From Escherichia phage vB_Eco_F25: a DNA stretch of 64,000 nucleotides. Position numbers and translations under genes: made by a program. The stretch is taken from the sequence record OP870144.1. The stretch is one strand, 5' to 3'. This document shows positions 1 through 64,000 of the stretch, piece after piece. The notes beneath the pieces were generated by a model. The model worked only from the letters and a program-made list of their open reading frames with translations, searched no databases and had not been told where the DNA came from. Each line of letters begins with the position of its first letter. Position 1 is the first letter of the stretch.

Positions 1-747
1 AACAATATTAACTAATCTTTCATTAGCTTCTTCTATTTCCGATTTTAGCGTTCTAGCTTCCTTTGCCAAATCGTCATACATATTCTGTAGACGAGTAAGG
101 TTGTCACCAGACAATTTTTTCTGTCGTTCAACATTATCGTTATATATTTTAATTTGTTGGATAATACTATCTTTTTTAACATCAAGCACTTGGTTTTGTG
201 AATTTAATTCACGTATTAGTGCTTTATTAAGCTTATCCATTTCAGCTAATGTTCCTACCTCGAGCAGGTCTTCGACGAGTTTTCTTCTTGCAGGAGTGGA
301 TAGGCCCATGAAAGGGGTATATCCAGCCGTGCCGAGTACGACGATCTGTTTGAAACTGGCGTATGACATTCCGATAAGCTGTTCAAATTCTGCTTGGAAA
401 TCTTTACTGCTGGCAGATTCATTAAGACGTGTACCGTTAACGGTGATTTCGAAAACATTTGGTTTTTGTCCTCTTTTGATATAGTACTTTTTCTCATCAT
501 ATTCCATCCACAGTTCAACTAAAAGCTCTTTCTTATTTGTGCTGTTTATTAATTGGCCTTTCTTTACATCACGAAATGGCTTGCCAAAAAGCCCAAATGT
601 GATGGCTTCTAACATAGTAGACTTACCACCACCATTTCGTCCAGTAATAAGAGTTTTTTGAACCTTATCTAATTGAATGTCAATAGGATTTCCACCTACT
701 GACATTATATTTTGATATCTAACTCGGTTTAGTTTAAAATTCTTCAC
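1..747 (-). CDS. 46: gp46 recombination endonuclease subunit (Rad50/SbcC-like ATPase), N-terminal part; gene continues beyond window start
   Basis: Minus-strand frame open from 747 to 1; N-terminus MKNFKLNRVRYQNIMSVGG with Walker A GRNGGGKST; apparent GTG start overlapping upstream TGA. Confidence 0.85.
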   Translation of the reverse strand, partial: MKNFKLNRVRYQNIMSVGGNPIDIQLDKVQKTLITGRNGGGKSTMLEAITFGLFGKPFRDVKKGQLINSTNKKELLVELWMEYDEKKYYIKRGQKPNVFEITVNGTRLNESASSKDFQAEFEQLIGMSYASFKQIVVLGTAGYTPFMGLSTPARRKLVEDLLEVGTLAEMDKLNKALIRELNSQNQVLDVKKDSIIQQIKIYNDNVERQKKLSGDNLTRLQNMYDDLAKEARTLKSEIEEANERLVNIV

Positions 748-959
748 AAAAGATTCCTTTTAATGTATCTTTTAGACCATTCTATCATATCATCATAATC
801 TAAAAAGTATTCATCAAATTCAGCCATGCAAACAACACCTTGTGCTGCTTTTGATGTGATATAAATTATTCCAACATATCTAGAATCTTCTTCGGTGTAA
901 TCAATATTTGCTATGAATTCATCGTTAATGTCAAATGTCGAAAACTTCACAGTATGCAT
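744..959 (-). CDS. small hypothetical protein between genes 47 and 46
   Basis: Track ORF 744..1007; internal ATG at 959 (MHTVKFSTFD...) shortens overlap with upstream ORF; stop overlaps gene 46 start. Confidence 0.35.
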   Translation of the reverse strand: MHTVKFSTFDINDEFIANIDYTEEDSRYVGIIYITSKAAQGVVCMAEFDEYFLDYDDMIEWSKRYIKRNLL

Positions 960-1194
960 CCTTAATACAAGATACAGCCATATCTTGTAATGATTTAGGT
1001 GTGTCATTATCTAAAATGTTGAAGTTAAAAGATACAGCCCAGTCAGTGCAGACCGTGACCTTTTTAATACAATTATCTTCAACCTCTAACAGTTCAAACC
1101 AATATTCAATAATTTCTTTATGCCCAATATCATCTTTTACTTCACATTCAAAATGCTGACTCATCATAACATTTTTAAATTCATCAAAAGTCAT
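931..1194 (-). CDS. small hypothetical protein, translationally coupled to gene 47
   Basis: 87-aa ORF; its ATG overlaps the gene 47 stop in an ATGA arrangement. Confidence 0.5.
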   Translation of the reverse strand: MTFDEFKNVMMSQHFECEVKDDIGHKEIIEYWFELLEVEDNCIKKVTVCTDWAVSFNFNILDNDTPKSLQDMAVSCIKDAYCEVFDI

Positions 1195-2210
1195 TGTGTT
1201 GCCTCTACATATAACTGATTTGCATATTGAATAAGTGCTTCACGGTCAGAATCAGTGATGTCTGGAATTGCATTAATGTATTCTTCCATCAATGTCTGAA
1301 GAGATTGAACTTCAACTTCTTCGCTATCATCTGACTCAACAGAGTTATCAATCTTTGACACAACTCGTAATGAATGCACAACTTTTTCTAGTTCAGATTC
1401 GAACTTCGTTAGATTTTTGTCTACCTCAGTTACTATAACACGTACTGACAGATTTGTAAAATCTTTATAGTCAATTTTTCCCTTAAATGGATATTGAATT
1501 CGACGATGCCAGGTAGTGTTGTTTGGAATAAATTCCATTCGTTCTGTTTCTGTATCAAACATCCAGAACCCGCGAGGGTCATTCTCGTCACCTGCAGTTA
1601 GTGTCCATGGTGTCCCAATATATTTGACGTTAGCAGCCTCAGAGATAGTATGGAAGTGACCAGACCACACTTCTTTATAAGTCTTAAGGAAATCAGGTTC
1701 AAGACCGTGAGATTTCATTCCTTTATAAAAATAAAATCCATTCAGTTCCCAGTGACCAACACAAAAGGAAGCAGATGAAGTTTTAATATGTTCAAGAATT
1801 TCACCGGTATTTTCTTCACACATCCAAGGAATTAAATCAATCAAACATCCGTCAAAATCTACTGTAGTAGGCTTATCATATACTTTAACATTAGGATATT
1901 TAGCCAAAAGCTCAGTAGAAGCATTTGGAGTTAAAGTATTTTTAAAGTGCATATCATGGTTTCCTACAACAGTATGTAGGGTAATACCAGCATCATCAAG
2001 CATTTGAACTATTTCACGTGCGAACTCCATAGTTTTATGCGTGATTGCTTTTCGCACATCAAAAATATCACCGTATTGAATCCATGTAGTAATTCCATTT
2101 TTCTTAGAATATTCTATCGCCTGCTTAATTCCATCCAGCTGGATTGATTGAACCCACTCATCATCGGCTTTAACGCCTAAATGCCAATCACCTAAATTTA
2201 AAATTTTCAT
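1191..2210 (-). CDS. 47: gp47 recombination endonuclease subunit (Mre11/SbcD-like phosphoesterase)
   Basis: 339 aa, same length as T4 gp47; calcineurin-like motifs DWHLG, GDIFD, GNHD. Confidence 0.9.
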   Translation of the reverse strand: MKILNLGDWHLGVKADDEWVQSIQLDGIKQAIEYSKKNGITTWIQYGDIFDVRKAITHKTMEFAREIVQMLDDAGITLHTVVGNHDMHFKNTLTPNASTELLAKYPNVKVYDKPTTVDFDGCLIDLIPWMCEENTGEILEHIKTSSASFCVGHWELNGFYFYKGMKSHGLEPDFLKTYKEVWSGHFHTISEAANVKYIGTPWTLTAGDENDPRGFWMFDTETERMEFIPNNTTWHRRIQYPFKGKIDYKDFTNLSVRVIVTEVDKNLTKFESELEKVVHSLRVVSKIDNSVESDDSEEVEVQSLQTLMEEYINAIPDITDSDREALIQYANQLYVEATQ

Positions 2211-2347
2211 ATATCAAGAACCGTCATTGAAATGCAAAATAAAATTATTGAAATAAATCCATCTGGAGTGCTAAAGAACCCAATCCAACATGCTCTAGTG
2301 AATAGATAAAATGCGAGAAAAAGTATCACATATCCAAGAAATATCAT
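2207..2347 (-). CDS. small hydrophobic protein (46 aa)
   Basis: ATG-initiated ORF MIFLGYVILFLAFYLF... below track size cutoff; stop overlaps gene 47 ATG (ATGA). Confidence 0.35.
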   Translation of the reverse strand: MIFLGYVILFLAFYLFTRACWIGFFSTPDGFISIILFCISMTVLDI

Positions 2348-2361
2348 TATATCAAACTCCG

Positions 2362-2386
2362 TATAAAGCTAAAGGGCCGAAGCCCT
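2362..2386 (-). terminator. rho-independent terminator after a-gt
   Basis: Minus-strand hairpin AGGGC-TTCG-GCCCT directly after the a-gt stop, followed by T-rich run. Confidence 0.6.
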
Positions 2387-3589
2387 TTATTTTGTAATAA
2401 TGTCAAACTGCTCTTTAAAGCAGAAGCTTGAATCTTGATGCTGATACAAAAATTCATAAGCTTTTTCGCGTTCACGGTCATAAAGAGCTCGGTCAGATGA
2501 CAGTTCTTTAATACGTTCAAATGTTGATTCCATGTCATTTTCATCAAACCAAACGATACCGCTATCGTGCGAAATTAATGGAGTATTATCAACACGGAAT
2601 TTTAAATTTTCGCCAGTAGATTTCCAAAATACTGGAATTGTTCCACATGCACCAAGCTCGAGATGAGTATATTCTAAAGAACGCTGTAGATATTTTTTAT
2701 CTAATTTACTCAGCTGATAACCAAATCCGGATTTACTCATGCGTTCAAGCATTTCGCTATTTACATAACGGTCGAGAATTTGCGTCGGCAAATTAGGAGC
2801 AATTTTAATTTGGTCTACTTGATGAAGACGATAATACTCGTATGGAATTCCTTTTTCTTTAATAGGAATGAACGCTGGAGAACGTTCCAGACCTTCCATA
2901 ATAGTACTTAGTCCTGCAGGTTTAAGATGTTTTTCGTGAAAATCAAACATCTGATAAAAGCCTTTCCATGTAGTAGTACGACCAATCCAACGGTTGATAT
3001 TCATGTTAATTTCAGAAACATCTTTCCAGTAAGTTGATCGAACCTTCGCAATATCCATAGGAGGCTGAAAGTTATATACAGTCGGTGCTTCTTCAATATC
3101 ATCAAACAGTGAAACAGTTTCTGGATACCATTCTTTCATTAAAACTTTATTAAAATCGCCATTATCAGAATGGCTAAAAATAACATCAGCTCGACGAACA
3201 GTTTCTTCTAATCCCAAATTTCGACGCAAAGAAAGAGAAGAATGGTCATGCTGATAAACTACAACACGAACCGAAGGTTTAATGTTATCAATAATTTTTT
3301 TATAGTTATTAATCGTGTCTTCTTCAACTGAAGTAGCAGGAACTGAATTGATAACTAGAATATCACAATCATTTACCAACTTAAGTGTTTTATCGTATTC
3401 TTTTGCCAATAAAACCGGAATTGAAAATGATTTATAATCATGCGCGCAATTACGAGTAAATGATTTATCTTTAGCATAAACCAAAGTTACTTCATGACCA
3501 TTTTTAATAAACCAATCACGCTGCTCAAGAGAAAATTTAGTTACACCGCAACCTTCAAGACCTCGAGCCATAAAAATGCATACTTTCAT
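2387..3589 (-). CDS. a-gt: alpha-glucosyltransferase (glucosylation of hydroxymethylcytosine DNA)
   Basis: 400 aa, same length as T4 a-gt; N-terminus MKVCIFMARGLEGCGVTKFSLEQRDWF. Confidence 0.9.
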   Translation of the reverse strand: MKVCIFMARGLEGCGVTKFSLEQRDWFIKNGHEVTLVYAKDKSFTRNCAHDYKSFSIPVLLAKEYDKTLKLVNDCDILVINSVPATSVEEDTINNYKKIIDNIKPSVRVVVYQHDHSSLSLRRNLGLEETVRRADVIFSHSDNGDFNKVLMKEWYPETVSLFDDIEEAPTVYNFQPPMDIAKVRSTYWKDVSEINMNINRWIGRTTTWKGFYQMFDFHEKHLKPAGLSTIMEGLERSPAFIPIKEKGIPYEYYRLHQVDQIKIAPNLPTQILDRYVNSEMLERMSKSGFGYQLSKLDKKYLQRSLEYTHLELGACGTIPVFWKSTGENLKFRVDNTPLISHDSGIVWFDENDMESTFERIKELSSDRALYDREREKAYEFLYQHQDSSFCFKEQFDIITK

Positions 3590-3832
3590 TTAATATCCTC
3601 ATTGTTTTGGTTTATTTTACCAAAAATTTATAAAGCAATATAGGAGCCGAGGCTCCTATCCGCATAATACGCCATACAGAGGCTCATTAGAGCTTCTAAA
3701 TTTTATGCGCTTATATGTTATAGTTCCTTCTGCTTTAGCTTTATCATGAGACTCTTTAAAGTGTCTCATCATTTCTACTTTAGAGGAACGAATTTTATTA
3801 TAATCTATTTCAGAAGTCTGGGTGTTCATCTT

Positions 3833-4039
3833 TCACAGTTGCCACCATTTTTTGACTTGATAAGAATCAACCCACACTTTCATATTAGGGTCTGCTCTTA
3901 CAATAGGAGGATTAACTTCTTTAATTGAACTATCATGGTATTCTTTTTCAGAAATTTTCACACAAAGATGACCGTTCAAAGATTCAGTAAATCCTGCATT
4001 AATTTTAAGACGCTTGAATTTTACGTGTGTAAGCATCAA
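3833..4039 (-). CDS. hypothetical small protein
   Basis: 68-aa ORF in otherwise unassigned gap; overlaps next ORF by about 35 nt. Confidence 0.3.
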   Translation of the reverse strand: MMLTHVKFKRLKINAGFTESLNGHLCVKISEKEYHDSSIKEVNPPIVRADPNMKVWVDSYQVKKWWQL

Positions 4040-4322
4040 TCATATCCTCAATCTGCGATCTAGTAGTCTTCCAAAGAATACTAATGAGTTCATCATTATA
4101 TGGCTGTTTTAGAATATCCCGACTTTTCTTGATAGCATATTCGTATTGAGCAAAATTATTGTTTTCAGCTGCAATTTGAGCGTGTTTATAAAGACGGTTC
4201 AGTTCGCGTTTGTTTTTAGACAATAACTTATTTGCTTTTCTTTCTGCTTCAAGACGGTTCTTTTCTTCAATAGAAGAAATAAGCTTTTCCACTTCATCAT
4301 TAATTTCGGGTTTATCAGTCAT
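4005..4322 (-). CDS. hypothetical protein (105 aa, charged, helical)
   Basis: ORF tightly packed against neighbours on the early strand. Confidence 0.5.
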   Translation of the reverse strand: MTDKPEINDEVEKLISSIEEKNRLEAERKANKLLSKNKRELNRLYKHAQIAAENNNFAQYEYAIKKSRDILKQPYNDELISILWKTTRSQIEDMIDAYTRKIQAS

Positions 4323-4323
4323 A

Positions 4324-4542
4324 TTATTTCTCTAATATAAAATAAAAATCATCATCTGTTAAATGATACCGATAGTTTAATTCTACACCATTAGATTTAA
4401 AAGCGGTATCATACGGATTTTCTGGATCAATATCAATGTCAAGAGCTAAAACTTCCCTGAGATACATTTTAAGTAAATAGGGAATAGCTTCAACTTCAGG
4501 TATTTCTTCCAAGAATCCGGAGAGGTTAATCGTTAGCCTCAT
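4324..4542 (-). CDS. hypothetical protein (72 aa)
   Basis: ORF abutting upstream ORF; short overlap with gene 55 3' end. Confidence 0.45.
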
Positions 4543-5083
4543 ATAAAAAATCCAAACTAGGAGAATCGTCTACAACACTTTTCTTTTCAGCCCCCGGTGT
4601 TCTATAGGTTGATTCTTCGTAATGCGTCATTTTATCGTAGATGTCTTGAATAAAAGTTTCATCTACTAACGCAACCATATCGTCGTCACGACTGTCATAG
4701 ACATTGTGAACGAAGTAACTATATTTCTTTGCAACTTCCTTACGTTCTTTTTTAATACGTTGGACGAATGCATTAAAACAAGCTTGAGTTATATATGCAT
4801 GTGGGTTTTTATATTTCGTTTCATCAAAATTATGAAGTCCCTTAATAGAAGCTTCTATACCATCTGCAATCATTTCTTGTTTCCAAGACTGGGTGTATCC
4901 TGAAAAGTTGAAACGTTTAGATAAGCCTTCTGCAATAAGCATAATGGCTAATCCGATAGTATCATTCTGACGAACTACTTTATTTGGGTCTTTATTATTT
5001 GCTAATTCTGTTTTCCAATCAATAATAGCTTGTAAAAGCTCTTTATTGTTTACGTAATTATATTTAGGCTTAGTTTCTGACAT
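4526..5083 (-). CDS. 55: gp55 late-transcription sigma factor
   Basis: 185 aa from ATG at 5083 ([20 protein letters not shown]), same length as T4 gp55; SD GAGGTG upstream. Confidence 0.9.
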
Positions 5084-5161
5084 TTTCACCTCTTAGCTCA
5101 ATTCATAGATCTATTATATCATAATATTTGAAGATCTATCTTAAAGCATAGAGGATATCAG

Positions 5162-5431
5162 TTATCTAAGTAAGCAGTATGCTTGGAATACTTTCTCCAT
5201 CATCTTTTTAAATTCATGAATATCTATATAATGACTAGTTAAATCAGCATGATATAAAAAGTCTAAAAACTTTTCATGTGTGCTAACATATTCGCTTTCA
5301 TTTAATTCAGAAACATGGCTTTCCCAATATCCAACACCAGTCTTATTTGGGAAAAATGAAATTTTCATATATTGGTCAACATAGAAAATTCCATAATTTT
5401 CAATAGTAATAGAAATATTAATAAATTTCAT
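5162..5431 (-). CDS. hypothetical protein (89 aa)
   Basis: ORF; start overlaps stop of upstream ORF. Confidence 0.5.
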   Translation of the reverse strand: MKFINISITIENYGIFYVDQYMKISFFPNKTGVGYWESHVSELNESEYVSTHEKFLDFLYHADLTSHYIDIHEFKKMMEKVFQAYCLLR

Positions 5432-5643
5432 GCATTCATCAACTTAGCCGCTTCAAGAGCTGCATCTAGTGAATCAAATTGATCGACATATTCAATCAAT
5501 TCGCCGTAATTAGCATATAACCACCATTGGCTAAATTCATACTCAAGGATAAATCCATTTCCTTCAATTTGAGTTAAACCAATGCCATTTGTATTTACTT
5601 CATATCCGGCAAGACGCAAATCATTGATAAGAGATTCATTCAT
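5428..5643 (-). CDS. hypothetical protein (71 aa)
   Basis: ORF in tightly packed array. Confidence 0.5.
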   Translation of the reverse strand: MNESLINDLRLAGYEVNTNGIGLTQIEGNGFILEYEFSQWWLYANYGELIEYVDQFDSLDAALEAAKLMNA

Positions 5644-5645
5644 AA

Positions 5646-5972
5646 TTATACCTTAGTAATTTTCAGATCAGCAAATTTTTTCTTGCGTTGATTTTTCATA
5701 CGACGAATAGTTTTATCAGAAATTTCATGCTTTTGATAAGCTTTAGATTCTACACCAAAAGCTTTAACATCAAATTCTGACAAGATATATTGAACCAACA
5801 ATTCACGAATAGTATTTCGTCCAATTTTCTGATCATTCTGTTTCATCATCTGATGAAGCTCTTTTTCCCATTTATCCAAAATTTGAGGAGTTACAATATC
5901 GCCTTTTTCTAGCAGAGAAACTACTTTATCATATGCATAAGAATTGATGGCGTTTTTAATTTGAATAGTCAT
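5646..5972 (-). CDS. hypothetical protein (108 aa)
   Basis: ORF with coherent coding composition. Confidence 0.55.
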   Translation of the reverse strand: MTIQIKNAINSYAYDKVVSLLEKGDIVTPQILDKWEKELHQMMKQNDQKIGRNTIRELLVQYILSEFDVKAFGVESKAYQKHEISDKTIRRMKNQRKKKFADLKITKV

Positions 5973-6002
5973 ACATTATCCTCAATTGCGTTAAAATTTT
6001 AT

Positions 6003-6025
6003 TATCCAAAAAAGGGCCGAAGCCC
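6003..6025 (-). terminator. rho-independent terminator
   Basis: GGGC-TTCG-GCCC hairpin followed by TTTTTT on minus strand, immediately after ORF 6026..6226. Confidence 0.55.
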
Positions 6026-6226
6026 TTAGCTAAACTGTTTGGCGCCCTTCCAGCCTTCGTACATCATTGCGGCTGATATTAATATTGCTCCTGCGCATTT
6101 TGAATATTTGTGATTCCAAAACCAGTTCAGAAAAACTTCGTCATCAATACCTTGGGCTATCATATTTTCAAAGAACTGACGACGAGCTTCGGCAATTCGT
6201 TGCGATAATTTAGATTCAGGATTCAT
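6026..6226 (-). CDS. hypothetical protein (66 aa)
   Basis: ORF followed by terminator hairpin. Confidence 0.5.
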   Translation of the reverse strand: MNPESKLSQRIAEARRQFFENMIAQGIDDEVFLNWFWNHKYSKCAGAILISAAMMYEGWKGAKQFS

Positions 6227-6442
6227 TTAAATTTTCCAGTTACCATTTTCATCAATGAATTTAATCCAGTCATTTACTGACCACTTGGTCGTATCGCCTT
6301 TTGGAGCAACATTTAAAGTGTATAATCCTTGTTTAAAAAGCATTCGTTTGATATTCATATTTTCCTCAGCTGTAACGATAGCACTCGTTTGATTTGCGCT
6401 TAGCAACTCGTTGAGAAGTATTGTAATCAAAATCATCGTCAA
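6227..6442 (-). CDS. hypothetical small protein (start uncertain; internal ATG with SD GAGGA gives 43 aa)
   Basis: Track ORF; long form overlaps upstream ORF by 77 nt. Confidence 0.35.
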   Translation of the reverse strand: MTMILITILLNELLSANQTSAIVTAEENMNIKRMLFKQGLYTLNVAPKGDTTKWSVNDWIKFIDENGNWKI

Positions 6443-6704
6443 TGTAAACTGATTTTTTCAACTTTCTTACTTCACTACGTAATTGACGATTTAGCTCATC
6501 TTTAACTTCTGAATCAATGCCTTTCATTCTACGCCATTTATCAGAGCGAAAAATGTTTTCAACCATATCTTTATGACTTACACCATCAGGAGCTTTACGC
6601 TTTCCGAAATAGTCATAATCACGCACTTTTAAATCTTTACGACGATACGTTTTACCCATGGAGTTTAATTTCCTTAGCAACTGAACTAAATACAGCACGA
6701 TCAC
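6366..6704 (-). CDS. hypothetical basic (K/R-rich) protein
   Basis: 112-aa ORF; alternative start at 6659 (MGKTYRRKD...). Confidence 0.45.
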   Translation of the reverse strand: MIVLYLVQLLRKLNSMGKTYRRKDLKVRDYDYFGKRKAPDGVSHKDMVENIFRSDKWRRMKGIDSEVKDELNRQLRSEVRKLKKSVYIDDDFDYNTSQRVAKRKSNECYRYS

Positions 6705-6834
6705 AAATCATCTGTTTATGTAACTTAAGTATAAGATAATAAACTTCAAAACCGTTTACATAAGTAACACGAACAACATTACCATTAATAAAATAATATT
6801 GTCCCTTTTTAATTTCTTTATCAACCACAACCAT
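6652..6834 (-). CDS. hypothetical small protein (60 aa)
   Basis: Track ORF; overlaps downstream ORF. Confidence 0.3.
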   Translation of the reverse strand: MVVVDKEIKKGQYYFINGNVVRVTYVNGFEVYYLILKLHKQMICDRAVFSSVAKEIKLHG

Positions 6835-6967
6835 ATCAAATCCTCAAAGGCAATTCATATGTTAATAATACCACAGTTTGAACTTCTTGTAAACAACTTT
6901 GTGAAAATTATTTTAGGGAATGATAAGAAGTGAATGATAGTTAGAATGGTAATATACAGAATGTGAG

Positions 6968-6990
6968 AAAGAAAGGCCCAAAGGGCCCGT
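6968..6990 (-). terminator. rho-independent terminator after nrdH-like gene
   Basis: GGCCC-TTT-GGGCC hairpin followed by TTTCTTTCT on minus strand. Confidence 0.5.
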
Positions 6991-6991
6991 C

Positions 6992-7315
6992 TTAGTCTTC
7001 TATGATATCTCTATCATATCCAAGTGAAATGAGAGTTTCTTTGAAGTGTTTAATGTTCTTTTGTCTAGAATCATTAATGAAAATGACTGGATAACGAATG
7101 TTAAGAGATGTGAATCCAGCGCGTTTAGCAAGAGATACAATCAGTGGACGATCATACTCAATCTTGCCATTATTTGTAAGAACTTTATAGAAAGTAAAAG
7201 GAGCATTGAGCTCCTTTAGAAGTTTTGTAACTGATTGACATCCAGGACAACGACCTACTTCTTCGGGGATGCCATAGATTTCAATCTTATTCTTTAAGTT
7301 CGAGTTTTGTTCCAC
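6992..7315 (-). CDS. nrdH: NrdH-like glutaredoxin/thioredoxin-fold protein (CPGC active site)
   Basis: C-terminal ~97 aa KIEIYGIPEEVGRCPGCQSV...; no in-frame ATG before the redox motif, so start placed at GTG with SD AAGGA (ATT also possible). Confidence 0.6.
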   Translation of the reverse strand: MEQNSNLKNKIEIYGIPEEVGRCPGCQSVTKLLKELNAPFTFYKVLTNNGKIEYDRPLIVSLAKRAGFTSLNIRYPVIFINDSRQKNIKHFKETLISLGYDRDIIED

Positions 7316-7598
7316 GAGAAATAATTCCTTGATAAGCCCAGTATGGCGGGTTAACAGAATCATCGCCAGAATTTTCTTCAGGAAAATAAACCTGGATAAC
7401 GAAGCCGGATTCATCAAAGGTGAAATAAGTAGTAGGCAGTTCACCTAACAAATCGGCACGAGCGTTGATTTCTTCGAGGTCTTGTTCACGTCCAGCCCAG
7501 AAGCTTGGGTTCAGACTACATTCATAGAAATAATAGTCATTACCGAACATATCAAAACCATTCCAACTCTCTACTACATACCGCTCAAAACTAATCAT
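7287..7598 (-). CDS. hypothetical protein (103 aa)
   Basis: ORF. Confidence 0.5.
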   Translation of the reverse strand: MISFERYVVESWNGFDMFGNDYYFYECSLNPSFWAGREQDLEEINARADLLGELPTTYFTFDESGFVIQVYFPEENSGDDSVNPPYWAYQGIISRGTKLELKE

Positions 7599-7600
7599 AA

Positions 7601-7816
7601 TTAAGCCTTTTTATCAAGAACAGCATTCAGCTTGTTAGTAATTTTATCCAGACGCACATTGAACTCACTAGAAGATAAGCCCTTTTCTGGAGAAATTAAA
7701 CTAATAACGAAAAATACAACAATAAAAGGAATAAGGAAAATAGCTCCAACTGCCATAAACAAAAAGAATGTTACGGTTGTAAGAAAATCAGCTAAACCTT
7801 TACGAAATTTATACAT
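7601..7816 (-). CDS. small membrane protein (71 aa)
   Basis: Hydrophobic stretch TVTFFLFMAVGAIFLIPFIVVFFVISLI. Confidence 0.5.
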   Translation of the reverse strand: MYKFRKGLADFLTTVTFFLFMAVGAIFLIPFIVVFFVISLISPEKGLSSSEFNVRLDKITNKLNAVLDKKA

Positions 7817-7931
7817 ATTTTACCCTTAATTGATTAACCAAGCATTGATAAGCACTAAACTATACTGTGAATAAAATTCTGGACCAAAATGAAAAATCAT
7901 ATCATTTATAGTATCCATAATGTAATTCAAT

Positions 7932-8402
7932 TTAATCATGTGTCCACACCCCATCGGTATTTGACCAAAGTCGCTGATTATCTGATCCTCGCCACAGCTT
8001 TTTAGTCGGAAGATTTTTCTCATACTTCCCATCAATAATAACATCAACATATTTAAGCATTTCTAGTTGTTTAATATCTTCAAACTTATATCCTGTCCAC
8101 AACCAAATGCTTTTATTGGGATAAAGATTTTTAATAGTTTGAACCACAGAGTGAATCACGTCTCTGTTATCAGGATAAAGAGGGTCTCCTCCAGTTATAG
8201 TTAATCCTTCTATATAATCATTATTCAAACATTCAATTAATTGTTCTAATGTTTCACCAGTGAATGGAATACCATTTCTAGCATTCCATGTTGATTTATT
8301 ATAACACCCTTCGCATTTATGCAAACATCCAGTAACGAAAAGAACTGTCCTGCATCCAGGACCATTAACAAAGCAGCACGGGTATATTCTGTCATAATTC
8401 AT
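7932..8402 (-). CDS. nrdG: anaerobic ribonucleotide reductase activating protein (radical SAM)
   Basis: 156 aa; N-terminus MNYDRIYPCCFVNGPGCRTVLFVTGCLHKCEGC with Cys cluster. Confidence 0.9.
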   Translation of the reverse strand: MNYDRIYPCCFVNGPGCRTVLFVTGCLHKCEGCYNKSTWNARNGIPFTGETLEQLIECLNNDYIEGLTITGGDPLYPDNRDVIHSVVQTIKNLYPNKSIWLWTGYKFEDIKQLEMLKYVDVIIDGKYEKNLPTKKLWRGSDNQRLWSNTDGVWTHD

Positions 8403-9231
8403 TTATATATTTCCAATTATAGCCTTCAACACTTTTACGTTCGCCATTTAAACATTTTAAAATATTTCCTTTGCTAGAAATATTAAAATATTTTGCTGCG
8501 TCTGGTATATAATTAAATGTTTTTAAAAGAACACCATCTTTATATGCGCCAAATAAATTAAGAGTATATTTTTCTCGAAGACGCTGATGTTTCCTTTTCA
8601 TAACCTCAGGATTTGCATACGCCAACTTCAATGAATTTCTGTGTTTTTCTTTTACTTCAGGTTTTTGCATTGCTAACTTAGTTAGCCTGGAAATTTTATT
8701 TCTAACTTCGTCAGTTTTCATTGCATTTGACAAATTTAATAAAGTTTTATTTCTAACTTCAGGTTTTTGCATTGCTAACTTAGTTAGTTCTCTATGTCTT
8801 TTTCTAAAATCGTCATCCTTCCATATATTTTTCGATAATTTTGACATAGAGCGGTGAAATAATTCCTTTTCACTGGAATACAATTTAAAAATTTCATCCA
8901 ATTCATCCGCATTAAATCTATCGGTATTCAAGTTTATCATTCTATGAAAGGCATAACACATTTTACTATTGCTTGTTTTAGCTAAATAGTAATGAGCTAA
9001 CGCATGGTCATAATATGACAAATTAACAATATTCCATTTATCTGTTTTATATTCAGGAAATATAGATTTGGGAAGCACGTGATGTGCTTCCGTTTTTCCT
9101 TTTATTTTAGGATTATTATAATTTTTTGTTATCAAATCAACATATGACAATAGTAAATCATTATTTTCTTCAAATATTAAAGCTAATTTATCATTCACAA
9201 AATCGCAAGGATAAAATCTATCATAATTCAT
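8392..9231 (-). CDS. free-standing HNH homing endonuclease (Mob-like) with NUMOD3 repeats
   Basis: HNH motif EAHHVLPKS...NLSYYDHALAH; repeated LTKLAMQKPEV(R/K)NK motifs; ATG overlaps nrdD stop; first ~13 codons copy the nrdG 5' end. Confidence 0.8.
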   Translation of the reverse strand: MNYDRFYPCDFVNDKLALIFEENNDLLLSYVDLITKNYNNPKIKGKTEAHHVLPKSIFPEYKTDKWNIVNLSYYDHALAHYYLAKTSNSKMCYAFHRMINLNTDRFNADELDEIFKLYSSEKELFHRSMSKLSKNIWKDDDFRKRHRELTKLAMQKPEVRNKTLLNLSNAMKTDEVRNKISRLTKLAMQKPEVKEKHRNSLKLAYANPEVMKRKHQRLREKYTLNLFGAYKDGVLLKTFNYIPDAAKYFNISSKGNILKCLNGERKSVEGYNWKYINEL

Positions 9232-11045
9232 TGGTGTTTAACCCTATGCATGATTTCTTTATTTTTGCCGAGATTAAATCCGCGTTCGTTCGGATTCCCC
9301 AAATAACCGCAAGTTCTTCTTATTGTGTTCATCTTTTTAGGATCAGTTTCTCCACAGATAGAACAAACAAATCCGTTTTCAGTAGGAGTCATTTCATGAG
9401 TACTTCCGCATGTAAAACATTTATCTACTGGCATATTAACACCAAAATAATCTAAATGTTGTGCAGCATAATCCCATACGGCCTCAAGACCCTTTAAGTT
9501 ATTTTTCATATCAGGAAGTTCAACATAAGAAATGTGACCACCTGTCGCAATGAAATGATATGGCGCTTCACGAGAAATCTTTTCAAACGGAGTAACATTT
9601 TCTTCTACTGAAACGTGGAAACTGTTAGTGTACCAGCCTTTATCGGTAACATCTTTTACACTTCCATATTTTTCGGTATCGAGTTTACAGAAGCGATAAC
9701 AAAGGTTTTCAGCAGGAGTAGAATACAAGCTAAAAGCAAATCCGGTTCTTTCAGTCCACTGCTTAAGATGAGCATTCATTTTAGTTAAAATTTCTTGTCC
9801 AATGTCACGACCGACAAGAATATTCAATTCATGAATACCAATGTATCCTAAAGACACTGAACTTCTACCGTTTTTAAATAACTCAATTATGTCGTCATCA
9901 GGTTTAAGACGAACCCCGAATGCACCTTCTTGGTAAAGAATAGGAGCAACAGTCGCTTTAACTCCTTTTAAGGAACTAATTCTACACATCAATGCTTCAA
10001 AACATAAATCCATTCGTTCATTGAATAATTCAACAAATTTCTGTTCATTGAACTGTGTTCCAATATAAGAATCTAACGCAATGCGAGGAAGATTTAGTGT
10101 TACAACGCCAAGATTATTACGTCCATCAAGAATTTCATTACCAGTCGAATCTTTCCATACACTCAAGAAACTGCGGCAACCCATTGGAGAAACAGGAATA
10201 GATGAGCCGGTGATAGCTTTATTGTTCTTAGCTGAAATAATATCAGGATACATTCTTTTGCTTGCGCACTCTAGAGCAAGCTGTTTAATATCATAGTTCG
10301 GATCGTCTTTATAAAGATTAACACCTTCTTCAACAAACATAACAAGCTTAGGGAAAATAGGAGTTATCCCATCACGACCAAGACCGTTAATACGATTTTT
10401 CAGAATTGCTTTCTGAATCATTCGTTCAGTCCAGTCAGTTCCCGTACCAAATGTAATTGTTACAAAAGGCGTTTGTCCGTTTGAACTAAAGAGAGTATTT
10501 ACTTCATATTCATAAGCTTGGAATGCATCGTATACATCTTTTTCTGTTTTAGATTGAGCATAATTCAACGCATCAGCGATTTGCCATTTTTCTGCATCCT
10601 CAATATGTTTTGCATAGGTGCGTTTAACATAAGGAGAAAGTACTTTATCTACATTAGCAAAAGTCGTTCCGCCGTATTGATGGGAAGCAACCTGTGCAGT
10701 AATTTGTGCCATAATTGCAGTAGCAACTCCAATTGATTTAGGAGTTTCAATCTGTGCATTACCAAGCTTAAATCCGTTCTCAAGCATTCCTTTTAAATCT
10801 ACTAAACAACAATTAGTAAATGGAAGAGCAGGGGAATAATCAATATCGTGGAAATGAATAATTCCGCTTTCATGCGCTTTCATAATAAAAGACGGGACCA
10901 TATTTTTGGCAATGTGTTTAGACACAATACCAGCCATAAGGTCCCGTTGAGTTGGAAAAACACGAGAATCTTTATTAGCATTCTCGTTTAAAAGGTCTTT
11001 ATTAGTTTTATGAATCAATCCTTCAATTTCTTTTTCAATTGTCAT
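9228..11045 (-). CDS. nrdD: anaerobic ribonucleoside-triphosphate reductase (glycyl radical enzyme), uninterrupted
   Basis: 605-aa continuous ORF; C-terminal glycyl radical motif RRTCGYLG; no intron present. Confidence 0.9.
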   Translation of the reverse strand: MTIEKEIEGLIHKTNKDLLNENANKDSRVFPTQRDLMAGIVSKHIAKNMVPSFIMKAHESGIIHFHDIDYSPALPFTNCCLVDLKGMLENGFKLGNAQIETPKSIGVATAIMAQITAQVASHQYGGTTFANVDKVLSPYVKRTYAKHIEDAEKWQIADALNYAQSKTEKDVYDAFQAYEYEVNTLFSSNGQTPFVTITFGTGTDWTERMIQKAILKNRINGLGRDGITPIFPKLVMFVEEGVNLYKDDPNYDIKQLALECASKRMYPDIISAKNNKAITGSSIPVSPMGCRSFLSVWKDSTGNEILDGRNNLGVVTLNLPRIALDSYIGTQFNEQKFVELFNERMDLCFEALMCRISSLKGVKATVAPILYQEGAFGVRLKPDDDIIELFKNGRSSVSLGYIGIHELNILVGRDIGQEILTKMNAHLKQWTERTGFAFSLYSTPAENLCYRFCKLDTEKYGSVKDVTDKGWYTNSFHVSVEENVTPFEKISREAPYHFIATGGHISYVELPDMKNNLKGLEAVWDYAAQHLDYFGVNMPVDKCFTCGSTHEMTPTENGFVCSICGETDPKKMNTIRRTCGYLGNPNERGFNLGKNKEIMHRVKHQ

Positions 11046-11515
11046 TTTAAACTCTTTCTAAGCTGCTTCTTAAATGAAGCTATTAACTGTGTTTTGGTGT
11101 CAGATTCATTATATTCAAATCCTCTTTGAAGCATCTCAGCCATCATTTCCTCTTTTCCTAAACGAGAAAATTCCTTTGATTTATCTCCAACAAAGTTAGG
11201 GTGAATATTATTTTGGGTGTAATCGGATTTTAAGTAAGTAAGTAAATTTTCTAACCATTCAAGATAATCAACCCCTTGTCCCTTTAAGCCAGAACGATTA
11301 AATTTATGTTTCATTTGACCTTCTGCGGCATTGCAGAGATTACAAAGCAATCCACGCACCTTTCCTGCTTTTGGTCCATTTAATTCATGGTCATGGTCGA
11401 GGTGATTAGCTTGAACATCAGGATTTAGTTCTCGTTGGCAAATTAAGCATTTACCGTTTTGTGCATCATAAAATTTCTGTTTTTCTTCTTTATATAATTT
11501 GCCAGTCAATAACAT
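11042..11515 (-). CDS. 49: endonuclease VII (Holliday junction resolvase)
   Basis: 157 aa, same length as T4 gp49; Zn-binding CLIC...CNLC and HxxHDH motif. Confidence 0.9.
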   Translation of the reverse strand: MLLTGKLYKEEKQKFYDAQNGKCLICQRELNPDVQANHLDHDHELNGPKAGKVRGLLCNLCNAAEGQMKHKFNRSGLKGQGVDYLEWLENLLTYLKSDYTQNNIHPNFVGDKSKEFSRLGKEEMMAEMLQRGFEYNESDTKTQLIASFKKQLRKSLK

Positions 11516-11556
11516 AATAAACCCTTACCTTAAATAGATAAGGGTATTTATTATTT

Positions 11557-11733
11557 TCAAGTATTGTAAAACATTCGATGCAATCGTTTATACTGTCGAA
11601 TCATCTTTTTAGTAGGACGAGAATAGATTCCTACGCAAGTAGTCATATGAGGGTCCGTAGAATGTCCTTTAATAAAAAGTTTCCAAACCTTACCGCCATT
11701 TAACTTTTCAGTATAAACCAATTCGGTTTTCAT
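11557..11733 (-). CDS. small hypothetical protein (58 aa)
   Basis: ATG overlaps stop of upstream ORF (TAATG); below track size cutoff. Confidence 0.35.
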   Translation of the reverse strand: MKTELVYTEKLNGGKVWKLFIKGHSTDPHMTTCVGIYSRPTKKMIRQYKRLHRMFYNT

Positions 11734-12197
11734 TAAAATGCCCTGTCAGAAAAAGAATTTTGAGTTTCAAGCCATTCAATGTACTCTGCGGCAGCTTGCA
11801 TCAGGTTACCTTCATAGCCATCGTTATTTTCTTGTGCAGCTAATTTAGCTAATGCGTATGAAATACGTTCACCTTGAAAATCGGCTTTAGGCTTCTGAAC
11901 AACTTGATTAGTTCGCTCTACAACTTCTTCAATTTCGCCATTTTCGACTGATTCAGTATTCCACAAACACCAATACGTAATTGGCTTATCATAGATGTTA
12001 ATAATCTTTCCGTCGGAAAGTTCAATTTCAATAATTCCAGTATCAGGCTCTATATCATCTTCACATTCTTTTGCAAGTTCACGAACTTTAAAGACAGCAC
12101 CTGCACTAAGTTCCGGCCAGTAATTACACAGTCCTGTATCAGCACGATTAATTCTAAACCACTTATCTACTGTAATCATGTCCCATCTCCATATCAA
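11733..12197 (-). CDS. hypothetical acidic protein (154 aa)
   Basis: ORF in the position of T4 49.x/pin genes; identity not resolved. Confidence 0.55.
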   Translation of the reverse strand: MIWRWDMITVDKWFRINRADTGLCNYWPELSAGAVFKVRELAKECEDDIEPDTGIIEIELSDGKIINIYDKPITYWCLWNTESVENGEIEEVVERTNQVVQKPKADFQGERISYALAKLAAQENNDGYEGNLMQAAAEYIEWLETQNSFSDRAF

Positions 12198-12301
12198 TTA
12201 AGTCATTTATCGTTGGTTCATTATATACTGTTTCTTCATCAGTGTAAACCGGTTCTTCCAGCTCTGGCTCTACAGTTTCCCATCTAGCCGCCCACCAGGG
12301 T

Positions 12302-12496
12302 TTAACCCCGAAGCTTATTAAGTTCTTCATAATCAATCCAGGATTCTAATCCTGATGGCAAATCAGATTCAATTTCCCAAAGAAGCTCTTCAATTTTCTG
12401 AAGACGATCTAGTTCTTCAGCTGGAATAGTAACCATTGATGGAGTTCTTGATACACTAATATCGTAAATCATATTTACCCCAGTTTGACCATGCAA
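12302..12496 (-). CDS. hypothetical small acidic protein
   Basis: ORF; likely start at internal ATG 12472. Confidence 0.4.
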   Translation of the reverse strand: MHGQTGVNMIYDISVSRTPSMVTIPAEELDRLQKIEELLWEIESDLPSGLESWIDYEELNKLRG

Positions 12497-12690
12497 TCAC
12501 CGTATTTCCACTTAGAAATAGACTTTTCACCATTAGAATAATAAACTTCGAGTTTAGCACGGTTATTTTTAATTTGAATAACCTTTGCTGTCATCAAAGT
12601 TCCATACCCATAGTAAACTGCAACTTCATCACCTACATATACCGCGCTTCCACGATAATCATGGATATAATCAGTTCCTTCGAGCATCAT
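12475..12690 (-). CDS. hypothetical protein (71 aa)
   Basis: ORF; stop overlaps nrdC-side neighbour. Confidence 0.45.
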   Translation of the reverse strand: MMLEGTDYIHDYRGSAVYVGDEVAVYYGYGTLMTAKVIQIKNNRAKLEVYYSNGEKSISKWKYGDCMVKLG

Positions 12691-12950
12691 TTAAAGTATT
12701 CCCGCAATTGGTCAAATCCACCAATATGACTTCCATCAGGAGCAAATACCTGAGGCATTGTCAAGCCGATTTGAGTATCACGACCTAGTTTCGTCAGAAG
12801 CTCAGCGATTTTCTCATCATCAAAAACACCTTTTTCCGGCATAATGTTGATAAATTCAAATGGCTGTTTCTTCACGGTCAAAAGACGTTTTGCATTATCG
12901 CAATACACGCATTTATGGATGTTGCTATCATAACCATATACTTTAAACAT
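12687..12950 (-). CDS. nrdC: thioredoxin/glutaredoxin NrdC
   Basis: 87 aa, same length as T4 NrdC; active site CVYC; N-terminus MFKVYGYDSNIHKCVYCDNAKRLL. Confidence 0.9.
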   Translation of the reverse strand: MFKVYGYDSNIHKCVYCDNAKRLLTVKKQPFEFINIMPEKGVFDDEKIAELLTKLGRDTQIGLTMPQVFAPDGSHIGGFDQLREYFK

Positions 12951-12951
12951 A

Positions 12952-13209
12952 TTATTCCTTAATTCCTAGTACTCGTTTAAAAGTCTCGTCGTAATCAAGA
13001 CTTTGGCCCGTTTGTTCTTTATGTTTGTATATAATATCACTTACTTCTGATAGCATATTTTTATATGAACGAGTTAAAGCTGATTTAAGCACGCTGTATC
13101 TATCAGGAAATTTACCATGTTCATTATAATAAGCTATTGCTAATTCACGGACTGCCTTTTCAGCAGTCTCCATATATTCTTTACGCTTTGTCATTTTCTT
13201 CTCGGTCAA
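12952..13209 (-). CDS. hypothetical protein (start uncertain)
   Basis: 85-aa track ORF; internal ATGs at 13194 and 13173 reduce overlap. Confidence 0.45.
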
Positions 13210-13495
13210 ATCGGTGTTTACAATGGCGACATTTATAACGAAGATTATTAGTCTGCCAATGGACTAATTGCACCTGTTCAGTTCCACACTCAGGGCAATT
13301 AGGAACGTTTTTAGAAGCCCTTTCGCGACGTTCAACCATGACCATTACAGAATCCCAATTAATAGGGCTGCTATAATCATCACAACCGTGAATCTTTCCA
13401 CGCATTTCCAGATCGTCTTCTTCACCAGCCATAATAATTTTAATTAGACTAGAATTACTTGAAGCTGCAATGTCTTCTAATAGACGCTTTTTCAT
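13181..13495 (-). CDS. zinc-ribbon protein
   Basis: CPECG...CRHCKHRF four-Cys motif; ATG overlaps upstream stop. Confidence 0.5.
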
Positions 13496-14421
13496 TTCAA
13501 TACCTCAATAGCATTACGTAAACCATTTGCTTTTGCATTAAGAGCTTTTAACAATTTGGTGTGTTCTGCAATTTGGGCTTCAACTTCAATCAAACGAGCA
13601 TTGAGATATTCACGTTCTTCGCTCAAGTTATCAACCTTTTCTACTTTAGGTTCTTTTACAACTGGCTTATACGTATTAGGGTTCTTCAGTTTAATTAGAA
13701 TGCGTGAACTGTATAACATTGAACCATTATCTTCGGTTTCATCATACATTTCCACTACATCCATGATTTTTAACATCATGCGGAGTTTATAAGACAACGA
13801 ACGAATAGTTTTATTGTGCTTATTAATTTCTCTAGCTGTCATGGTGCCGAGATTACGTGAGTAATAATAAGGAACCTGGATATTAATTAATACTGATGAA
13901 CCTCCTGGCTTGTGTGTTACTTCATCAGCAATAACCCAGTCCTTAACATGAACTGTATTTGTACGGTCATCGCCCGCGGTAAATAGTTTGCGAGCATGCT
14001 TAAAAAGCATATTCACTTGGTCATTGAATTGACAAGCAAATTTATCAGCAAATTTAGTTTCAGGAATGGTAGATAACCAATCAGCCAAGTGGGTCTTTTT
14101 AACATCGTTAACAATAGTAAATTCAACCAAATCGGTTATAGATGTCGCAGTTTTAATGAATCTCGGCTTCATAAAGTTTTTAATGTTATCACTAGCTACA
14201 GTAGAAGATAACATACGAGAACGTTTAAACCATTCAAGCAAATTGCCTAACGAATGAGAATAAGCGTTTTGAGTATCTTTACAGATATGATTTTCCTGGC
14301 CAACATATTGAAGGAAATCACGAAGAATATTATTGATTACTGCTCTGTGTCCGATCTGATAATTACGGTGTTTAGTAATAAGACTATCAAAATAATCAAT
14401 ATAATGTTTACGAGTTTTCAT
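13492..14421 (-). CDS. hypothetical protein with C-terminal coiled coil (309 aa)
   Basis: ATG-initiated ORF; C-terminal ~45 aa heptad-rich (EEREYLNARLIEVEAQIAEHTKLLKALNAKANGL). Confidence 0.6.
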   Translation of the reverse strand: MKTRKHYIDYFDSLITKHRNYQIGHRAVINNILRDFLQYVGQENHICKDTQNAYSHSLGNLLEWFKRSRMLSSTVASDNIKNFMKPRFIKTATSITDLVEFTIVNDVKKTHLADWLSTIPETKFADKFACQFNDQVNMLFKHARKLFTAGDDRTNTVHVKDWVIADEVTHKPGGSSVLINIQVPYYYSRNLGTMTAREINKHNKTIRSLSYKLRMMLKIMDVVEMYDETEDNGSMLYSSRILIKLKNPNTYKPVVKEPKVEKVDNLSEEREYLNARLIEVEAQIAEHTKLLKALNAKANGLRNAIEVLK

Positions 14422-14473
14422 GTTCTTCTCACTTGGTTAATGATTTATACTCCGAGCCATCCTTGGCTTTAAA

Positions 14474-15475
14474 TTACTTAATTAACTGTAAAGCTTGTTC
14501 AAGACGATCCAGGCGATTAGCAGATTCTTCCCAAATCCTTTTAGCCTGCTCATATTCTTTCTGCGCTTTATTAGAAATTTCTAGAGCTTCTTTATAAGCT
14601 TTTTCTAATGCAATAACTTCTGGACGAATTTCTACCGATTCAGGCGAATCGTCAAGACATTCCATTAGTTCCTCAAGGGTAGTTTCTTCTTTAGGAGTAT
14701 TCACAATTTCATCACATTTTTGTTGATAAATTTCTTTATCAGTAGGCGAATATGCACATTTCACTTCACGAAGACTAATTACAATTTTATATCCTTCCCA
14801 GCCGCACATATTCTTAAAAGGATATGTATGAATATTTTCTACTGTTTCCATACAAAGTAATGCGGTCTCTAATTGACGAGTTATAGTGCTAGCAATTGAG
14901 AAAAATTTATTAATGTTCTTTTGATTAGCTTCTGGTGTAAAAAATTCATAATTCACAAAAATAGCTACTTTATTTTTATCAAGTTCATATTCTTTTATGA
15001 TAATCATATCAGAAGCCAAAGGATGAATTTGACGATAATCGCCATAACATAATTTAGAAGCTGATTTTAGAATTTGTCCTCTGAAAAGTCTGAAATTACT
15101 AATCCAACGACGAGTAAAAATATTCTCAGGGTCTTCTTTGACATTAAGATGATAAGAATTAACATCACCGAACCAATTATATCCTACTACATCTTTGGTT
15201 CGTTTAATTTCTTTCCCAAAATTACCAAGAATATCCCGATTAACCAAATATGAAAGAAGACGAGACTCTTTAAAGGTTTTCTTGATAACATCTTTATCTA
15301 CACGGCTAGAAATTTTACGAATTTCATGAATAAATTTAGCAGAAGAAACAATACCTGCATCAACACTATTGAGCCACTGATTGATAATAGAAAGAACGCT
15401 ATTTTGGCCAAACATCGGTATAGCTTTATCATCAATAACGCTATTGAATGATTTGATATATTCGTTGCGAGTCAT
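14474..15475 (-). CDS. hypothetical protein with C-terminal coiled coil (333 aa)
   Basis: ATG at 15475 (MTRNEYIKSF); C-terminal coiled coil KAYKEALEISNKAQKEYEQAKRIWEESANRLDRLEQALQLIK. Confidence 0.6.
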   Translation of the reverse strand: MTRNEYIKSFNSVIDDKAIPMFGQNSVLSIINQWLNSVDAGIVSSAKFIHEIRKISSRVDKDVIKKTFKESRLLSYLVNRDILGNFGKEIKRTKDVVGYNWFGDVNSYHLNVKEDPENIFTRRWISNFRLFRGQILKSASKLCYGDYRQIHPLASDMIIIKEYELDKNKVAIFVNYEFFTPEANQKNINKFFSIASTITRQLETALLCMETVENIHTYPFKNMCGWEGYKIVISLREVKCAYSPTDKEIYQQKCDEIVNTPKEETTLEELMECLDDSPESVEIRPEVIALEKAYKEALEISNKAQKEYEQAKRIWEESANRLDRLEQALQLIK

Positions 15476-15532
15476 AATAATCTCCTCAGTAGAAAGTAAG
15501 AACATTATACCACATCCTTGTGGCAAAGTAAA

Positions 15533-16537
15533 CTAATTTAGTGCATTTAATGCATTGTTCAGTTTAGAACGTTGCTTTGTCAGATTTTGAACCCTTGACT
15601 GAGCTTGTTCTAACACCTTTTCAGCTTCTAGCATTTCATTGGTTGCTTTAACTAATTCATCATCTACTGCCTTGATAGACTTCTCAATAGCCTCGGCATG
15701 CCATTTTTCGACAGGTTTAAAATTTGAATTTTCAGTAGGAAGAAAACTCACTTTATTAAGTTTACATGCATCTATATTGCTTGAGCTATACATCCAAAAT
15801 TTAGAATCGTTTGATGAGTAGTTATCTTGCACTTCCTGCTTTTTCTCTTGCGGGACTTCGTCCTTTCTCAAAAAATCGTATTTAAATGAAACGATCATAT
15901 CAAGTTCATATGTTGTTGTGTCTAATTTAAATCGCTCAAAACGAGGTAAAATCTTAGACTGAACAGCGGAAACAACATCCATATACTTAAATGCTTCTGT
16001 CAACTGCGATTTAAGGCATTCGCAAATTGAAAGAGAATTTTTTGTATTAGGTTTAAAGCTAATTCGTGCAGTTCTGTTATTTTCTTTTAATGGTCTTACT
16101 TCCATCTGAAGAGTATAACCATCAAATTTCAGGTTCTTTAAGTTAATGTCAGAACCTTTTAATCGACTAGCCGTCGACAAAATTTGCTTTAATTGTTTAC
16201 GGAATAGAGCAATAAATCTCCATTCAATACGATAATGATTTGGATTAAAAAATCCAGATGATAAATCAACCTTACTCTGACCAACGCCTTGAACAAATAG
16301 AGGATTTTTATAATCAATAGTTTTACAGAAATCGGTGAGCTGCTCACGAGCCGTCATTTGTGTAATATACCCCGCTTTACTAAAATGACGTAACCATTCA
16401 CTGCTATTCATATATTTAAAGTGAATATCACGATTAACTTTATCAGGGTCTAAATTATTTTGGCACAAAAATGTCATAACATCACGAGTATAACTGGCAT
16501 TACGAACCATATCTTCAATTTGAGAACGAGTTTTCAT
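15533..16537 (-). CDS. hypothetical protein with C-terminal coiled coil (334 aa)
   Basis: ATG start MKTRSQIED; C-terminal coiled coil LVKATNEMLEAEKVLEQAQSRVQNLTKQRSKLNNALNALN. Confidence 0.6.
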   Translation of the reverse strand: MKTRSQIEDMVRNASYTRDVMTFLCQNNLDPDKVNRDIHFKYMNSSEWLRHFSKAGYITQMTAREQLTDFCKTIDYKNPLFVQGVGQSKVDLSSGFFNPNHYRIEWRFIALFRKQLKQILSTASRLKGSDINLKNLKFDGYTLQMEVRPLKENNRTARISFKPNTKNSLSICECLKSQLTEAFKYMDVVSAVQSKILPRFERFKLDTTTYELDMIVSFKYDFLRKDEVPQEKKQEVQDNYSSNDSKFWMYSSSNIDACKLNKVSFLPTENSNFKPVEKWHAEAIEKSIKAVDDELVKATNEMLEAEKVLEQAQSRVQNLTKQRSKLNNALNALN

Positions 16538-16545
16538 GGTGTTCC

Positions 16546-17436
16546 TTAAGATTTAAGTAAATCGACAATTTTAATTAACTTTTCACGCTCAGATTTAGCT
16601 TTACTACTCAGTCCAGATAGTCTGAAAATTTCATCATCATATTGTTGAATAGAAATATTTAGCTCTTCAATCTGTTTATTAAAATAATCAATTTGTTCAG
16701 AATGTTTTTCGTTACTACGAAATGGTACAGGTTTTGTAGGCAATTTAGTTGAACTGGATTCATCCGGGCGATAAATTAAAATGCAATTTGAACCAATCGG
16801 ACATTTAGCACCAGATGAATATTCTAATGTTCCGGCTTCTTTTAAAACTTCAAAAGCTAAACAGAGATGATGCCCCATATTAACATAATCTGTAGAGCGA
16901 GCTCTGATGTAATAATCATCGCCACGAATACTAAATTTAAAGCATTTAAGGTCTTCTGTATTATTAGTTTTAAAAATCATTTGTTTATCTAGACCTTTAG
17001 CCAATCGAGCACCTAATGCTAATAATCGTCGTTGATTTTCCCGCAAATCCGCAATCATTTGGTCGAATGATAATTTCGGCATTAGTCGGCCATAAAGGTC
17101 ATATCCTTTATTATAATTACGAAGGATTTCACTCGCGTTAATACGAGACAACGCTCCAATTTTATTAAGGGCTTTCATAATGCGATTAGATAAACTCATT
17201 CCAGACCCATTTGTTCGCTGTAAATGTTTTTCTAATCCAAACCCAATATCAACTTTAAATTTATCTAAAATTTCGGTGTGAACGTCTCTGTCAATAGCAT
17301 TCAAATCCAAAGTTGGGTTAAATCTATGAAAAAATTTATCTGGCTCTCCACGACGAAGTACAGTCCATTCATTCATCATTTTTTTATTAACTAAAGATTT
17401 AATTACTGCATTGACATTATTAATTGCTACTGACAT
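16546..17436 (-). CDS. hypothetical protein with C-terminal coiled coil (296 aa)
   Basis: ATG at 17436 with SD GAGGA; C-terminal heptad-rich tail. Confidence 0.6.
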   Translation of the reverse strand: MSVAINNVNAVIKSLVNKKMMNEWTVLRRGEPDKFFHRFNPTLDLNAIDRDVHTEILDKFKVDIGFGLEKHLQRTNGSGMSLSNRIMKALNKIGALSRINASEILRNYNKGYDLYGRLMPKLSFDQMIADLRENQRRLLALGARLAKGLDKQMIFKTNNTEDLKCFKFSIRGDDYYIRARSTDYVNMGHHLCLAFEVLKEAGTLEYSSGAKCPIGSNCILIYRPDESSSTKLPTKPVPFRSNEKHSEQIDYFNKQIEELNISIQQYDDEIFRLSGLSSKAKSEREKLIKIVDLLKS

Positions 17437-17443
17437 ATTTTCC

Positions 17444-17845
17444 TCACTCAATTTTACCAATTACGCGGAATAAGATTGAACAGACTATATAAGTACCACA
17501 TATAGATTGAACTAATGCCATTCCAAAGAACCAAACAATATTATCAAACCATGTCTGTTTTACGTCGAAAGGACGTAAACTTACAGTAATATTATCACCT
17601 TTTTCTATTGAAGAATACATCTCTGGGGAAATATATTCACTAAATCTATAACCGTCTTTTAGTTCATATACGGCAATAAATGATAAACTAGACCCTTTTC
17701 CTTGTGTTCCTGTAATGGTATTAACTACAGTAACATCATAATCTTTATAATGCATATAATCATTAATTGCGTAATAACCATATGCAACTACTACACATAA
17801 ACAACATATCAATAAATTCAATCTTTTAATTATCAACTGTTTCAT
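17444..17845 (-). CDS. membrane-anchored protein (133 aa)
   Basis: N-terminal hydrophobic segment LNLLICCLCVVVAYGYYAI and C-terminal TM-like segment. Confidence 0.55.
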   Translation of the reverse strand: MKQLIIKRLNLLICCLCVVVAYGYYAINDYMHYKDYDVTVVNTITGTQGKGSSLSFIAVYELKDGYRFSEYISPEMYSSIEKGDNITVSLRPFDVKQTWFDNIVWFFGMALVQSICGTYIVCSILFRVIGKIE

Positions 17846-17900
17846 AATAATCTCAATTAAAAGGGCTTAAAACCATTATACCATCCTTGGTATAAAGCGG

Positions 17901-18428
17901 TTATGCGAGTACCGTCTTTAACCGTTCTTCAAACTTCCGAAGAGTATTTTGGCGTTCAGCTCTTTGCTTTTTGTAAGTTTCAATACGCTCTGAAATGAGA
18001 GTGTATCGTTCATTTACTGATTCTTTCATAAAATCAGGAATTTCACGAGAAGCTTTAATCTCGTCAAATTTATCAATAACAGCTTGCTCTTCAGCAATTA
18101 AGTTATCATACATTAAAATATCTTTCTTGATGAACTCAATATCTTCTTGAGTTACACGAGATAATTTAGATGCTTTATCCTTTTTGTACTGTTCATTAGT
18201 ATCACGAGACCAGTGTAATGTACGATTTTTATTCGTATTCTTGTAAATTTCTACAATACCAATCTCATCAATAATAACGATCCAATTCCAACGGGATTTG
18301 TAAATTTGTCCTCCATCAACTGTGATTTCACCTCCGATTGAGATGTCATTAAAGAACTTGCTTTGTGCTTCTGATTTAAATTTACCATCGTTGTAATTTA
18401 CCAGGTTGAAAATATCTTTAGCGTTCAT
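17901..18428 (-). CDS. hypothetical protein (175 aa)
   Basis: ATG-initiated ORF with promoter-like element upstream. Confidence 0.55.
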   Translation of the reverse strand: MNAKDIFNLVNYNDGKFKSEAQSKFFNDISIGGEITVDGGQIYKSRWNWIVIIDEIGIVEIYKNTNKNRTLHWSRDTNEQYKKDKASKLSRVTQEDIEFIKKDILMYDNLIAEEQAVIDKFDEIKASREIPDFMKESVNERYTLISERIETYKKQRAERQNTLRKFEERLKTVLA

Positions 18429-18444
18429 TTTGTGTTCCTCCGTA

Positions 18445-18486
18445 GTTGATAGTTGTATAGTACCACAGAGGAACAGTCTTGTAAAC
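18445..18486 (-). promoter_or_regulatory. T4-type early promoter (sigma70 -35 GTTTAC, extended -10 TGGTACTATA)
   Basis: Minus-strand GTTTAC-N17-TGGTACTATACAACTATCAAC; one of a family of near-identical elements. Confidence 0.5.
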
Positions 18487-18488
18487 CA

Positions 18489-18803
18489 CTAAAAGAAACT
18501 TCTTTCACAATTTTTTCCACTGAACCATGCACTTACCGCTTTCTTAGTCTCAGGAGCAGTGTTATCCATAAACCATTCAAAGGCAGCCTTTTTATGATTC
18601 TGGAGGGCTTCTCGGGCTTTAATCTGCTCACGGTCTATTAACACTAACATATGAGCCTTTCTTGTCACCAGGGGCTTCTTATGATTCTTGGAGTATTCCC
18701 AGTCATTTGTCCAACGCATTGTCGTTGCGAACTGATGAACCGCGTCTTTAATTTTAGTTTCGTAAATTTCACGAGCCTTTGAGTATAACATCACTACCTC
18801 CAT
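18489..18803 (-). CDS. hypothetical protein (104 aa)
   Basis: ORF downstream of early promoter. Confidence 0.5.
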   Translation of the reverse strand: MEVVMLYSKAREIYETKIKDAVHQFATTMRWTNDWEYSKNHKKPLVTRKAHMLVLIDREQIKAREALQNHKKAAFEWFMDNTAPETKKAVSAWFSGKNCERSFF

Positions 18804-18873
18804 TTACCAGTTTAATTCTAGTCATCTTTTTGATGGCAGTCCATATAATCTATTTCTGAACTGCCTTTTTGTC

Positions 18874-19593
18874 TTAGGATTCTTCTAAATGTCTTTTCTG
18901 AAAAGTTGATACCATACTACGATACGGTTCATTTGGATATCCGTGTTTTATAGCTTCCTTTGTAAATTTTCTCCATCCGCATTTAGTTTCTTTCCAAAGC
19001 TCGAATAATTCATCTTCATACTGCCATATAGTTAAATGAGAACGCTTTGCAGCTTTAATTCCATTAATATGCTTTTCTTTTACTGCAGGATTGCTTAGTT
19101 TCTTTTTAATAATATTACTAACTTTTCTAACAAAAACCGGGTCCTTATATCGTTGCGAAGTTTTTATTGAAGTGTTTAATTTAGCTTCCGGCGTGGATGT
19201 GACCTCTTTCATCTTTTTCTTCATATGCTGTATATGATTAGGATTTTTCCATAAATTTATAGAATGCTTTTTGCATTTTATCCTAGTTTCATCTGCAACC
19301 TTTCCTCCTTCACCCCCGTATGACAGGTTAACACAGTTTTTTCCATATTTCAATTTACCTGCCATGATATATAATATTTCAGCTTGTACCATTTTATCAT
19401 AATTATCAAAAACTTCTAAAACCGTTTTTGATAATATGTGGTCATTTGACACTTTTACACGTTCTATATAATTTCCACTACCAACATACGAATCATTGAT
19501 GTTATTAGTTATATGTCGACCATAATAGTATTTCTTAATACCTGTCTTTAAATTTAATATTTCAGTTTTATAGATAGTAAAATATTTTTTCAT
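18874..19593 (-). CDS. GIY-YIG family homing endonuclease (Seg-like)
   Basis: N-terminal TIYKTEILNLKTGIKKYYYGRH resembles GIY-x10-YIG; NUMOD-like SNPAVKEKHINGIKAAK; ATG overlaps upstream stop (ATGA). Confidence 0.7.
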   Translation of the reverse strand: MKKYFTIYKTEILNLKTGIKKYYYGRHITNNINDSYVGSGNYIERVKVSNDHILSKTVLEVFDNYDKMVQAEILYIMAGKLKYGKNCVNLSYGGEGGKVADETRIKCKKHSINLWKNPNHIQHMKKKMKEVTSTPEAKLNTSIKTSQRYKDPVFVRKVSNIIKKKLSNPAVKEKHINGIKAAKRSHLTIWQYEDELFELWKETKCGWRKFTKEAIKHGYPNEPYRSMVSTFQKRHLEES

Positions 19594-20558
19594 TTTAATA
19601 ATACCGTTTCAGCAATTTCTTCCCAATGGTTTTTGTCGGTCATAATAAAGTCAGCAAGATAAAGAGCAGTACGCAGTGAAACATTACGTAAACGGTTAAC
19701 ATTGACTTTCATCCATGATAATGCTTTATAAGTTTCTTCATCAGAAAGACCGCGTTTTTGCATCATGTCAGTTGAAAGAATAACATCTTCAACCCTAACC
19801 ATAATTTCTTCATTAGTGTGAACACCCAAATCTAAATAAACTGAGCGGGACACTAATGCTTGTAAATGTGGAGCAAGTTTAGTACCACGGTCTAATTCGC
19901 GGTCAATATCAACGTTTGTGATAAAAACAATCGTTCCTTTAAATTCAAACTCACGCTCAATGCCTTTTTCTTCTAAGTAAGAAGATGCAGTGCTCCAGCA
20001 GACTTTACGGGTCTCTCCAGTGTCCAGAGCAGCTTTCAGAAGATTAAGAATGTCCATATCAGAGAAAACATCCACATCATCAATCAAAAGGACAGAATTC
20101 TCTTCACGATTATTCCAGAGCTGTTCATAAAGACCGATACCAGAGATTTTACCATTAATGCTTTTATACTCAATGTATCCAATATCATTTGCTTTATTTA
20201 AAGCTTTATCTAAAGAATACGTTTTACCAATACCTGCCGCACCAGAGATAATTAATGAACGAATGTTTCCGTTAATAATACCATTCGTCATCATTCCCAT
20301 AACATTAAATCTTTTATTAATGCGGGTTTTCATATCTTCATATGATTCTTTAACTTCTTCAACTTTTACACCATCATATGAAATGTCTGATTTGTAAACC
20401 CAAACACCGCGACGCTTACCGTCAATTTCAACAAAAACTTTACCATCTCCTTGTGCATCTACCGGAGCATTATCTGGGAACCACTCACCTAAGAGCTCAA
20501 AAGTTCCAGAGATTTCTTTACCGAAGTAGATACCCTTATTGATAGTTACAGTTTTCAT
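19590..20558 (-). CDS. P-loop NTPase (Walker A/B ATPase)
   Basis: Walker A GAAGIGKT and Walker B VLLIDDVD; ATG at 20558 with SD GGAG (track start is a TTG artefact). Confidence 0.7.
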   Translation of the reverse strand: MKTVTINKGIYFGKEISGTFELLGEWFPDNAPVDAQGDGKVFVEIDGKRRGVWVYKSDISYDGVKVEEVKESYEDMKTRINKRFNVMGMMTNGIINGNIRSLIISGAAGIGKTYSLDKALNKANDIGYIEYKSINGKISGIGLYEQLWNNREENSVLLIDDVDVFSDMDILNLLKAALDTGETRKVCWSTASSYLEEKGIEREFEFKGTIVFITNVDIDRELDRGTKLAPHLQALVSRSVYLDLGVHTNEEIMVRVEDVILSTDMMQKRGLSDEETYKALSWMKVNVNRLRNVSLRTALYLADFIMTDKNHWEEIAETVLLK

Positions 20559-20580
20559 TTTATTCTCCAAATCCGTATCA

Positions 20581-20622
20581 GTTGATAGTTGTATAGTACC
20601 ATAAAGCTTTATGCTTGTAAAC
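20581..20622 (-). promoter_or_regulatory. T4-type early promoter
   Basis: GTTTAC ... TGGTACTATACAACTATCAAC on minus strand. Confidence 0.5.
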
Positions 20623-20640
20623 CGTTTTGTGAAAAATTTT

Positions 20641-20670
20641 TGAAATAAAAAAGGGAGCCCGAAGGCTCCC
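20641..20670 (-). terminator. rho-independent terminator
   Basis: GGGAGCC-TTCG-GGCTCCC hairpin followed by TTTTTTATTT on minus strand. Confidence 0.6.
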
Positions 20671-20672
20671 TA

Positions 20673-21683
20673 TCATTTATAATAACTTTGGTGGTTTTCA
20701 AGATAAACCTTCTCAAGGAAGTCATCCCAGAAACCCATGTCTACTTTTTGCTGCATACCGTTCTTAGAAGCTTCAGTAGATGCTGCTTCTACTTGATCGA
20801 CCACATCTTCCAAAAACTCTTGAACCGTTTTAAATGGATGTTTACCCAACTTCACGTCGAGAATAAATGGAGCATCTTGAAGTGGATAGACTAAGTCACC
20901 AGTTTTGTAAATTTCCAATAGTTGGAGTCCACCACGACAAGCATGACTCAGAGCTTTCCAGTCAATGCCCTCATTCGCTTCAGCCTTACGAGCGCGTTCG
21001 CCGTATTCAGCATCAAGTTTATTCAAAGACTGCTTAAGCTCAATAAGAGAAAGCGTTGTTTGATATTTACGACCCAACACAGTGTAGAACGTTTGTGGGC
21101 CTGTTTTCTCATGATTATGAAATACCCATTCACAGAATTCATTCTCTGGAAGACGATGCTTAATATCTTCAACTTTAGTGCGACGCTGCTTAATAGAACC
21201 ATCTTCTTGGTAATCAACCCATTGCTCAGGGATTTGATTAACTACTTTCAATACATCACGTAATGCAGCCAAACGAGAACCCTTGACACCATATTTAGAG
21301 GCTTGTTTACGAACATACCCTAAATAGGATTTCATATTAGTTGTATAGAAACGAGATCGGTTGTCTTGAATAAACTTCCACACATCAGGCAAATCAGATT
21401 TAACCACTAGTTCAGGTGGAGTGTGAAGCATATCTAATGCTACAGTTTCACCATCTGCTGCTAATTTAAAGAAATACTTAAGACTGTATAGTTCATGGTC
21501 AATATCATCTTTAGTGTTTTTAGATGATGTGTTGTTAGTGTTTTTACTCATATGCTCTTTAACATTTCCGATAAGAATATCGCGAGCAGGAGGAACAAAG
21601 ATTTCTTTAAAATCTACATCAGATTCTGGGGTAGAAGTTCCATAAAGATGACTACCAAAATAAGACTTAACTACAGTTTTCAT
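20673..21683 (-). CDS. predicted nucleotidyltransferase-fold protein
   Basis: GS-x10-DVD signature (GSHLYGTSTPESDVD) plus downstream acidic residue in VALDMLH; ATG at 21683 with SD. Confidence 0.6.
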   Translation of the reverse strand: MKTVVKSYFGSHLYGTSTPESDVDFKEIFVPPARDILIGNVKEHMSKNTNNTSSKNTKDDIDHELYSLKYFFKLAADGETVALDMLHTPPELVVKSDLPDVWKFIQDNRSRFYTTNMKSYLGYVRKQASKYGVKGSRLAALRDVLKVVNQIPEQWVDYQEDGSIKQRRTKVEDIKHRLPENEFCEWVFHNHEKTGPQTFYTVLGRKYQTTLSLIELKQSLNKLDAEYGERARKAEANEGIDWKALSHACRGGLQLLEIYKTGDLVYPLQDAPFILDVKLGKHPFKTVQEFLEDVVDQVEAASTEASKNGMQQKVDMGFWDDFLEKVYLENHQSYYK

Positions 21684-22446
21684 TATTAGACCTTTCATAA
21701 TCTTCATTAAATTGTACAATCAATCGATGATAATTAGATTTTGGATATCCTAATTTACTTATATAAGTTCCGAATGACCCACGTTTAGGTCTATTTAATT
21801 TAATCCATAACTTATAAAGTAAGTCATAGTCTTGCCAATGTTTACCAGTTCTTTGTCTAATTTTAGATGAATTTGATTGTTTCTTTTTAGTTTCAAAATT
21901 ATTCAAAGATTTTTTGACTGCAGCAGAGTGTTTTTCTTTAACTCCCGGTCGTTTAAAAGCAGCTTTCACCCCTTTAGATATTTTTTCTTTAACTTCCGGT
22001 TTGTTTTGTGCTTCTAACTGGGATTCTGAAATTTTAGCCCTTATTTCAGGAAGACTTAATGTTATCGAACGTTTTTCTCTGTATTCATTAGACTTCCACA
22101 TTTCTTTCATTGTATTAGAATGTATTTTTGAAAATTTTTCTCTAACTAACTGATATCCTCTTGAAGTTAATTTGAGATTTCTTCCTAAAGAATCTTCTCC
22201 AAAATTATAAAATGACCACCATGCATAAATTAATCCAGGCGAATTATAATGAATTTTAGCTAAAAGCCAATGGGCTATAAAATGCTCTCTAGCTGTTAAT
22301 AAAACTAGATTATCAGAATCATCATTACCACCAATACAAGATGGAATAATATGATGCTTTTCCGTATAAAAATTTAATTTAGATTTATCTAATTTTCTGA
22401 GTTTTCCTTTCTTAATTAAATTATTATATACTTTAGTATAATTCAT
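21667..22446 (-). CDS. HNH homing endonuclease (Mob-like) with NUMOD3 motifs
   Basis: HHIIPSCIGGNDDSDNLVLLTAREHFIAHW HNH core; PEVKEKISKG and PGVKEKHSAAVKKS repeats. Confidence 0.7.
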   Translation of the reverse strand: MNYTKVYNNLIKKGKLRKLDKSKLNFYTEKHHIIPSCIGGNDDSDNLVLLTAREHFIAHWLLAKIHYNSPGLIYAWWSFYNFGEDSLGRNLKLTSRGYQLVREKFSKIHSNTMKEMWKSNEYREKRSITLSLPEIRAKISESQLEAQNKPEVKEKISKGVKAAFKRPGVKEKHSAAVKKSLNNFETKKKQSNSSKIRQRTGKHWQDYDLLYKLWIKLNRPKRGSFGTYISKLGYPKSNYHRLIVQFNEDYERSNNENCS

Positions 22447-22520
22447 TGGTTCTTCGTCTCATTTAATTTTGCTTTGCATTTATAACACATGTCTGTTCCA
22501 CTTGAAATAAACATATTTCC

Positions 22521-23063
22521 TCACTTTGAAATCATAGTTGGAATGACAGAATCAAGATAAGTCTTTAGCGCAATAGCTTCGTCTTTTGTAAATGTAACAA
22601 TATGTGCTCGAAAATCGTCAATTTGGCGAATAGTTAAGACATCTCCTTCTTCATAACATTTTGATACATTTAAAACAGTTTCATCATTCTGATCGCACTG
22701 ATCGCAAGCGTTAGTAATAATAGCATTGCAATTTTTGAGCCATTTTAAACTATGTTTTCTTTCATTAGAATAATAAAAATATTTAATCTTAGCTATAAAA
22801 CTATCCCAATGGATAACTGATAAACACATTGACTCACTTTTAATATTAAATCCTGGGCATGAAGAATAAAAATGAATTTTGTGCTCATCATTGATGCTTA
22901 CTATTTTATCAGTATAAGGATATTCAATTTGGATTAAATGAACGATTTCACTAGGCGTAAAATATAGCATATCGTCTTCTTGCGTCAAACGATACATGTT
23001 ATTTACTTTTTCTATAGCCAATTCACCAAAAAGCGGACTAACTTCTAATACTAATCGTTTCAT
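22521..23063 (-). CDS. hypothetical protein (180 aa)
   Basis: ORF; ATG at 23063 (MKRLVLEV). Confidence 0.55.
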   Translation of the reverse strand: MKRLVLEVSPLFGELAIEKVNNMYRLTQEDDMLYFTPSEIVHLIQIEYPYTDKIVSINDEHKIHFYSSCPGFNIKSESMCLSVIHWDSFIAKIKYFYYSNERKHSLKWLKNCNAIITNACDQCDQNDETVLNVSKCYEEGDVLTIRQIDDFRAHIVTFTKDEAIALKTYLDSVIPTMISK

Positions 23064-23210
23064 ATTGATTCTCTTCGACTCACTCACAATTACATACTCC
23101 TTTGAATAATATCAATAATGTTGTTCACCAGATTATAAGTAAACATTGGGTAATTATATTGAATCATCACATACACAATAAACAAAAATTTCATTCTCTT
23201 CTCCTTGGCA

Positions 23211-23252
23211 GTTGACAAGGTTATGGTATAGTAATCTTGTCAACTTGTAAAC
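23211..23252 (-). promoter_or_regulatory. candidate early promoter
   Basis: GTTTAC-N16-TATACCATA on minus strand within a palindromic TTGACAAG...CTTGTCAA context. Confidence 0.4.
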
Positions 23253-23254
23253 CA

Positions 23255-23428
23255 TTAAATGACGTTTTCAATAAAATTCTGAAGCTTTGTGTGAGCATCA
23301 ACCATGATTTTCATTTCTTCTTTGGCAAAAGCTGTGCCTCTTTCACGAGAAGAACATTCATAGTCAGAAACTGCATTAGCATATTCTTCAATTAGTTTCA
23401 TTAAAAACATCTGCTTTTCAGTTTTCAT
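23255..23428 (-). CDS. small hypothetical protein (57 aa)
   Basis: ATG embedded in the 3' end of upstream ORF; below track size cutoff. Confidence 0.3.
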   Translation of the reverse strand: MKTEKQMFLMKLIEEYANAVSDYECSSRERGTAFAKEEMKIMVDAHTKLQNFIENVI

Positions 23429-23612
23429 TATTCCACCTAATCATTTCAAGATATTGAACTAACTTAGCTTTAGATTTATCCAAATCTCTTTTAGCTGCTT
23501 CTATACCGTCGTATGAATATCCTTCACAATGCTCAACTGCTAATTGATATGAATCTATTTCAATATCACGTGCTAATTTAATGATTTTTTCAAACTGTTC
23601 GTGTGTTAACAT
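23418..23612 (-). CDS. hypothetical protein (64 aa)
   Basis: ATG-initiated ORF. Confidence 0.45.
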   Translation of the reverse strand: MLTHEQFEKIIKLARDIEIDSYQLAVEHCEGYSYDGIEAAKRDLDKSKAKLVQYLEMIRWNNEN

Positions 23613-23614
23613 AA

Positions 23615-23818
23615 TTAAACTCTCGTATTATGATCGATAATTTCATCAAGAAACATATCTAACGCTTCTATAGCATTATCAACTTTAGCTTCAAAGTCTT
23701 TAATGCCTTTATTCGAAATACCCGATGAATACCAAGCAAAGTCAATCAGCTCTTCATCTGCTTTACGAATTGAAGCCACTAATTCCTTGATTTTATCTGC
23801 TTGCTCTATACTAATCAT
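23615..23818 (-). CDS. hypothetical protein (start at internal ATG)
   Basis: Track ORF 23615..23854; ATG at 23818 abuts upstream stop. Confidence 0.4.
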   Translation of the reverse strand: MISIEQADKIKELVASIRKADEELIDFAWYSSGISNKGIKDFEAKVDNAIEALDMFLDEIIDHNTRV

Positions 23819-24051
23819 TATTCCACCACATATGACAGAGAGAATATTGCACACGCCATGTGAGTTGCAACTTCATCACACATATTATAACGTTTCTTAA
23901 GAAGTTCTACAAGTTCTTCACTAGTAACTTCATCCATGTCGACGAAAAAATCACCATTAATGATGACGTAGATATTTCCTTCTTGATTGAGTGCTTCAAT
24001 TTTCATGATGTTCTCCTCTTTATCCGATAGTTGTATAGTATCACAGCTCAA
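23818..24051 (-). CDS. hypothetical acidic protein (77 aa)
   Basis: ORF downstream of early promoter. Confidence 0.45.
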
Positions 24052-24064
24052 ATGGAAAGTAAAC
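24024..24064 (-). promoter_or_regulatory. T4-type early promoter
   Basis: GTTTAC ... TGTGATACTATACAACTATCGG on minus strand. Confidence 0.5.
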
Positions 24065-24069
24065 CGGTA

Positions 24070-24097
24070 AAATGAAAAAAGTCTCCCGAAGGAGACT
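24070..24097 (-). terminator. rho-independent terminator
   Basis: GTCTCC-TTCG-GGAGAC hairpin followed by TTTTTTCATTTT. Confidence 0.6.
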
Positions 24098-24101
24098 AAT
24101 G

Positions 24102-24488
24102 TTATTCGAGGGAAAGAAGATACTTACTCTGGTAAAACATCCCAGTAATATCATCTATCGTGCTTTGAATGGCTGGAGGCATTTCTTTATAAATGCTGTT
24201 AGATTGGTCTAGTATGCGATCAATCATTTTAATTGTGTCGGTAGGAAGTTTACTGGCATCTGGAATTGAAGGCGTGTATTTTCTACCAGAATACCCCAAA
24301 TATTGCTCACCAAATTTATCAATCAAATCTGGCAATTCGGAGAAAATAAAATCGTATGCTTTGTGTCTAGCATAACTTTTAGTTTCAAAATGTGCAGAAT
24401 GAAAATAAGCTTGTGCAGCCATTAATAAACCTAAGTATTCATCTGCCTTTGAAGGTTTTCCACTTTGTGAAAAGTCGCTGAATTTCAT
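24102..24488 (-). CDS. hypothetical protein downstream of rI (rI.-1 position)
   Basis: 128-aa ORF; ATG overlaps rI stop. Confidence 0.6.
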
Positions 24489-24778
24489 TCAGTCTCCAAT
24501 TTAATGTTCATAATTCTAGCGTATGATTGTGCCATCTCCGCGCCTCGTTCTATACATTCAAAATCAGAAGAGCACGGGTCATTTTTATAGGTCGTTCTCA
24601 TAAAACTATAGAACTGTTCAGATGATTCTACGCTTTTATTTTCAAAAAGCATATAAACATGTCTAATACCAGATTCCATAAATTTATCAAAATGAGGATC
24701 GACATTCGCTTCAATTGGTAGAGATAAAGCAAATGACAATCCTAGCATGGCAAATAGTGCCGTTGCTTTTAAGGCCAT
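24485..24778 (-). CDS. rI: lysis inhibition regulator rI (periplasmic, membrane-tethered)
   Basis: 97 aa, same length as T4 RI; N-terminal signal-anchor MALKATALFAMLGLSFALS. Confidence 0.9.
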   Translation of the reverse strand: MALKATALFAMLGLSFALSLPIEANVDPHFDKFMESGIRHVYMLFENKSVESSEQFYSFMRTTYKNDPCSSDFECIERGAEMAQSYARIMNIKLETE

Positions 24779-24787
24779 AAAGGCCTC

Positions 24788-25003
24788 CTACCATTTTTGT
24801 CCTGTATTTACTTTATGCCGATGCACGGCCTTAACTTTATCAAGGTATTTTTCAAAATTTCGCAATCTAGTATAGTCTGCCGGAGATTGGTTGAGTGATA
24901 CTTCTCGACGCAAAGCTGAAATGATATTTCCAACTTCCCTACGAATTTCATCTAATTGAAGCACAGTAAGATTGCGAAGTTGCTTTTCAGTTAATTGTAG
25001 CAT
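24788..25003 (-). CDS. hypothetical protein (rI.1 position)
   Basis: 71-aa ATG ORF. Confidence 0.55.
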
Positions 25004-25045
25004 ATATACCCCTTTAGTTAGATAAACCTATTTATAACTTTTGCA

Positions 25046-25627
25046 CTAACCAAGCTTTTTAGTTAATTCATTCCAATGTTTTCTACACAAAGAAACATAA
25101 ATTTCATCACCAATACAGATTTGATTACCTTCTTTAACTGGTGTTCCATCTTCCATTAATCGAGCTGTCATAATCGCTTTTTTGCCACAATGACAAACTG
25201 CCTTTAGTTCAATAAGTTTATCTGCAATCGCTAAAAGTTCTTTAGAACCTTCAAACAATTTTCCAGCGAAATCAGTCCTTAATCCATAAGCCATAACAGG
25301 AACATTATATGTATCAACAATTCGACTCAATTGATGCACTTGTTCAGTTTTTAAAAACTGGGCTTCATCTACAAATACGCAATGAATATCTTTTTGTGCT
25401 TCAGCCCATTTATAGAACTCGAAAATATCCATATCATCTGTAATAATATTCGCTTCCTGTTTAATTCCAATGCGAGAAACAACTTCACAGACAGAATCGC
25501 GAGTATCAATAGCAGGCTTAAGAACTAATACACTCATTCCACGTTCTTTATAATTATGTGCAGCAGTCAAAAGAGAAGCAGATTTTCCAGCATTCATTGC
25601 TGCATAAGTAAAAATTAAACTCGCCAT
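25046..25627 (-). CDS. tk: thymidine kinase
   Basis: 193 aa; P-loop NAGKSAS and Zn-ribbon CxxC pairs typical of type II thymidine kinases. Confidence 0.9.
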   Translation of the reverse strand: MASLIFTYAAMNAGKSASLLTAAHNYKERGMSVLVLKPAIDTRDSVCEVVSRIGIKQEANIITDDMDIFEFYKWAEAQKDIHCVFVDEAQFLKTEQVHQLSRIVDTYNVPVMAYGLRTDFAGKLFEGSKELLAIADKLIELKAVCHCGKKAIMTARLMEDGTPVKEGNQICIGDEIYVSLCRKHWNELTKKLG

Positions 25628-25636
25628 ATCACCTTC

Positions 25637-25822
25637 TTAAAGCGTATTCACATAAGCTATTAATTCATTTTCTTTCTTATCAAACCGATCAGCAAATTCT
25701 TCCTGCTGTTCTGGAGATAGCGGGCCGTATTCATCATAAAAGGTGTTTGCTTCTATATGCTCATCTAGAAGTTCATGGATAAGCTCAAACAATTTATCTT
25801 TTTGTTCTTTACTCAGACTCAT
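25637..25822 (-). CDS. hypothetical acidic protein (61 aa)
   Basis: ATG ORF. Confidence 0.5.
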   Translation of the reverse strand: MSLSKEQKDKLFELIHELLDEHIEANTFYDEYGPLSPEQQEEFADRFDKKENELIAYVNTL

Positions 25823-25827
25823 ATATT

Positions 25828-25992
25828 AATTTCCAGGAGTTTTAAAATAATTCGCTTTTGCTTAAATATTTCCATAGTTAAATGACCAGTATCTTTTTGA
25901 CCAATTCCAATGGCAAAACCTTTATTAACAGCGAGTTCAATTAAATTATCAAGCTCACGTAACACTTCGTATTGTAACTCAAAACTATTCAT
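25828..25992 (-). CDS. small hypothetical protein (54 aa)
   Basis: ATG overlapping upstream stop (ATGA); fills a 166-nt gap; below track size cutoff. Confidence 0.3.
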
Positions 25993-26216
25993 TTTGGTTT
26001 ACCTTCTTTAACGAAATCAGGATAAGGATAAAATCCTGAATAAAATCCTTCACCTTTATGATTGATGCATCCTTTATTAGAACAATAGCACCAATAATCG
26101 AAATCACAAGTCATTTCATCATTACATAAAGCAAAAACAACCGGCCACTTACACTTTTCACAATGGGCATTTTTAAGAATACTAGTTTGGCTCATAACCA
26201 TGTAACCTTTAAGCAA
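25989..26216 (-). CDS. cysteine-rich small protein (possible Zn-binding)
   Basis: CEKCKW...CNDEMTCDFDYWCYCSNKGC. Confidence 0.45.
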   Translation of the reverse strand: MLKGYMVMSQTSILKNAHCEKCKWPVVFALCNDEMTCDFDYWCYCSNKGCINHKGEGFYSGFYPYPDFVKEGKPK

Positions 26217-26404
26217 TATTCTTCTACATGTTGTTTACGACCTTTCTTATCAATAAAGGTATATTCAACGAATGTTCCAATGTAGTCTTTATCTACATCA
26301 TGTGGACTATTAATTGGACATTTAGTACGGCAAATGCGTTCCCATTGACGAATAATTTCCACTTTATTTTTAGGGTCAAATGGATGCGGGTAATGTACTT
26401 TCAT
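26192..26404 (-). CDS. hypothetical protein (70 aa)
   Basis: ATG ORF. Confidence 0.45.
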   Translation of the reverse strand: MKVHYPHPFDPKNKVEIIRQWERICRTKCPINSPHDVDKDYIGTFVEYTFIDKKGRKQHVEEYCLKVTWL

Positions 26405-26855
26405 AATCCACCACTATTAAATCAATATCAGGAGTAAACATGTCGATTAATTTAGAAACCTTATCCCAATCACCGCCAGCAATACCACAACCTATACGTG
26501 GAATGTAAATTACCGGTTTAAACAAAAGGGTTTCTGCCTGTAGATTTAATTCTATCATGCAGTTTACTAAAGCACCATAATCAAGATTAGGACCTGGTTC
26601 GTATTGCGTATACAAGTTATAACATATGCCAAAACCATTAGGTTTATGTTTAAAAACAATAGACATATCGCCTAATTTATCACGAGAACCGTACTCAGTT
26701 GTGGTCTTATCTATTTCTAAAATTTTGGGGTAGGCTCTTGCTAATTGACCCGCTACACCTGAACCCATAGTATGAAAACAGTTACACCCGTGCGCAATAA
26801 TATTACCTTCAAGAAAGAGGGCGACAATATCGCCCTTGATATATTTTACAATCAT
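26376..26855 (-). CDS. macrodomain protein (TARG1/OARD1-like ADP-ribose-processing fold)
   Basis: GDIV...IAHGCNCFHTMGSGVAGQLARAYP and PRIGCGIAGGDWDKV resemble TARG1 motifs. Confidence 0.6.
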   Translation of the reverse strand: MIVKYIKGDIVALFLEGNIIAHGCNCFHTMGSGVAGQLARAYPKILEIDKTTTEYGSRDKLGDMSIVFKHKPNGFGICYNLYTQYEPGPNLDYGALVNCMIELNLQAETLLFKPVIYIPRIGCGIAGGDWDKVSKLIDMFTPDIDLIVVDYESTLPASI

Positions 26856-27193
26856 CTAGTACTCAATCCTCGATTATAAGAATCTACCAAACGGTCAACC
26901 ATTGAATGACAAGCGGCTTTATCTTTCTCCTCCGCAACTGAACATTCTAAGGTATTCCACTTTTTAGCATATCGTTTTAACAATGTATCATTTTTGTATC
27001 TGCTTGATTTATCTCTTTCTCCGTCTTTATATGCATATATTAATTTCTGCGCAAATTCAGCTTGGCATGCTTTATTTTTCCCGCAATAATCCGCGGCAGT
27101 ACGGTTTACATACTCTCTAATTTCAGTATATGATGTATTTGCTAACGCAGAAAATGAAATTAATCCTATACATAAAACCAAAATTTTAGTCAT
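26852..27193 (-). CDS. secreted/periplasmic protein with signal peptide
   Basis: N-terminal MTKILVLCIGLISFSALA signal sequence; 113 aa. Confidence 0.55.
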   Translation of the reverse strand: MTKILVLCIGLISFSALANTSYTEIREYVNRTAADYCGKNKACQAEFAQKLIYAYKDGERDKSSRYKNDTLLKRYAKKWNTLECSVAEEKDKAACHSMVDRLVDSYNRGLSTR

Positions 27194-27731
27194 TTACTAT
27201 TTCCAGTAGTTTATTATTTTTAAGGTAGTTAGCCTTTTCTAGGACTTCAGAAGCATATTTAGAACCTGCTTTAACATTCCATCCCGAATTATAAGAGGAT
27301 ATTGCCTTTCTTATATCACCCTTATGTATATTTAACCAATAAGAAAGTTCAATGTACGCCCAGGAAGCTGAATTGGACCGTTTATTCAACATTCTTTTTA
27401 TTTCAGCATCGGTCATATTATAACCAAGTTCCTTAACTCTTGCTCGCATTGTCGGCAAATAATTTTGGAACATTCCATAGGCATGATGCTTTGGTTTAGA
27501 TTTTAAATTAACTCCGGCAGAGCTTTCTTGCCATAAAATAGCAGCCATTATATGACCTAATCCGCTCTTGTGGATATTTTTGTGTGTTTTATATTTTCCA
27601 TCCTTAGAAAATTGTTCCCCGAATTGATACGCGTAACGCATGTTATCGAGTTGGACATTACTGAAAGTATGCTCGGAGCTATGTGCCATCATTGAAATGG
27701 CCAATAGACCAGCGAGTAGTGCTTTTCTCAT
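27186..27731 (-). CDS. SLT-domain lytic transglycosylase with signal peptide
   Basis: Signal peptide MRKALLAGLLAISMMAHS; catalytic ES motif ILWQESSAG, GMFQ and SYNSG motifs. Confidence 0.7.
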   Translation of the reverse strand: MRKALLAGLLAISMMAHSSEHTFSNVQLDNMRYAYQFGEQFSKDGKYKTHKNIHKSGLGHIMAAILWQESSAGVNLKSKPKHHAYGMFQNYLPTMRARVKELGYNMTDAEIKRMLNKRSNSASWAYIELSYWLNIHKGDIRKAISSYNSGWNVKAGSKYASEVLEKANYLKNNKLLEIVND

Positions 27732-27738
27732 GCTTACC

Positions 27739-28200
27739 TCATTGAGTTTTAATTACTGCTTTAGAAGCCTTTCCCGGTAAACGACGACTGTTGATAATTG
27801 CCATCCTGCACTGAAGTGACGGGTCTTTGAACTTCTCGTTAGGTTTACAAACTGTAAATCCAAGCCAAAGATTTCCATCGGTGATTTCTAAACGCCCAGG
27901 ACGATATTCAACCCCATCAATAAAATCCTCATTAATGTCAGGACGCGGAGGCATACTTAGGAATTCATTAACTTCTAAAACATGGTCTTTTATTTTATGG
28001 AATAATTCAAAAACATATGTCTCATCAATCTCCCGTTGAATTGCACGATCAAGAAGATGTTGAGAATATTTTAGATGAAACGATGAGACCCCTGCTGCTT
28101 TTGATGCCTCACGAATCTCATTGTTAATTTGACGAAACTCCGACTCAAAGTGACGACGGAGCTTATTTCGACGGATAAAAACTTCTATGTTGATAGTCAT
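27739..28200 (-). CDS. regB: RegB site-specific endoribonuclease
   Basis: 153 aa, same length as T4 RegB; N-terminus MTINIEVFIRRNKLRRHFESEFRQINNEIREA. Confidence 0.9.
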   Translation of the reverse strand: MTINIEVFIRRNKLRRHFESEFRQINNEIREASKAAGVSSFHLKYSQHLLDRAIQREIDETYVFELFHKIKDHVLEVNEFLSMPPRPDINEDFIDGVEYRPGRLEITDGNLWLGFTVCKPNEKFKDPSLQCRMAIINSRRLPGKASKAVIKTQ

Positions 28201-28216
28201 GTTATTCTCCTCTTAA

Positions 28217-28257
28217 CTGATAGAAAAATTATACCACAGTCAAGAGGAAAAGTAAAC
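28217..28257 (-). promoter_or_regulatory. T4-type early promoter
   Basis: GTTTAC ... TGTGGTATAAT on minus strand. Confidence 0.45.
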
Positions 28258-28259
28258 AG

Positions 28260-28538
28260 TTATTCTTTAAATCTAATCAATTTATTCATAGACTTTGTAA
28301 CTTCTGCACGAACCTCATGTAAGTTTTTAAGCTGTTCAAGACGCTGCTCATAGTAAGCAATTTCATCTTCTTCGAGACAGTCCTGTGAATCTTCTTTAAG
28401 ATAACGTGCATAGTCCTGGAAAGCGTTACGAACTACTTCCTGGAAATCATCAAGACTTTGAATTTTCTTAGGAGCAACAGATACACGACGAGGGGCAGTA
28501 TAATACTCATAACCAAACCCTGCGCTTAATTGAGCCAT
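28260..28538 (-). CDS. small hypothetical protein (92 aa)
   Basis: ATG at 28538 overlapping upstream stop; helical, acidic. Confidence 0.5.
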
Positions 28539-28840
28539 TAATATTTTTCCTCTGGTTGGAACACAGCACGACAAGCCCACATACTGGCTTCTTTGAGTTT
28601 CGTTTTAGCAATAGTTAACTGATCGAGGCTTTCAGCATAATTCTTCGTGAATTCACAGTCTTCACAATTATCTAGTGCTTCCCAGAATTCATCATATAAA
28701 GCATCAAAGATAAGCCCTAAACGAACTTCAGCATCTTTAATAGCATTCACTTTACTGATTTTATCGTCAGTATGTGGCTTATAACCCTTAATATCTTCAA
28801 TCATATTTGACTTCCTCACCAGTACATAAATCATATTCAA
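28538..28840 (-). CDS. small hypothetical protein (start uncertain)
   Basis: Track ORF 100 aa; alternative ATG at 28804. Confidence 0.5.
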
Positions 28841-29018
28841 CTAAACGAATAGGTTCATGAATGCCATATCCTTGAACAGAAATTTCTGTCGTAGGATAAA
28901 TTCCACTAATATCACCCATGTTCCACGCTTCGTTAAATTGCTGTTCGCCTGAATTACTAAACCACTCGGCGAAAGCATTTAGCACATCTTCAGAACCTTC
29001 AATAATTATCTTTGCCAT
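28797..29018 (-). CDS. small hypothetical protein (73 aa)
   Basis: ATG overlapping the GrcA-like gene stop. Confidence 0.45.
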   Translation of the reverse strand: MAKIIIEGSEDVLNAFAEWFSNSGEQQFNEAWNMGDISGIYPTTEISVQGYGIHEPIRLVEYDLCTGEEVKYD

Positions 29019-29392
29019 TACAAACTCTCAGTAAAGGTACGAGCAATAACGTCGCGCTGCTGTTCCGGAGTCAGAGAGTTAAAGCGAACTGCATAACCGG
29101 ATACACGGATGGTCAACTGCGGATATTTTTCCGGATGCTTAACTGCATCTTCCAGAGTTTCACGACGCAGAACGTTAACGTTCAGGTGTTGACCACCCTC
29201 GATTTTAACTGTAGGTTGTGTTTCAATTTCAATTTCACGGGCATGCAAACCATAGAAAATTTCTGGGTCTACAAAAGAGTCCTCTTTAAAGGTTTTAGAG
29301 ACAATAATTCGTGCTTGAATACCGTCTTCAAAATAAATAGTACCTTTATGCGTGCCTTCAAGAATTTGATATGCTTTCATATAACCTCTCAA
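29018..29392 (-). CDS. autonomous glycyl radical cofactor (GrcA/YfiD-like)
   Basis: C-terminal [62 protein letters not shown] matches E. coli GrcA glycyl-radical domain (from memory). Confidence 0.85.
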
Positions 29393-29715
29393 TTAGAAAA
29401 TAAATTTATCCAAGATTGCTCTTTAATTAAAAATGGCTCAGAATCATATGCCATTAAACTTTGGGTGATTAGTCCTTTAAAAGGTCCATCAATAAATTCC
29501 ATGGTAAAATATGGAATTTTATTCATTAATCTTGCATTAGGAGCAGTGCACAAAACTCTGCATCCTTTGAATACGCCTTTTTGTAATTTGTATTGCTTAG
29601 GATAAAATTCGCTCAAGACATTGTTATTTGCCAAAATTTCAAAATGATTCACCAATTTATTTTTAATAGTTTTTGGCGAAAAATAAAGATATTCGAAAAG
29701 TTGCGTATCTGTCAT
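29389..29715 (-). CDS. hypothetical protein
   Basis: Track ORF 29389..29769; ATG at 29715 overlaps upstream stop. Confidence 0.45.
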
Positions 29716-30077
29716 CATTGCATTCCAATTACGAAAAACTGTGGACGAGTAATACCACCAATGCAACATTTACTATTGCAGCAGTAATGTACAGTGTCAA
29801 TATGGACACTATAAATTTTATCCATATCGGGAGCTTTAACAGGCTCATCAATTATATACAAAATTCGCGAAAGCAATAAACCCCTGAACTTGCTTCCTTT
29901 ATTGCCAATAAAACTGCGCACAGAATCAGTAAATAAGCGGAATCGAATATCATCATTAGAATAACGCGAAAATTCTTTTTTAATGTGGCCCGCAGAAATT
30001 TTAGCGTAAGCTGAAGTATTAGAAAGAACAATAACTGTTCCGCCATCATACAGCCAATTAGCAGCGAAGTTAGTCAC
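29715..30077 (-). CDS. hypothetical protein (120 aa)
   Basis: Track ORF; weak composition. Confidence 0.35.
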   Translation of the reverse strand: MTNFAANWLYDGGTVIVLSNTSAYAKISAGHIKKEFSRYSNDDIRFRLFTDSVRSFIGNKGSKFRGLLLSRILYIIDEPVKAPDMDKIYSVHIDTVHYCCNSKCCIGGITRPQFFVIGMQ

Positions 30078-30086
30078 AGCAGTTGA

Positions 30087-30287
30087 TTATTTACCGGATT
30101 GACGTCCACCATCTAGTCGAAGTGTGCAATACTGTTTGAGTAAGTCTTCAAATGGTGGGATATAATCGTTTTTACAAATTTCTTCTACTCTAGCATCAGA
30201 ATGGTGTGTAAAAGCATTCATCAGGGATAGATAAGGACCAGTTAAAAATGTTTTCATTTTGTTATCTCTAAATTTGGGCCATTCCAT
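30087..30287 (-). CDS. hypothetical protein (66 aa)
   Basis: Track ORF. Confidence 0.35.
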   Translation of the reverse strand: MEWPKFRDNKMKTFLTGPYLSLMNAFTHHSDARVEEICKNDYIPPFEDLLKQYCTLRLDGGRQSGK

Positions 30288-30434
30288 GGCGCATGAATTG
30301 TCCGTTTCTGTATTTACCCATTACCGCACTTGGGCTCGACCTTATTACAGGTTGGCGGGAATCCCTCACAGAATCATGAGGTCCAGCTTGTTCCCATGTT
30401 ATTTGAATGTAAATAGGCCTAAGTATAGGCCTTA

Positions 30435-31013
30435 TTAATTACCACGGGCTGCATTAGCAACGGCATAAGCGTACTGAACATTAGCGTCCTTAAACGTACC
30501 TTTAGAGGTATCTATTTCTGCCTTAAAGCCGCCTTTAGCCATAACATCGGCAAATTCTTTACGGAAAGCCATTGCATCAAGACCTTTCCATGATGATTTG
30601 TGCTTAGCGAATTCAAGACCAGCGTAGTTGACAGCCTTAGCTAATTTATTATCAATGACCCATTTACCGGCTTTAGGCACAAACTTCGGGCCTTTTTGTT
30701 TAGAGAACAGTTTTAAATTCCAGCGACGAAGATCACTGTCGGCTTTAACAAAAGCTGCGTCTAAGTTACTAGCAACAACATCTTCAATATGAGCAAATTT
30801 AAGTCCGTCAACTTCAATATTTAAATCGGTACGCCAGCGAAGTCCTTCCCAAGCGAAAGCTTTAAAATCGGAAGCTTTTGTAGCTAAGTATCGTTCAATA
30901 GGGGCTGTTTTAGGGTCAAAGCCGTTTCCACCACGATAGTTCCACTCGTCCTTATTAATGCCTTTTGCCTTTACTACAGAAGCTTCAGCAATAAATTCTT
31001 GATACGTTTTCAT
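30435..31013 (-). CDS. ipIII: internal head protein, IPIII-like, with capsid-targeting sequence
   Basis: N-terminal CTS MKTYQEFIAEA (prohead protease motif IAE-A); 192 aa, close to T4 IPIII size. Confidence 0.7.
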   Translation of the reverse strand: MKTYQEFIAEASVVKAKGINKDEWNYRGGNGFDPKTAPIERYLATKASDFKAFAWEGLRWRTDLNIEVDGLKFAHIEDVVASNLDAAFVKADSDLRRWNLKLFSKQKGPKFVPKAGKWVIDNKLAKAVNYAGLEFAKHKSSWKGLDAMAFRKEFADVMAKGGFKAEIDTSKGTFKDANVQYAYAVANAARGN

Positions 31014-31029
31014 TTTTGTTTCCTTGTTT

Positions 31030-31073
31030 GTTTTGATAGAGTAATTATATCATATTAATACTTAAGCGTAAAC
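31030..31073 (-). promoter_or_regulatory. candidate promoter upstream of the IPIII-like gene
   Basis: TTTAC-N18-TATAAT on minus strand. Confidence 0.4.
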
Positions 31074-31076
31074 TGT

Positions 31077-31337
31077 TTAAGCTTTACCGCCAGAAATAAT
31101 TCCGAAGTTGTTAAAATCATATCCAATATCGTCAACATCTACTTTAGGGCTTGCTACAACATAAGCAATTTCACTACGTTTTGCATAGGTGTTTATTTCT
31201 CTACCATCGCCGCCTAGGAAAGAATACCCATTACGTTTTAATGAGACAAAATCTTCGGCATCACCAACGAAAGCTTTAACTTTAAATTTGGGGCCTTTGG
31301 CATCTGCTTCAGCGATAAATTCTTGATACATTTTCAT
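31077..31337 (-). CDS. ipII: internal head protein, IPII-like, with capsid-targeting sequence
   Basis: N-terminal MKMYQEFIAEA CTS; 86 aa. Confidence 0.6.
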   Translation of the reverse strand: MKMYQEFIAEADAKGPKFKVKAFVGDAEDFVSLKRNGYSFLGGDGREINTYAKRSEIAYVVASPKVDVDDIGYDFNNFGIISGGKA

Positions 31338-31343
31338 TTTTCC

Positions 31344-31757
31344 TTAGTAAATTGATTTACCATAGTATTTGTACCAAGTAGGGCGTTGAGCAATTTTTTC
31401 ATCTAAGCGAGCTTGACTTATCGCAATGGACGCTTCGGACGGGACATAATTATTACGAAATTCGACAGGGATGTCGGAAATATCCTGGACAGTCGTGTCC
31501 TTGATTTTGAAACCACGTTTCAAGCATTCAGCGATTAGCTCGATTTGACGTAAACGTAAAAATTCGAGTTTGTCGTAAAAGAATGTTACGTGACCTGTGC
31601 CTAAGATAAATGTTGGAGAGATTTTAAAATCCTTTACACGTTTACCGTTTTGAACATGTTTACGGACTGCACCAAATACGCGTGGTAATTCACGATACTC
31701 AGCCATAAGATGTTGGTCGGTCAGTTCAGAAACAAGTGTTAAATTGATACGAGTCAT
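31344..31757 (-). CDS. denV: endonuclease V (pyrimidine dimer DNA glycosylase)
   Basis: ATG at 31757 ([33 protein letters not shown]), 137 aa; track start is a TTG artefact. Confidence 0.9.
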
Positions 31758-31790
31758 AATTTCCTCCAAGTAGTTGATGAATGTATAGTA

Positions 31791-32617
<827 letters not shown>

Positions 32618-33058
32618 TTAAAAGAGGTTGTTCATTATTCGGTAAAGTGAAGGACCCATCACATATTGCCACTGGGTACGAGGAATAAGAGCAAAAGCAT
32701 CCATCTCTGGAATCATAACGCCATCTTTATTTTCAAAATAAGACCCACAATGGCAATTTCTAAACATCTCATGCTCTACTGGAATCGTATAATAAAATAA
32801 CTGAAGGTCTTTATTACTAGAATATTTAAATACACCTAGGTCTTCTAGAAGGTCTGGATTATAATTGCTAAAACCAGTCTCTTCTAAACATTCTCTTCGT
32901 GCTGCATCTAGTGCGCTCAAATCAGAATTTTCTACACGGCCCTTTGGAATATCCCAGCGATGTGCCATCATTCCAGGCTTACGAGAACCAGTAACCCGTC
33001 CCATGAATAAATCTTTATCTTCTGTCATAAAGATAATACCAGCTGATAATGTTTTCAT
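32618..33058 (-). CDS. nudE: Nudix hydrolase
   Basis: Nudix box GRVENSDLSALDAARRECLEETG; ATG at 33058 with SD AGGA (track start 33073 is also ATG). Confidence 0.8.
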   Translation of the reverse strand: MKTLSAGIIFMTEDKDLFMGRVTGSRKPGMMAHRWDIPKGRVENSDLSALDAARRECLEETGFSNYNPDLLEDLGVFKYSSNKDLQLFYYTIPVEHEMFRNCHCGSYFENKDGVMIPEMDAFALIPRTQWQYVMGPSLYRIMNNLF

Positions 33059-33444
33059 TTTAATTTCCTGCATTCGGTGATAAAGTTATTTAAATTTTGA
33101 GTATATTTCTTTTCATCAAAAATCTTTTGTTGTCTGCGTAGCCGCCATGGCATTTCAATGAACGTGTACCATATCCCAGATAATATTGCTGCTGTAAAAA
33201 TATTAACAAGTATGGTTAAAAGAATCCAATCTTCTATTCTGTCCATTGGATTTTTTATGAAAAAGTAAAATACGAATGATGTCACAGGAAGACTAATAAT
33301 ATACCACAGAATCATAATTTTATCTGTGAACCAATCAGCGTTCGTTAACTTAGCGCTGCCATTTTGAATACATACAAACTTATCATCTGTTGCAGTAGAT
33401 GGCTTAACTGGTTGATATCCCATTCTAAACTCCCTAATCAACAA
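33055..33444 (-). CDS. membrane protein, paralog family member 1
   Basis: Two hydrophobic segments; C-terminal motif FITECRKLK. Confidence 0.5.
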   Translation of the reverse strand: MLIREFRMGYQPVKPSTATDDKFVCIQNGSAKLTNADWFTDKIMILWYIISLPVTSFVFYFFIKNPMDRIEDWILLTILVNIFTAAILSGIWYTFIEMPWRLRRQQKIFDEKKYTQNLNNFITECRKLK

Positions 33445-33538
33445 ATTTTCATATCTTCGGAACAGCCATTCCAGTCAACTCTATCAACTGGAATGCCATC
33501 ATCCCCATCATCTAAATCATACCAGCGAGTTTTTAAAA

Positions 33539-33901
33539 TCATTTAATTTTCCTACAATCACTCACAAACTCTTCCATTGATTCTTTTTCAATATAAGACA
33601 TGTAGTTATTATATTCCTTTAATTGTATTTTGTAATCCTTTTTTCTTTGCCAATTTATTTTAAAATTATCATAATGAAAATATAGCATGGTACCAAAGAA
33701 TGAAAATAATGAAATCGCTATAGTATAACGAAGTTCGCTCCAAACCTCTGTTATAATTGCTGAACTATCGACGTTTAAAATAAAACAGTCAATCATTAGT
33801 CCAATAAGACTACCCGCAAGAGCTGCAAATACTGATACGGCAAGAATTAATAGTGCCTCAAGAAACGAATATTTGACTTTATTTAGTTTTGGCTTTTGCA
33901 T
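33539..33901 (-). CDS. membrane protein, paralog family member 2
   Basis: Two hydrophobic segments; C-terminal motif FVSDCRKIK. Confidence 0.5.
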   Translation of the reverse strand: MQKPKLNKVKYSFLEALLILAVSVFAALAGSLIGLMIDCFILNVDSSAIITEVWSELRYTIAISLFSFFGTMLYFHYDNFKINWQRKKDYKIQLKEYNNYMSYIEKESMEEFVSDCRKIK

Positions 33902-34275
33902 CGTGATTCCTTAACAAATTTCATAATTTCATCAAATTCATACGCAGCAAGTTTAAGCTGATGTTCCTTTTTAATCTTTTTACACTGAGCTTTCCATTCA
34001 CGTACGCGTTTACGATAATGTCTTCCTTGATACCAGTATCCTACCCAATTTACAGGTACTAATAAAAGCGGAATTATTAATGGAAGAATTAGCGTTGCTC
34101 CAAATATTACACCGGATTCAATATCAGTCATAACGTCTATAACCATTCCAGCAATCAGCAGAATCACAAATGATACAGCTACCACAGGACCCATTAATAC
34201 ATCAGTAGAAATTATCTGGCGCTTTGGCTCATACTTCAAAGGTTTACTCGGAAGGTATAGTGATGGCTTTGACAT
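33883..34275 (-). CDS. membrane protein, paralog family member 3
   Basis: Hydrophobic segments; C-terminal FVKESRCKSQN; ATG at 34275 avoids overlap (track start 34296). Confidence 0.5.
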   Translation of the reverse strand: MSKPSLYLPSKPLKYEPKRQIISTDVLMGPVVAVSFVILLIAGMVIDVMTDIESGVIFGATLILPLIIPLLLVPVNWVGYWYQGRHYRKRVREWKAQCKKIKKEHQLKLAAYEFDEIMKFVKESRCKSQN

Positions 34276-34852
34276 ATTCTCTACATTCCTTAACAAATTT
34301 TTCTAATAATAAATCGCTTTCAAAATTAGGATTTTCTACGAATTTATCAAAAAGATCATCAACAATAGTAAAGATATTCTTTTTACTAAGAATACGCTTA
34401 TTTTCATATTTTGTTTCAGAGTCAACTATAAGAGTAAAGAAATATTTCTTTCCCTGAAATTTTACTGTAGTATCAATATAAAATAAATTTGACTTTTGTA
34501 AATTACGTCTAAACCCCGCGTCACTTAAACTATAAATGCCAAGATAGTCATAATCGTCGTTTAAATAACAAACTGTCCATTCAGGAGAAATGAAATCAGT
34601 AAATTCAACATCAAAATCACATGTCAATGAATGAATTGATTCAATACTGTTAATAAGTATTCCAGGACGTATTAAAGACTTTTTACCTCTATAAAATCTT
34701 CCAGAAAGACTTTCGTCAGTTTCATATGAAGACCCCCAATAGTAATTACGTCCTTCTGCCATACGTTTAAGAACATTTAGTAATTGGTCTGGAACATCAA
34801 CATGTCTTTGGAACTCTTCAAACATTGAATTGAAATCATTTTGCATTCTCAT
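34244..34852 (-). CDS. hypothetical protein (202 aa)
   Basis: Track ORF. Confidence 0.5.
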   Translation of the reverse strand: MRMQNDFNSMFEEFQRHVDVPDQLLNVLKRMAEGRNYYWGSSYETDESLSGRFYRGKKSLIRPGILINSIESIHSLTCDFDVEFTDFISPEWTVCYLNDDYDYLGIYSLSDAGFRRNLQKSNLFYIDTTVKFQGKKYFFTLIVDSETKYENKRILSKKNIFTIVDDLFDKFVENPNFESDLLLEKFVKECREYVKAITIPSE

Positions 34853-34867
34853 TCCTATTTACTCCAG

Positions 34868-34890
34868 TAATAGGGGCCGAAGCCCCTTAT
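34868..34890 (-). terminator. possible terminator hairpin
   Basis: GGGGC-TTCG-GCCCC hairpin; weak U-tract. Confidence 0.4.
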
Positions 34891-34892
34891 CA

Positions 34893-35486
34893 TTATTTCA
34901 GAGAATTAATGTATTCCTGAACATCGGCAGAAGTGGTTTCAACCCCAGAAATATTACCGTTAAAGGTTTCAACTCGAGCAAGAGTATCTTCAATATCAAC
35001 CTTAGTTAGCGCTGCGATTTCAACTACATCATCGGCAGTACTAATTCCAAGGGCATTTGCCGCACGAGTTTCACGGATATATTCCAATTTAACTGCAAGT
35101 TCTTGGCGAGCATCATCTAACTCAACTACTTTCTTGGCGATTTCAATTCGCATTTCAGCATAACCATCAGCCTTAGTAGTCAACTGTTCAGCTGTTCGAC
35201 GATATAGCAAACCGAGTTTAGCATGCATTGTTACATCTTGACCCTCGGAAAGAAGCTTGCGAATTTCACGCTCTTTTGATTCGGCTTGTCGATTCTTTTC
35301 GATAACAAGTTCACGAATACGTTTTTCTTCATTAATAGATTTAACAGAAGCAGTTTTTAGATCTTTAATTTTATCAAGCAGTTTTGCTGCTGCAGCAGTA
35401 TACTGTTCTTCAACAGATAGATTTTTAGCCATAGCAGAACCAAGTTTAGTGCGAATAAACTCAACAATTTTCTTCAGTGTGTTCAT
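34893..35486 (-). CDS. all-helical coiled-coil protein (weak PspA/IM30-like character)
   Basis: 197 aa, heptad-rich, Ala/Glu/Lys-rich throughout. Confidence 0.5.
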
Positions 35487-35587
35487 AGTATTTCCTTAGG
35501 TTAATTGAGATTTAAAATCCGTAGGAGTATAATACTCTATCGTCAAATTATAGGCTCATAATATCTCAATCATGAGCCCGTGTAAAC

Positions 35588-35851
35588 TTATTTCATATTA
35601 TTGAAATATTCTTCTGCGATTTCATCGTTATCATGGTAAACTTTAGAAGACAGTTTAACATAACCTTCAGCAGTGAACATATTAATCACAACTTTTACAG
35701 TATACCACTGACCGTCTTCATTACCCATTACTGCGTAAGTTTCAAACATCGGATGGTCAGGACCGATGACTTTAATATCATTCACTGTACGACCGAAATC
35801 TTCTGAAACGCATTTCATAAAGAAGTTGAACAGTTCGCCGTAATTATCCAT
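35588..35851 (-). CDS. hypothetical protein (87 aa)
   Basis: ATG at 35851 with SD GGAG (track start is a TTG artefact). Confidence 0.5.
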   Translation of the reverse strand: MDNYGELFNFFMKCVSEDFGRTVNDIKVIGPDHPMFETYAVMGNEDGQWYTVKVVINMFTAEGYVKLSSKVYHDNDEIAEEYFNNMK

Positions 35852-35882
35852 TTCATTCTCCAAGTTATTTTCTGTATCAGTA

Positions 35883-35924
35883 GTTGATAGTTGTATAGTA
35901 CCATGGAAGAACGGGGATGTAAAC
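35883..35924 (-). promoter_or_regulatory. T4-type early promoter
   Basis: GTTTAC ... TGGTACTATACAACTATCAAC on minus strand. Confidence 0.5.
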
Positions 35925-36091
35925 AGTTTTGTGAAAAAATTTTTTAAAAAGTTTTAGGGAATTCTAGGGAAGGGAGGGGCAATTAAAGGATAGGATAATA
36001 TATTATAAAGGGTAGAAACTAAATGATGCCTAGAGAGGTCCAGAAAGGCCTAGATACCAAAAAGCCCTATCATTTAGATAGGGATTTAAAA

Positions 36092-36655
36092 TTATTTATC
36101 TAGTTTAGTTATTATAGCTTCTGCGGCAGCTTTTAGCTTAGATGCGGTGTTAATACGATTTTTAATTTCAGTATACGCATCGCCAAGAACATCAAGGCTA
36201 TCAGAATAAACGCTTACACTATTGCGTTCGCTATTTGAAATAGAACCTTTAGTTTTACGATCAAAATCGATGTACACGTCTTGAAGATCACGGGCTGCCT
36301 TCTTTGCATCATCCAATGCATCAAGAGCTTTATTCAAAGCATTAACGTATTTTTTAGTGTCGAACATATTCTTAGAAATTTTAACAGGCGCACGTTCAGG
36401 AGTAGCTAAGGCAGATTTAGGAACCTGAGCGCCAGATGCCAGTTTCTTAGAAATTTTGAAAAATGCTTTATTGAATTTATTTTCTTGACTCATCGTAAAA
36501 GAACTATTATCAATGTTATACATTTCAATAGCTTTAGCTTTCCACTTAAGAAAATCGCCACGGTCTTTTGGGTCCAATTGGAAGAATACTTTAGTAAGTT
36601 CTGCTTCAGATGGTAATTTTGCTGCTTCGGTTAAAAATTCGGCATAGGTTTTCAT
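36092..36655 (-). CDS. capsid-targeted (internal-protein-like) protein, 187 aa
   Basis: N-terminal MKTYAEFLTEA CTS; Lys/Ala-rich. Confidence 0.6.
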   Translation of the reverse strand: MKTYAEFLTEAAKLPSEAELTKVFFQLDPKDRGDFLKWKAKAIEMYNIDNSSFTMSQENKFNKAFFKISKKLASGAQVPKSALATPERAPVKISKNMFDTKKYVNALNKALDALDDAKKAARDLQDVYIDFDRKTKGSISNSERNSVSVYSDSLDVLGDAYTEIKNRINTASKLKAAAEAIITKLDK

Positions 36656-36736
36656 TTAAAATCCTTGAAATAATTTATCGGTCAGTTATTAATTATTTAT
36701 TACTTTGTTATTATCCGTAACAGCATTCTCTATGCG

Positions 36737-36769
36737 ATTCAAACTAAAAAGCCCCAACCTTTCGGTCGA
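36737..36769 (-). terminator. rho-independent terminator
   Basis: AGCCTCGACC-GAAA-GGTTGGGGCT hairpin + TTTTTAG; near-identical copy at 37299. Confidence 0.6.
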
Positions 36770-36780
36770 GGCTAAGAATG

Positions 36781-37254
36781 TTATTTGATTTGTTTAGCAG
36801 ACCAAATGCGGTCTTTGATGATTTTTTGGAGATCTTCAACATACTCTAGGTCATGAGCATGTGGATTATCTTTGAAACTATAGGCACGGGCTAATTTTTG
36901 GCCTTCGGTTTTAATTACTAAAAGCTCTTTAAGGATAGCTTCATATTTAGCGATAATTCCTTTAACAATATTTTTTTCTTGTGCAGCTTTAGGATCTGCT
37001 TTAGGAGCAGGTTTACCGGAAGGTTTTTCGAAAGCCGCACCAGTAGCAACCAGACTTTTCCAGGCGGTGGTAACATAGTTACCCACAAAGCCTTCAGCTC
37101 TCATATCGTCGTAGAACTTGTACCGGGATTCGTCAGAAGCATCTTTATAAGAATATTTACCAGATTTAATAGCAGCAGTTGCTACAGCGCGAACATCTGA
37201 AGCGGATGCTTCATTTAACACCGCTTCATTTAAAAATTGAGCATATGATTTCAT
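36781..37254 (-). CDS. capsid-targeted (internal-protein-like) protein, 157 aa
   Basis: N-terminal MKSYAQFLNEA CTS-like sequence; late-promoter-like TATAAATA upstream. Confidence 0.6.
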   Translation of the reverse strand: MKSYAQFLNEAVLNEASASDVRAVATAAIKSGKYSYKDASDESRYKFYDDMRAEGFVGNYVTTAWKSLVATGAAFEKPSGKPAPKADPKAAQEKNIVKGIIAKYEAILKELLVIKTEGQKLARAYSFKDNPHAHDLEYVEDLQKIIKDRIWSAKQIK

Positions 37255-37291
37255 CTTATTTCCTGTTTTAATTCGTGGTTTTAATATACTT

Positions 37292-37299
37292 ATTTATAC
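37292..37299 (-). promoter_or_regulatory. late promoter TATAAATA
   Basis: Exact TATAAATA on minus strand about 40 nt upstream of the 36781..37254 start. Confidence 0.45.
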
Positions 37300-37331
37300 T
37301 AAAAAGCCCCAACCTTTCGGTCGGGGCTAAG
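37299..37331 (-). terminator. rho-independent terminator after stable RNA region
   Basis: AGCCCCGACC-GAAA-GGTTGGGGCT hairpin followed by TTTTTAG. Confidence 0.6.
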
Positions 37332-37377
37332 CCTTGCGGCAACCTTGTCGGGGTTCCACCTGCTAAGGCAAGTGTTT

Positions 37378-37537
37378 GTACGAAACGCCGGGATTCGAAC
37401 CCGGTTATTAAGCAGTTGACGCTACTCAATATTTTTAAAAGGCCATATCTCGACCATATCCGAACGTTCCGTCAAAAACGCTACTCGGCTTACGGCAAAG
37501 ATATTTCCTCGAATCGATAATTCGGTGCGCCGTTTCT
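37378..37537 (-). ncRNA. tRNA-like stable RNA (T4 RNA C/D-like)
   Basis: About 160 nt ending in T-arm CCGGG-TTCGAAT-CCCGG plus acceptor-like CGTTTCG pairing with upstream GAAACG; no ORF. Confidence 0.4.
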
Positions 37538-37644
37538 GCTGTGATATAAGGGGACATTAACAAAACATAAAGATTTATTAATGCCAGTCCTTAAACAGGG
37601 AACATCAGTCCGACGACTTGCCGGTAGCGACCCGGCTTCTTGTT

Positions 37645-37719
37645 TGGTATCCCGCCCTGGGATCGAACCAGGACCGCAAACTTAGAAGGATCGTATGCTA
37701 TCCATTACACCAGCGGGAC
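37645..37719 (-). tRNA. tRNA-Arg (anticodon TCT), CCA encoded
   Basis: Cloverleaf GTCCCGC...CTTCTAA...CCTGG-TTCGATC-CCAGG...GCGGGAT-ACCA. Confidence 0.85.
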
Positions 37720-38353
37720 GTAATTTATTTAAAAGACAAGACAAATCGGAAATCTCATCTTTTTCTAAAACTACCAAATTTTCTAAAGCTTTCCATTTAC
37801 AAAGATCTCTATCTCTTTTATATCCTTTGACTTCTATATAAAAATCATAAGTGGGTAAATAAAAATCAGGAAAATAGAGATGTTCTGAACCTTCCCATTC
37901 GTAAGGAATTGGCTTTATTTTATTAGTATATTTGATATTGTGTTCTTTTAAAAACTTAGCAACTTTTAATTCCCAGGTCCCTTTAAATTTAAACCCGTCA
38001 AACTCATATGTTTTTACTCGACCAGAAACATTAGAAGCAGAATATGAATCAGGATTATCAAGAACAGCTTGCCGCATTCTTTTAGAATGTGCTTCTTTGC
38101 GTTCATTAGACCATACATATCCAGTATTGGCTTTTCTAAGTTTTTCTCTAGTTTTATCAGAGACTTTTATTTCTTTACCTAGTTCTTTGGCTTTGGTAAA
38201 TTGATTACTACCTTTAAGACCATAACGAGGGTTATTAGGGCCGCTCATATCTAATCTATTTGGGTTAGATTTGCACCGTTTTTCATGCTGCTTTAGTGAA
38301 TTTAAATTTTTACATTCTTTAGAACAATATTGACAAAGCATAATTTTCTCCAT
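37682..38353 (-). CDS. free-standing endonuclease: N-terminal Zn finger, NUMOD3, C-terminal PD-(D/E)XK-like nuclease domain
   Basis: CQYCSKEC...HEKRC; TREKLRKANTGYVWSNERKEAHSKRMRQ; FPDFYLP...DFYIEVKG; last 12 codons lie inside tRNA-Arg. Confidence 0.65.
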   Translation of the reverse strand: MEKIMLCQYCSKECKNLNSLKQHEKRCKSNPNRLDMSGPNNPRYGLKGSNQFTKAKELGKEIKVSDKTREKLRKANTGYVWSNERKEAHSKRMRQAVLDNPDSYSASNVSGRVKTYEFDGFKFKGTWELKVAKFLKEHNIKYTNKIKPIPYEWEGSEHLYFPDFYLPTYDFYIEVKGYKRDRDLCKWKALENLVVLEKDEISDLSCLLNKLRPAGVMDSIRSF

Positions 38354-38410
38354 GAATTTTATATAGATATTTATTCATGGAGAAGTTGACTGCTCTACCT
38401 AATCAAAATA

Positions 38411-38484
38411 TGGCCCAGACCAGATTTGAACTGGTAACCTTTCCCTTATGAGGGGACTGCTGCTAACCATTGAGCTACAGGGCC
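38411..38484 (-). tRNA. tRNA-Ile (anticodon CAT; AUA-reading after lysidine modification)
   Basis: Cloverleaf with anticodon loop CTCATAA, T-arm ACCAG-TTCAAAT-CTGGT. Confidence 0.8.
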
Positions 38485-38490
38485 TTGATA

Positions 38491-38548
38491 TGCTGATTGA
38501 CGGAATCGAACCGCAAGTGAGGTGCTCTACCTACTGAGCTAAATCAGC
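38491..38548 (-). pseudogene. tRNA-Thr-like gene lacking most of the anticodon arm (58 nt)
   Basis: Intact acceptor stem, D-arm GCTC-AGTAGGTA-GAGC and T-arm, but only CCTCACTTG between D-arm and T-stem. Confidence 0.7.
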
Positions 38549-38555
38549 GAAATTA

Positions 38556-38642
38556 CGGAGGCGATAGGATTTGAACCTATGAGTCGCCGGAGCGACTGCC
38601 GGTTTTCAAGACCGGTGCATTAAACCACTCTGCCACGCCTCC
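38556..38642 (-). tRNA. tRNA-Ser (anticodon TGA), class II
   Basis: Anticodon stem-loop CCGGT-CTTGAAA-ACCGG; long variable arm; T-arm ATAGG-TTCAAAT-CCTAT. Confidence 0.85.
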
Positions 38643-38644
38643 AG

Positions 38645-38718
38645 TCTCCGCGGCAGGATTTGAACCTACGACATTCTGCTCCCAAAGCAGACGCTCTACC
38701 AAACTGAGCTACACGGAG
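38645..38718 (-). tRNA. tRNA-Pro (anticodon TGG)
   Basis: Anticodon stem-loop TCTGC-TTTGGGA-GCAGA; D-arm GCTC-AGTTTGGTA-GAGC. Confidence 0.85.
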
Positions 38719-38730
38719 TAAATTAAATTT

Positions 38731-38802
<72 letters not shown>

Positions 38803-38808
38803 AAACTT

Positions 38809-38895
38809 TGGTACGAGAAGTGGGACTCGAACCCACAAGGAAATCATTCCGCAGCATTTTAAGTGCTGTGCCTTTACCAATTTGACCATTCTCGC
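38809..38895 (-). tRNA. tRNA-Leu (anticodon TAA), class II, CCA encoded
   Basis: Anticodon stem-loop CAGCA-CTTAAAA-TGCTG; long variable arm; T-arm GTGGG-TTCGAGT-CCCAC. Confidence 0.85.
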
Positions 38896-38896
38896 G

Positions 38897-38969
38897 CTGG
38901 GAATAAAGGACTCGAACCTTTGCATCCTGGAATCAAAATCCAGTGCCTTACCAACTTGGCTAATTCCCA
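38897..38969 (-). tRNA. tRNA-Gln (anticodon TTG)
   Basis: Anticodon stem-loop CTGGA-TTTTGAT-TCCAG; T-arm AAAGG-TTCGAGT-CCTTT. Confidence 0.85.
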
Positions 38970-39066
38970 ATTATTAACAAAGGCTCTCAAGCAAGAACCC
39001 TTGATGATAGAGGGTATTAATCAGTGCGATATGAGTTAATAATAACAAATAATTCTTAAAGCATAT

Positions 39067-39360
39067 TTACCATTTATGATAATACATGTTTACGATGCAT
39101 TCAAGACCCAAAGGATTCTTGAAAATATCATATTCAAGAGGACCTTTTTCTGTTTCGATAAAGAAATCAAAATTTACTGTATTAAATTTACGGTCTTCCT
39201 TTACTAATTTAACTTGAGAAGATGAACGGTCAATGTAAACCTTTTCAACTTCAAAACATGTTAAAATGCCATAATCATCAATCAAGGCTTTAGCTGCTTC
39301 TTGATCATATTTATATCCATTTTCAACGGATGATACTTTCGCATAAAGAATCATCATCAA
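39067..39360 (-). CDS. hypothetical protein (97 aa)
   Basis: ORF. Confidence 0.5.
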   Translation of the reverse strand: MMMILYAKVSSVENGYKYDQEAAKALIDDYGILTCFEVEKVYIDRSSSQVKLVKEDRKFNTVNFDFFIETEKGPLEYDIFKNPLGLECIVNMYYHKW

Positions 39361-39767
39361 CCTCTATCAACAATAGCATGAGTATGGGCATTTACGATTT
39401 GCCACCAGTCGAAACGATTAGAACCATATTCTGGTTTATTTTCATTTTCTTTAATGATATCACGCAGTTTATCTTCTGTTTCAGCATACGCAATTAAATC
39501 ATCATATCCACCACAAGGGTAATAATTATCACCCGCGAATAAAAGAAAATTTACCTTAGATGGATTTACGTAATAATGGTCTTTAGGATATTTAGTTCCT
39601 CTCCAATCAGTTACTTCAACATAACGGTAAGAAAATCCATTTTTACTTTCAATCCAACTCCACGCTTCAAAAGGAGTATTAAAAACTTTATCAGGTATTA
39701 AATTACCTTCAAAATGAGAAGGATTTGCATAATCCCCAGCATAAACATAATATTCGTTAATATTCAT
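39357..39767 (-). CDS. hypothetical protein (136 aa)
   Basis: ORF; start adjacent to upstream stop. Confidence 0.5.
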   Translation of the reverse strand: MNINEYYVYAGDYANPSHFEGNLIPDKVFNTPFEAWSWIESKNGFSYRYVEVTDWRGTKYPKDHYYVNPSKVNFLLFAGDNYYPCGGYDDLIAYAETEDKLRDIIKENENKPEYGSNRFDWWQIVNAHTHAIVDRG

Positions 39768-39953
39768 TTATTCACCTTTAGAAATTTTATCCATAACAAT
39801 AGCGATTAAACCAATTAAAAATGCTACTACAAGTGAAAAAACATTTTCTGCTGTAGTCAATAATCCACATATAAATCCAACAAACATTGAAAAACTAAAA
39901 GCGGAAGCAGAAATTGCAATAGCAGCATTTCGAATTAATTCACAGCGTTTCAT
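39768..39953 (-). CDS. small membrane protein (61 aa)
   Basis: ATG at 39953 with SD GGAG; hydrophobic core FSFSMFVGFICGLLT...VVAFLIGLIAIV. Confidence 0.5.
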   Translation of the reverse strand: MKRCELIRNAAIAISASAFSFSMFVGFICGLLTTAENVFSLVVAFLIGLIAIVMDKISKGE

Positions 39954-39998
39954 TTTATTCTCCAATCACTCATTTGTTTTGATAGGGTAATAGTATCA
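39948..39998 (-). repeat. 51-bp promoter/leader direct repeat, copy 1
   Basis: Exact copy of 40668..40718 (TTTCATTTTATTCTCCAATCACTCATTTGTTTTGATAGGGTAATAGTATCA). Confidence 0.7.
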
Positions 39999-40030
39999 CA
40001 CTACTACCCAGAAGTAAACTGTTTTATAAA

Positions 40031-40339
40031 CTATTTTATTCCGCGTGATGCAATTGTGTTCTGCCGTTTAACACCAGTTTGTTTAAAGTCATGATTGTCG
40101 ATTTGATCAGTACGAGCAACTCCGAATGATGATTTGATCTTAGCTTTAGATCCTTTAGTTATAGAAATAAACATCTCGGAAGCCCCTTTCTTAAAGTCCG
40201 AGGCGATTACTTCAACGCCGTTCTTAGCAAGTGACTTCAGAATTGCCTCTGCATACTCATCGTCAAGACTCGTCTGAGTATTAATAACGAATGTCTTTGG
40301 CGCAGCCGCTTCATTGATAAATTCTTTAAATGTTTTCAT
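40031..40339 (-). CDS. capsid-targeted (internal-protein-like) protein, 102 aa
   Basis: N-terminal MKTFKEFINEAA CTS. Confidence 0.6.
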   Translation of the reverse strand: MKTFKEFINEAAAPKTFVINTQTSLDDEYAEAILKSLAKNGVEVIASDFKKGASEMFISITKGSKAKIKSSFGVARTDQIDNHDFKQTGVKRQNTIASRGIK

Positions 40340-40399
40340 TTTATTTTCCTAATTAATTTTGATGAGATAATAGTACCACAACCCTATTTAAAAGTAAAC

Positions 40400-40672
40400 T
40401 CATTTTAAATAAATTGCGTATTTTTTATAACCCGCTGACTCATGACGAAGACCCTTATCATTAGCAAAACGCTCAATGTTATTAATTTGATTCTGGTCAA
40501 GTTCAGAGATGTCAAACACGAAAAAGTTACGTTTGTTACCAACTGTTACATAGTCAGTTAAATCAATATCATATAGGTAATTGATGTCAGCAATCAAAGT
40601 CTTGACAGCTTTGCTAATTTTTACTTTTTCGTTAAAAGCAGCTTCATTGATAAATTCTTTAAATGTTTTCAT
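40400..40672 (-). CDS. ipI: internal protein I-like, with capsid-targeting sequence
   Basis: ATG at 40672 with SD GGAG gives MKTFKEFINEAA; about 90 aa; located just upstream of 57B as ipI is in T4. Confidence 0.55.
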   Translation of the reverse strand: MKTFKEFINEAAFNEKVKISKAVKTLIADINYLYDIDLTDYVTVGNKRNFFVFDISELDQNQINNIERFANDKGLRHESAGYKKYAIYLK

Positions 40673-40718
40673 TTTATTCTCCAATCACTCATTTGTTTTG
40701 ATAGGGTAATAGTATCAT
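40668..40718 (-). repeat. 51-bp promoter/leader direct repeat, copy 2
   Basis: Exact copy of 39948..39998. Confidence 0.7.
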
Positions 40719-40750
40719 AACTAAAACCCCGTGTAAATAACTTTGTGAAA

Positions 40751-41447
<697 letters not shown>

Positions 41448-41448
<1 letters not shown>

Positions 41449-42173
41449 TATAGTACCTTTAGTGTATTTTTAATTTTAGAAAAAAGTTCTTCAAGAGAAC
41501 CATCGTTTGTAATTACTAAATCACCATCACGAATTGGCAATCCAGCTTCTGTAATATGAGTATCATTGGATTTTTGACCAGGACGAACTACATGAATTAC
41601 TGTAGCACCCATCGCCCTAGCCGCATCCATTTCATGATCTTGACGAGTATCAGGAACGATATAATAATCATAACCTGAGTTAAATTTATCAAGATAATCT
41701 AAAGCAAATAATTTTACCCAATACATGCGGTCGAAGTTATTAACAATCAAATCCGTACCTAGGGCTTGCATCAGACGACGGACTGACCATTGATCTTCAA
41801 TATTATTTATAACGTCAATAATCTTGTTAAATGCTACGGAATTAACTGATTCTTGTCCTTCGTCATCAAAAACAAACACGCCTTTAATTGGGCTTTTACT
41901 ATTAAGATAGCAAAATGCTTGTTCCATAATCGTGATTACTTCTGATTTAGTCAGATTTAAATTAGTCTCACGATCATAGTCAATTCCTTCAAACTCTTTG
42001 CGAGTTAAGCAAGGATAGTCAGTGTTTTCTGCAAATACACCCCATGCATAAGCCAATGCATCTTTAATAGGACCAGCAAGTTGATATTTAACTGCAGAAT
42101 AATTATTCATGATAAAATCTGCAGTAGTATCTTTTCCACTGCGCTTTACACCACTTAAAAAGATTAGTTTCAT
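41448..42173 (-). CDS. 1: deoxynucleoside monophosphate kinase
   Basis: 241 aa, same length as T4 gp1; P-loop GVKRSGKDT. Confidence 0.9.
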
Positions 42174-42222
42174 ATGTTTCTCCTCAAATTTAGTTAAGAT
42201 TATAACACATGAAACTGAAGCA

Positions 42223-42753
42223 TTAAACTTCTGCTATAATTTTGCCATCTTTTTCTACTTGAAAATACGTATAAGGAATCGTTGCTGTACATACTAAAGC
42301 TGGGTCTGAATCTTCAGTGTAGCTAAATTCTACTTCAGACAGGTCAGAAACCCAAGGCTTATAAAAATTTATTGACATCACGATTTCAGTTTTACTATTA
42401 TCTAAAATGTAAAGCGTAATGTATTCAGGACCTGTTTTTTGGGCAGTATTTTCGCCTGTGAGATAGTTGCTAGTTCCTAGCATCCATTCATACATTCCTA
42501 TCCACGACTTAAGCTCTTCATCAACTATAAATCTCACGATGAGTGGATCGTACTCAAATGTAACACCTGGACGTTGTGCTCGTCCTAGTCCAAACGGCCC
42601 AGTCACGGTATCAGTAACAGGTATCCTAATTCCTGGAATAGGAACTGACTGAGCATTTAAAGTAAAAGCAGATGTAGTATTACTATGCGGTATTGATACT
42701 ACAAAGTTAGTTGTATTTGCTTGGTTAAAAATTTGTTGTAGTGCTTGCGACAT
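42223..42753 (-). CDS. 3: gp3 tail tube terminator / sheath stabiliser
   Basis: 176 aa from ATG at 42753 (MSQALQQIFNQ), same length as T4 gp3; SD GAGGA. Confidence 0.85.
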   Translation of the reverse strand: MSQALQQIFNQANTTNFVVSIPHSNTTSAFTLNAQSVPIPGIRIPVTDTVTGPFGLGRAQRPGVTFEYDPLIVRFIVDEELKSWIGMYEWMLGTSNYLTGENTAQKTGPEYITLYILDNSKTEIVMSINFYKPWVSDLSEVEFSYTEDSDPALVCTATIPYTYFQVEKDGKIIAEV

Positions 42754-42859
42754 ATATTCCTCATAATGCTTTATAAATGTTGGTGGTATAATGGGTCTAA
42801 GTCCCTTCCATTCAATTCCAATTAGAACAAACAATAGAAAAGAATGGAAGATAATAGAA

Positions 42860-43684
42860 TTAGATATTTGACCAGACTTTGTTTGCAGAGAAACGTTTTC
42901 CTTTTGAAACGAACTGCTGAAGTGGCATTAACACAACGTTCGCCCAGTCTTTCGGGGCGATTTCAACTAGGCTACCCATAATATTACCAGGTATATATGC
43001 CTTAATCATTTGGTCTGCACCCCTAAATCCTTTCACTTGACTCCAATCAATTTTTAATTTCGTTTTATTAGTAATAGTAGGTGTATTTGAATATTGCTTT
43101 AAAAGCTCTTCTAGAAACTGTTGACGAGCTTTAGGTGGAATATAGTGCAAGTTCAATCCGTACATTAAATTATGTTTACCTAAACCGAGGTAAATTATCA
43201 AAGGAAATTTATCCCAATAAGGAAGAGTTTCTTTGTGTTTAGCATCGTAAGCAAAAGCATATATTCGTCCCGGCTGAGGGCGAACAACTTTATGTCCTTT
43301 TACCTGCTTAATAGTTTCAGCAAACCACTTTCTGGTTTTATTATTAATTGCTGCACCTTCATTACGAATTTTATCACGCAATGTTTGCCTGAATGAATTT
43401 ATCATAAGCAGTTGTCTTTCTTGCTTATTGAGTTTATTCATTGGTTTTGATTCAAGCTTTTGAATCTTTTCAGCCGTTTTAATTCCTGAAGCATATTTTG
43501 ACATTGCTGAAGTAAACGTAGAGTATTTGATTCCTCTTTCTTCAGCAAATTGCTTTCCTGTCATTCCTTTTGCTTTGGCCTTTTTGTATTCAAGACCTAT
43601 CTGAATCCATTTCTTTTCGTTTAATGATTGCTTAACCTTTGGAACTTGGGGAGTGCTTTCATTAATTATTTGAAAAATAGCCAT
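42860..43684 (-). CDS. 2: gp2 DNA end-protector protein
   Basis: 274 aa, same length as T4 gp2; ATG overlaps gp4 stop. Confidence 0.85.
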
Positions 43685-44136
43685 TATGCCCCCTTAAAGC
43701 CAAGAGCTCGTAATCCATCTTCTGTTAAAATTCTAAATTTTATTCCACGCTTTTCAGCTAAAGCTTGAGCTGCTTTCCATTTGTCAGTATTAACTGAATA
43801 TGTATAAATTTCATTCATAAATCTTTTCTTCGCTGCGGTTGTTAGATGTGCTGGTTTAACTGGTGGTTGTGTTTCTTTTTTAGGCTTTATTTCAATAAAA
43901 AATTCTTGTCCAGAAGAATCTTTCATCCAAATATCCATGAAGTATCTACGTTTTTTCCCTTCTGCATTACAAAAATAAGGAATTACTGCTGTTTCACTAC
44001 CCCATGCAATAATTTCTGGATTTTTATCTAACCATTCAAAAAAGAATTTTTCCCAATTTGATCTATACGTAATTTTTTTAGGGTCACCTCTATATTTTGA
44101 TATATTTTTAGGAACCCATTTTCCAGAATATGCCAT
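43684..44136 (-). CDS. 4: gp4 head completion protein
   Basis: 150 aa, same length as T4 gp4; N-terminus [26 protein letters not shown]. Confidence 0.85.
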
Positions 44137-44147
44137 TGGATTCTCCT

Positions 44148-44155
44148 TATAAATA
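44148..44155 (+). promoter_or_regulatory. late promoter TATAAATA upstream of gene 53
   Basis: Exact TATAAATA 28 nt upstream of the gene 53 ATG, followed by SD GGAGG. Confidence 0.6.
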
Positions 44156-44183
44156 GATAATATATTTATAAACAGGAGGGCCC

Positions 44184-44774
44184 ATGCTCTTTACATTTTT
44201 TGATCCGATTGAATATGCGGCCAAAACGGTGAATAAAAACGCGCCGACTATTCCTATGACAGATATTTTTAGAAACTATAAAGACTATTTCAAACGCGCT
44301 CTTGCGGGATATCGCTTACGTACTTATTATATTAAAGGTTCACCACGCCCGGAAGAATTAGCAAATGCTATATATGGAAATCCGCAGTTGTATTGGGTTT
44401 TATTGATGTGTAATGATAATTATGATCCGTATTATGGATGGATTACTTCGCAAGAAGCTGCTTATCAAGCATCTATACAAAAATACAAAAATGTAGGTGG
44501 AGACCAAATAGTATATCACGTGAATGAGAATGGTGAAAAATTTTATAATTTAATATCATACGATGATAATCCGTATGTTTGGTATGACAAAGGTGATAAA
44601 GCTAGAAAATATCCTCAATATGAAGGAGCTCTTGCTGCGGTCGATACGTATGAAGCTGCTGTTCTTGAAAATGAAAAACTTCGTCAAATAAAAATAATAG
44701 CAAAATCAGACATCAATTCATTTATGAACGACCTTATACGTATAATGGAGAAATCTTATGGAAATGATAAGTAA
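44184..44774 (+). CDS. 53: gp53 baseplate wedge protein
   Basis: 196 aa, same length as T4 gp53; first gene of the plus-strand late baseplate cluster. Confidence 0.9.
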   Translation: MLFTFFDPIEYAAKTVNKNAPTIPMTDIFRNYKDYFKRALAGYRLRTYYIKGSPRPEELANAIYGNPQLYWVLLMCNDNYDPYYGWITSQEAAYQASIQKYKNVGGDQIVYHVNENGEKFYNLISYDDNPYVWYDKGDKARKYPQYEGALAAVDTYEAAVLENEKLRQIKIIAKSDINSFMNDLIRIMEKSYGNDK

Positions 44775-46485
44775 TAACCTCAATTGGTTTGTTGGTGTTG
44801 TTGAAGATAGAATGGACCCATTAAAATTAGGTCGTGTTCGTGTTCGCGTGGTTGGTCTGCATCCACCCCAAAGAGCGCAAGGCGACGTAATGGGTATTCC
44901 AACCGATAAATTACCATGGATGTCAGTTATTCAACCGATAACTTCTGCAGCAATGTCTGGAATTGGAGGTTCCGTTACTGGTCCGGTAGAAGGAACTAGA
45001 GTTTATGGTCATTTTTTAGACAAATGGAAAACTAACGGAATTGTCCTTGGCACTTATGGCGGAATAGTTCGCGAAAAGCCTAATAGACTTGAAGGATTTT
45101 CTGACCCGACTGGACAGTATCCTAGACGTCTAGGAAATGATACTAACGTATTAAACCAAGGCGGAGAAGTAGGATATGATTCGTCTTCTAATATTATTCA
45201 AGATAGTAATCTAGACACTGCGATAAATCCTGATGATAGACCGCTATCAGAGATTCCAACTGATGATAATCCAAATATGTCAATGGCTGAAATGCTTCGC
45301 CGTGATGAAGGATTAAGACTAAAAGTTTATTGGGATACCGAAGGATATCCGACAATTGGTATTGGTCATCTTATCATGAAGCAACCAGTTCGTGATATGA
45401 CCCAAATTAATAAAGTTTTATCAAAACAAGTTGGTCGTGAAATTACCGGAAATCCAGGTTCTATTACAATGGAAGAAGCGGTAACTTTATTTGAACGCGA
45501 TTTGGCTGATATGCAACGTGACATTAAATCACATTCTAAAGTTGGCCCAGTTTGGCAAGCAGTTAATCGTTCTCGTCAAATGGCGTTAGAAAATATGGCA
45601 TTCCAAATGGGTGTTGGCGGTGTAGCTAAATTTAACACAATGTTAACTGCTATGTTAGCCGGAGATTGGGAAAAAGCATATAAAGCCGGTCGTGATTCAT
45701 TGTGGTATCAACAAACAAAAGGCCGTGCATCCCGTGTTACCATGATTATTCTTACAGGTAATTTGGAATCATACGGTATTGAAGTTAAAACACCAGCTAG
45801 GTCTTTGTCAGCAATGGCTGCTACCGTAGCAAAGTCTTCTGACCCGGCCGATCCTCCTATTCCGAATGATTCGAGAATTTTATTCAAAGAACCTGTTTCT
45901 TCATATAAAGGTGAATATCCGTATGTTCACACAATGGAAACTGAAAGCGGTCATATTCAGGAATTTGATGATACCCCTGGACAAGAACGATACAGATTAG
46001 TTCATCCGACTGGAACGTATGAGGAAGTATCACCATCAGGAAGAAGAACGAGAAAAACTGTTGATAATTTGTATGATATAACAAATGCTGATGGTAATTT
46101 TTTAGTAGCCGGCGATAAAAAGACTAACGTCGGTGGATCAGAAATTTATTACAACATGGATAATCGTCTTCACCAAATAGATGGAAGCAACACAATATTT
46201 GTGCGTGGCGATGAAACTAAGACAGTTGAAGGTAATGGAACTATCCTAGTTAAAGGTAATGTTACTATTGTAGTTGAAGGTAATGCTGACATTACAGTTA
46301 AAGGGGATGCTACCACTTTGGTTGAAGGAAATCAAACTAATACAGTAAATGGAAATCTTTCTTGGAAAGTTGCTGGGACAGTTGATTGGGACGTTGGTGG
46401 TGATTGGACAGAAAAAATGGCATCTATGAGTTCTATTTCATCTGGTCAATACACAATTGATGGATCGAGGATTGACATTGGCTAA
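44758..46485 (+). CDS. 5: gp5 baseplate hub / cell-puncturing device with lysozyme domain
   Basis: 575 aa; lysozyme domain EMLRRDEGLRLKVYWDTEGYPTIGIGH; C-terminal VxGxxxxx beta-helix repeats. Confidence 0.95.
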   Translation: MEMISNNLNWFVGVVEDRMDPLKLGRVRVRVVGLHPPQRAQGDVMGIPTDKLPWMSVIQPITSAAMSGIGGSVTGPVEGTRVYGHFLDKWKTNGIVLGTYGGIVREKPNRLEGFSDPTGQYPRRLGNDTNVLNQGGEVGYDSSSNIIQDSNLDTAINPDDRPLSEIPTDDNPNMSMAEMLRRDEGLRLKVYWDTEGYPTIGIGHLIMKQPVRDMTQINKVLSKQVGREITGNPGSITMEEAVTLFERDLADMQRDIKSHSKVGPVWQAVNRSRQMALENMAFQMGVGGVAKFNTMLTAMLAGDWEKAYKAGRDSLWYQQTKGRASRVTMIILTGNLESYGIEVKTPARSLSAMAATVAKSSDPADPPIPNDSRILFKEPVSSYKGEYPYVHTMETESGHIQEFDDTPGQERYRLVHPTGTYEEVSPSGRRTRKTVDNLYDITNADGNFLVAGDKKTNVGGSEIYYNMDNRLHQIDGSNTIFVRGDETKTVEGNGTILVKGNVTIVVEGNADITVKGDATTLVEGNQTNTVNGNLSWKVAGTVDWDVGGDWTEKMASMSSISSGQYTIDGSRIDIG

Positions 46486-46519
46486 TATACTTCCAATGAG
46501 CGCTGATTTAGGAGAATCC

Positions 46520-47014
46520 ATGGAAGGTTCTTCTATCGACGTCACCTTTACCGCTCAATTAGAAACAGGTGAAACGTTAGTATCTATAAATATAACTAGT
46601 TACGAAGAAACTCCTGGGGTTTTAGTAGAAGAAAATCGTTTATATGGAACGTATGAATCTGTGTTTGGATTTGGAAATGACGCATTGAAATATCGTTTAG
46701 ATAATGAATTTAAAACTGCCGCTTCATGGGAAGACCTTCCAACTGATTCTAATACTCAGTTATATCTATGGAAAGCTCCTCAAAACCTCCAGAAGACATT
46801 CACTTATGAAGTAACATTAATATATGACTACCAAGAACAAAGTGAATCTGGAGGTTCTGGCAGTAATTCTAGGTCATCTTCTGATACTACTGAACCAACC
46901 GATCCTCCTGCTCCAATAAGAAAAACTCTTGTTAAAAATTACACAAAAACTATAGTTGGAAATTGGAGTCGTTGGGCTAATAAATTGAGAAGCTACGTAT
47001 ATGAGAGGCAATAA
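46520..47014 (+). CDS. 5.1: gp5.1-like hypothetical protein (start uncertain: 46460, 46496 or 46520)
   Basis: ORF between gene 5 and PAAR gene; ATG at 46520 has SD GGAG; track ORF starts 46457. Confidence 0.55.
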
Positions 47015-47307
47015 TGTCAGGATTAAGTTATGATAAGTGTGTTACTGCTGGCCATGAAGCATGGCCTCCAACAGTTGTGAATGCTACACAAAGTAAAGTA
47101 TTCACTGGAGGAATTGCTGTTCTCGTAGCAGGTGATCCAATTACAGAACATACAGAAATTAAAAAGCCATATGAAACACATGGCGGAGTGACACAACCTA
47201 GAACTTCTAAGGTATATGTCACTGGAAAGAAAGCTGTTCAAATGGCTGATCCAATATCATGTGGTGATACTGTGGCTCAGGCATCATCTAAAGTATTCAT
47301 TAAATAG
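47014..47307 (+). CDS. 5.4: gp5.4 PAAR-repeat spike tip protein
   Basis: 97 aa; PAAR-like glycine-rich beta motifs ([18 protein letters not shown]...[23 protein letters not shown]). Confidence 0.85.
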
Positions 47308-47315
47308 GATTCAAA

Positions 47316-49298
47316 ATGGCAAATACCCCTGTAAATTATCAATTAACAAGAACAGCAAATGCTATTCCCGAGATATTCGTCGGGGGTACATTTGCTGAAA
47401 TAAAACAAAACCTCATTGAATGGCTTAATGGTCAAAATGAATTTTTGGATTATGATTTTGAAGGCTCAAGATTAAACGTTCTGTGTGACCTTTTAGCTTA
47501 TAATACATTATACATTCAGCAGTTTGGTAATGCTGCCGTATATGAAAGCTTTATGCGTACTGCTAACTTACGTAGTTCAGTAGTTCAAGCGGCGCAAGAT
47601 AATGGATATTTACCTACTTCAAAATCAGCTGCTCAAACTGAAATTATGCTAACTTGTACAGACGCATTGAATAGAAATTACATTACTATTCCTCGTGGTA
47701 CTCGCTTTTTAGCATATGCAAAAGATACTTCTGTTAATCCTTATAACTTTGTCTCTACCGAAGATGTTATTGCTATTCGTGATAAAAATAACCAGTATTT
47801 TCCACGTTTAAAATTAGCCCAGGGACGTATAGTAAGAACTGAAATCATTTATGATAAATTAACACCTATTATCATTTATGACAAAAATATAGATAGAAAC
47901 CAAGTTAAACTATACGTTGATGGAGCAGAATGGATTAACTGGACAAGAAAGTCAATGGTTCATGCTGGTTCTACATCAACAATTTACTACATGCGTGAAA
48001 CTATTGATGGAAATACTGAATTTTATTTTGGTGAAGGTGAGATTTCTGTTAACGCGGCAGAAGGAGCATTGACCGCTAATTATATTGGAGGTCTTAAACC
48101 TACCCAGAACTCTACGATTGTTATTGAGTACATCAGTACTAACGGTGCAGATGCGAATGGTGCAGTCGGATTTTCATACGCAGATACATTAACAAATATA
48201 ACTGTCATCAATATTAACGAAAATCCAAATGATGACCCAGATTTTGTTGGGGCAGATGGCGGCGGCGATCCAGAAGATATTGAGCGTATTCGCGAATTGG
48301 GTACTATTAAACGCGAAACCCAGCAACGCTGCGTAACTGCAACCGACTATGATACATTCGTCTCAGAAAGATTCGGTTCTATTATTCAAGCGGTTCAGAC
48401 TTTCACTGATTCTACTAAACCTGGTTATGCATTTATTGCTGCTAAACCTAAATCAGGACTATATTTAACTACTGTACAACGTGAAGATATTAAAAATTAT
48501 CTAAAAGATTATAATTTAGCTCCTATTACACCATCAATTATTTCTCCTAATTATCTTTTTGTTAAGACTAATTTAAAAGTCACATATGCTTTAAATAAGC
48601 TGCAAGAATCAGAACAGTGGCTAGAAGGTCAAATAATTGATAAAATTGATCGTTATTATACCGAAGACGTAGAAATTTTTAATTCATCTTTCGCTAAATC
48701 TAAGATGTTGACATATGTAGATGATGCAGATCATTCTATTATTGGCTCATCGGCGACAATTCAGATGGTACGTGAAGTACAAAACTTCTATAAAACGCCT
48801 GAAGCGGGTATTAAATACAATAATCAAATAAAAGATCGTTCTATGGAATCTAATACGTTTTCATTTAATTCCGGACGAAAGGTTGTAAATCCTGATACTG
48901 GCTTAGAAGAAGATGTATTATATGACGTTCGTATAGTATCAACAGACCGAGATTCTAAAGGAATTGGTAAAGTTATTATTGGTCCATTTGCTTCGGGTGA
49001 TGTTACAGAAAATGAAAACATTCAGCCATATACAGGCAATGATTTTAATAAATTAGCAAGTTCCGATGGACGTGACAAATACTATGTTATCGGTGAAATA
49101 AATTATCCAGCTGACATGATTTATTGGAATATCGCTAAAATTAATTTAACATCTGATAAATTTGAGGTTCAGACTATTGAGCTATATTCTGATCCAATAG
49201 ACGATGTTATTTTCACGCGCGATGGTTCACTGATTGTATTTGAAAATGATTTACGTCCACAATACTTAACTATCGATTTGGAGCCTATATCACAATGA
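47316..49298 (+). CDS. 6: gp6 baseplate wedge protein
   Basis: 660 aa, same length and position as T4 gp6. Confidence 0.9.
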   Translation: MANTPVNYQLTRTANAIPEIFVGGTFAEIKQNLIEWLNGQNEFLDYDFEGSRLNVLCDLLAYNTLYIQQFGNAAVYESFMRTANLRSSVVQAAQDNGYLPTSKSAAQTEIMLTCTDALNRNYITIPRGTRFLAYAKDTSVNPYNFVSTEDVIAIRDKNNQYFPRLKLAQGRIVRTEIIYDKLTPIIIYDKNIDRNQVKLYVDGAEWINWTRKSMVHAGSTSTIYYMRETIDGNTEFYFGEGEISVNAAEGALTANYIGGLKPTQNSTIVIEYISTNGADANGAVGFSYADTLTNITVININENPNDDPDFVGADGGGDPEDIERIRELGTIKRETQQRCVTATDYDTFVSERFGSIIQAVQTFTDSTKPGYAFIAAKPKSGLYLTTVQREDIKNYLKDYNLAPITPSIISPNYLFVKTNLKVTYALNKLQESEQWLEGQIIDKIDRYYTEDVEIFNSSFAKSKMLTYVDDADHSIIGSSATIQMVREVQNFYKTPEAGIKYNNQIKDRSMESNTFSFNSGRKVVNPDTGLEEDVLYDVRIVSTDRDSKGIGKVIIGPFASGDVTENENIQPYTGNDFNKLASSDGRDKYYVIGEINYPADMIYWNIAKINLTSDKFEVQTIELYSDPIDDVIFTRDGSLIVFENDLRPQYLTIDLEPISQ

Positions 49299-52200
49299 CA
49301 GTAAAAGCACCTTCAGTCACTAGTCTCAGAATTTCCAAGTTATCCGCAAATCAGGTGCAAGTACGCTGGGATGACGTTGGTGCTAATTTCTACTATTTTG
49401 TAGAAATCGCTGAGACAAAAACAGACTCGGGGGAAAATCTCCCGAGTAATCAATACAGATGGATTAACTTAGGATATACTGCAAATAACAGCTTCTTTTT
49501 TGATGATGCTGACCCGTTGACATCATACATTATCAGAGTAGCTACTGCTGCGCAAGATTTTGAGCAGTCTGATTGGATTTATACCGAAGAGTTTGAAACT
49601 TTTGCTACAAATGCTTATACATTTCAAAACATGATTGAAATGCAATTAGCCAATAAATTCATTCAGGAAAAATTTACTCTTAATAATTCTGATTATGTTA
49701 ATTTTAACAATGACACTATAATGGCTGCGTTGATGAATGAATCATTTCAGTTCAGCCCATCATATGTTGACGTTTCATCAATAAGCAATTTTATTATTGG
49801 TGAAAATGAGTATCATGAAATACAAGGTTCTATTCAGCAAGTATGTAAGGATATTAACCGAGTTTATTTGATGGAATCAGAAGGGATTTTATACCTTTTT
49901 GAGCGTTATCAACCTGTAGTTAAAGTATCCAATGATAAAGGACAAACTTGGAAAGCTGTAAAGCTCTTCAATGACCGTGTAGGATATCCTTTATCTAAGA
50001 CAGTATATTACCAATCTGCGAACACAACATACGTTCTAGGATACGACAAGATTTTCTACGGCCGCAAATCTACTGATGTTAGATGGTCAGCTGATGATGT
50101 CAGATTTAGTTCGCAGGATATAACATTCGCTAAACTTGGCGACCAATTACATCTAGGATTTGATGTAGAAATTTTTGCCACTTACGCGACTTTGCCAGCT
50201 AATGTATACCGCATTGCAGAAGCTATTACTTGCACTGATGATTACATTTACGTTGTCGCCAGAGACAAAGTTAGATACATAAAAACGAGTAATGCACCTA
50301 TAGATTCTGACCCATTATCTCCAACATATTCGGAAAGACTTTTTGAACCTGATACTATGACTATAACTGGAAATCCTAAAGCAGTATGTTATAAAATGGA
50401 TTCTATTGGTGATAAAGTTTTTGCTCTTATTATTGGAGAAGTTGAAACATTAAATGCTAATCCTAGAACATCAAAAATAATTGATTCTGCTGATAAAGGA
50501 ATATATGTTTTAAATCATGACACGAAAACATGGAAAAGAGTTTTTGGCAACACTGAAGAAGAAAGAAGACGTATTCAACCGGGATATGCGAATATGTCAA
50601 CTGATGGTAAATTAGTTTCTCTATCTTCGAGTAATTTTAAATTTTTAAGTGATAATATTGTTAATGACCCTGAAACTGTGGTGAAGTATCAGTTAATCGG
50701 TGCTGTTAAATATGAATTTCCTCGTGAATGGCTAGCTGATAAGCATTATCATATGATGGCATTTATAGCAGATGAAAAATCTGATTGGGAAACTTTTACA
50801 CCTCAGCCGATGAAATACTATGCAGAACCATTCTTTAACTGGTCTAAAAAATCTAACACACGCTGTTGGATAAACAACTCTGATAGAGCTGTAGTAGTTT
50901 ATGCTGATTTAAAATACACCAAAGTTATAGAAAATATTCCGGAAACATCACCAGATAGATTAGTTCATGAATACTGGGATGATGGTGATTGTACGATAGT
51001 AATGCCAAATGTTAAATTCACGGGATTTAAAAAATACGCATCTGGGATGCTTTTTTATAAGTCTTCTGGTGAAATAATTTCTTACTATGATTTTAACTAT
51101 CGAGTGAGAGACACGGTTGAAATAATTTGGAAGCCAACTGGAATATTTTTAAAAGCATTTTTACAAAACCAAGAGCGTGAAACTCCTTGGTCCCCGGAAG
51201 AAGAGCATGGATTAGCTGATCCTGATTTAAGACCATTGATTGGCACAATGATGCCTGATTCTTATTTGCTACAGGATTCTAATTTTGAGGCATTCTGCGA
51301 AGCATATATTCAGTATCTTTCTGATGGATATGGAACTCAGTATAATAATTTACGAAATTTAATTCGTAACCAATATCCGCGAGAAGAGCACGCGTGGGAA
51401 TATTTGTGGTCAGAGATATATAAAAGAAACATTTATTTAAATGCTGATAAACGTGATGCTGTTGCAAGATTTTTTGAATCACGTAGCTATGATTTTTATT
51501 CTACTAAAGGAATTGAAGCATCATACAAGTTTCTTTTTAAAGTTCTTTATAATGAAGAAGTTGAAATTGAAATTGAATCTGGAGCTGGTACTGAATATGA
51601 TATAATCGTTCAATCTGATTCTTTGACCGAAGACTTAGTAGGACAAACGATTTATACAGCTACAGGAAGATGTAATGTTACTTATATAGAAAGAAGCTAT
51701 TCTAATGGTAAATTGCAATGGACCGTAACTATTCATAATCTTTTAGGAAGATTAATTGCCGGTCAAGAAGTTAAAGCAGAAAGACTCCCTAGTTTCGAAG
51801 GCGAAATTATTCGCGGGGTTAAAGGAAAGGATTTGCTTCAAAATAATATAGACTATATTAATAGAAGTAGATCATATTATGTAATGAAAATTAAATCCAA
51901 TTTACCTTCTTCCCGCTGGAAATCTGACGTTATTCGTTTTGTTCATCCAGTAGGATTTGGATTTATAGCAATTACTCTTTTAACAATGTTTATTAATGTT
52001 GGTTTAACTCTTAAACATACAGAGACTATAATTAATAAATACAAAAACTATAAATGGGATTCTGGATTGCCTACTGAATACGCTGATAGAGTAGCTAAAT
52101 TGACTCCAACCGGTGAAATTGAGCATGATTCAGTAACAGGCGAAGCAATTTATGAACCTGGCCCAATGGCTGGCGTAGAATATCCTCTTCCTGATGACTA

Positions 52201-52393
52201 TAATGCTGAAAATAATAATTCAATATTTCAAGGTCAATTGCCTTCTGAACGACGTAAATTAATGAGTCCTCTATTTGATGCATCTGGAACAACATTTGCA
52301 CAATTTAGGGATTTAGTTAATAAACGTCTAAAAGATAATATAGGAAATCCAAGAGACCCTGAAAATCCAACACAGGTTAAAATAGATGAATGA
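49295..52393 (+). CDS. 7: gp7 baseplate wedge initiator
   Basis: 1032 aa, same length as T4 gp7; ATG overlaps gp6 stop. Confidence 0.9.
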   Translation: MTVKAPSVTSLRISKLSANQVQVRWDDVGANFYYFVEIAETKTDSGENLPSNQYRWINLGYTANNSFFFDDADPLTSYIIRVATAAQDFEQSDWIYTEEFETFATNAYTFQNMIEMQLANKFIQEKFTLNNSDYVNFNNDTIMAALMNESFQFSPSYVDVSSISNFIIGENEYHEIQGSIQQVCKDINRVYLMESEGILYLFERYQPVVKVSNDKGQTWKAVKLFNDRVGYPLSKTVYYQSANTTYVLGYDKIFYGRKSTDVRWSADDVRFSSQDITFAKLGDQLHLGFDVEIFATYATLPANVYRIAEAITCTDDYIYVVARDKVRYIKTSNAPIDSDPLSPTYSERLFEPDTMTITGNPKAVCYKMDSIGDKVFALIIGEVETLNANPRTSKIIDSADKGIYVLNHDTKTWKRVFGNTEEERRRIQPGYANMSTDGKLVSLSSSNFKFLSDNIVNDPETVVKYQLIGAVKYEFPREWLADKHYHMMAFIADEKSDWETFTPQPMKYYAEPFFNWSKKSNTRCWINNSDRAVVVYADLKYTKVIENIPETSPDRLVHEYWDDGDCTIVMPNVKFTGFKKYASGMLFYKSSGEIISYYDFNYRVRDTVEIIWKPTGIFLKAFLQNQERETPWSPEEEHGLADPDLRPLIGTMMPDSYLLQDSNFEAFCEAYIQYLSDGYGTQYNNLRNLIRNQYPREEHAWEYLWSEIYKRNIYLNADKRDAVARFFESRSYDFYSTKGIEASYKFLFKVLYNEEVEIEIESGAGTEYDIIVQSDSLTEDLVGQTIYTATGRCNVTYIERSYSNGKLQWTVTIHNLLGRLIAGQEVKAERLPSFEGEIIRGVKGKDLLQNNIDYINRSRSYYVMKIKSNLPSSRWKSDVIRFVHPVGFGFIAITLLTMFINVGLTLKHTETIINKYKNYKWDSGLPTEYADRVAKLTPTGEIEHDSVTGEAIYEPGPMAGVEYPLPDDYNAENNNSIFQGQLPSERRKLMSPLFDASGTTFAQFRDLVNKRLKDNIGNPRDPENPTQVKIDE

Positions 52394-53390
52394 TTCAAGT
52401 GTTATCTATCGTGCGATAGTTACTTCAAAATTTAGAACAGAAAAAATGTTGAATTTTTATAATTCAATTGGAAGTGGTCCGGATAAAAACACTATCTTTA
52501 TTACATTTGGAAGATCAGAACCGTGGTCATCAAACGAAAATGAGGTGGGATTTGCCCCACCTTATCCCACCGATTCTGTGTTAGGTGTAACTGACATGTG
52601 GACTCATATGATGGGAACCGTGAAGGTTCTTCCATCTATGCTTGATGCAGTTATTCCTCGTCGTGATTGGGGAGATACTAGATATCCGGATCCATACACA
52701 TTTAGAATTAACGATATTGTAGTGTGTAACTCAGCTCCTTACAACGCTACCGAATCAGGCGCAGGCTGGTTAGTATATCGTTGTTTAGATGTTCCTGATA
52801 CCGGAATGTGTTCAATTGAGTCTTTAACTAATAAGGATGAATGCCTTAAGTTAGGTGGAAAATGGACTCCTTCTGTTAGGTCAATGACTCCTCCTGAAGG
52901 TCGAGGAGACGCGGAAGGAACAATCGAACCTGGAGACGGGTATGTATGGGAATATCTTTTTGAGATTCCGCCTGATGTATCTATAAACAGATGCACGAAT
53001 GAATATATCGTGGTTCCTTGGCCTGAGGAATTAAAAGAAGATCCGACTAGATGGGGGTATGAAGATAACCTCACTTGGCAGCAAGATGATTTTGGATTAA
53101 TTTACCGGGTTAAGGCAAATACTATTCGTTTTAAAGCATACTTAGATTCAGTTTATTTTCCTGAAGCTGCATTGCCAGGAAATAAAGGATTTAGACAAAT
53201 ATCGATAATCACGAATCCTCTTGAAGCTAAAGTTCATCCAAATGACCCAAACGTTAAAGCTGAAAAGGATTACTATGATCCGGAAGATTTAATGAGGCAT
53301 TCGGGCGAAATGATTTATATGGAAAATAGGCCACCTATTATTATGGCAATGGATCAAACGGAAGAAATCAATATTCTGTTTACATTTTAA
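52386..53390 (+). CDS. 8: gp8 baseplate wedge protein
   Basis: 334 aa, same length as T4 gp8. Confidence 0.9.
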   Translation: MNDSSVIYRAIVTSKFRTEKMLNFYNSIGSGPDKNTIFITFGRSEPWSSNENEVGFAPPYPTDSVLGVTDMWTHMMGTVKVLPSMLDAVIPRRDWGDTRYPDPYTFRINDIVVCNSAPYNATESGAGWLVYRCLDVPDTGMCSIESLTNKDECLKLGGKWTPSVRSMTPPEGRGDAEGTIEPGDGYVWEYLFEIPPDVSINRCTNEYIVVPWPEELKEDPTRWGYEDNLTWQQDDFGLIYRVKANTIRFKAYLDSVYFPEAALPGNKGFRQISIITNPLEAKVHPNDPNVKAEKDYYDPEDLMRHSGEMIYMENRPPIIMAMDQTEEINILFTF

Positions 53391-53396
53391 ATTAAG

Positions 53397-53420
53397 GGAG
53401 CCCATGGGCTCCCTTTTTCT
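53397..53420 (+). terminator. rho-independent terminator after gene 8
   Basis: GGGAGCCC-ATG-GGCTCCC hairpin followed by TTTTTCTTT. Confidence 0.65.
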
Positions 53421-53421
53421 T

Positions 53422-53429
53422 TATAAATA
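53422..53429 (+). promoter_or_regulatory. late promoter TATAAATA upstream of gene 9
   Basis: Exact TATAAATA about 25 nt upstream of the gene 9 ATG. Confidence 0.6.
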
Positions 53430-53453
53430 CTATAAACTCATAAGGAAACCGCT

Positions 53454-54320
53454 ATGTTCATTCAAGAACCAAAGAAATTGATTGATACCGGCGAAATTGG
53501 TAACGCTTCTACTGGTGATATCTTATTCGACGGTGGTAATAAAATTAATAGTGATTTTAATGCAATTTATAACGCGTTTGGCGATCAGCGTAAAATGGCA
53601 GTAGCAAATGGTACTGGTGCTGACGGCCAAATTATCCATGCTACTGGATATTATCAAAAGCATTCTATCACAGAGTACGCAACTCCGGTGAAAGTTGGTA
53701 CTAGACATGATATTGATACCTCTGCTGTAGGTGTTAAAGTTATCATTGAAAGAGGCGAACTTGGTGATTGCGTTGAATTTATTAACTCAAATGGATCTAT
53801 ATCAGTTACCAATCCTTTAACGATTCAAGCGATTGATTCAATTAAAGGTGTTTCAGGTAATTTGGTAGTAACTAGCCCATATAGTAAAGTTACTTTACGT
53901 TGTATTTCATCTGATAATTCTACGTCAGTTTGGAATTATTCTATTGAAAGTATGTTTGGCCAAAAGGAATCACCGGCTGAAGGTACATGGAATATTTCTA
54001 CATCCGGATCAGTTGACATTCCATTATTTCATCGTACTGAATATAACATGGCTAAATTGTTAGTTACTTGCCAATCGGTAGATGGAAGAAAAATTAAAAC
54101 AGCAGAAATAAATATTCTTGTAGATACTGTTAATTCAACGGTCATTTCTTCTGAATATGCTGTCATGCGGGTTGGGAATGAAACCGAAGAAGACGAAATC
54201 GCTAATATTGCATTTAGTATTAAAGAAAATTATGTAACGGCGACTATAAGTTCTTCAACTGTCGGTATGAGAGCAGCAGTTAAAGTTATCGCTACGCAGA
54301 AAATCGGGGTGGCTCAATAA
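53454..54320 (+). CDS. 9: gp9 baseplate protein (long tail fibre socket)
   Basis: 288 aa, same length as T4 gp9; N-terminus MFIQEPKKLIDTGEIGNASTGDILFDGGNKINSDF. Confidence 0.9.
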   Translation: MFIQEPKKLIDTGEIGNASTGDILFDGGNKINSDFNAIYNAFGDQRKMAVANGTGADGQIIHATGYYQKHSITEYATPVKVGTRHDIDTSAVGVKVIIERGELGDCVEFINSNGSISVTNPLTIQAIDSIKGVSGNLVVTSPYSKVTLRCISSDNSTSVWNYSIESMFGQKESPAEGTWNISTSGSVDIPLFHRTEYNMAKLLVTCQSVDGRKIKTAEINILVDTVNSTVISSEYAVMRVGNETEEDEIANIAFSIKENYVTATISSSTVGMRAAVKVIATQKIGVAQ

Positions 54321-56125
54321 TGAAACAAAATATTAATATCGGTAATGTTGTTGATGATGGTACCGGTGACTACCTGCGTAAAGGTGGTATAAAAATAAAT
54401 GAAAACTTTGATGAACTTTATTATGAACTTGGTGATGGAGATGTTCCATATTCAGCCGGTGCCTGGAAAACTTATGATGCTTCATCTGGACAAACACTAA
54501 CGGCAGAATGGGGAAAATCATACGCTATTAATACCTCTTCTGGAAGAGTAACTCTACAACTTCCTAAAGGAACTGTTAATGATTACAACAAGGTAATTAG
54601 AGCTAGAGACGTATTCGCTACATGGAACATCAATCCAGTTACTTTAGTAGCTGCTTCCGGAGATACAATTAAAGGGTCGTCATCGTCAGTTGAAATTAAT
54701 ATTCAATTTAGTGATTTAGAGCTCGTTTATTGCGCTCCAGGACGTTGGGAATATGTCAAAAATAAACAAATTGACAAAATTATTAGTTCAGATATTAGTA
54801 ATGTAGCTCGCAAAGAATTTTTAGTCGAAGTTCAAGGGCAAACAGACTTTTTAGATGTTTTCAATGGAACTAGTTATAATGTCAATAACATCAGAGTAAA
54901 ACATCGTGGTAACGAATTGTATTACGGTGATGTATTTAGCGAAAATAGTGACTTTGGCTCTCCGGGCGAAAATGAAGGCGAATTAGTTCCTCTTGATGGA
55001 TTTAATATTCGATTAAGACAGCCTTGTAATATTGGTGACACCGTTCAAATTGAAACATTTATGGATGGTGTATCACAATGGAGAAGTTCATATACAAGAC
55101 GCCAAATAAAAGTACTAGATTCAAAACTAACATCAAAGACTTCTTTAGAAGGAAGCATTTATGTTACTGATTTATCGGCGATGAAATCAATTCCATTTTC
55201 TGCATTTGGATTAATTCCTGGTGAACCCATTAATCCTAATTCTCTTGAGGTTCGTTTTAATGGAATTTTACAGCAGCAGGCTGGAACCGCTGGATATCCT
55301 CTGTTTTTGTGTGAAGGCGCTAGTTCAGATACGCGAGAAGGTTGTATATCTCTTGGTGGTGAATGGAAAGAATCAAACACAGATTATTCTATAGAATATG
55401 AAGATGGAAAACCTACCAATCTTTTATTTGATAGAAAATTTGAATCAGGTGATATAATCGTTATAACGTGGTTCAATAATGATTTAGGAACTCTTTTAGA
55501 AAAAGATGACATTATTGAATTAACGGATGACCGTTATGTTAGCAAAGGATCATCTACCGAAGTTACTGGTGATGTAGCCTTAACAGATTTTGATAAAATC
55601 GGTTGGCCAAATGTTGAAAAAGTTGATTCTTATACTAGAATGTATAATTCAATATCATCTATTTTCGACAGCATTTATCCTGTTGGTTCAATTTATGAAA
55701 ATGCTATAAATCCAAATAATCCGGTGACTTATATGGGATTTGGTTCATGGAAATTATTTGGTAAAGGACAAGTTTTAGTAGGATGGAATGATGATGTTAC
55801 GGATCCAAACTTTGCTTTAAACAATAATGATTTAGATTCTAGCGGAAATCCTTCACATACTGCCGGTGGAACAGTTGGAACAACATCAGTAACACTTGAG
55901 AATGCAAATCTTCCTGCGACTAAAACCGATGAAAGAGTTTTAATTGAAGACGAAAACGGATCAGTTATTATTGGAGGTTGCCAATATGACCCAGATGAAA
56001 CTGGTCCTATATATACAAAATACCGTGAAGACTACGCAACAACAAACTCTTCACATACTCCTCCTGCTAATATTAGTAATATTCAACCGTCTATTACTGT
56101 ATACCGTTGGATAAGGATTGCATAA
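54320..56125 (+). CDS. 10: gp10 baseplate wedge protein (short tail fibre attachment)
   Basis: 601 aa; N-terminus [40 protein letters not shown]. Confidence 0.9.
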
Positions 56126-56784
56126 TGAGTTTACTTAATAATAAAGCGGGAGTTATTTCCCGCTTAGCAGATTTTCTTGGTTTTAGAACTAAGAAAAATG
56201 ATATTTCGGTTATGAATAATCAGCCAGTAGGTGCTGTAACAATTTCACAAATAGCAAAAGGTTTTTATGACCCAAATGTAGAATCTGCTATCAATGATGT
56301 TAGAAATATGGCAGAGCAACAAGTTGGAGCTGTATTAGTTAATATAAGCGGTGTATCTCCTACTGGCGTGCAGCAAACAGACTATTGGTCATTTGAAGGA
56401 ACTGTCAATGATACTTCAGCCAAACCAGGTGACCCAGTTATTGTTAACATGTTTGGCATTCCTGTTAAAGCTACTAACGGAATGACTTCAATCGAATTTA
56501 CCAGTGCCGTTAGAACAGCTCTGCAGGAAATGGTTGCAAAATTTATTGCAATTGATTCATTTGAAGACCATCCTACCATAGGAAATAAAATACAAGTTAA
56601 GTATTTAGATAACCAAGAACATATCTTAGAACAATACTCTGATAAAGGAATTACTTTCAAACAAGAAATAATTTCTCCTTCTAAACCTGGATACGGAACT
56701 TGGCAATTATTAGGTGCGCAAACTGTCACGCTAGATAGTCACACACAACCTACGGTATTTTATTATTTTGAGAGAATAGCATGA
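56125..56784 (+). CDS. 11: gp11 baseplate wedge / short tail fibre connector
   Basis: 219 aa from ATG at 56125 ([20 protein letters not shown]); gp10 stop overlaps (TAATG); track start is a TTG artefact. Confidence 0.9.
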
Positions 56785-58337
56785 GTAACAATACATATCA
56801 GCACGTATCAAATGAATCAAAATATGTTAAATTCGATCCAGTAGGATCGAATTTTCCTGACACTGTCACGACAGTGCAGTCTGCATTATCAAAAATAAGT
56901 AATATCGGCGTAAATGGTATTCCTGATGCAACTATGGAAGTTAAAGGAATAGCAATGATTGCGTCAGAGCAAGAAGTTTTAGATGGAACTAATAATTCTA
57001 AAATCGTTACGCCAGCTACATTAGCAACAAGATTACTATATCCAAATGCTACTGAAACTAAATATGGTTTAACGCGTTATTCAACAAATGAAGAAACATT
57101 AGAAGGCTCAGATAATAATTCATCAATAACGCCGCAAAAACTGAAATACCACACTGACGATGTGTTCCAAAATAGATATTCGTCTGAGTCATCAAACGGG
57201 GTTATTAAAATATCATCTACACCTGCAGCTTTAGCTGGAGTTGATGATACTACGGCAATGACTCCATTAAAAACACAAAAACTTGCAATAAAATTAATTT
57301 CACAAATAGCTCCTTCCGAAGATACTGCATCAGAATCTGTGAGAGGTGTAGTTCAATTATCTACTGTTGCGCAAACTCGTCAAGGAACTCTCCGCGAAGG
57401 ATATGCAATTTCTCCGTATACCTTTATGAATTCTGTTGCAACACAAGAATATAAGGGTGTTATACGTTTAGGAACACAATCGGAAATTAACAGTAATTTG
57501 GGAGATGTTGCAGTAACGGGCGAAACACTAAATGGTCGAGGAGCTACTGGTTCTATGCGTGGAGTAGTTAAATTAACGACGCAAGCCGGTATTGCCCCTG
57601 AAGGTGATAGCTCTGGAGCATTAGCATGGAACGCAGATGTAATTAATACTCGTGGTGGACAAACTATTAATGGTTCTTTAAATTTAGACCATCTTACAGC
57701 AAATGGAATTTGGTCACGCGGCGGTATGTGGAAAAATGGCGATCAACCTGTTGCCACTGAAAGATATGCGTCCGAAAGGGTTCCAGTTGGAACTATTATG
57801 ATGTTTGCGGGTGATTCAGCACCTCCGGGTTGGGTTATGTGCCACGGCGGAACCGTGTCAGGAGATCAATATCCTGATTATAGAAACACAGTTGGAACAA
57901 GATTTGGTGGTGATTGGAATAACCCTGGCATTCCTGATATGCGAGGTCTTTTCGTCAGAGGAGCTGGCACAGGAGGTCATATTTTAAATCAACGAGGACA
58001 AGATGGTTACGGGAAGGATAGACTTGGTGTAGGATGTGACGGAATGCATGTTGGTGGTGTTCAGGCACAACAAATGTCATACCATAAACATGTTGGTGCC
58101 TGGGGGGAAAATGGAAATAACAGAGGTTATGCACCGTTTGGCGCATCTAATGGCAGTGGATATTTAGGCAATGGTAGAAGCGCCGACTGGGACAACCATT
58201 TGTTCTTTACTAACGACGGATTTGAAATGGGTGGTGCTCGTGACTCGTTTGGCACGTTAAACCGTGAAGGATTAATTGGTTATGAAACTAGACCATGGAA
58301 TATATCATTAAACTATATTATTAAAATTCATTACTAA
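56781..58337 (+). CDS. 12: gp12 short tail fibre
   Basis: 518 aa; N-terminus [20 protein letters not shown] and conserved HKH motif [12 protein letters not shown]. Confidence 0.9.
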
Positions 58338-58346
58338 GGATTACAA

Positions 58347-59804
58347 ATGATTGAATTAAAAGAGTTACCTTTTGTTGATAGCGTTCCTGGCGAAGGCCAG
58401 GAACGTATTTCATGGATTAAAAACGGTGAAGAAATACTAGGAGCTAGTACTAAGTATGGAAGCGATGGGTCAATGAATAGACCAACTGTTTCCGTGTTTA
58501 AAAATGTCGAGGTTCTCGATGAAAATGTAGGAATTCTTAAAACTGCCATTGAAACATCTCAGGAAGATATTAAAACCATTCAAGGCATTTTAGATGTATC
58601 AGGAGATATAGAAGCGCTATCACAGATCAGTGTTAATAAAAATGATATATCAAATTTAAAGACACTCACGAATGAACATACTGATATATTAAATGGCACA
58701 AATACTACGGTTGATAATATTCTTTCTGATATTGGTCCATTTAATTCGCAAGCAAATTCAGTTTATAGAACGATTAGAAATGATTTATTATGGATTAAAA
58801 GGGAATTAGGACAATATGCTGGGCAAGACATTAATGGTCTTCCTGTTGTAGGAAATAGCAGCACGGGTATGAAGCACCGCATCATTAATAATACAGATGC
58901 TATAACTTCCCAAGGAATACGTCTAAGTGATTTGGAAGAAAAATTTATTGAATCTGATGTAGGTTCACTGACAATTGAAGTCGGAAATCTTAGACAAGAA
59001 CTTGGACAAAGACCATCTTCATTCAGTGAAAGCATATATTCACGTGTTCATAATTTAGATCAATCGCAGATTAATCTTAGTTCCGAAATTAAATCTATCA
59101 AAACTTCTATTGGATATCCAGGAAATACTTCAATAATCACAGATGTTAACACTAATACGCGAGAAATTTCAGCTTTAAATGATGAACTAAATAAAAGCGG
59201 AGGTATTAAACAACGATTGACTGTCATTGAAACATCAATTGGCTCAGATGATATTCCTTCTAGTATTAAAGGTCAAATTAAAGATAATACCACATCAATT
59301 GAGTTTTTAAATGGAATTGTTGGTGAAAACACTTCATCTGGACTACGAGCAAACGTTTCATGGCTAAACCAAATCGTTGGAACTGATTCTAGTGGAGGTC
59401 AGCCTTCTCCTCCTGGGTCTCTTTTAAATAGGGTTTCAACTGTTGAAACTTCAGTTAATAGACTGAACAATGATGTTCAAAACTTACAAGTTGAAATTGG
59501 TAATAACACTACTGGAATTAAAGGCCAAGTTGTTGCACTAAATAAACTAGTAAGCGGCACAAATCCAAATGGTTCAACGGTAGAAGAGCGCGGATTAACT
59601 AATTCAATAAAAGCTAATGAAACTAACATTTCTTCTATTAATCAAGAAATGCGTAGTATTAAAAGTAATGTATCTTCATTACAGGGGGATGTTCAGACTT
59701 TACAGGAAGCAGGTTATATCCCTGAAGCTCCAAAAGATGGCCAAGCTTACGTTCGTAAAGACGGCGAATGGGTACTACTTTCTACCTTTTTATCACCAGC
59801 ATAA
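58347..59804 (+). CDS. wac: fibritin (whisker antigen control) with C-terminal foldon
   Basis: 485 aa; coiled-coil body; C-terminal foldon [27 protein letters not shown]. Confidence 0.95.
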
Positions 59805-59805
59805 C

Positions 59806-59821
59806 ATGGGGCCGCAAGGCC
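59806..59821 (+). terminator. hairpin after wac (possible terminator)
   Basis: GGGGCC-GCAA-GGCCCC hairpin; T-tract displaced by a few nt. Confidence 0.45.
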
Positions 59822-59836
59822 CCAAAGGATTTTTAA

Positions 59837-61538
<1,702 letters not shown>

Positions 61539-61579
61539 TAAATATTATAAACTAATTAAAGCCCAGATTAGGAGAAATC

Positions 61580-64000
<2,421 letters not shown>

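Follow-up and report, generated by a model that had tools for sequence, protein, structure and literature searches.

Homing endonucleases mould the mosaicism of phage genomes and furnish enzymes for genome engineering. Within the PD-(D/E)XK superfamily, the homing types characterized in the literature that we searched are I-Ssp6803I and the EDxHD group. I-Ssp6803I targets a tRNA gene whose anticodon is CAT and whose anticodon loop is interrupted; as the enzyme resides in a group I intron, splicing restores the tRNA. Hef has been assigned to the EDxHD family (PMC3239194). The SegB endonuclease is commonly found alongside phage tRNA clusters (PMC13096335). In T4, segB occupies the slot between tRNA-Ile(CAT) and tRNA-Arg and encodes a GIY-YIG enzyme; because its 3' end abuts tRNA-Arg, tRNA maturation should cut the segB mRNA (PMC2330249). 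Here, we describe an unrelated gene found in the same slot of Escherichia phage vB_Eco_F25 (OP870144.1; the whole 64,000-nt stretch analyzed is referred to as the window), which belongs to a widespread and experimentally uncharacterized phage family.

The open reading frame and its predicted product

The gene is a 223-aa ORF on the minus strand (37682..38353), whose last 12 codons (RPAGVMDSIRSF) and TAA stop lie within tRNA-Arg(TCT) (37645..37719, minus strand), in agreement with the coordinates of the initial annotation. The overlap (37682..37719, minus strand) spans 38 nt, corresponding to nt 1-38 of the tRNA, and the TAA is formed by T36-A37-A38, that is, the last anticodon base and two loop bases. 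The tRNA call, on which this overlap hinged, proved sound: the gene is intact, was recovered by ARAGORN and by Rfam (48.8 bits; threshold 29), and is 100% identical to the annotated tRNA-Arg of T4. The identical overlap is also present in IME341, EcWhh-1, and HEMP5, which rules out an assembly artefact as its source. The likely translation start is the second ATG (38341), which gives a 219-aa product, as homologues begin with M-x-C at this point, the codon is preceded by a GGAG at a distance of 6 nt, and that ATG is the annotated start of the identical gene in IME341. The ORF is intact and under purifying selection, with dN/dS values of 0.11 against IME341 and 0.087 against a closely related locus, L091.

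The product is predicted to comprise three modules. The N-terminal Cys-rich finger that had been noted earlier is a CCHC zinc finger (C7, C10, H23, and C27; 38273..38335, minus strand), which is invariant in 29 homologues, gives weak C2H2-type Pfam matches, and is modeled with pLDDT 86-94. It is followed by a linker (residues ~36-100; 38054..38248, minus strand), helical in the AF2 model, with NUMOD3-like motifs that are presumed DNA-binding modules. For this second module the evidence came from relatives: 7 of the 29 match Pfam NUMOD3 (PF07460; best E 1.9e-5), and the BFVD neighbours of the protein carry the name 'Nuclease associated modular domain 3', but the window protein itself had no NUMOD3 match at E<=1. 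The third module is a C-terminal PD-(D/E)XK nuclease domain (residues ~113-204; 37742..38017, minus strand) with the core alpha-beta-beta-beta-alpha-beta fold of the superfamily. Its putative catalytic residues are encoded on the minus strand at 37970..37972 (E128), 37865..37867 (D163), 37832..37834 (E174), and 37826..37828 (K176), and E128, FPD163F (P162-D163), and E174-V-K176 are invariant across the 29 homologues. No GIY-YIG domain was matched in Pfam, PHROGs, or NCBIfam, the last of which returned nothing meaningful for the protein; both the C-terminal nuclease signature and the earlier reading of an architecture other than GIY-YIG were borne out.

Within the superfamily, the closest likeness was to T7 endonuclease I, the only solved relative detected by sequence search of the PDB; phmmer and hmmsearch aligned the catalytic residues with its structures 1m0d, 1fzr, and 2pfj. 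The window protein scored 21.7 bits (E 1.6e-4) against Pfam Phage_endo_I (PF05367), which is below the gathering threshold of 29.1, and 23 of the 29 relatives matched the same family at E<0.01. Matches were also obtained to PHROG 15137 'endonuclease' (E 1.2e-40) and to PHROG 9019 'Holliday junction resolvase' (E 2e-10). Of the nuclease families proposed at the outset for profile comparison, PD-(D/E)XK stood, in a T7-endonuclease-I-like form, but neither sequence nor profile searches (E<=1 to 10) retrieved Vsr or I-Bth0305I (3r3p). The order of modules, a NUMOD-type N-terminal region followed by a C-terminal nuclease, is present, and instead of the EDxHD motif the protein has E...PD...ExK.

The slot between tRNA-Ile(CAT) and tRNA-Arg

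The upstream neighbour of the gene is an intact tRNA(CAT) (38411..38484, minus strand; Rfam 56.9 bits), which ARAGORN labels tRNA-Met but which aligns with the annotated tRNA-Ile of T4. Homology to T4 breaks at 37727 and 38403, and the intervening segment (37728..38402, minus strand), which shows no DNA homology to segB, appears to be a mobile cassette replacing the T4 segB segment. This cassette is 97% identical to those of the Dhakavirus members IME341 and EcWhh-1, whereas the flanks of these Tequatrovirus and Dhakavirus genomes are 68-80% identical. Comparison of the tRNA region among related phages showed that the slot holds this gene (the window, HEMP5, IME341, and EcWhh-1), segB, another gene annotated as a homing endonuclease (666 nt, in the Dhakavirus LHE83), or nothing. 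At the empty sites, in the Dhakavirus genomes vB_EcoM_005 and UGJNEcP3, 5-8 nt separate the two tRNAs, and by comparison with them the 3' limit of the cassette lies ~2 nt ahead of tRNA-Arg +1, which agrees with the earlier proposal of an insertion directly 5' of this tRNA. Most of the region was carried by just 1 of 785 matching phage records, and the gene was found in a handful among hundreds of Tequatrovirus, Dhakavirus, and Kuttervirus genomes. Taken together, the presence/absence polymorphism, the alternative occupants, and a cassette that is more similar than its flanks fit a free-standing homing endonuclease gene (HEG). In addition, one 5-8-nt spacer appears to be contested by two unrelated endonuclease families, that of the window gene and SegB.

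We found no HEG-specific 'immunity' substitutions in the resident tRNA-Ile(CAT) between HEG+ and HEG- genomes. As this tRNA is the same in both, self-immunity would be unexplained if it were the target; SegB faces the same problem (PMC2330249).

A gene family tied to tRNA(CAT) genes

We found 179 homologues of the ORF; the family comprises 302 clusters at 50% identity and E<=1e-30, and about 2000 at E<=1e-10. The genomic context was surveyed in 57 non-redundant clusters, out of roughly 300, from one viral-contig collection. A same-strand tRNA starts between -95 and +30 nt from the stop in 32 of the 57, and it has the anticodon CAT in 27 of these 32 cases, compared with 30 of the 271 other tRNAs of the same loci (Fisher p = 6e-18). 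This tRNA overlaps the ORF in 22 of the 32 (22 of the 57 clusters), by 1 to 87 nt across the family; the stop falls at U8-A9-G10 of the tRNA in 8 clusters, at nt 13-15 in 3, and at nt 36-39 in 4, and in ten clusters it lies 1-21 nt ahead of the tRNA. These arrangements show a close link between the family and tRNA(CAT) genes.

The manner of the association differs between branches. In the nearest relatives at other loci (CkP1, L092, and L095), a tRNA(CAT) is split at the anticodon loop, so that its 5' half lies upstream of the gene and its 3' half overlaps the end of the ORF; the intact orthologue of the split tRNA is found in Karamvirus AS6. In remoter members, a 5' tRNA relic is followed by the gene and then by a complete tRNA(CAT), which often overlaps the ORF stop. 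The Kuttervirus phages PhaxI and ST-W77, whose flanks are 99% identical, illustrate the latter: in PhaxI, the resident tRNA is left as nt 1-27 alone; next come the HEG and a complete tRNA(CAT), distinct from the one replaced, and the overlap of ORF and tRNA is annotated in RefSeq. Overall, 5' relics were present in 16 of the 57 clusters and 3' relics in 9. An origin of the 5' relics by duplication of the downstream tRNA was rejected, as they are unlike it in most relic-bearing loci (two loci, L026 and L084, show partial likeness).

Comparison with the split loci showed that the window copy, too, retains apparent relics of a tRNA(CAT) target on both sides. The 5' relic (GGTAGAGCAGTCAACT; 38384..38399, minus strand) corresponds to ~nt 18-33 of the 5' half, comprising the D loop, the D stem, and the 5' side of the anticodon stem. 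Although short (16 nt), it lines up with the 5' tRNA halves found ahead of the homologous hairpin in L092, L095, and CkP1, scores at z ~8 relative to shuffles against tRNA(CAT) 5' halves, and is absent from the empty sites. The 3' relic, AAATAA (37725..37730, minus strand), corresponds to the 3' part of the anticodon loop and now codes part of the C-terminal ...LNK; it aligns with the ...CTGAATAA with which the 3' tRNA half opens where the ORFs of L092, L095, and CkP1 end, and also with CTCATAA of the intact AS6 tRNA.

The origin of the read-in was suggested by L091, an 84%-identical relative in the same slot, which has its own TAA 18 nt upstream of an identical tRNA-Arg. Relative to L091, the window form has a deletion of roughly 26 nt, and the 12-codon tail is absent from the L091 protein. 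We infer, with polarity assigned by parsimony alone, that the L091 form is ancestral and the window form derived. The window ORF would then end inside tRNA-Arg because a ~26-nt deletion took away its own stop codon, and, as L091 keeps that stop, the read-in would be a recent accident of deletion. Taken alone, the stop codon inside tRNA-Arg is thus a minor, recent deletion effect.

Proposed history, alternative readings, and known systems

The evidence is best accommodated, and in our judgment probably explained, by a free-standing HEG of the tRNA(CAT)-tied family that relocated to the Ile/Arg spacer and later lost its stop codon by deletion. The enzyme would make a double-strand break in or beside the tRNA(CAT) genes of HEG-less phages during co-infection, and recombinational repair of that break would copy the cassette in. 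In the lineage of the window, the cassette would have moved out of a tRNA(CAT) gene into the adjacent spacer, and the ~26-nt deletion would then have removed the stop, so that translation would now terminate at T36-A37-A38 of tRNA-Arg.

We also examined the signals that might govern expression from this position. A hairpin (38346..38384, minus strand) consists of a perfect stem of 12 bp (UUCUCCAUGAAU / AUUCAUGGAGAA) closed by a 15-nt loop. It occludes the Shine-Dalgarno GGAG (38348..38351) together with the first AUG, and the AUG at 38341 falls within an outer helix. The fold of 38325-38415 has an MFE of -23 kcal/mol (z -3.4), and none of 200 shuffles was equally stable. Compensatory stem changes were observed in CkP1, L092, and L095, and perfect stems of at least 9 bp cover the start region in 18 of the 57 family clusters. 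Precedents for such a hairpin are T4 genes e and I-TevI, Aeh1 mobE, and T4 segB (PMC3014915; PMC2330249). The loop contains a late-promoter-like TATAAA(AT); the exact T4 late promoter TATAAATA is absent from the window hairpin loop but present in the loops of L038, L041, and L046. No convincing sigma-70 promoter or terminator was found beside the ORF, and such signals bound only the whole tRNA unit, which ends in a terminator-like hairpin (37305..37328, minus strand) matching the end of the T4 tRNA-rnaD-rnaC unit (PMC2330249). The HEG would thus sit within the tRNA-precursor transcript. The 12-bp hairpin at the ribosome-binding site may bar ribosomes from the precursor and so protect the folding of tRNA-Arg, and an RNase P cut at tRNA-Arg +1 would remove the last 12 codons and the stop, leaving a non-stop mRNA; both effects might hold endonuclease levels low. 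A coupling of translation to tRNA processing is plausible by analogy, and the same idea was put forward for segB at this site (PMC2330249).

The alternative with most in its favour is that the overlap is itself a selected regulatory device, in which endonuclease synthesis and tRNA maturation are mutually exclusive per transcript, either because RNase P decapitates the mRNA or because translation unfolds the tRNA. The recurrence of overlaps in 22 of the 57 clusters, with stops at conserved tRNA positions, and the annotated overlap of PhaxI are consistent with such a device. The segB mRNA is likewise proposed to be cut between the last sense codon and the stop codon (PMC2330249), and, in the case of I-TevI, translation into structured RNA harms the host RNA (PMC3014915). 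However, L091 manages in the same slot with its own stop, the variable extent of the overlap and the ten clusters that stop short of the tRNA point the other way, and the geometry of insertion suffices, since a cassette that ends at or in a tRNA runs to the first in-frame stop. Moreover, the tRNA-encoded tail is not conserved among homologues, and its 12 residues are mostly disordered in the AF2 model (pLDDT <50 at residues 215-223). We thus regard a selected device as rather unlikely, and the initial suggestion of a purpose-built coupling at the window locus lost its footing with the L091 stop, the ~26-nt deletion, and this disordered tail. A broader proposal joins the two themes: family members would be intron-less invaders of the tRNA(CAT) anticodon loop, which either disrupt the gene or substitute for it a carried, 3'-fused tRNA(CAT) allele, and the overlap and hairpin would form a selected switch linking endonuclease output to RNase P processing via non-stop mRNA and tmRNA tagging. 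We hold this joint reading only tentatively; if it were true, the family would be a previously unrecognized class and a vehicle that shuffles tRNA(CAT) genes between unrelated large phages.

Co-option of the gene by its phage host was also considered, in the manner of SegB in phage T6, where amplification or exchange of the tRNA region would aid escape from tRNA-targeting host defences. SegB brings about the segmental amplification of tRNA-Tyr and of anti-defence loci (PMC13096335), the Kuttervirus members deliver a new and different tRNA(CAT) allele, and the ORF is under purifying selection; on the other hand, no repeats or amplified segments were seen at the window locus, and the scarcity of the gene in close relatives speaks against a strong benefit. 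We judge co-option improbable. A housekeeping role as a structure-specific nuclease, namely a T7-endonuclease-I-type Holliday-junction resolvase rather than a mobile enzyme, is suggested by database annotations ('putative endodeoxyribonuclease I, Holliday junction resolvase'), by the PHROG 9019 match, and by the only solved relative detected. It is nevertheless very unlikely, given how few genomes carry the gene, its alternation with segB and the empty site, its occurrence within split tRNA genes, and the zinc finger and NUMOD3-like modules, of kinds that are typical of homing enzymes; in addition, T4-type phages already have their own resolvase, endonuclease VII (gp49). Finally, a gene located in a self-splicing intron, or a tRNA reassembled at the RNA level as for I-Ssp6803I in tRNA-fMet, would suit the halves that flank the gene exactly at the anticodon loop in CkP1, L092, and L095, this loop being the classical position of tRNA group I introns, but we hardly credit it, because Rfam recovered no group I/II intron in the window (E<=0.1) or in L003, L008, L014, L092, L095, and L088 (E<=1), no possible junction register ends in the G that a group I intron needs at its 3' splice site, the two tRNAs next to the gene are intact in the window, and the ~47 nt before the ORF, with none after it, leave no room for a ribozyme core.

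The relocated, free-standing HEG thus remains our preferred explanation, and its interest lies chiefly in the family. The locus reveals a large family that combines a canonical T7-endonuclease-I-type active site with a modular zinc-finger/NUMOD reader and a sharply defined putative natural target, tRNA(CAT). Its members seem to have three intron-free ways to land in an essential-looking RNA gene: to split it, to replace it with a carried copy, or to hop to the adjacent spacer. We found neither the family nor tRNA(CAT) targeting described earlier in the literature searched, in which coverage of subscription journals was thin.

Compared with known systems, the window gene shares with T4 SegB the identical slot, tRNA genes as its putative targets, and a hairpin over the translation start (PMC2330249). 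The two differ in that SegB has a GIY-YIG and the window protein a PD-(D/E)XK fold; SegB reads the universal T-psi-C motif with no isotype preference, whereas the window family is found in or next to the anticodon loop, with tRNA(CAT) in 27 of 32 cases; and segB retains a stop codon of its own, 5 nt short of the tRNA, whereas the window ORF stops inside it. I-Bth0305I and Hef are likewise phage-borne, with a NUMOD-type N-terminal region and a C-terminal restriction-fold nuclease (PMC3239194), but they have the Vsr-like E, D, x, H, D motif in contrast to the canonical E...PD...ExK observed here. I-Bth0305I is furthermore intron-encoded and without a zinc finger, whereas the window gene is free-standing and has one. 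I-Ssp6803I, of the Synechocystis tRNA-fMet intron, belongs to the same PD-(D/E)XK superfamily, but it is small, has a single domain, and lacks both zinc finger and NUMOD modules; in the window and the six related loci no intron was recovered, and here the fate of the tRNA is to be destroyed, replaced, or bypassed. T7 endonuclease I (gp3) has a catalytic core that aligns with E128, D163, E174, and K176, for which we take E20, D55, E65, and K67 to be the counterparts; however, that enzyme is a structure-specific junction resolvase and a domain-swapped dimer with no DNA-binding extension, and the window gene, unlike it, appears to act as a mobile element. The closest parallel to the replacement seen between PhaxI and ST-W77 may be found in free-standing homing genes of organelles, such as the atp6-linked GIY-YIG element of Allomyces, which reportedly inserts with a foreign copy of the disrupted part of the gene and leaves the original as a relic. 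The phage case differs in that the host is a bacteriophage, the target is a tRNA gene rather than a protein-coding gene, and what is brought in is an entire tRNA gene joined to the 3' end of the ORF.

The endonuclease gene and its extension into tRNA-Arg

The window represents a T4-like (Tequatrovirus) genome, and the region of the putative homing endonuclease gene (HEG) showed 93-97% identity to hundreds of T-even phage records. The 223-aa HEG ORF was called at 37682..38353 (minus strand) and tRNA-Arg(TCT) at 37645..37719 on the same strand; the ORF therefore extends 38 nt into the tRNA gene, comprising 12 codons (RPAGVMDSIRSF) and a TAA stop at tRNA nt 36-38. The placement of the ORF end and its stop within tRNA-Arg in the initial annotation was thus accurate, and the tRNA call on which it depended also held: ARAGORN, Rfam (48.8 bits) and identity to the annotated T4 tRNA-Arg at every base all agreed. 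Because a GGAG motif lies 6 nt upstream, the homologues begin with M-x-C, and the Dhakavirus phage IME341 is annotated accordingly, HEG likely initiates at the second ATG (38341), which would give a product of 219 aa.

The HEG product was assigned to PHROGs family 15137 ('endonuclease', E 1e-40). Pfam Phage_endo_I was below threshold for the window protein (21.7 against 29.1 bits); among 29 relatives, Phage_endo_I matched 23, DUF7487 13 and NUMOD3 7. The sole solved structure found by sequence search was T7 endonuclease I (E 1.5e-5 for a single-sequence query, 2.5e-6 for the family profile and 4.7e-7 when only the C-terminal domain was searched), whose E / PD / ExK catalytic core aligned with the HEG product. 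In the 29-homologue alignment, both the CCHC zinc finger (C7, C10, H23, C27) and residues E128, D163, E174 and K176 were invariant. The AlphaFold model had a mean pLDDT of 84, with 90-96 in the nuclease domain and less than 50 at residues 215-223 of the tRNA-encoded tail, and its neighbours in a viral structure library were uncharacterised proteins from phages, with the labels zinc finger, NUMOD3, endonuclease I or homing endonuclease. The dN/dS was 0.11 versus IME341 and 0.087 versus L091, a metagenomic relative, so HEG is predicted to be functional. At 50% identity the family comprised 302 clusters (E<=1e-30) or 1981 (E<=1e-10). Many longer members (260-340 aa), including P0014, P0060, P0072 and P0089, are extended at the N terminus and carry extra C2H2-type zinc fingers there, which suggests modular expansion of the putative DNA-reading part.

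A probable mobile cassette in the segB slot

Homology between the window and T4 was interrupted at 37727 and 38403, so segB, the T4 GIY-YIG gene flanked by tRNA-Ile and by tRNA-Arg, was replaced by a 675-nt segment. This segment was 97% identical between the window and two Dhakavirus phages, IME341 and EcWhh-1, with flanks of only 68-80% identity, and the overlap with tRNA-Arg was common to all three; phage HEMP5 also carries the segment. In the Dhakaviruses vB_EcoM_005 and UGJNEcP3 the site is empty, with tRNA(CAT), the T4-type tRNA-Ile, and tRNA-Arg separated by 5-8 nt. Aligned to this empty site, the cassette stops about 2 nt short of tRNA-Arg +1, and comparison of related phages thus confirmed the proposed insertion directly 5' of the tRNA. 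Among 785 phage records matching the HEG region, one contained most of it. In the same spacer, LHE83 (L087 429..1094), IME540 and AnYang, also Dhakaviruses, carry a gene annotated as a homing endonuclease; at 666 nt it has the length of T4 segB and may be segB-like. Thus, across two genera a single 5-8-nt site holds one or the other of two different endonuclease genes, and in the segB slot HEG behaves as a mobile gene would. Its self-immunity is not accounted for by the resident tRNA-Ile(CAT), which is the same in HEG-positive and HEG-negative genomes.

Compared with window 38898..38963, the stretch from the tRNA-Gln region to tRNA-Leu is longer by about 620 nt in HEMP5, and ARAGORN finds no tRNA-Gln there; HEMP5 also lacks window 36084..37300, with a 157-aa ORF (36781..37254) and the end of a 187-aa ORF (36092..36655). 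These differences mark the window as a distinct phage with the same cassette. Adjoining tRNA-Ile, the window's tRNA-Thr(TGT) homologue (38485..38555, minus strand) has lost 15 nt (GTAATGAGGATGTCG in T4); the deletion begins inside the anticodon and takes out the rest of the loop, the anticodon-stem 3' strand and the variable loop. The resulting pseudo-tRNA was missed by ARAGORN and scored 41 bits over 58 nt with Rfam; in HEMP5, with an identical HEG, tRNA-Thr is intact. One speculative origin of this deletion is a scar left by endonuclease cleavage.

Association with tRNA(CAT) genes and origin of the read-in

A viral-contig scan yielded 329 relatives, for which 79 loci were retrieved from one collection and grouped into 57 clusters at 90% identity. 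A same-strand tRNA started between -95 and +30 nt from the HEG stop in 32 of the 57 clusters, and the anticodon was CAT in 27 of these 32 versus 30 of 271 other tRNAs at the same loci (Fisher p = 6e-18). Across these clusters, the HEG family thus shows a strong link with tRNA(CAT) genes. The ORF overlapped the stop-adjacent tRNA in 22/32 clusters, with stops recurring at tRNA nt 8-10 (U8-A9-G10 as TAG or TAA), 13-15 and 36-39; such an overlap is present in the RefSeq annotation of the Kuttervirus PhaxI (CDS 1492-2133, tRNA-Met 2124-2197, locus coordinates). The stop within the tRNA is in itself an ordinary feature; the interest lies in the family-level pattern. At L076 (3162..3238) and L061 (3038..3114), the ORF overlaps an opposite-strand tRNA(CAT) by 44 and 6 nt, respectively, and a T arm and acceptor stem, read in reverse complement, yield the tail ...GLEPATSRL of L076. 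The Acinetobacter phage copies (59% identical; Apostate, L089 1345..1419) lie within a tRNA cluster without an adjoining tRNA(CAT): 85 nt upstream is a tRNA annotated as 'tRNA-Pyl', and 45 nt downstream is tRNA-Cys.

The nearest relatives at other loci, CkP1 (67% identity), P0003 at L092 (70%) and P0004 at L095 (69%), reside in split genes. The tRNA(CAT) 5' half, nt 1 to ~34, ends in ...CTC(A/C)T and precedes the start codon by about 50 nt, and the 3' half (...CTGAATAA, anticodon-stem 3' strand, T arm, acceptor strand, CCA) overlaps the ORF end, so that the anticodon loop and stem supply the codons for the C-terminal residues LLNN(W/R). The orthologous tRNA is intact in the Karamvirus AS6, and neither these loci nor the window gave a fit to an Rfam intron model. 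PhaxI and ST-W77, another Kuttervirus, form a filled/empty pair with 99% identical flanks: only nt 1-27 of the resident PhaxI tRNA(CAT) remain, and after them come a hairpin, then the endonuclease gene, then a complete tRNA(CAT) that differs from the resident one; homology with ST-W77 restarts directly after the 3' end of this tRNA. In 16/57 clusters, relics of tRNA(CAT) 5' sequence were found at a distance of 30-80 nt upstream from the start, and 3' relics at the ORF end in 9/57; in most relic-bearing loci the relic was unlike the downstream tRNA, with partial resemblance at L026 and L084. From these sequence comparisons, we proposed the tRNA(CAT) anticodon loop as the putative ancestral target of the family.

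In the window, a 5' relic (GGTAGAGCAGTCAACT, 38384..38399, minus strand) aligned with tRNA nt ~18-33 just before the conserved hairpin, and a 3' relic (AAATAA, 37725..37730, minus strand) with the anticodon-loop remnant. Both tRNAs beside the cassette are intact and neither relic was found at empty sites; therefore, the cassette appears to derive from a tRNA(CAT)-embedded ancestor. L091 encodes an 84% identical protein and has the relic, hairpin and downstream tRNA-Arg as in the window, and its ORF ends ...IKP-TAA, 18 nt before tRNA-Arg. Compared with L091, the form in the window, IME341 and EcWhh-1 shows a ~26-nt gap and has lost the L091-type stop; thus, the read-in is most simply explained by a deletion of recent date, which extended the protein by a 12-residue disordered tail, the direction of the indel being suggested by parsimony. 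Directly 3' of tRNA-Arg, the HEG-positive window (37636..37644, minus strand) and L091 (1343..1351) share AAACAAGAA, where T4 has AAATGAGAA and IME341 AAATGAAGA; it may be a short co-conversion tract moving with the cassette. Upstream of HEG in L091, a tRNA(CAT)-like sequence (473..553), in which the D arm is aberrant and the T loop reads TTAGACT, was not called by ARAGORN and may be a degenerate or unusual tRNA.

Predicted expression and comparison with known systems

HEG probably lies inside a tRNA transcription unit, predicted from a promoter-like site (near 39076-39104) and, at 37305-37328, a hairpin resembling a terminator, in agreement with the single ~1.75-kb precursor of the T4 tRNA region (PMC2330249). 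A hairpin with a perfect 12-bp stem (38346..38384, minus strand; MFE -23 kcal/mol, z -3.4) is predicted to bury the first AUG together with the Shine-Dalgarno sequence, and to place the AUG at 38341 under an outer helix. The stem covaries among CkP1 (UCUCCUUAGAAU / AUUCUAAGGAGA), L092 (GGCUCCUUGGAAU / AUUCCAAGGAGCC) and L095 (CUCGUGAAU / AUUCAUGAG). Perfect start-region stems of at least 9 bp were observed in 18/57 clusters, some with TATAAATA in the loop; a search of the window loop for TATAAATA found only TATAAA(AT). Start-site hairpins are a known T4 scheme, used by e, I-TevI, mobE and segB (PMC3014915, PMC2330249), and in I-TevI the translation block protects host RNA folding (PMC3014915). 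By analogy, the hairpin would stop ribosomes from entering tRNA-Arg, and an RNase P cut at tRNA-Arg +1 would deprive HEG of its final 12 codons and its stop; a comparable processing-dependent impairment was proposed for segB by the SegB authors (PMC2330249).

In the literature searched, we found no prior description of this family, its tRNA(CAT) specificity, or the split, replace and relocate architectures. As judged from sequence, the window element would resemble SegB and other free-standing homing genes of T-even phages in how it works; a 2026 survey of SegB described tRNA association without isotype preference (PMC13096335). The EDxHD enzymes have the module order and fold of the window family but a different catalytic motif. 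I-Ssp6803I has the same type of target; however, it is intron-encoded, whereas the window family is without an intron. By sequence, although under the Pfam threshold, the window protein groups with the T7 endonuclease I-like nucleases.

Follow-up and report, generated by a model that had tools for sequence, protein, structure and literature searches.

tRNA-Thr(UGU) gene remnant with a 15-nt internal gap in the tRNA array of Escherichia phage vB_Eco_F25

tRNA genes of T4-like phages and the vB_Eco_F25 locus

The tRNA array of phage T4 is expressed as precursor transcripts, which are cut by RNase P and then undergo 3' trimming and CCA addition. In classical work on psu-b deletions, the T4 tRNA genes were reportedly found to be dispensable in standard hosts, and deletions are said to arise in this region. 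Among tRNAs that function in a truncated form, the D-arm-less and T-arm-less mitochondrial tRNAs keep the anticodon arm and have lost another arm. T4-like phages carry 0 to 24 tRNA genes, with 'pseudo' calls made by tRNAscan (PMC1524935), and the list of T2L array genes in PMC2330249 names no tRNA-Thr. A tRNA-Thr(UGU) without a working anticodon arm has been described as the product of 'amputation' by P2-OLD, by which ACA decoding is lost; the main target is the host tRNA thrU, treated as the E. coli MG1655 tRNA with the UGU anticodon, and phage tRNA-Thr(UGU) relieves P2-OLD toxicity (PMC12445682). In published work, thrU is also a prime target of AriB, the nuclease of PARIS.

The DNA analysed here is a stretch of 64,000 nt from Escherichia phage vB_Eco_F25 (OP870144.1), referred to below as the window. 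A 58-nt remnant of a tRNA-Thr(UGU) gene was found on the minus strand of its Tequatrovirus tRNA array, with tRNA-Ser on one side and tRNA-Ile(CAU) on the other (Table 1). The order of the T4 array is identical: Ser is followed by tRNA-Thr and then Ile, and the homing-endonuclease gene segB separates Ile from Arg. All 58 bases of the remnant are identical to the T4 tRNA-Thr(UGU) gene in the same slot (T4t003, NC_000866, 72035-72110), and exactly 15 nt are missing from it in the pairwise alignment, indicating homology and not chance. By position and identity the remnant is the orthologue of this gene, which agrees with the tRNA-Thr-like identity and the loss of about 15 nt proposed in the initial annotation. 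Compared with T4t003, the anticodon, the anticodon stem and the variable loop (positions 36-50) are gone and the T stem has been shortened. Downstream of the remnant, the spacer on the 3' side reads ATATCAA without CCA, as in phages KFS-EC3 and HEMP5, whereas T4 has ACCAA.

Table 1. Coordinates of the remnant and neighbouring features in the window
Feature	Coordinates	Strand	Basis
tRNA-Arg(UCU), intact, end of ~1-kb block	37645..37719	(-)	ARAGORN, Rfam
223-aa zinc-finger and T7-endonuclease-I-like nuclease ORF, in the T4 segB slot	37682..38353	(-)	PHROG, PDB, distribution
tRNA-Ile(CAU), intact, downstream neighbour	38411..38484	(-)	ARAGORN ('Met'), Rfam; T4 annotation tRNA-Ile
tRNA-Thr(UGU) remnant, 58 nt	38491..38548	(-)	Rfam tRNA, ARAGORN-negative, T4 identity, fold
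Deletion junction, between T34 (38515) and C51 (38513)	38513..38515	(-)	Pairwise and multiple alignments
tRNA-Ser(UGA), intact, upstream in transcript	38555..38643	(-)	ARAGORN; Rfam 62.6 bits
~1-kb block: Ser, Thr remnant, Ile, endonuclease ORF, Arg	37643..38643	(-)	Base-by-base comparison with contigs L010 and L012
tRNA-Pro, intact	38644-38718	(-)	ARAGORN, Rfam
tRNA-Gly, intact	38731-38802	(-)	ARAGORN, Rfam
tRNA-Leu, intact	38809-38895	(-)	ARAGORN, Rfam
tRNA-Gln, intact	38896-38969	(-)	ARAGORN, Rfam

The locus belongs to a known kind, a dead tRNA gene in a T4-like array, and what is specific to it is the early stage of decay and which tRNA is concerned. Like the pseudogenes and variable sets of other T4-like phages (PMC1524935; T2L, RB1 and RB3 in PMC2330249), it represents the loss or decay of a single gene within the array, but at the earliest stage, with one deletion and an identical intact haplotype in circulation. 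In T4 psu-b-type deletions one or more whole genes are removed, while here 15 bp are lost within one gene of a different, natural T4-like phage. In contrast to the mitochondrial tRNAs, it is the anticodon arm that is destroyed, and unlike the conserved tRNA-like stable RNAs encoded by T4 rnaC and rnaD, the remnant has a junction without a second occurrence in the collections searched. P2-OLD cuts RNA on both strands of the anticodon stem and leaves two unjoined fragments, whereas the change in vB_Eco_F25 is a DNA deletion that leaves one continuous 58-nt molecule (PMC12445682); a link between the two was considered and rejected, as the end points differ and OLD acts on RNA.

The size of the tRNA repertoire in the relatives' loci examined was 2 to 10 genes. 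In HEMP5 (L005) and in contigs L012, L013 and L014, the endonuclease-carrying arrays lack tRNA-Gln and have an ORF instead, and tRNA-Gln is kept in the window and in contigs L010, L011 and L015. The array of phage sutha has additional Tyr and Asn tRNA genes and that of GRNsp7 an additional Tyr gene; only two tRNAs were present in the fetched loci of Dhakaviruses. The CAU tRNA of KFS-EC3 (L004, 2022-2093) is strongly divergent from tRNA-Ile(CAU) of the window (38411-38484), with about 26 differences starting 12 nt into the gene (window 38472).

Structure of the remnant and extent of the deletion

In the Infernal search with the Rfam tRNA model RF00005, the remnant was matched at 38491-38548 (-) with 41.1 bits (gathering score 29; E = 2.8e-5 over the 64-kb window), and these bounds coincide exactly with those of the initial annotation. 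In the alignment to the model, positions 27-43, that is 17 positions of the anticodon arm, are represented by 2 nt. Since the score comes from three arms only, it shows ancestry and not function, and a covariance-model match above threshold can be a dead gene, which is a warning for annotation. ARAGORN made no tRNA call at 38491-38548 in its run over the 64-kb window; seven intact tRNAs were called (Arg, Ile/'Met' CAT, Ser, Pro, Gly, Leu and Gln), with a gap of 70 nt between tRNA-Ser and the CAU tRNA. The reading of the latter as a lysidine-type Ile(CAU) follows PMC1524935. The intactness of the neighbouring tRNAs, already described from the sequence, was borne out by both ARAGORN and Rfam.

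The remnant RNA can be written as GCUGAUU-UA-GCUC-AGUAGGUA-GAGC-A-CCUCACUUG-CGG-UUCGAUU-CCG-UC-AAUCAGC-A. The acceptor stem GCUGAUU/AAUCAGC has seven perfect base pairs with the discriminator A73 present, and the D arm (GCUC-AGUAGGUA-GAGC) is canonical; both had been noticed before and are seen in the Rfam alignment as well as in the predicted fold. The T arm reported earlier is present with its loop UUCGAUU intact (tested against a 5-bp stem with a GTTCRANYC loop), but it is shortened, its first two stem bases having been deleted, and the stem is cut to three G-C/C-G pairs and one G-U pair, with a U-C mismatch at the fifth pair. The linker between the D stem and the T stem, given as 9 nt in the initial annotation, is actually 10 nt long and consists of A26 and CCUCACUUG, the latter made up of the anticodon stem's 5' strand and C32-G35. 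No CCA is encoded, and the same is true of the intact allele of relatives.

Folded in isolation, the remnant is predicted to form an acceptor stem of 7 bp and D and T stems of 4 bp each, connected by an unpaired linker (-16.4 kcal/mol), and it folds likewise, with acceptor, D arm and short T arm, within a transcript of tRNA-Ser, the remnant and tRNA-Ile. The intact allele of KFS-EC3 forms a textbook cloverleaf (-25.4 kcal/mol, z = -3.05). An anticodon stem-loop presenting a 3-nt anticodon is absent from the remnant according to Rfam, ARAGORN and the T4 alignment, and a full cloverleaf was restored by none of the covariance models or tRNA finders tried: the covariance model skips the anticodon arm and ARAGORN is negative. 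With the anticodon destroyed and the 3' stem strand gone, the earlier description of a non-decoding remnant holds.

The same 15-nt gap seen against T4 was found in the alignments with KFS-EC3, HEMP5, GRNsp7 and sutha, and the ancestral allele reads GTAATGAGGACGTCG across the missing stretch. Numbered as in a tRNA, the gap covers positions 36-50 or, equivalently, 35-49, as G35 and G50 are indistinguishable; the anticodon has accordingly lost U36 (G35 in the equivalent alignment). From the anticodon arm, the deletion takes away the last anticodon base together with the 3' half of the loop and the 3' strand of the stem; beyond the arm, it removes the variable loop and two bases at the start of the T stem. 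The anticodon stem keeps its 5' strand, and four bases of the anticodon loop remain. The proposal that most of the anticodon arm is deleted is thus correct for the 3' strand and part of the loop, and has to be extended by the variable loop and the two T-stem bases.

Direct repeats and hairpin symmetry were considered as the cause of the deletion and rejected, since the end points share a microhomology of 1 nt only and are asymmetric relative to the anticodon hairpin. With so little homology a slippage mechanism is not assignable, and the deletion, judged from its end points, appears to be an illegitimate event. A second lesion at the 3' end, where ATATCAA stands in place of the T4 sequence ACCAA with its encoded CCA, was likewise rejected: the intact genes of KFS-EC3 and HEMP5 share ATATCAA, indicating allelic variation and not decay.

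Distribution and origin of the deletion

The 16 kb around the remnant gave many Tequatrovirus matches at ~95-96% identity among phage records and none at >=99%. A 44-mer spanning the junction had 0 matches in 50,697 phage records, and in the 475 phage records that covered at least 80% of a 98-nt query, the best matches span 111-113 nt and so contain the extra 15 nt. A junction 30-mer was absent from IMG/VR, from JGI metagenome contigs and from 185,579 GTDB genomes (one per prokaryotic species). In addition, the exact protein of the neighbouring endonuclease was looked up in public assemblies; 13 contigs carry it, and ten places were returned. The junction was present in none of the fetched endonuclease-carrying contigs, and tRNA-Thr(UGU) was intact in nine of the nine that reach its position.

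Two of these metagenomic contigs match the window base by base. Contig L012 (SRR9113730) is identical to it from 38643 to 37643 and contig L010 (SRR33880960) from 38649 to 37643, in each case save the missing 15 nt, GTAATGAGGACGTCG; by this comparison they represent the undeleted ancestral haplotype. The remnant has no substitutions relative to the intact alleles, indicating that the deletion is very young. The preferred reading, to which a probability of about 0.77 is assigned, is that the deletion is private to one genome, recent and loss-of-function, and that the locus is an ordinary tRNA pseudogene. It would then be a tRNA pseudogene at time zero, with a single lesion and an intact parent haplotype still in circulation.

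Because the deletion is known from one sequence, it may be a mutation of the laboratory stock or an error of consensus or assembly. An artefact, in which the real tRNA-Thr is intact and the 15 nt were lost, for example, by mis-polishing at glucosyl-hmC or by the collapse of a mixed population, is an unlikely explanation that still deserves some weight. It would account for a junction found in no other sequence searched (phage records, IMG/VR, JGI, GTDB genomes and endonuclease contigs) and for the occurrence in L010 and L012 of a haplotype that has the 15 nt and is identical in all other respects, and long-read sequencing of T-even DNA is reportedly difficult (PMC13096335). However, a clean loss of 15 nt with perfect flanks and no homopolymer or repeat is untypical of errors, and no 15-nt-spaced repeat able to collapse a de Bruijn graph was found. 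Long ORFs in the window, among them the baseplate ORFs of 575, 660, 1032 and 601 aa, are without frameshifts, indicating that the assembly is not error-ridden.

The ORF in the slot of T4 segB matched PHROG 15137 'endonuclease' with E = 1.2e-40 and PDB 1m0d with E = 1.5e-5, and its match to Pfam Phage_endo_I was below threshold. Its product of 223 aa has an N-terminal zinc-finger-like motif (CxxC...HxxxC) and a C-terminal T7-endonuclease-I-like catalytic signature (E...PD...ExK). Close copies among the 50,697 phage records were found only in HEMP5 (100%) and two Dhakaviruses (three records, 97-98%); one Karamvirus has a copy at 67%. The gene always lies inside or adjoining tRNA genes. Between Tequatrovirus and Dhakavirus, the block of tRNA-Ile, ORF and tRNA-Arg is 97% identical and its flanks are about 70-75% identical, a pattern that is characteristic of a mobile cassette and fits a free-standing homing endonuclease. 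At its end, stop codon included, the endonuclease ORF shares 38 nt (37682-37719) with the 5' half of the tRNA-Arg(UCU) gene, which lies on the same strand, and an equal overlap was observed in Dhakavirus IME341 (L006), where the CDS ends at 3172 and ARAGORN places tRNA-Arg at 3135-3209.

The deletion could be a product of homing-endonuclease activity, either as a repair scar left when the cassette was acquired or as protection from the phage's own enzyme or a rival of the SegB type. SegB cuts inside tRNA genes at a T-arm motif (PMC2330249), and enzymes of this type, which cut within tRNA genes, cause rearrangements of the array (PMC2330249, PMC13096335). Judged by the collection of phage genomes alone, the deletion seems to sit where two parental sequences meet in a mosaic: HEMP5, the only 100% match there, is identical to the window for 960 nt rightwards of the junction (38514-37555) and has six differences within 42 nt to the left, while KFS-EC3, followed from window 39064 to 38473, has two substitutions and the 15-nt gap only and diverges thereafter. 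Yet the joint haplotype is also that of L010 and L012, in which tRNA-Thr is intact. The joint is therefore older than the deletion, which came later and independently. On the strength of these contigs, with the same flanks on both sides, a scar of the homing cassette or of the recombination joint was rejected. The window is a fine-scale mosaic, and a joint within about 60 nt of the deletion would be expected by chance in roughly 1 of 10 cases (an estimate).

Self-immunity to the neighbouring nuclease was also rejected. Apart from the window, the identical endonuclease occurs in ten sequences that extend to this position, namely HEMP5 and nine contigs, and tRNA-Thr is intact in all ten, so the deletion is needed neither for self-immunity nor for carrying the endonuclease. 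As to a rival enzyme, the recognition core of SegB, GGTTCGATTCC, is still present in the remnant, and the published SegB cuts lie at the 3' end of tRNA genes, outside the deleted part (PMC2330249). A homing-endonuclease product is therefore very unlikely, and the 223-aa nuclease does not appear to be the cause of the deletion; a random double-strand break elsewhere, followed by sloppy repair, may have been the physical cause.

In the weakest alternative, the remnant would be a tRNA-like RNA that has no anticodon but has been selected for a new function, perhaps as a decoy or competitor for enzymes recognising the acceptor/T-arm or in the manner of T4 RNAs C and D. This would fit the stable fold of the three arms, the Rfam score above threshold and the possible inhibition of AriB by competition from some overexpressed viral tRNAs (PMC12409363), but it is scarcely credible for a singleton without conservation in the collections or the endonuclease contigs, without compensating changes, and with an asymmetric deletion that spares half of the anticodon stem, cuts into the T stem and is thus not a clean removal of an arm.

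Expected fate of the remnant and alleles of tRNA-Thr

RNase P and the CCA-adding enzyme require only the coaxial helix of acceptor and T arm, and E. coli ThrRS depends on G35, U36 and the first acceptor pairs. For a pseudogene of the kind preferred here, general tRNA biology predicts co-transcription with the neighbours in the precursor of the tRNA array. Since the acceptor/T-arm helix is kept, the remnant is probably still excised, which would yield a tRNA-like fragment of 58-61 nt, free tRNA-Ser at its 3' end and tRNA-Ile at its 5' end and allow the maturation of both to continue. The fragment would not decode and is expected to be a very poor substrate of ThrRS; given the reliance of this enzyme on G35 and U36, it should be essentially uncharged. 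That a stable, CCA-tailed RNA of 58-61 nt benefits the phage by competing for a host factor or a defence nuclease, or that the loss of tRNA-Thr is advantageous in some hosts, is highly improbable.

Counted over 27 long ORFs in the window, 31% of the Thr codons are ACA, which occurs 19.5 times per 1000 codons. The reading of ACA in this phage would now be wholly dependent on the host thrU tRNA, and little cost is expected from the loss in permissive laboratory hosts. Because host thrU is the target of P2-OLD and AriB, the loss of tRNA-Thr would remove a likely counter-defence back-up against cleavage of the host tRNA-Thr(UGU) by P2-OLD and by AriB of PARIS. T6 carries tRNA-Thr and is nevertheless strongly restricted by OLD and PARIS (PMC13096335), so the protective value of a T-even tRNA-Thr, and hence the cost of losing it, may be small. 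The phage and its undeleted twins of the L010 and L012 type constitute a natural, nearly isogenic pair; as recent work identifies phage copies of tRNA-Thr(UGU) as countering P2-OLD and PARIS, this pair could be used in plain hosts and in hosts carrying P2-OLD or PARIS for gauging the worth of a T-even tRNA-Thr.

At least four alleles of the Tequatrovirus tRNA-Thr(UGU) were observed, differing only at positions 27, 43 and 45 (L001-L005, L010-L017; window 38522). The combination C/G/T is that of T4, C/G/C was found in KFS-EC3, L010, L012 and the ancestor of the window, and A/G/C in L015 and L016. The allele A/A/G of GRNsp7 and HEMP5 has a 27-43 mismatch and fits the published description of the OLD-resistant 'tRNA-Thr6'. 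The latter, the best rescuer from OLD, differs from thrU at 12 bases including G30C/C40G and U43A (PMC12445682), and exactly those 12 differences separate the GRNsp7-type Tequatrovirus allele from MG1655 thrU; the sequence of tRNA-Thr6 itself was not found in the text or supplements of PMC12445682. The ancestral tRNA-Thr allele of the window, unlike the GRNsp7 type, has a C27-G43 pair. This variation suggests diversifying pressure on the anticodon stem of tRNA-Thr.

The array is flanked by four ORFs (36092-36655, 36781-37254, 40031-40339 and 40400-40684, all on the minus strand) whose products share the N-terminal motif MK(T/S)(F/Y)xEF(I/L)xEA, preceded in two of the four, as listed, by the few residues of a MENK leader. 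This motif resembles the capsid-targeting sequence of T4 internal proteins, and the four ORFs probably encode internal head proteins that form a variable set.
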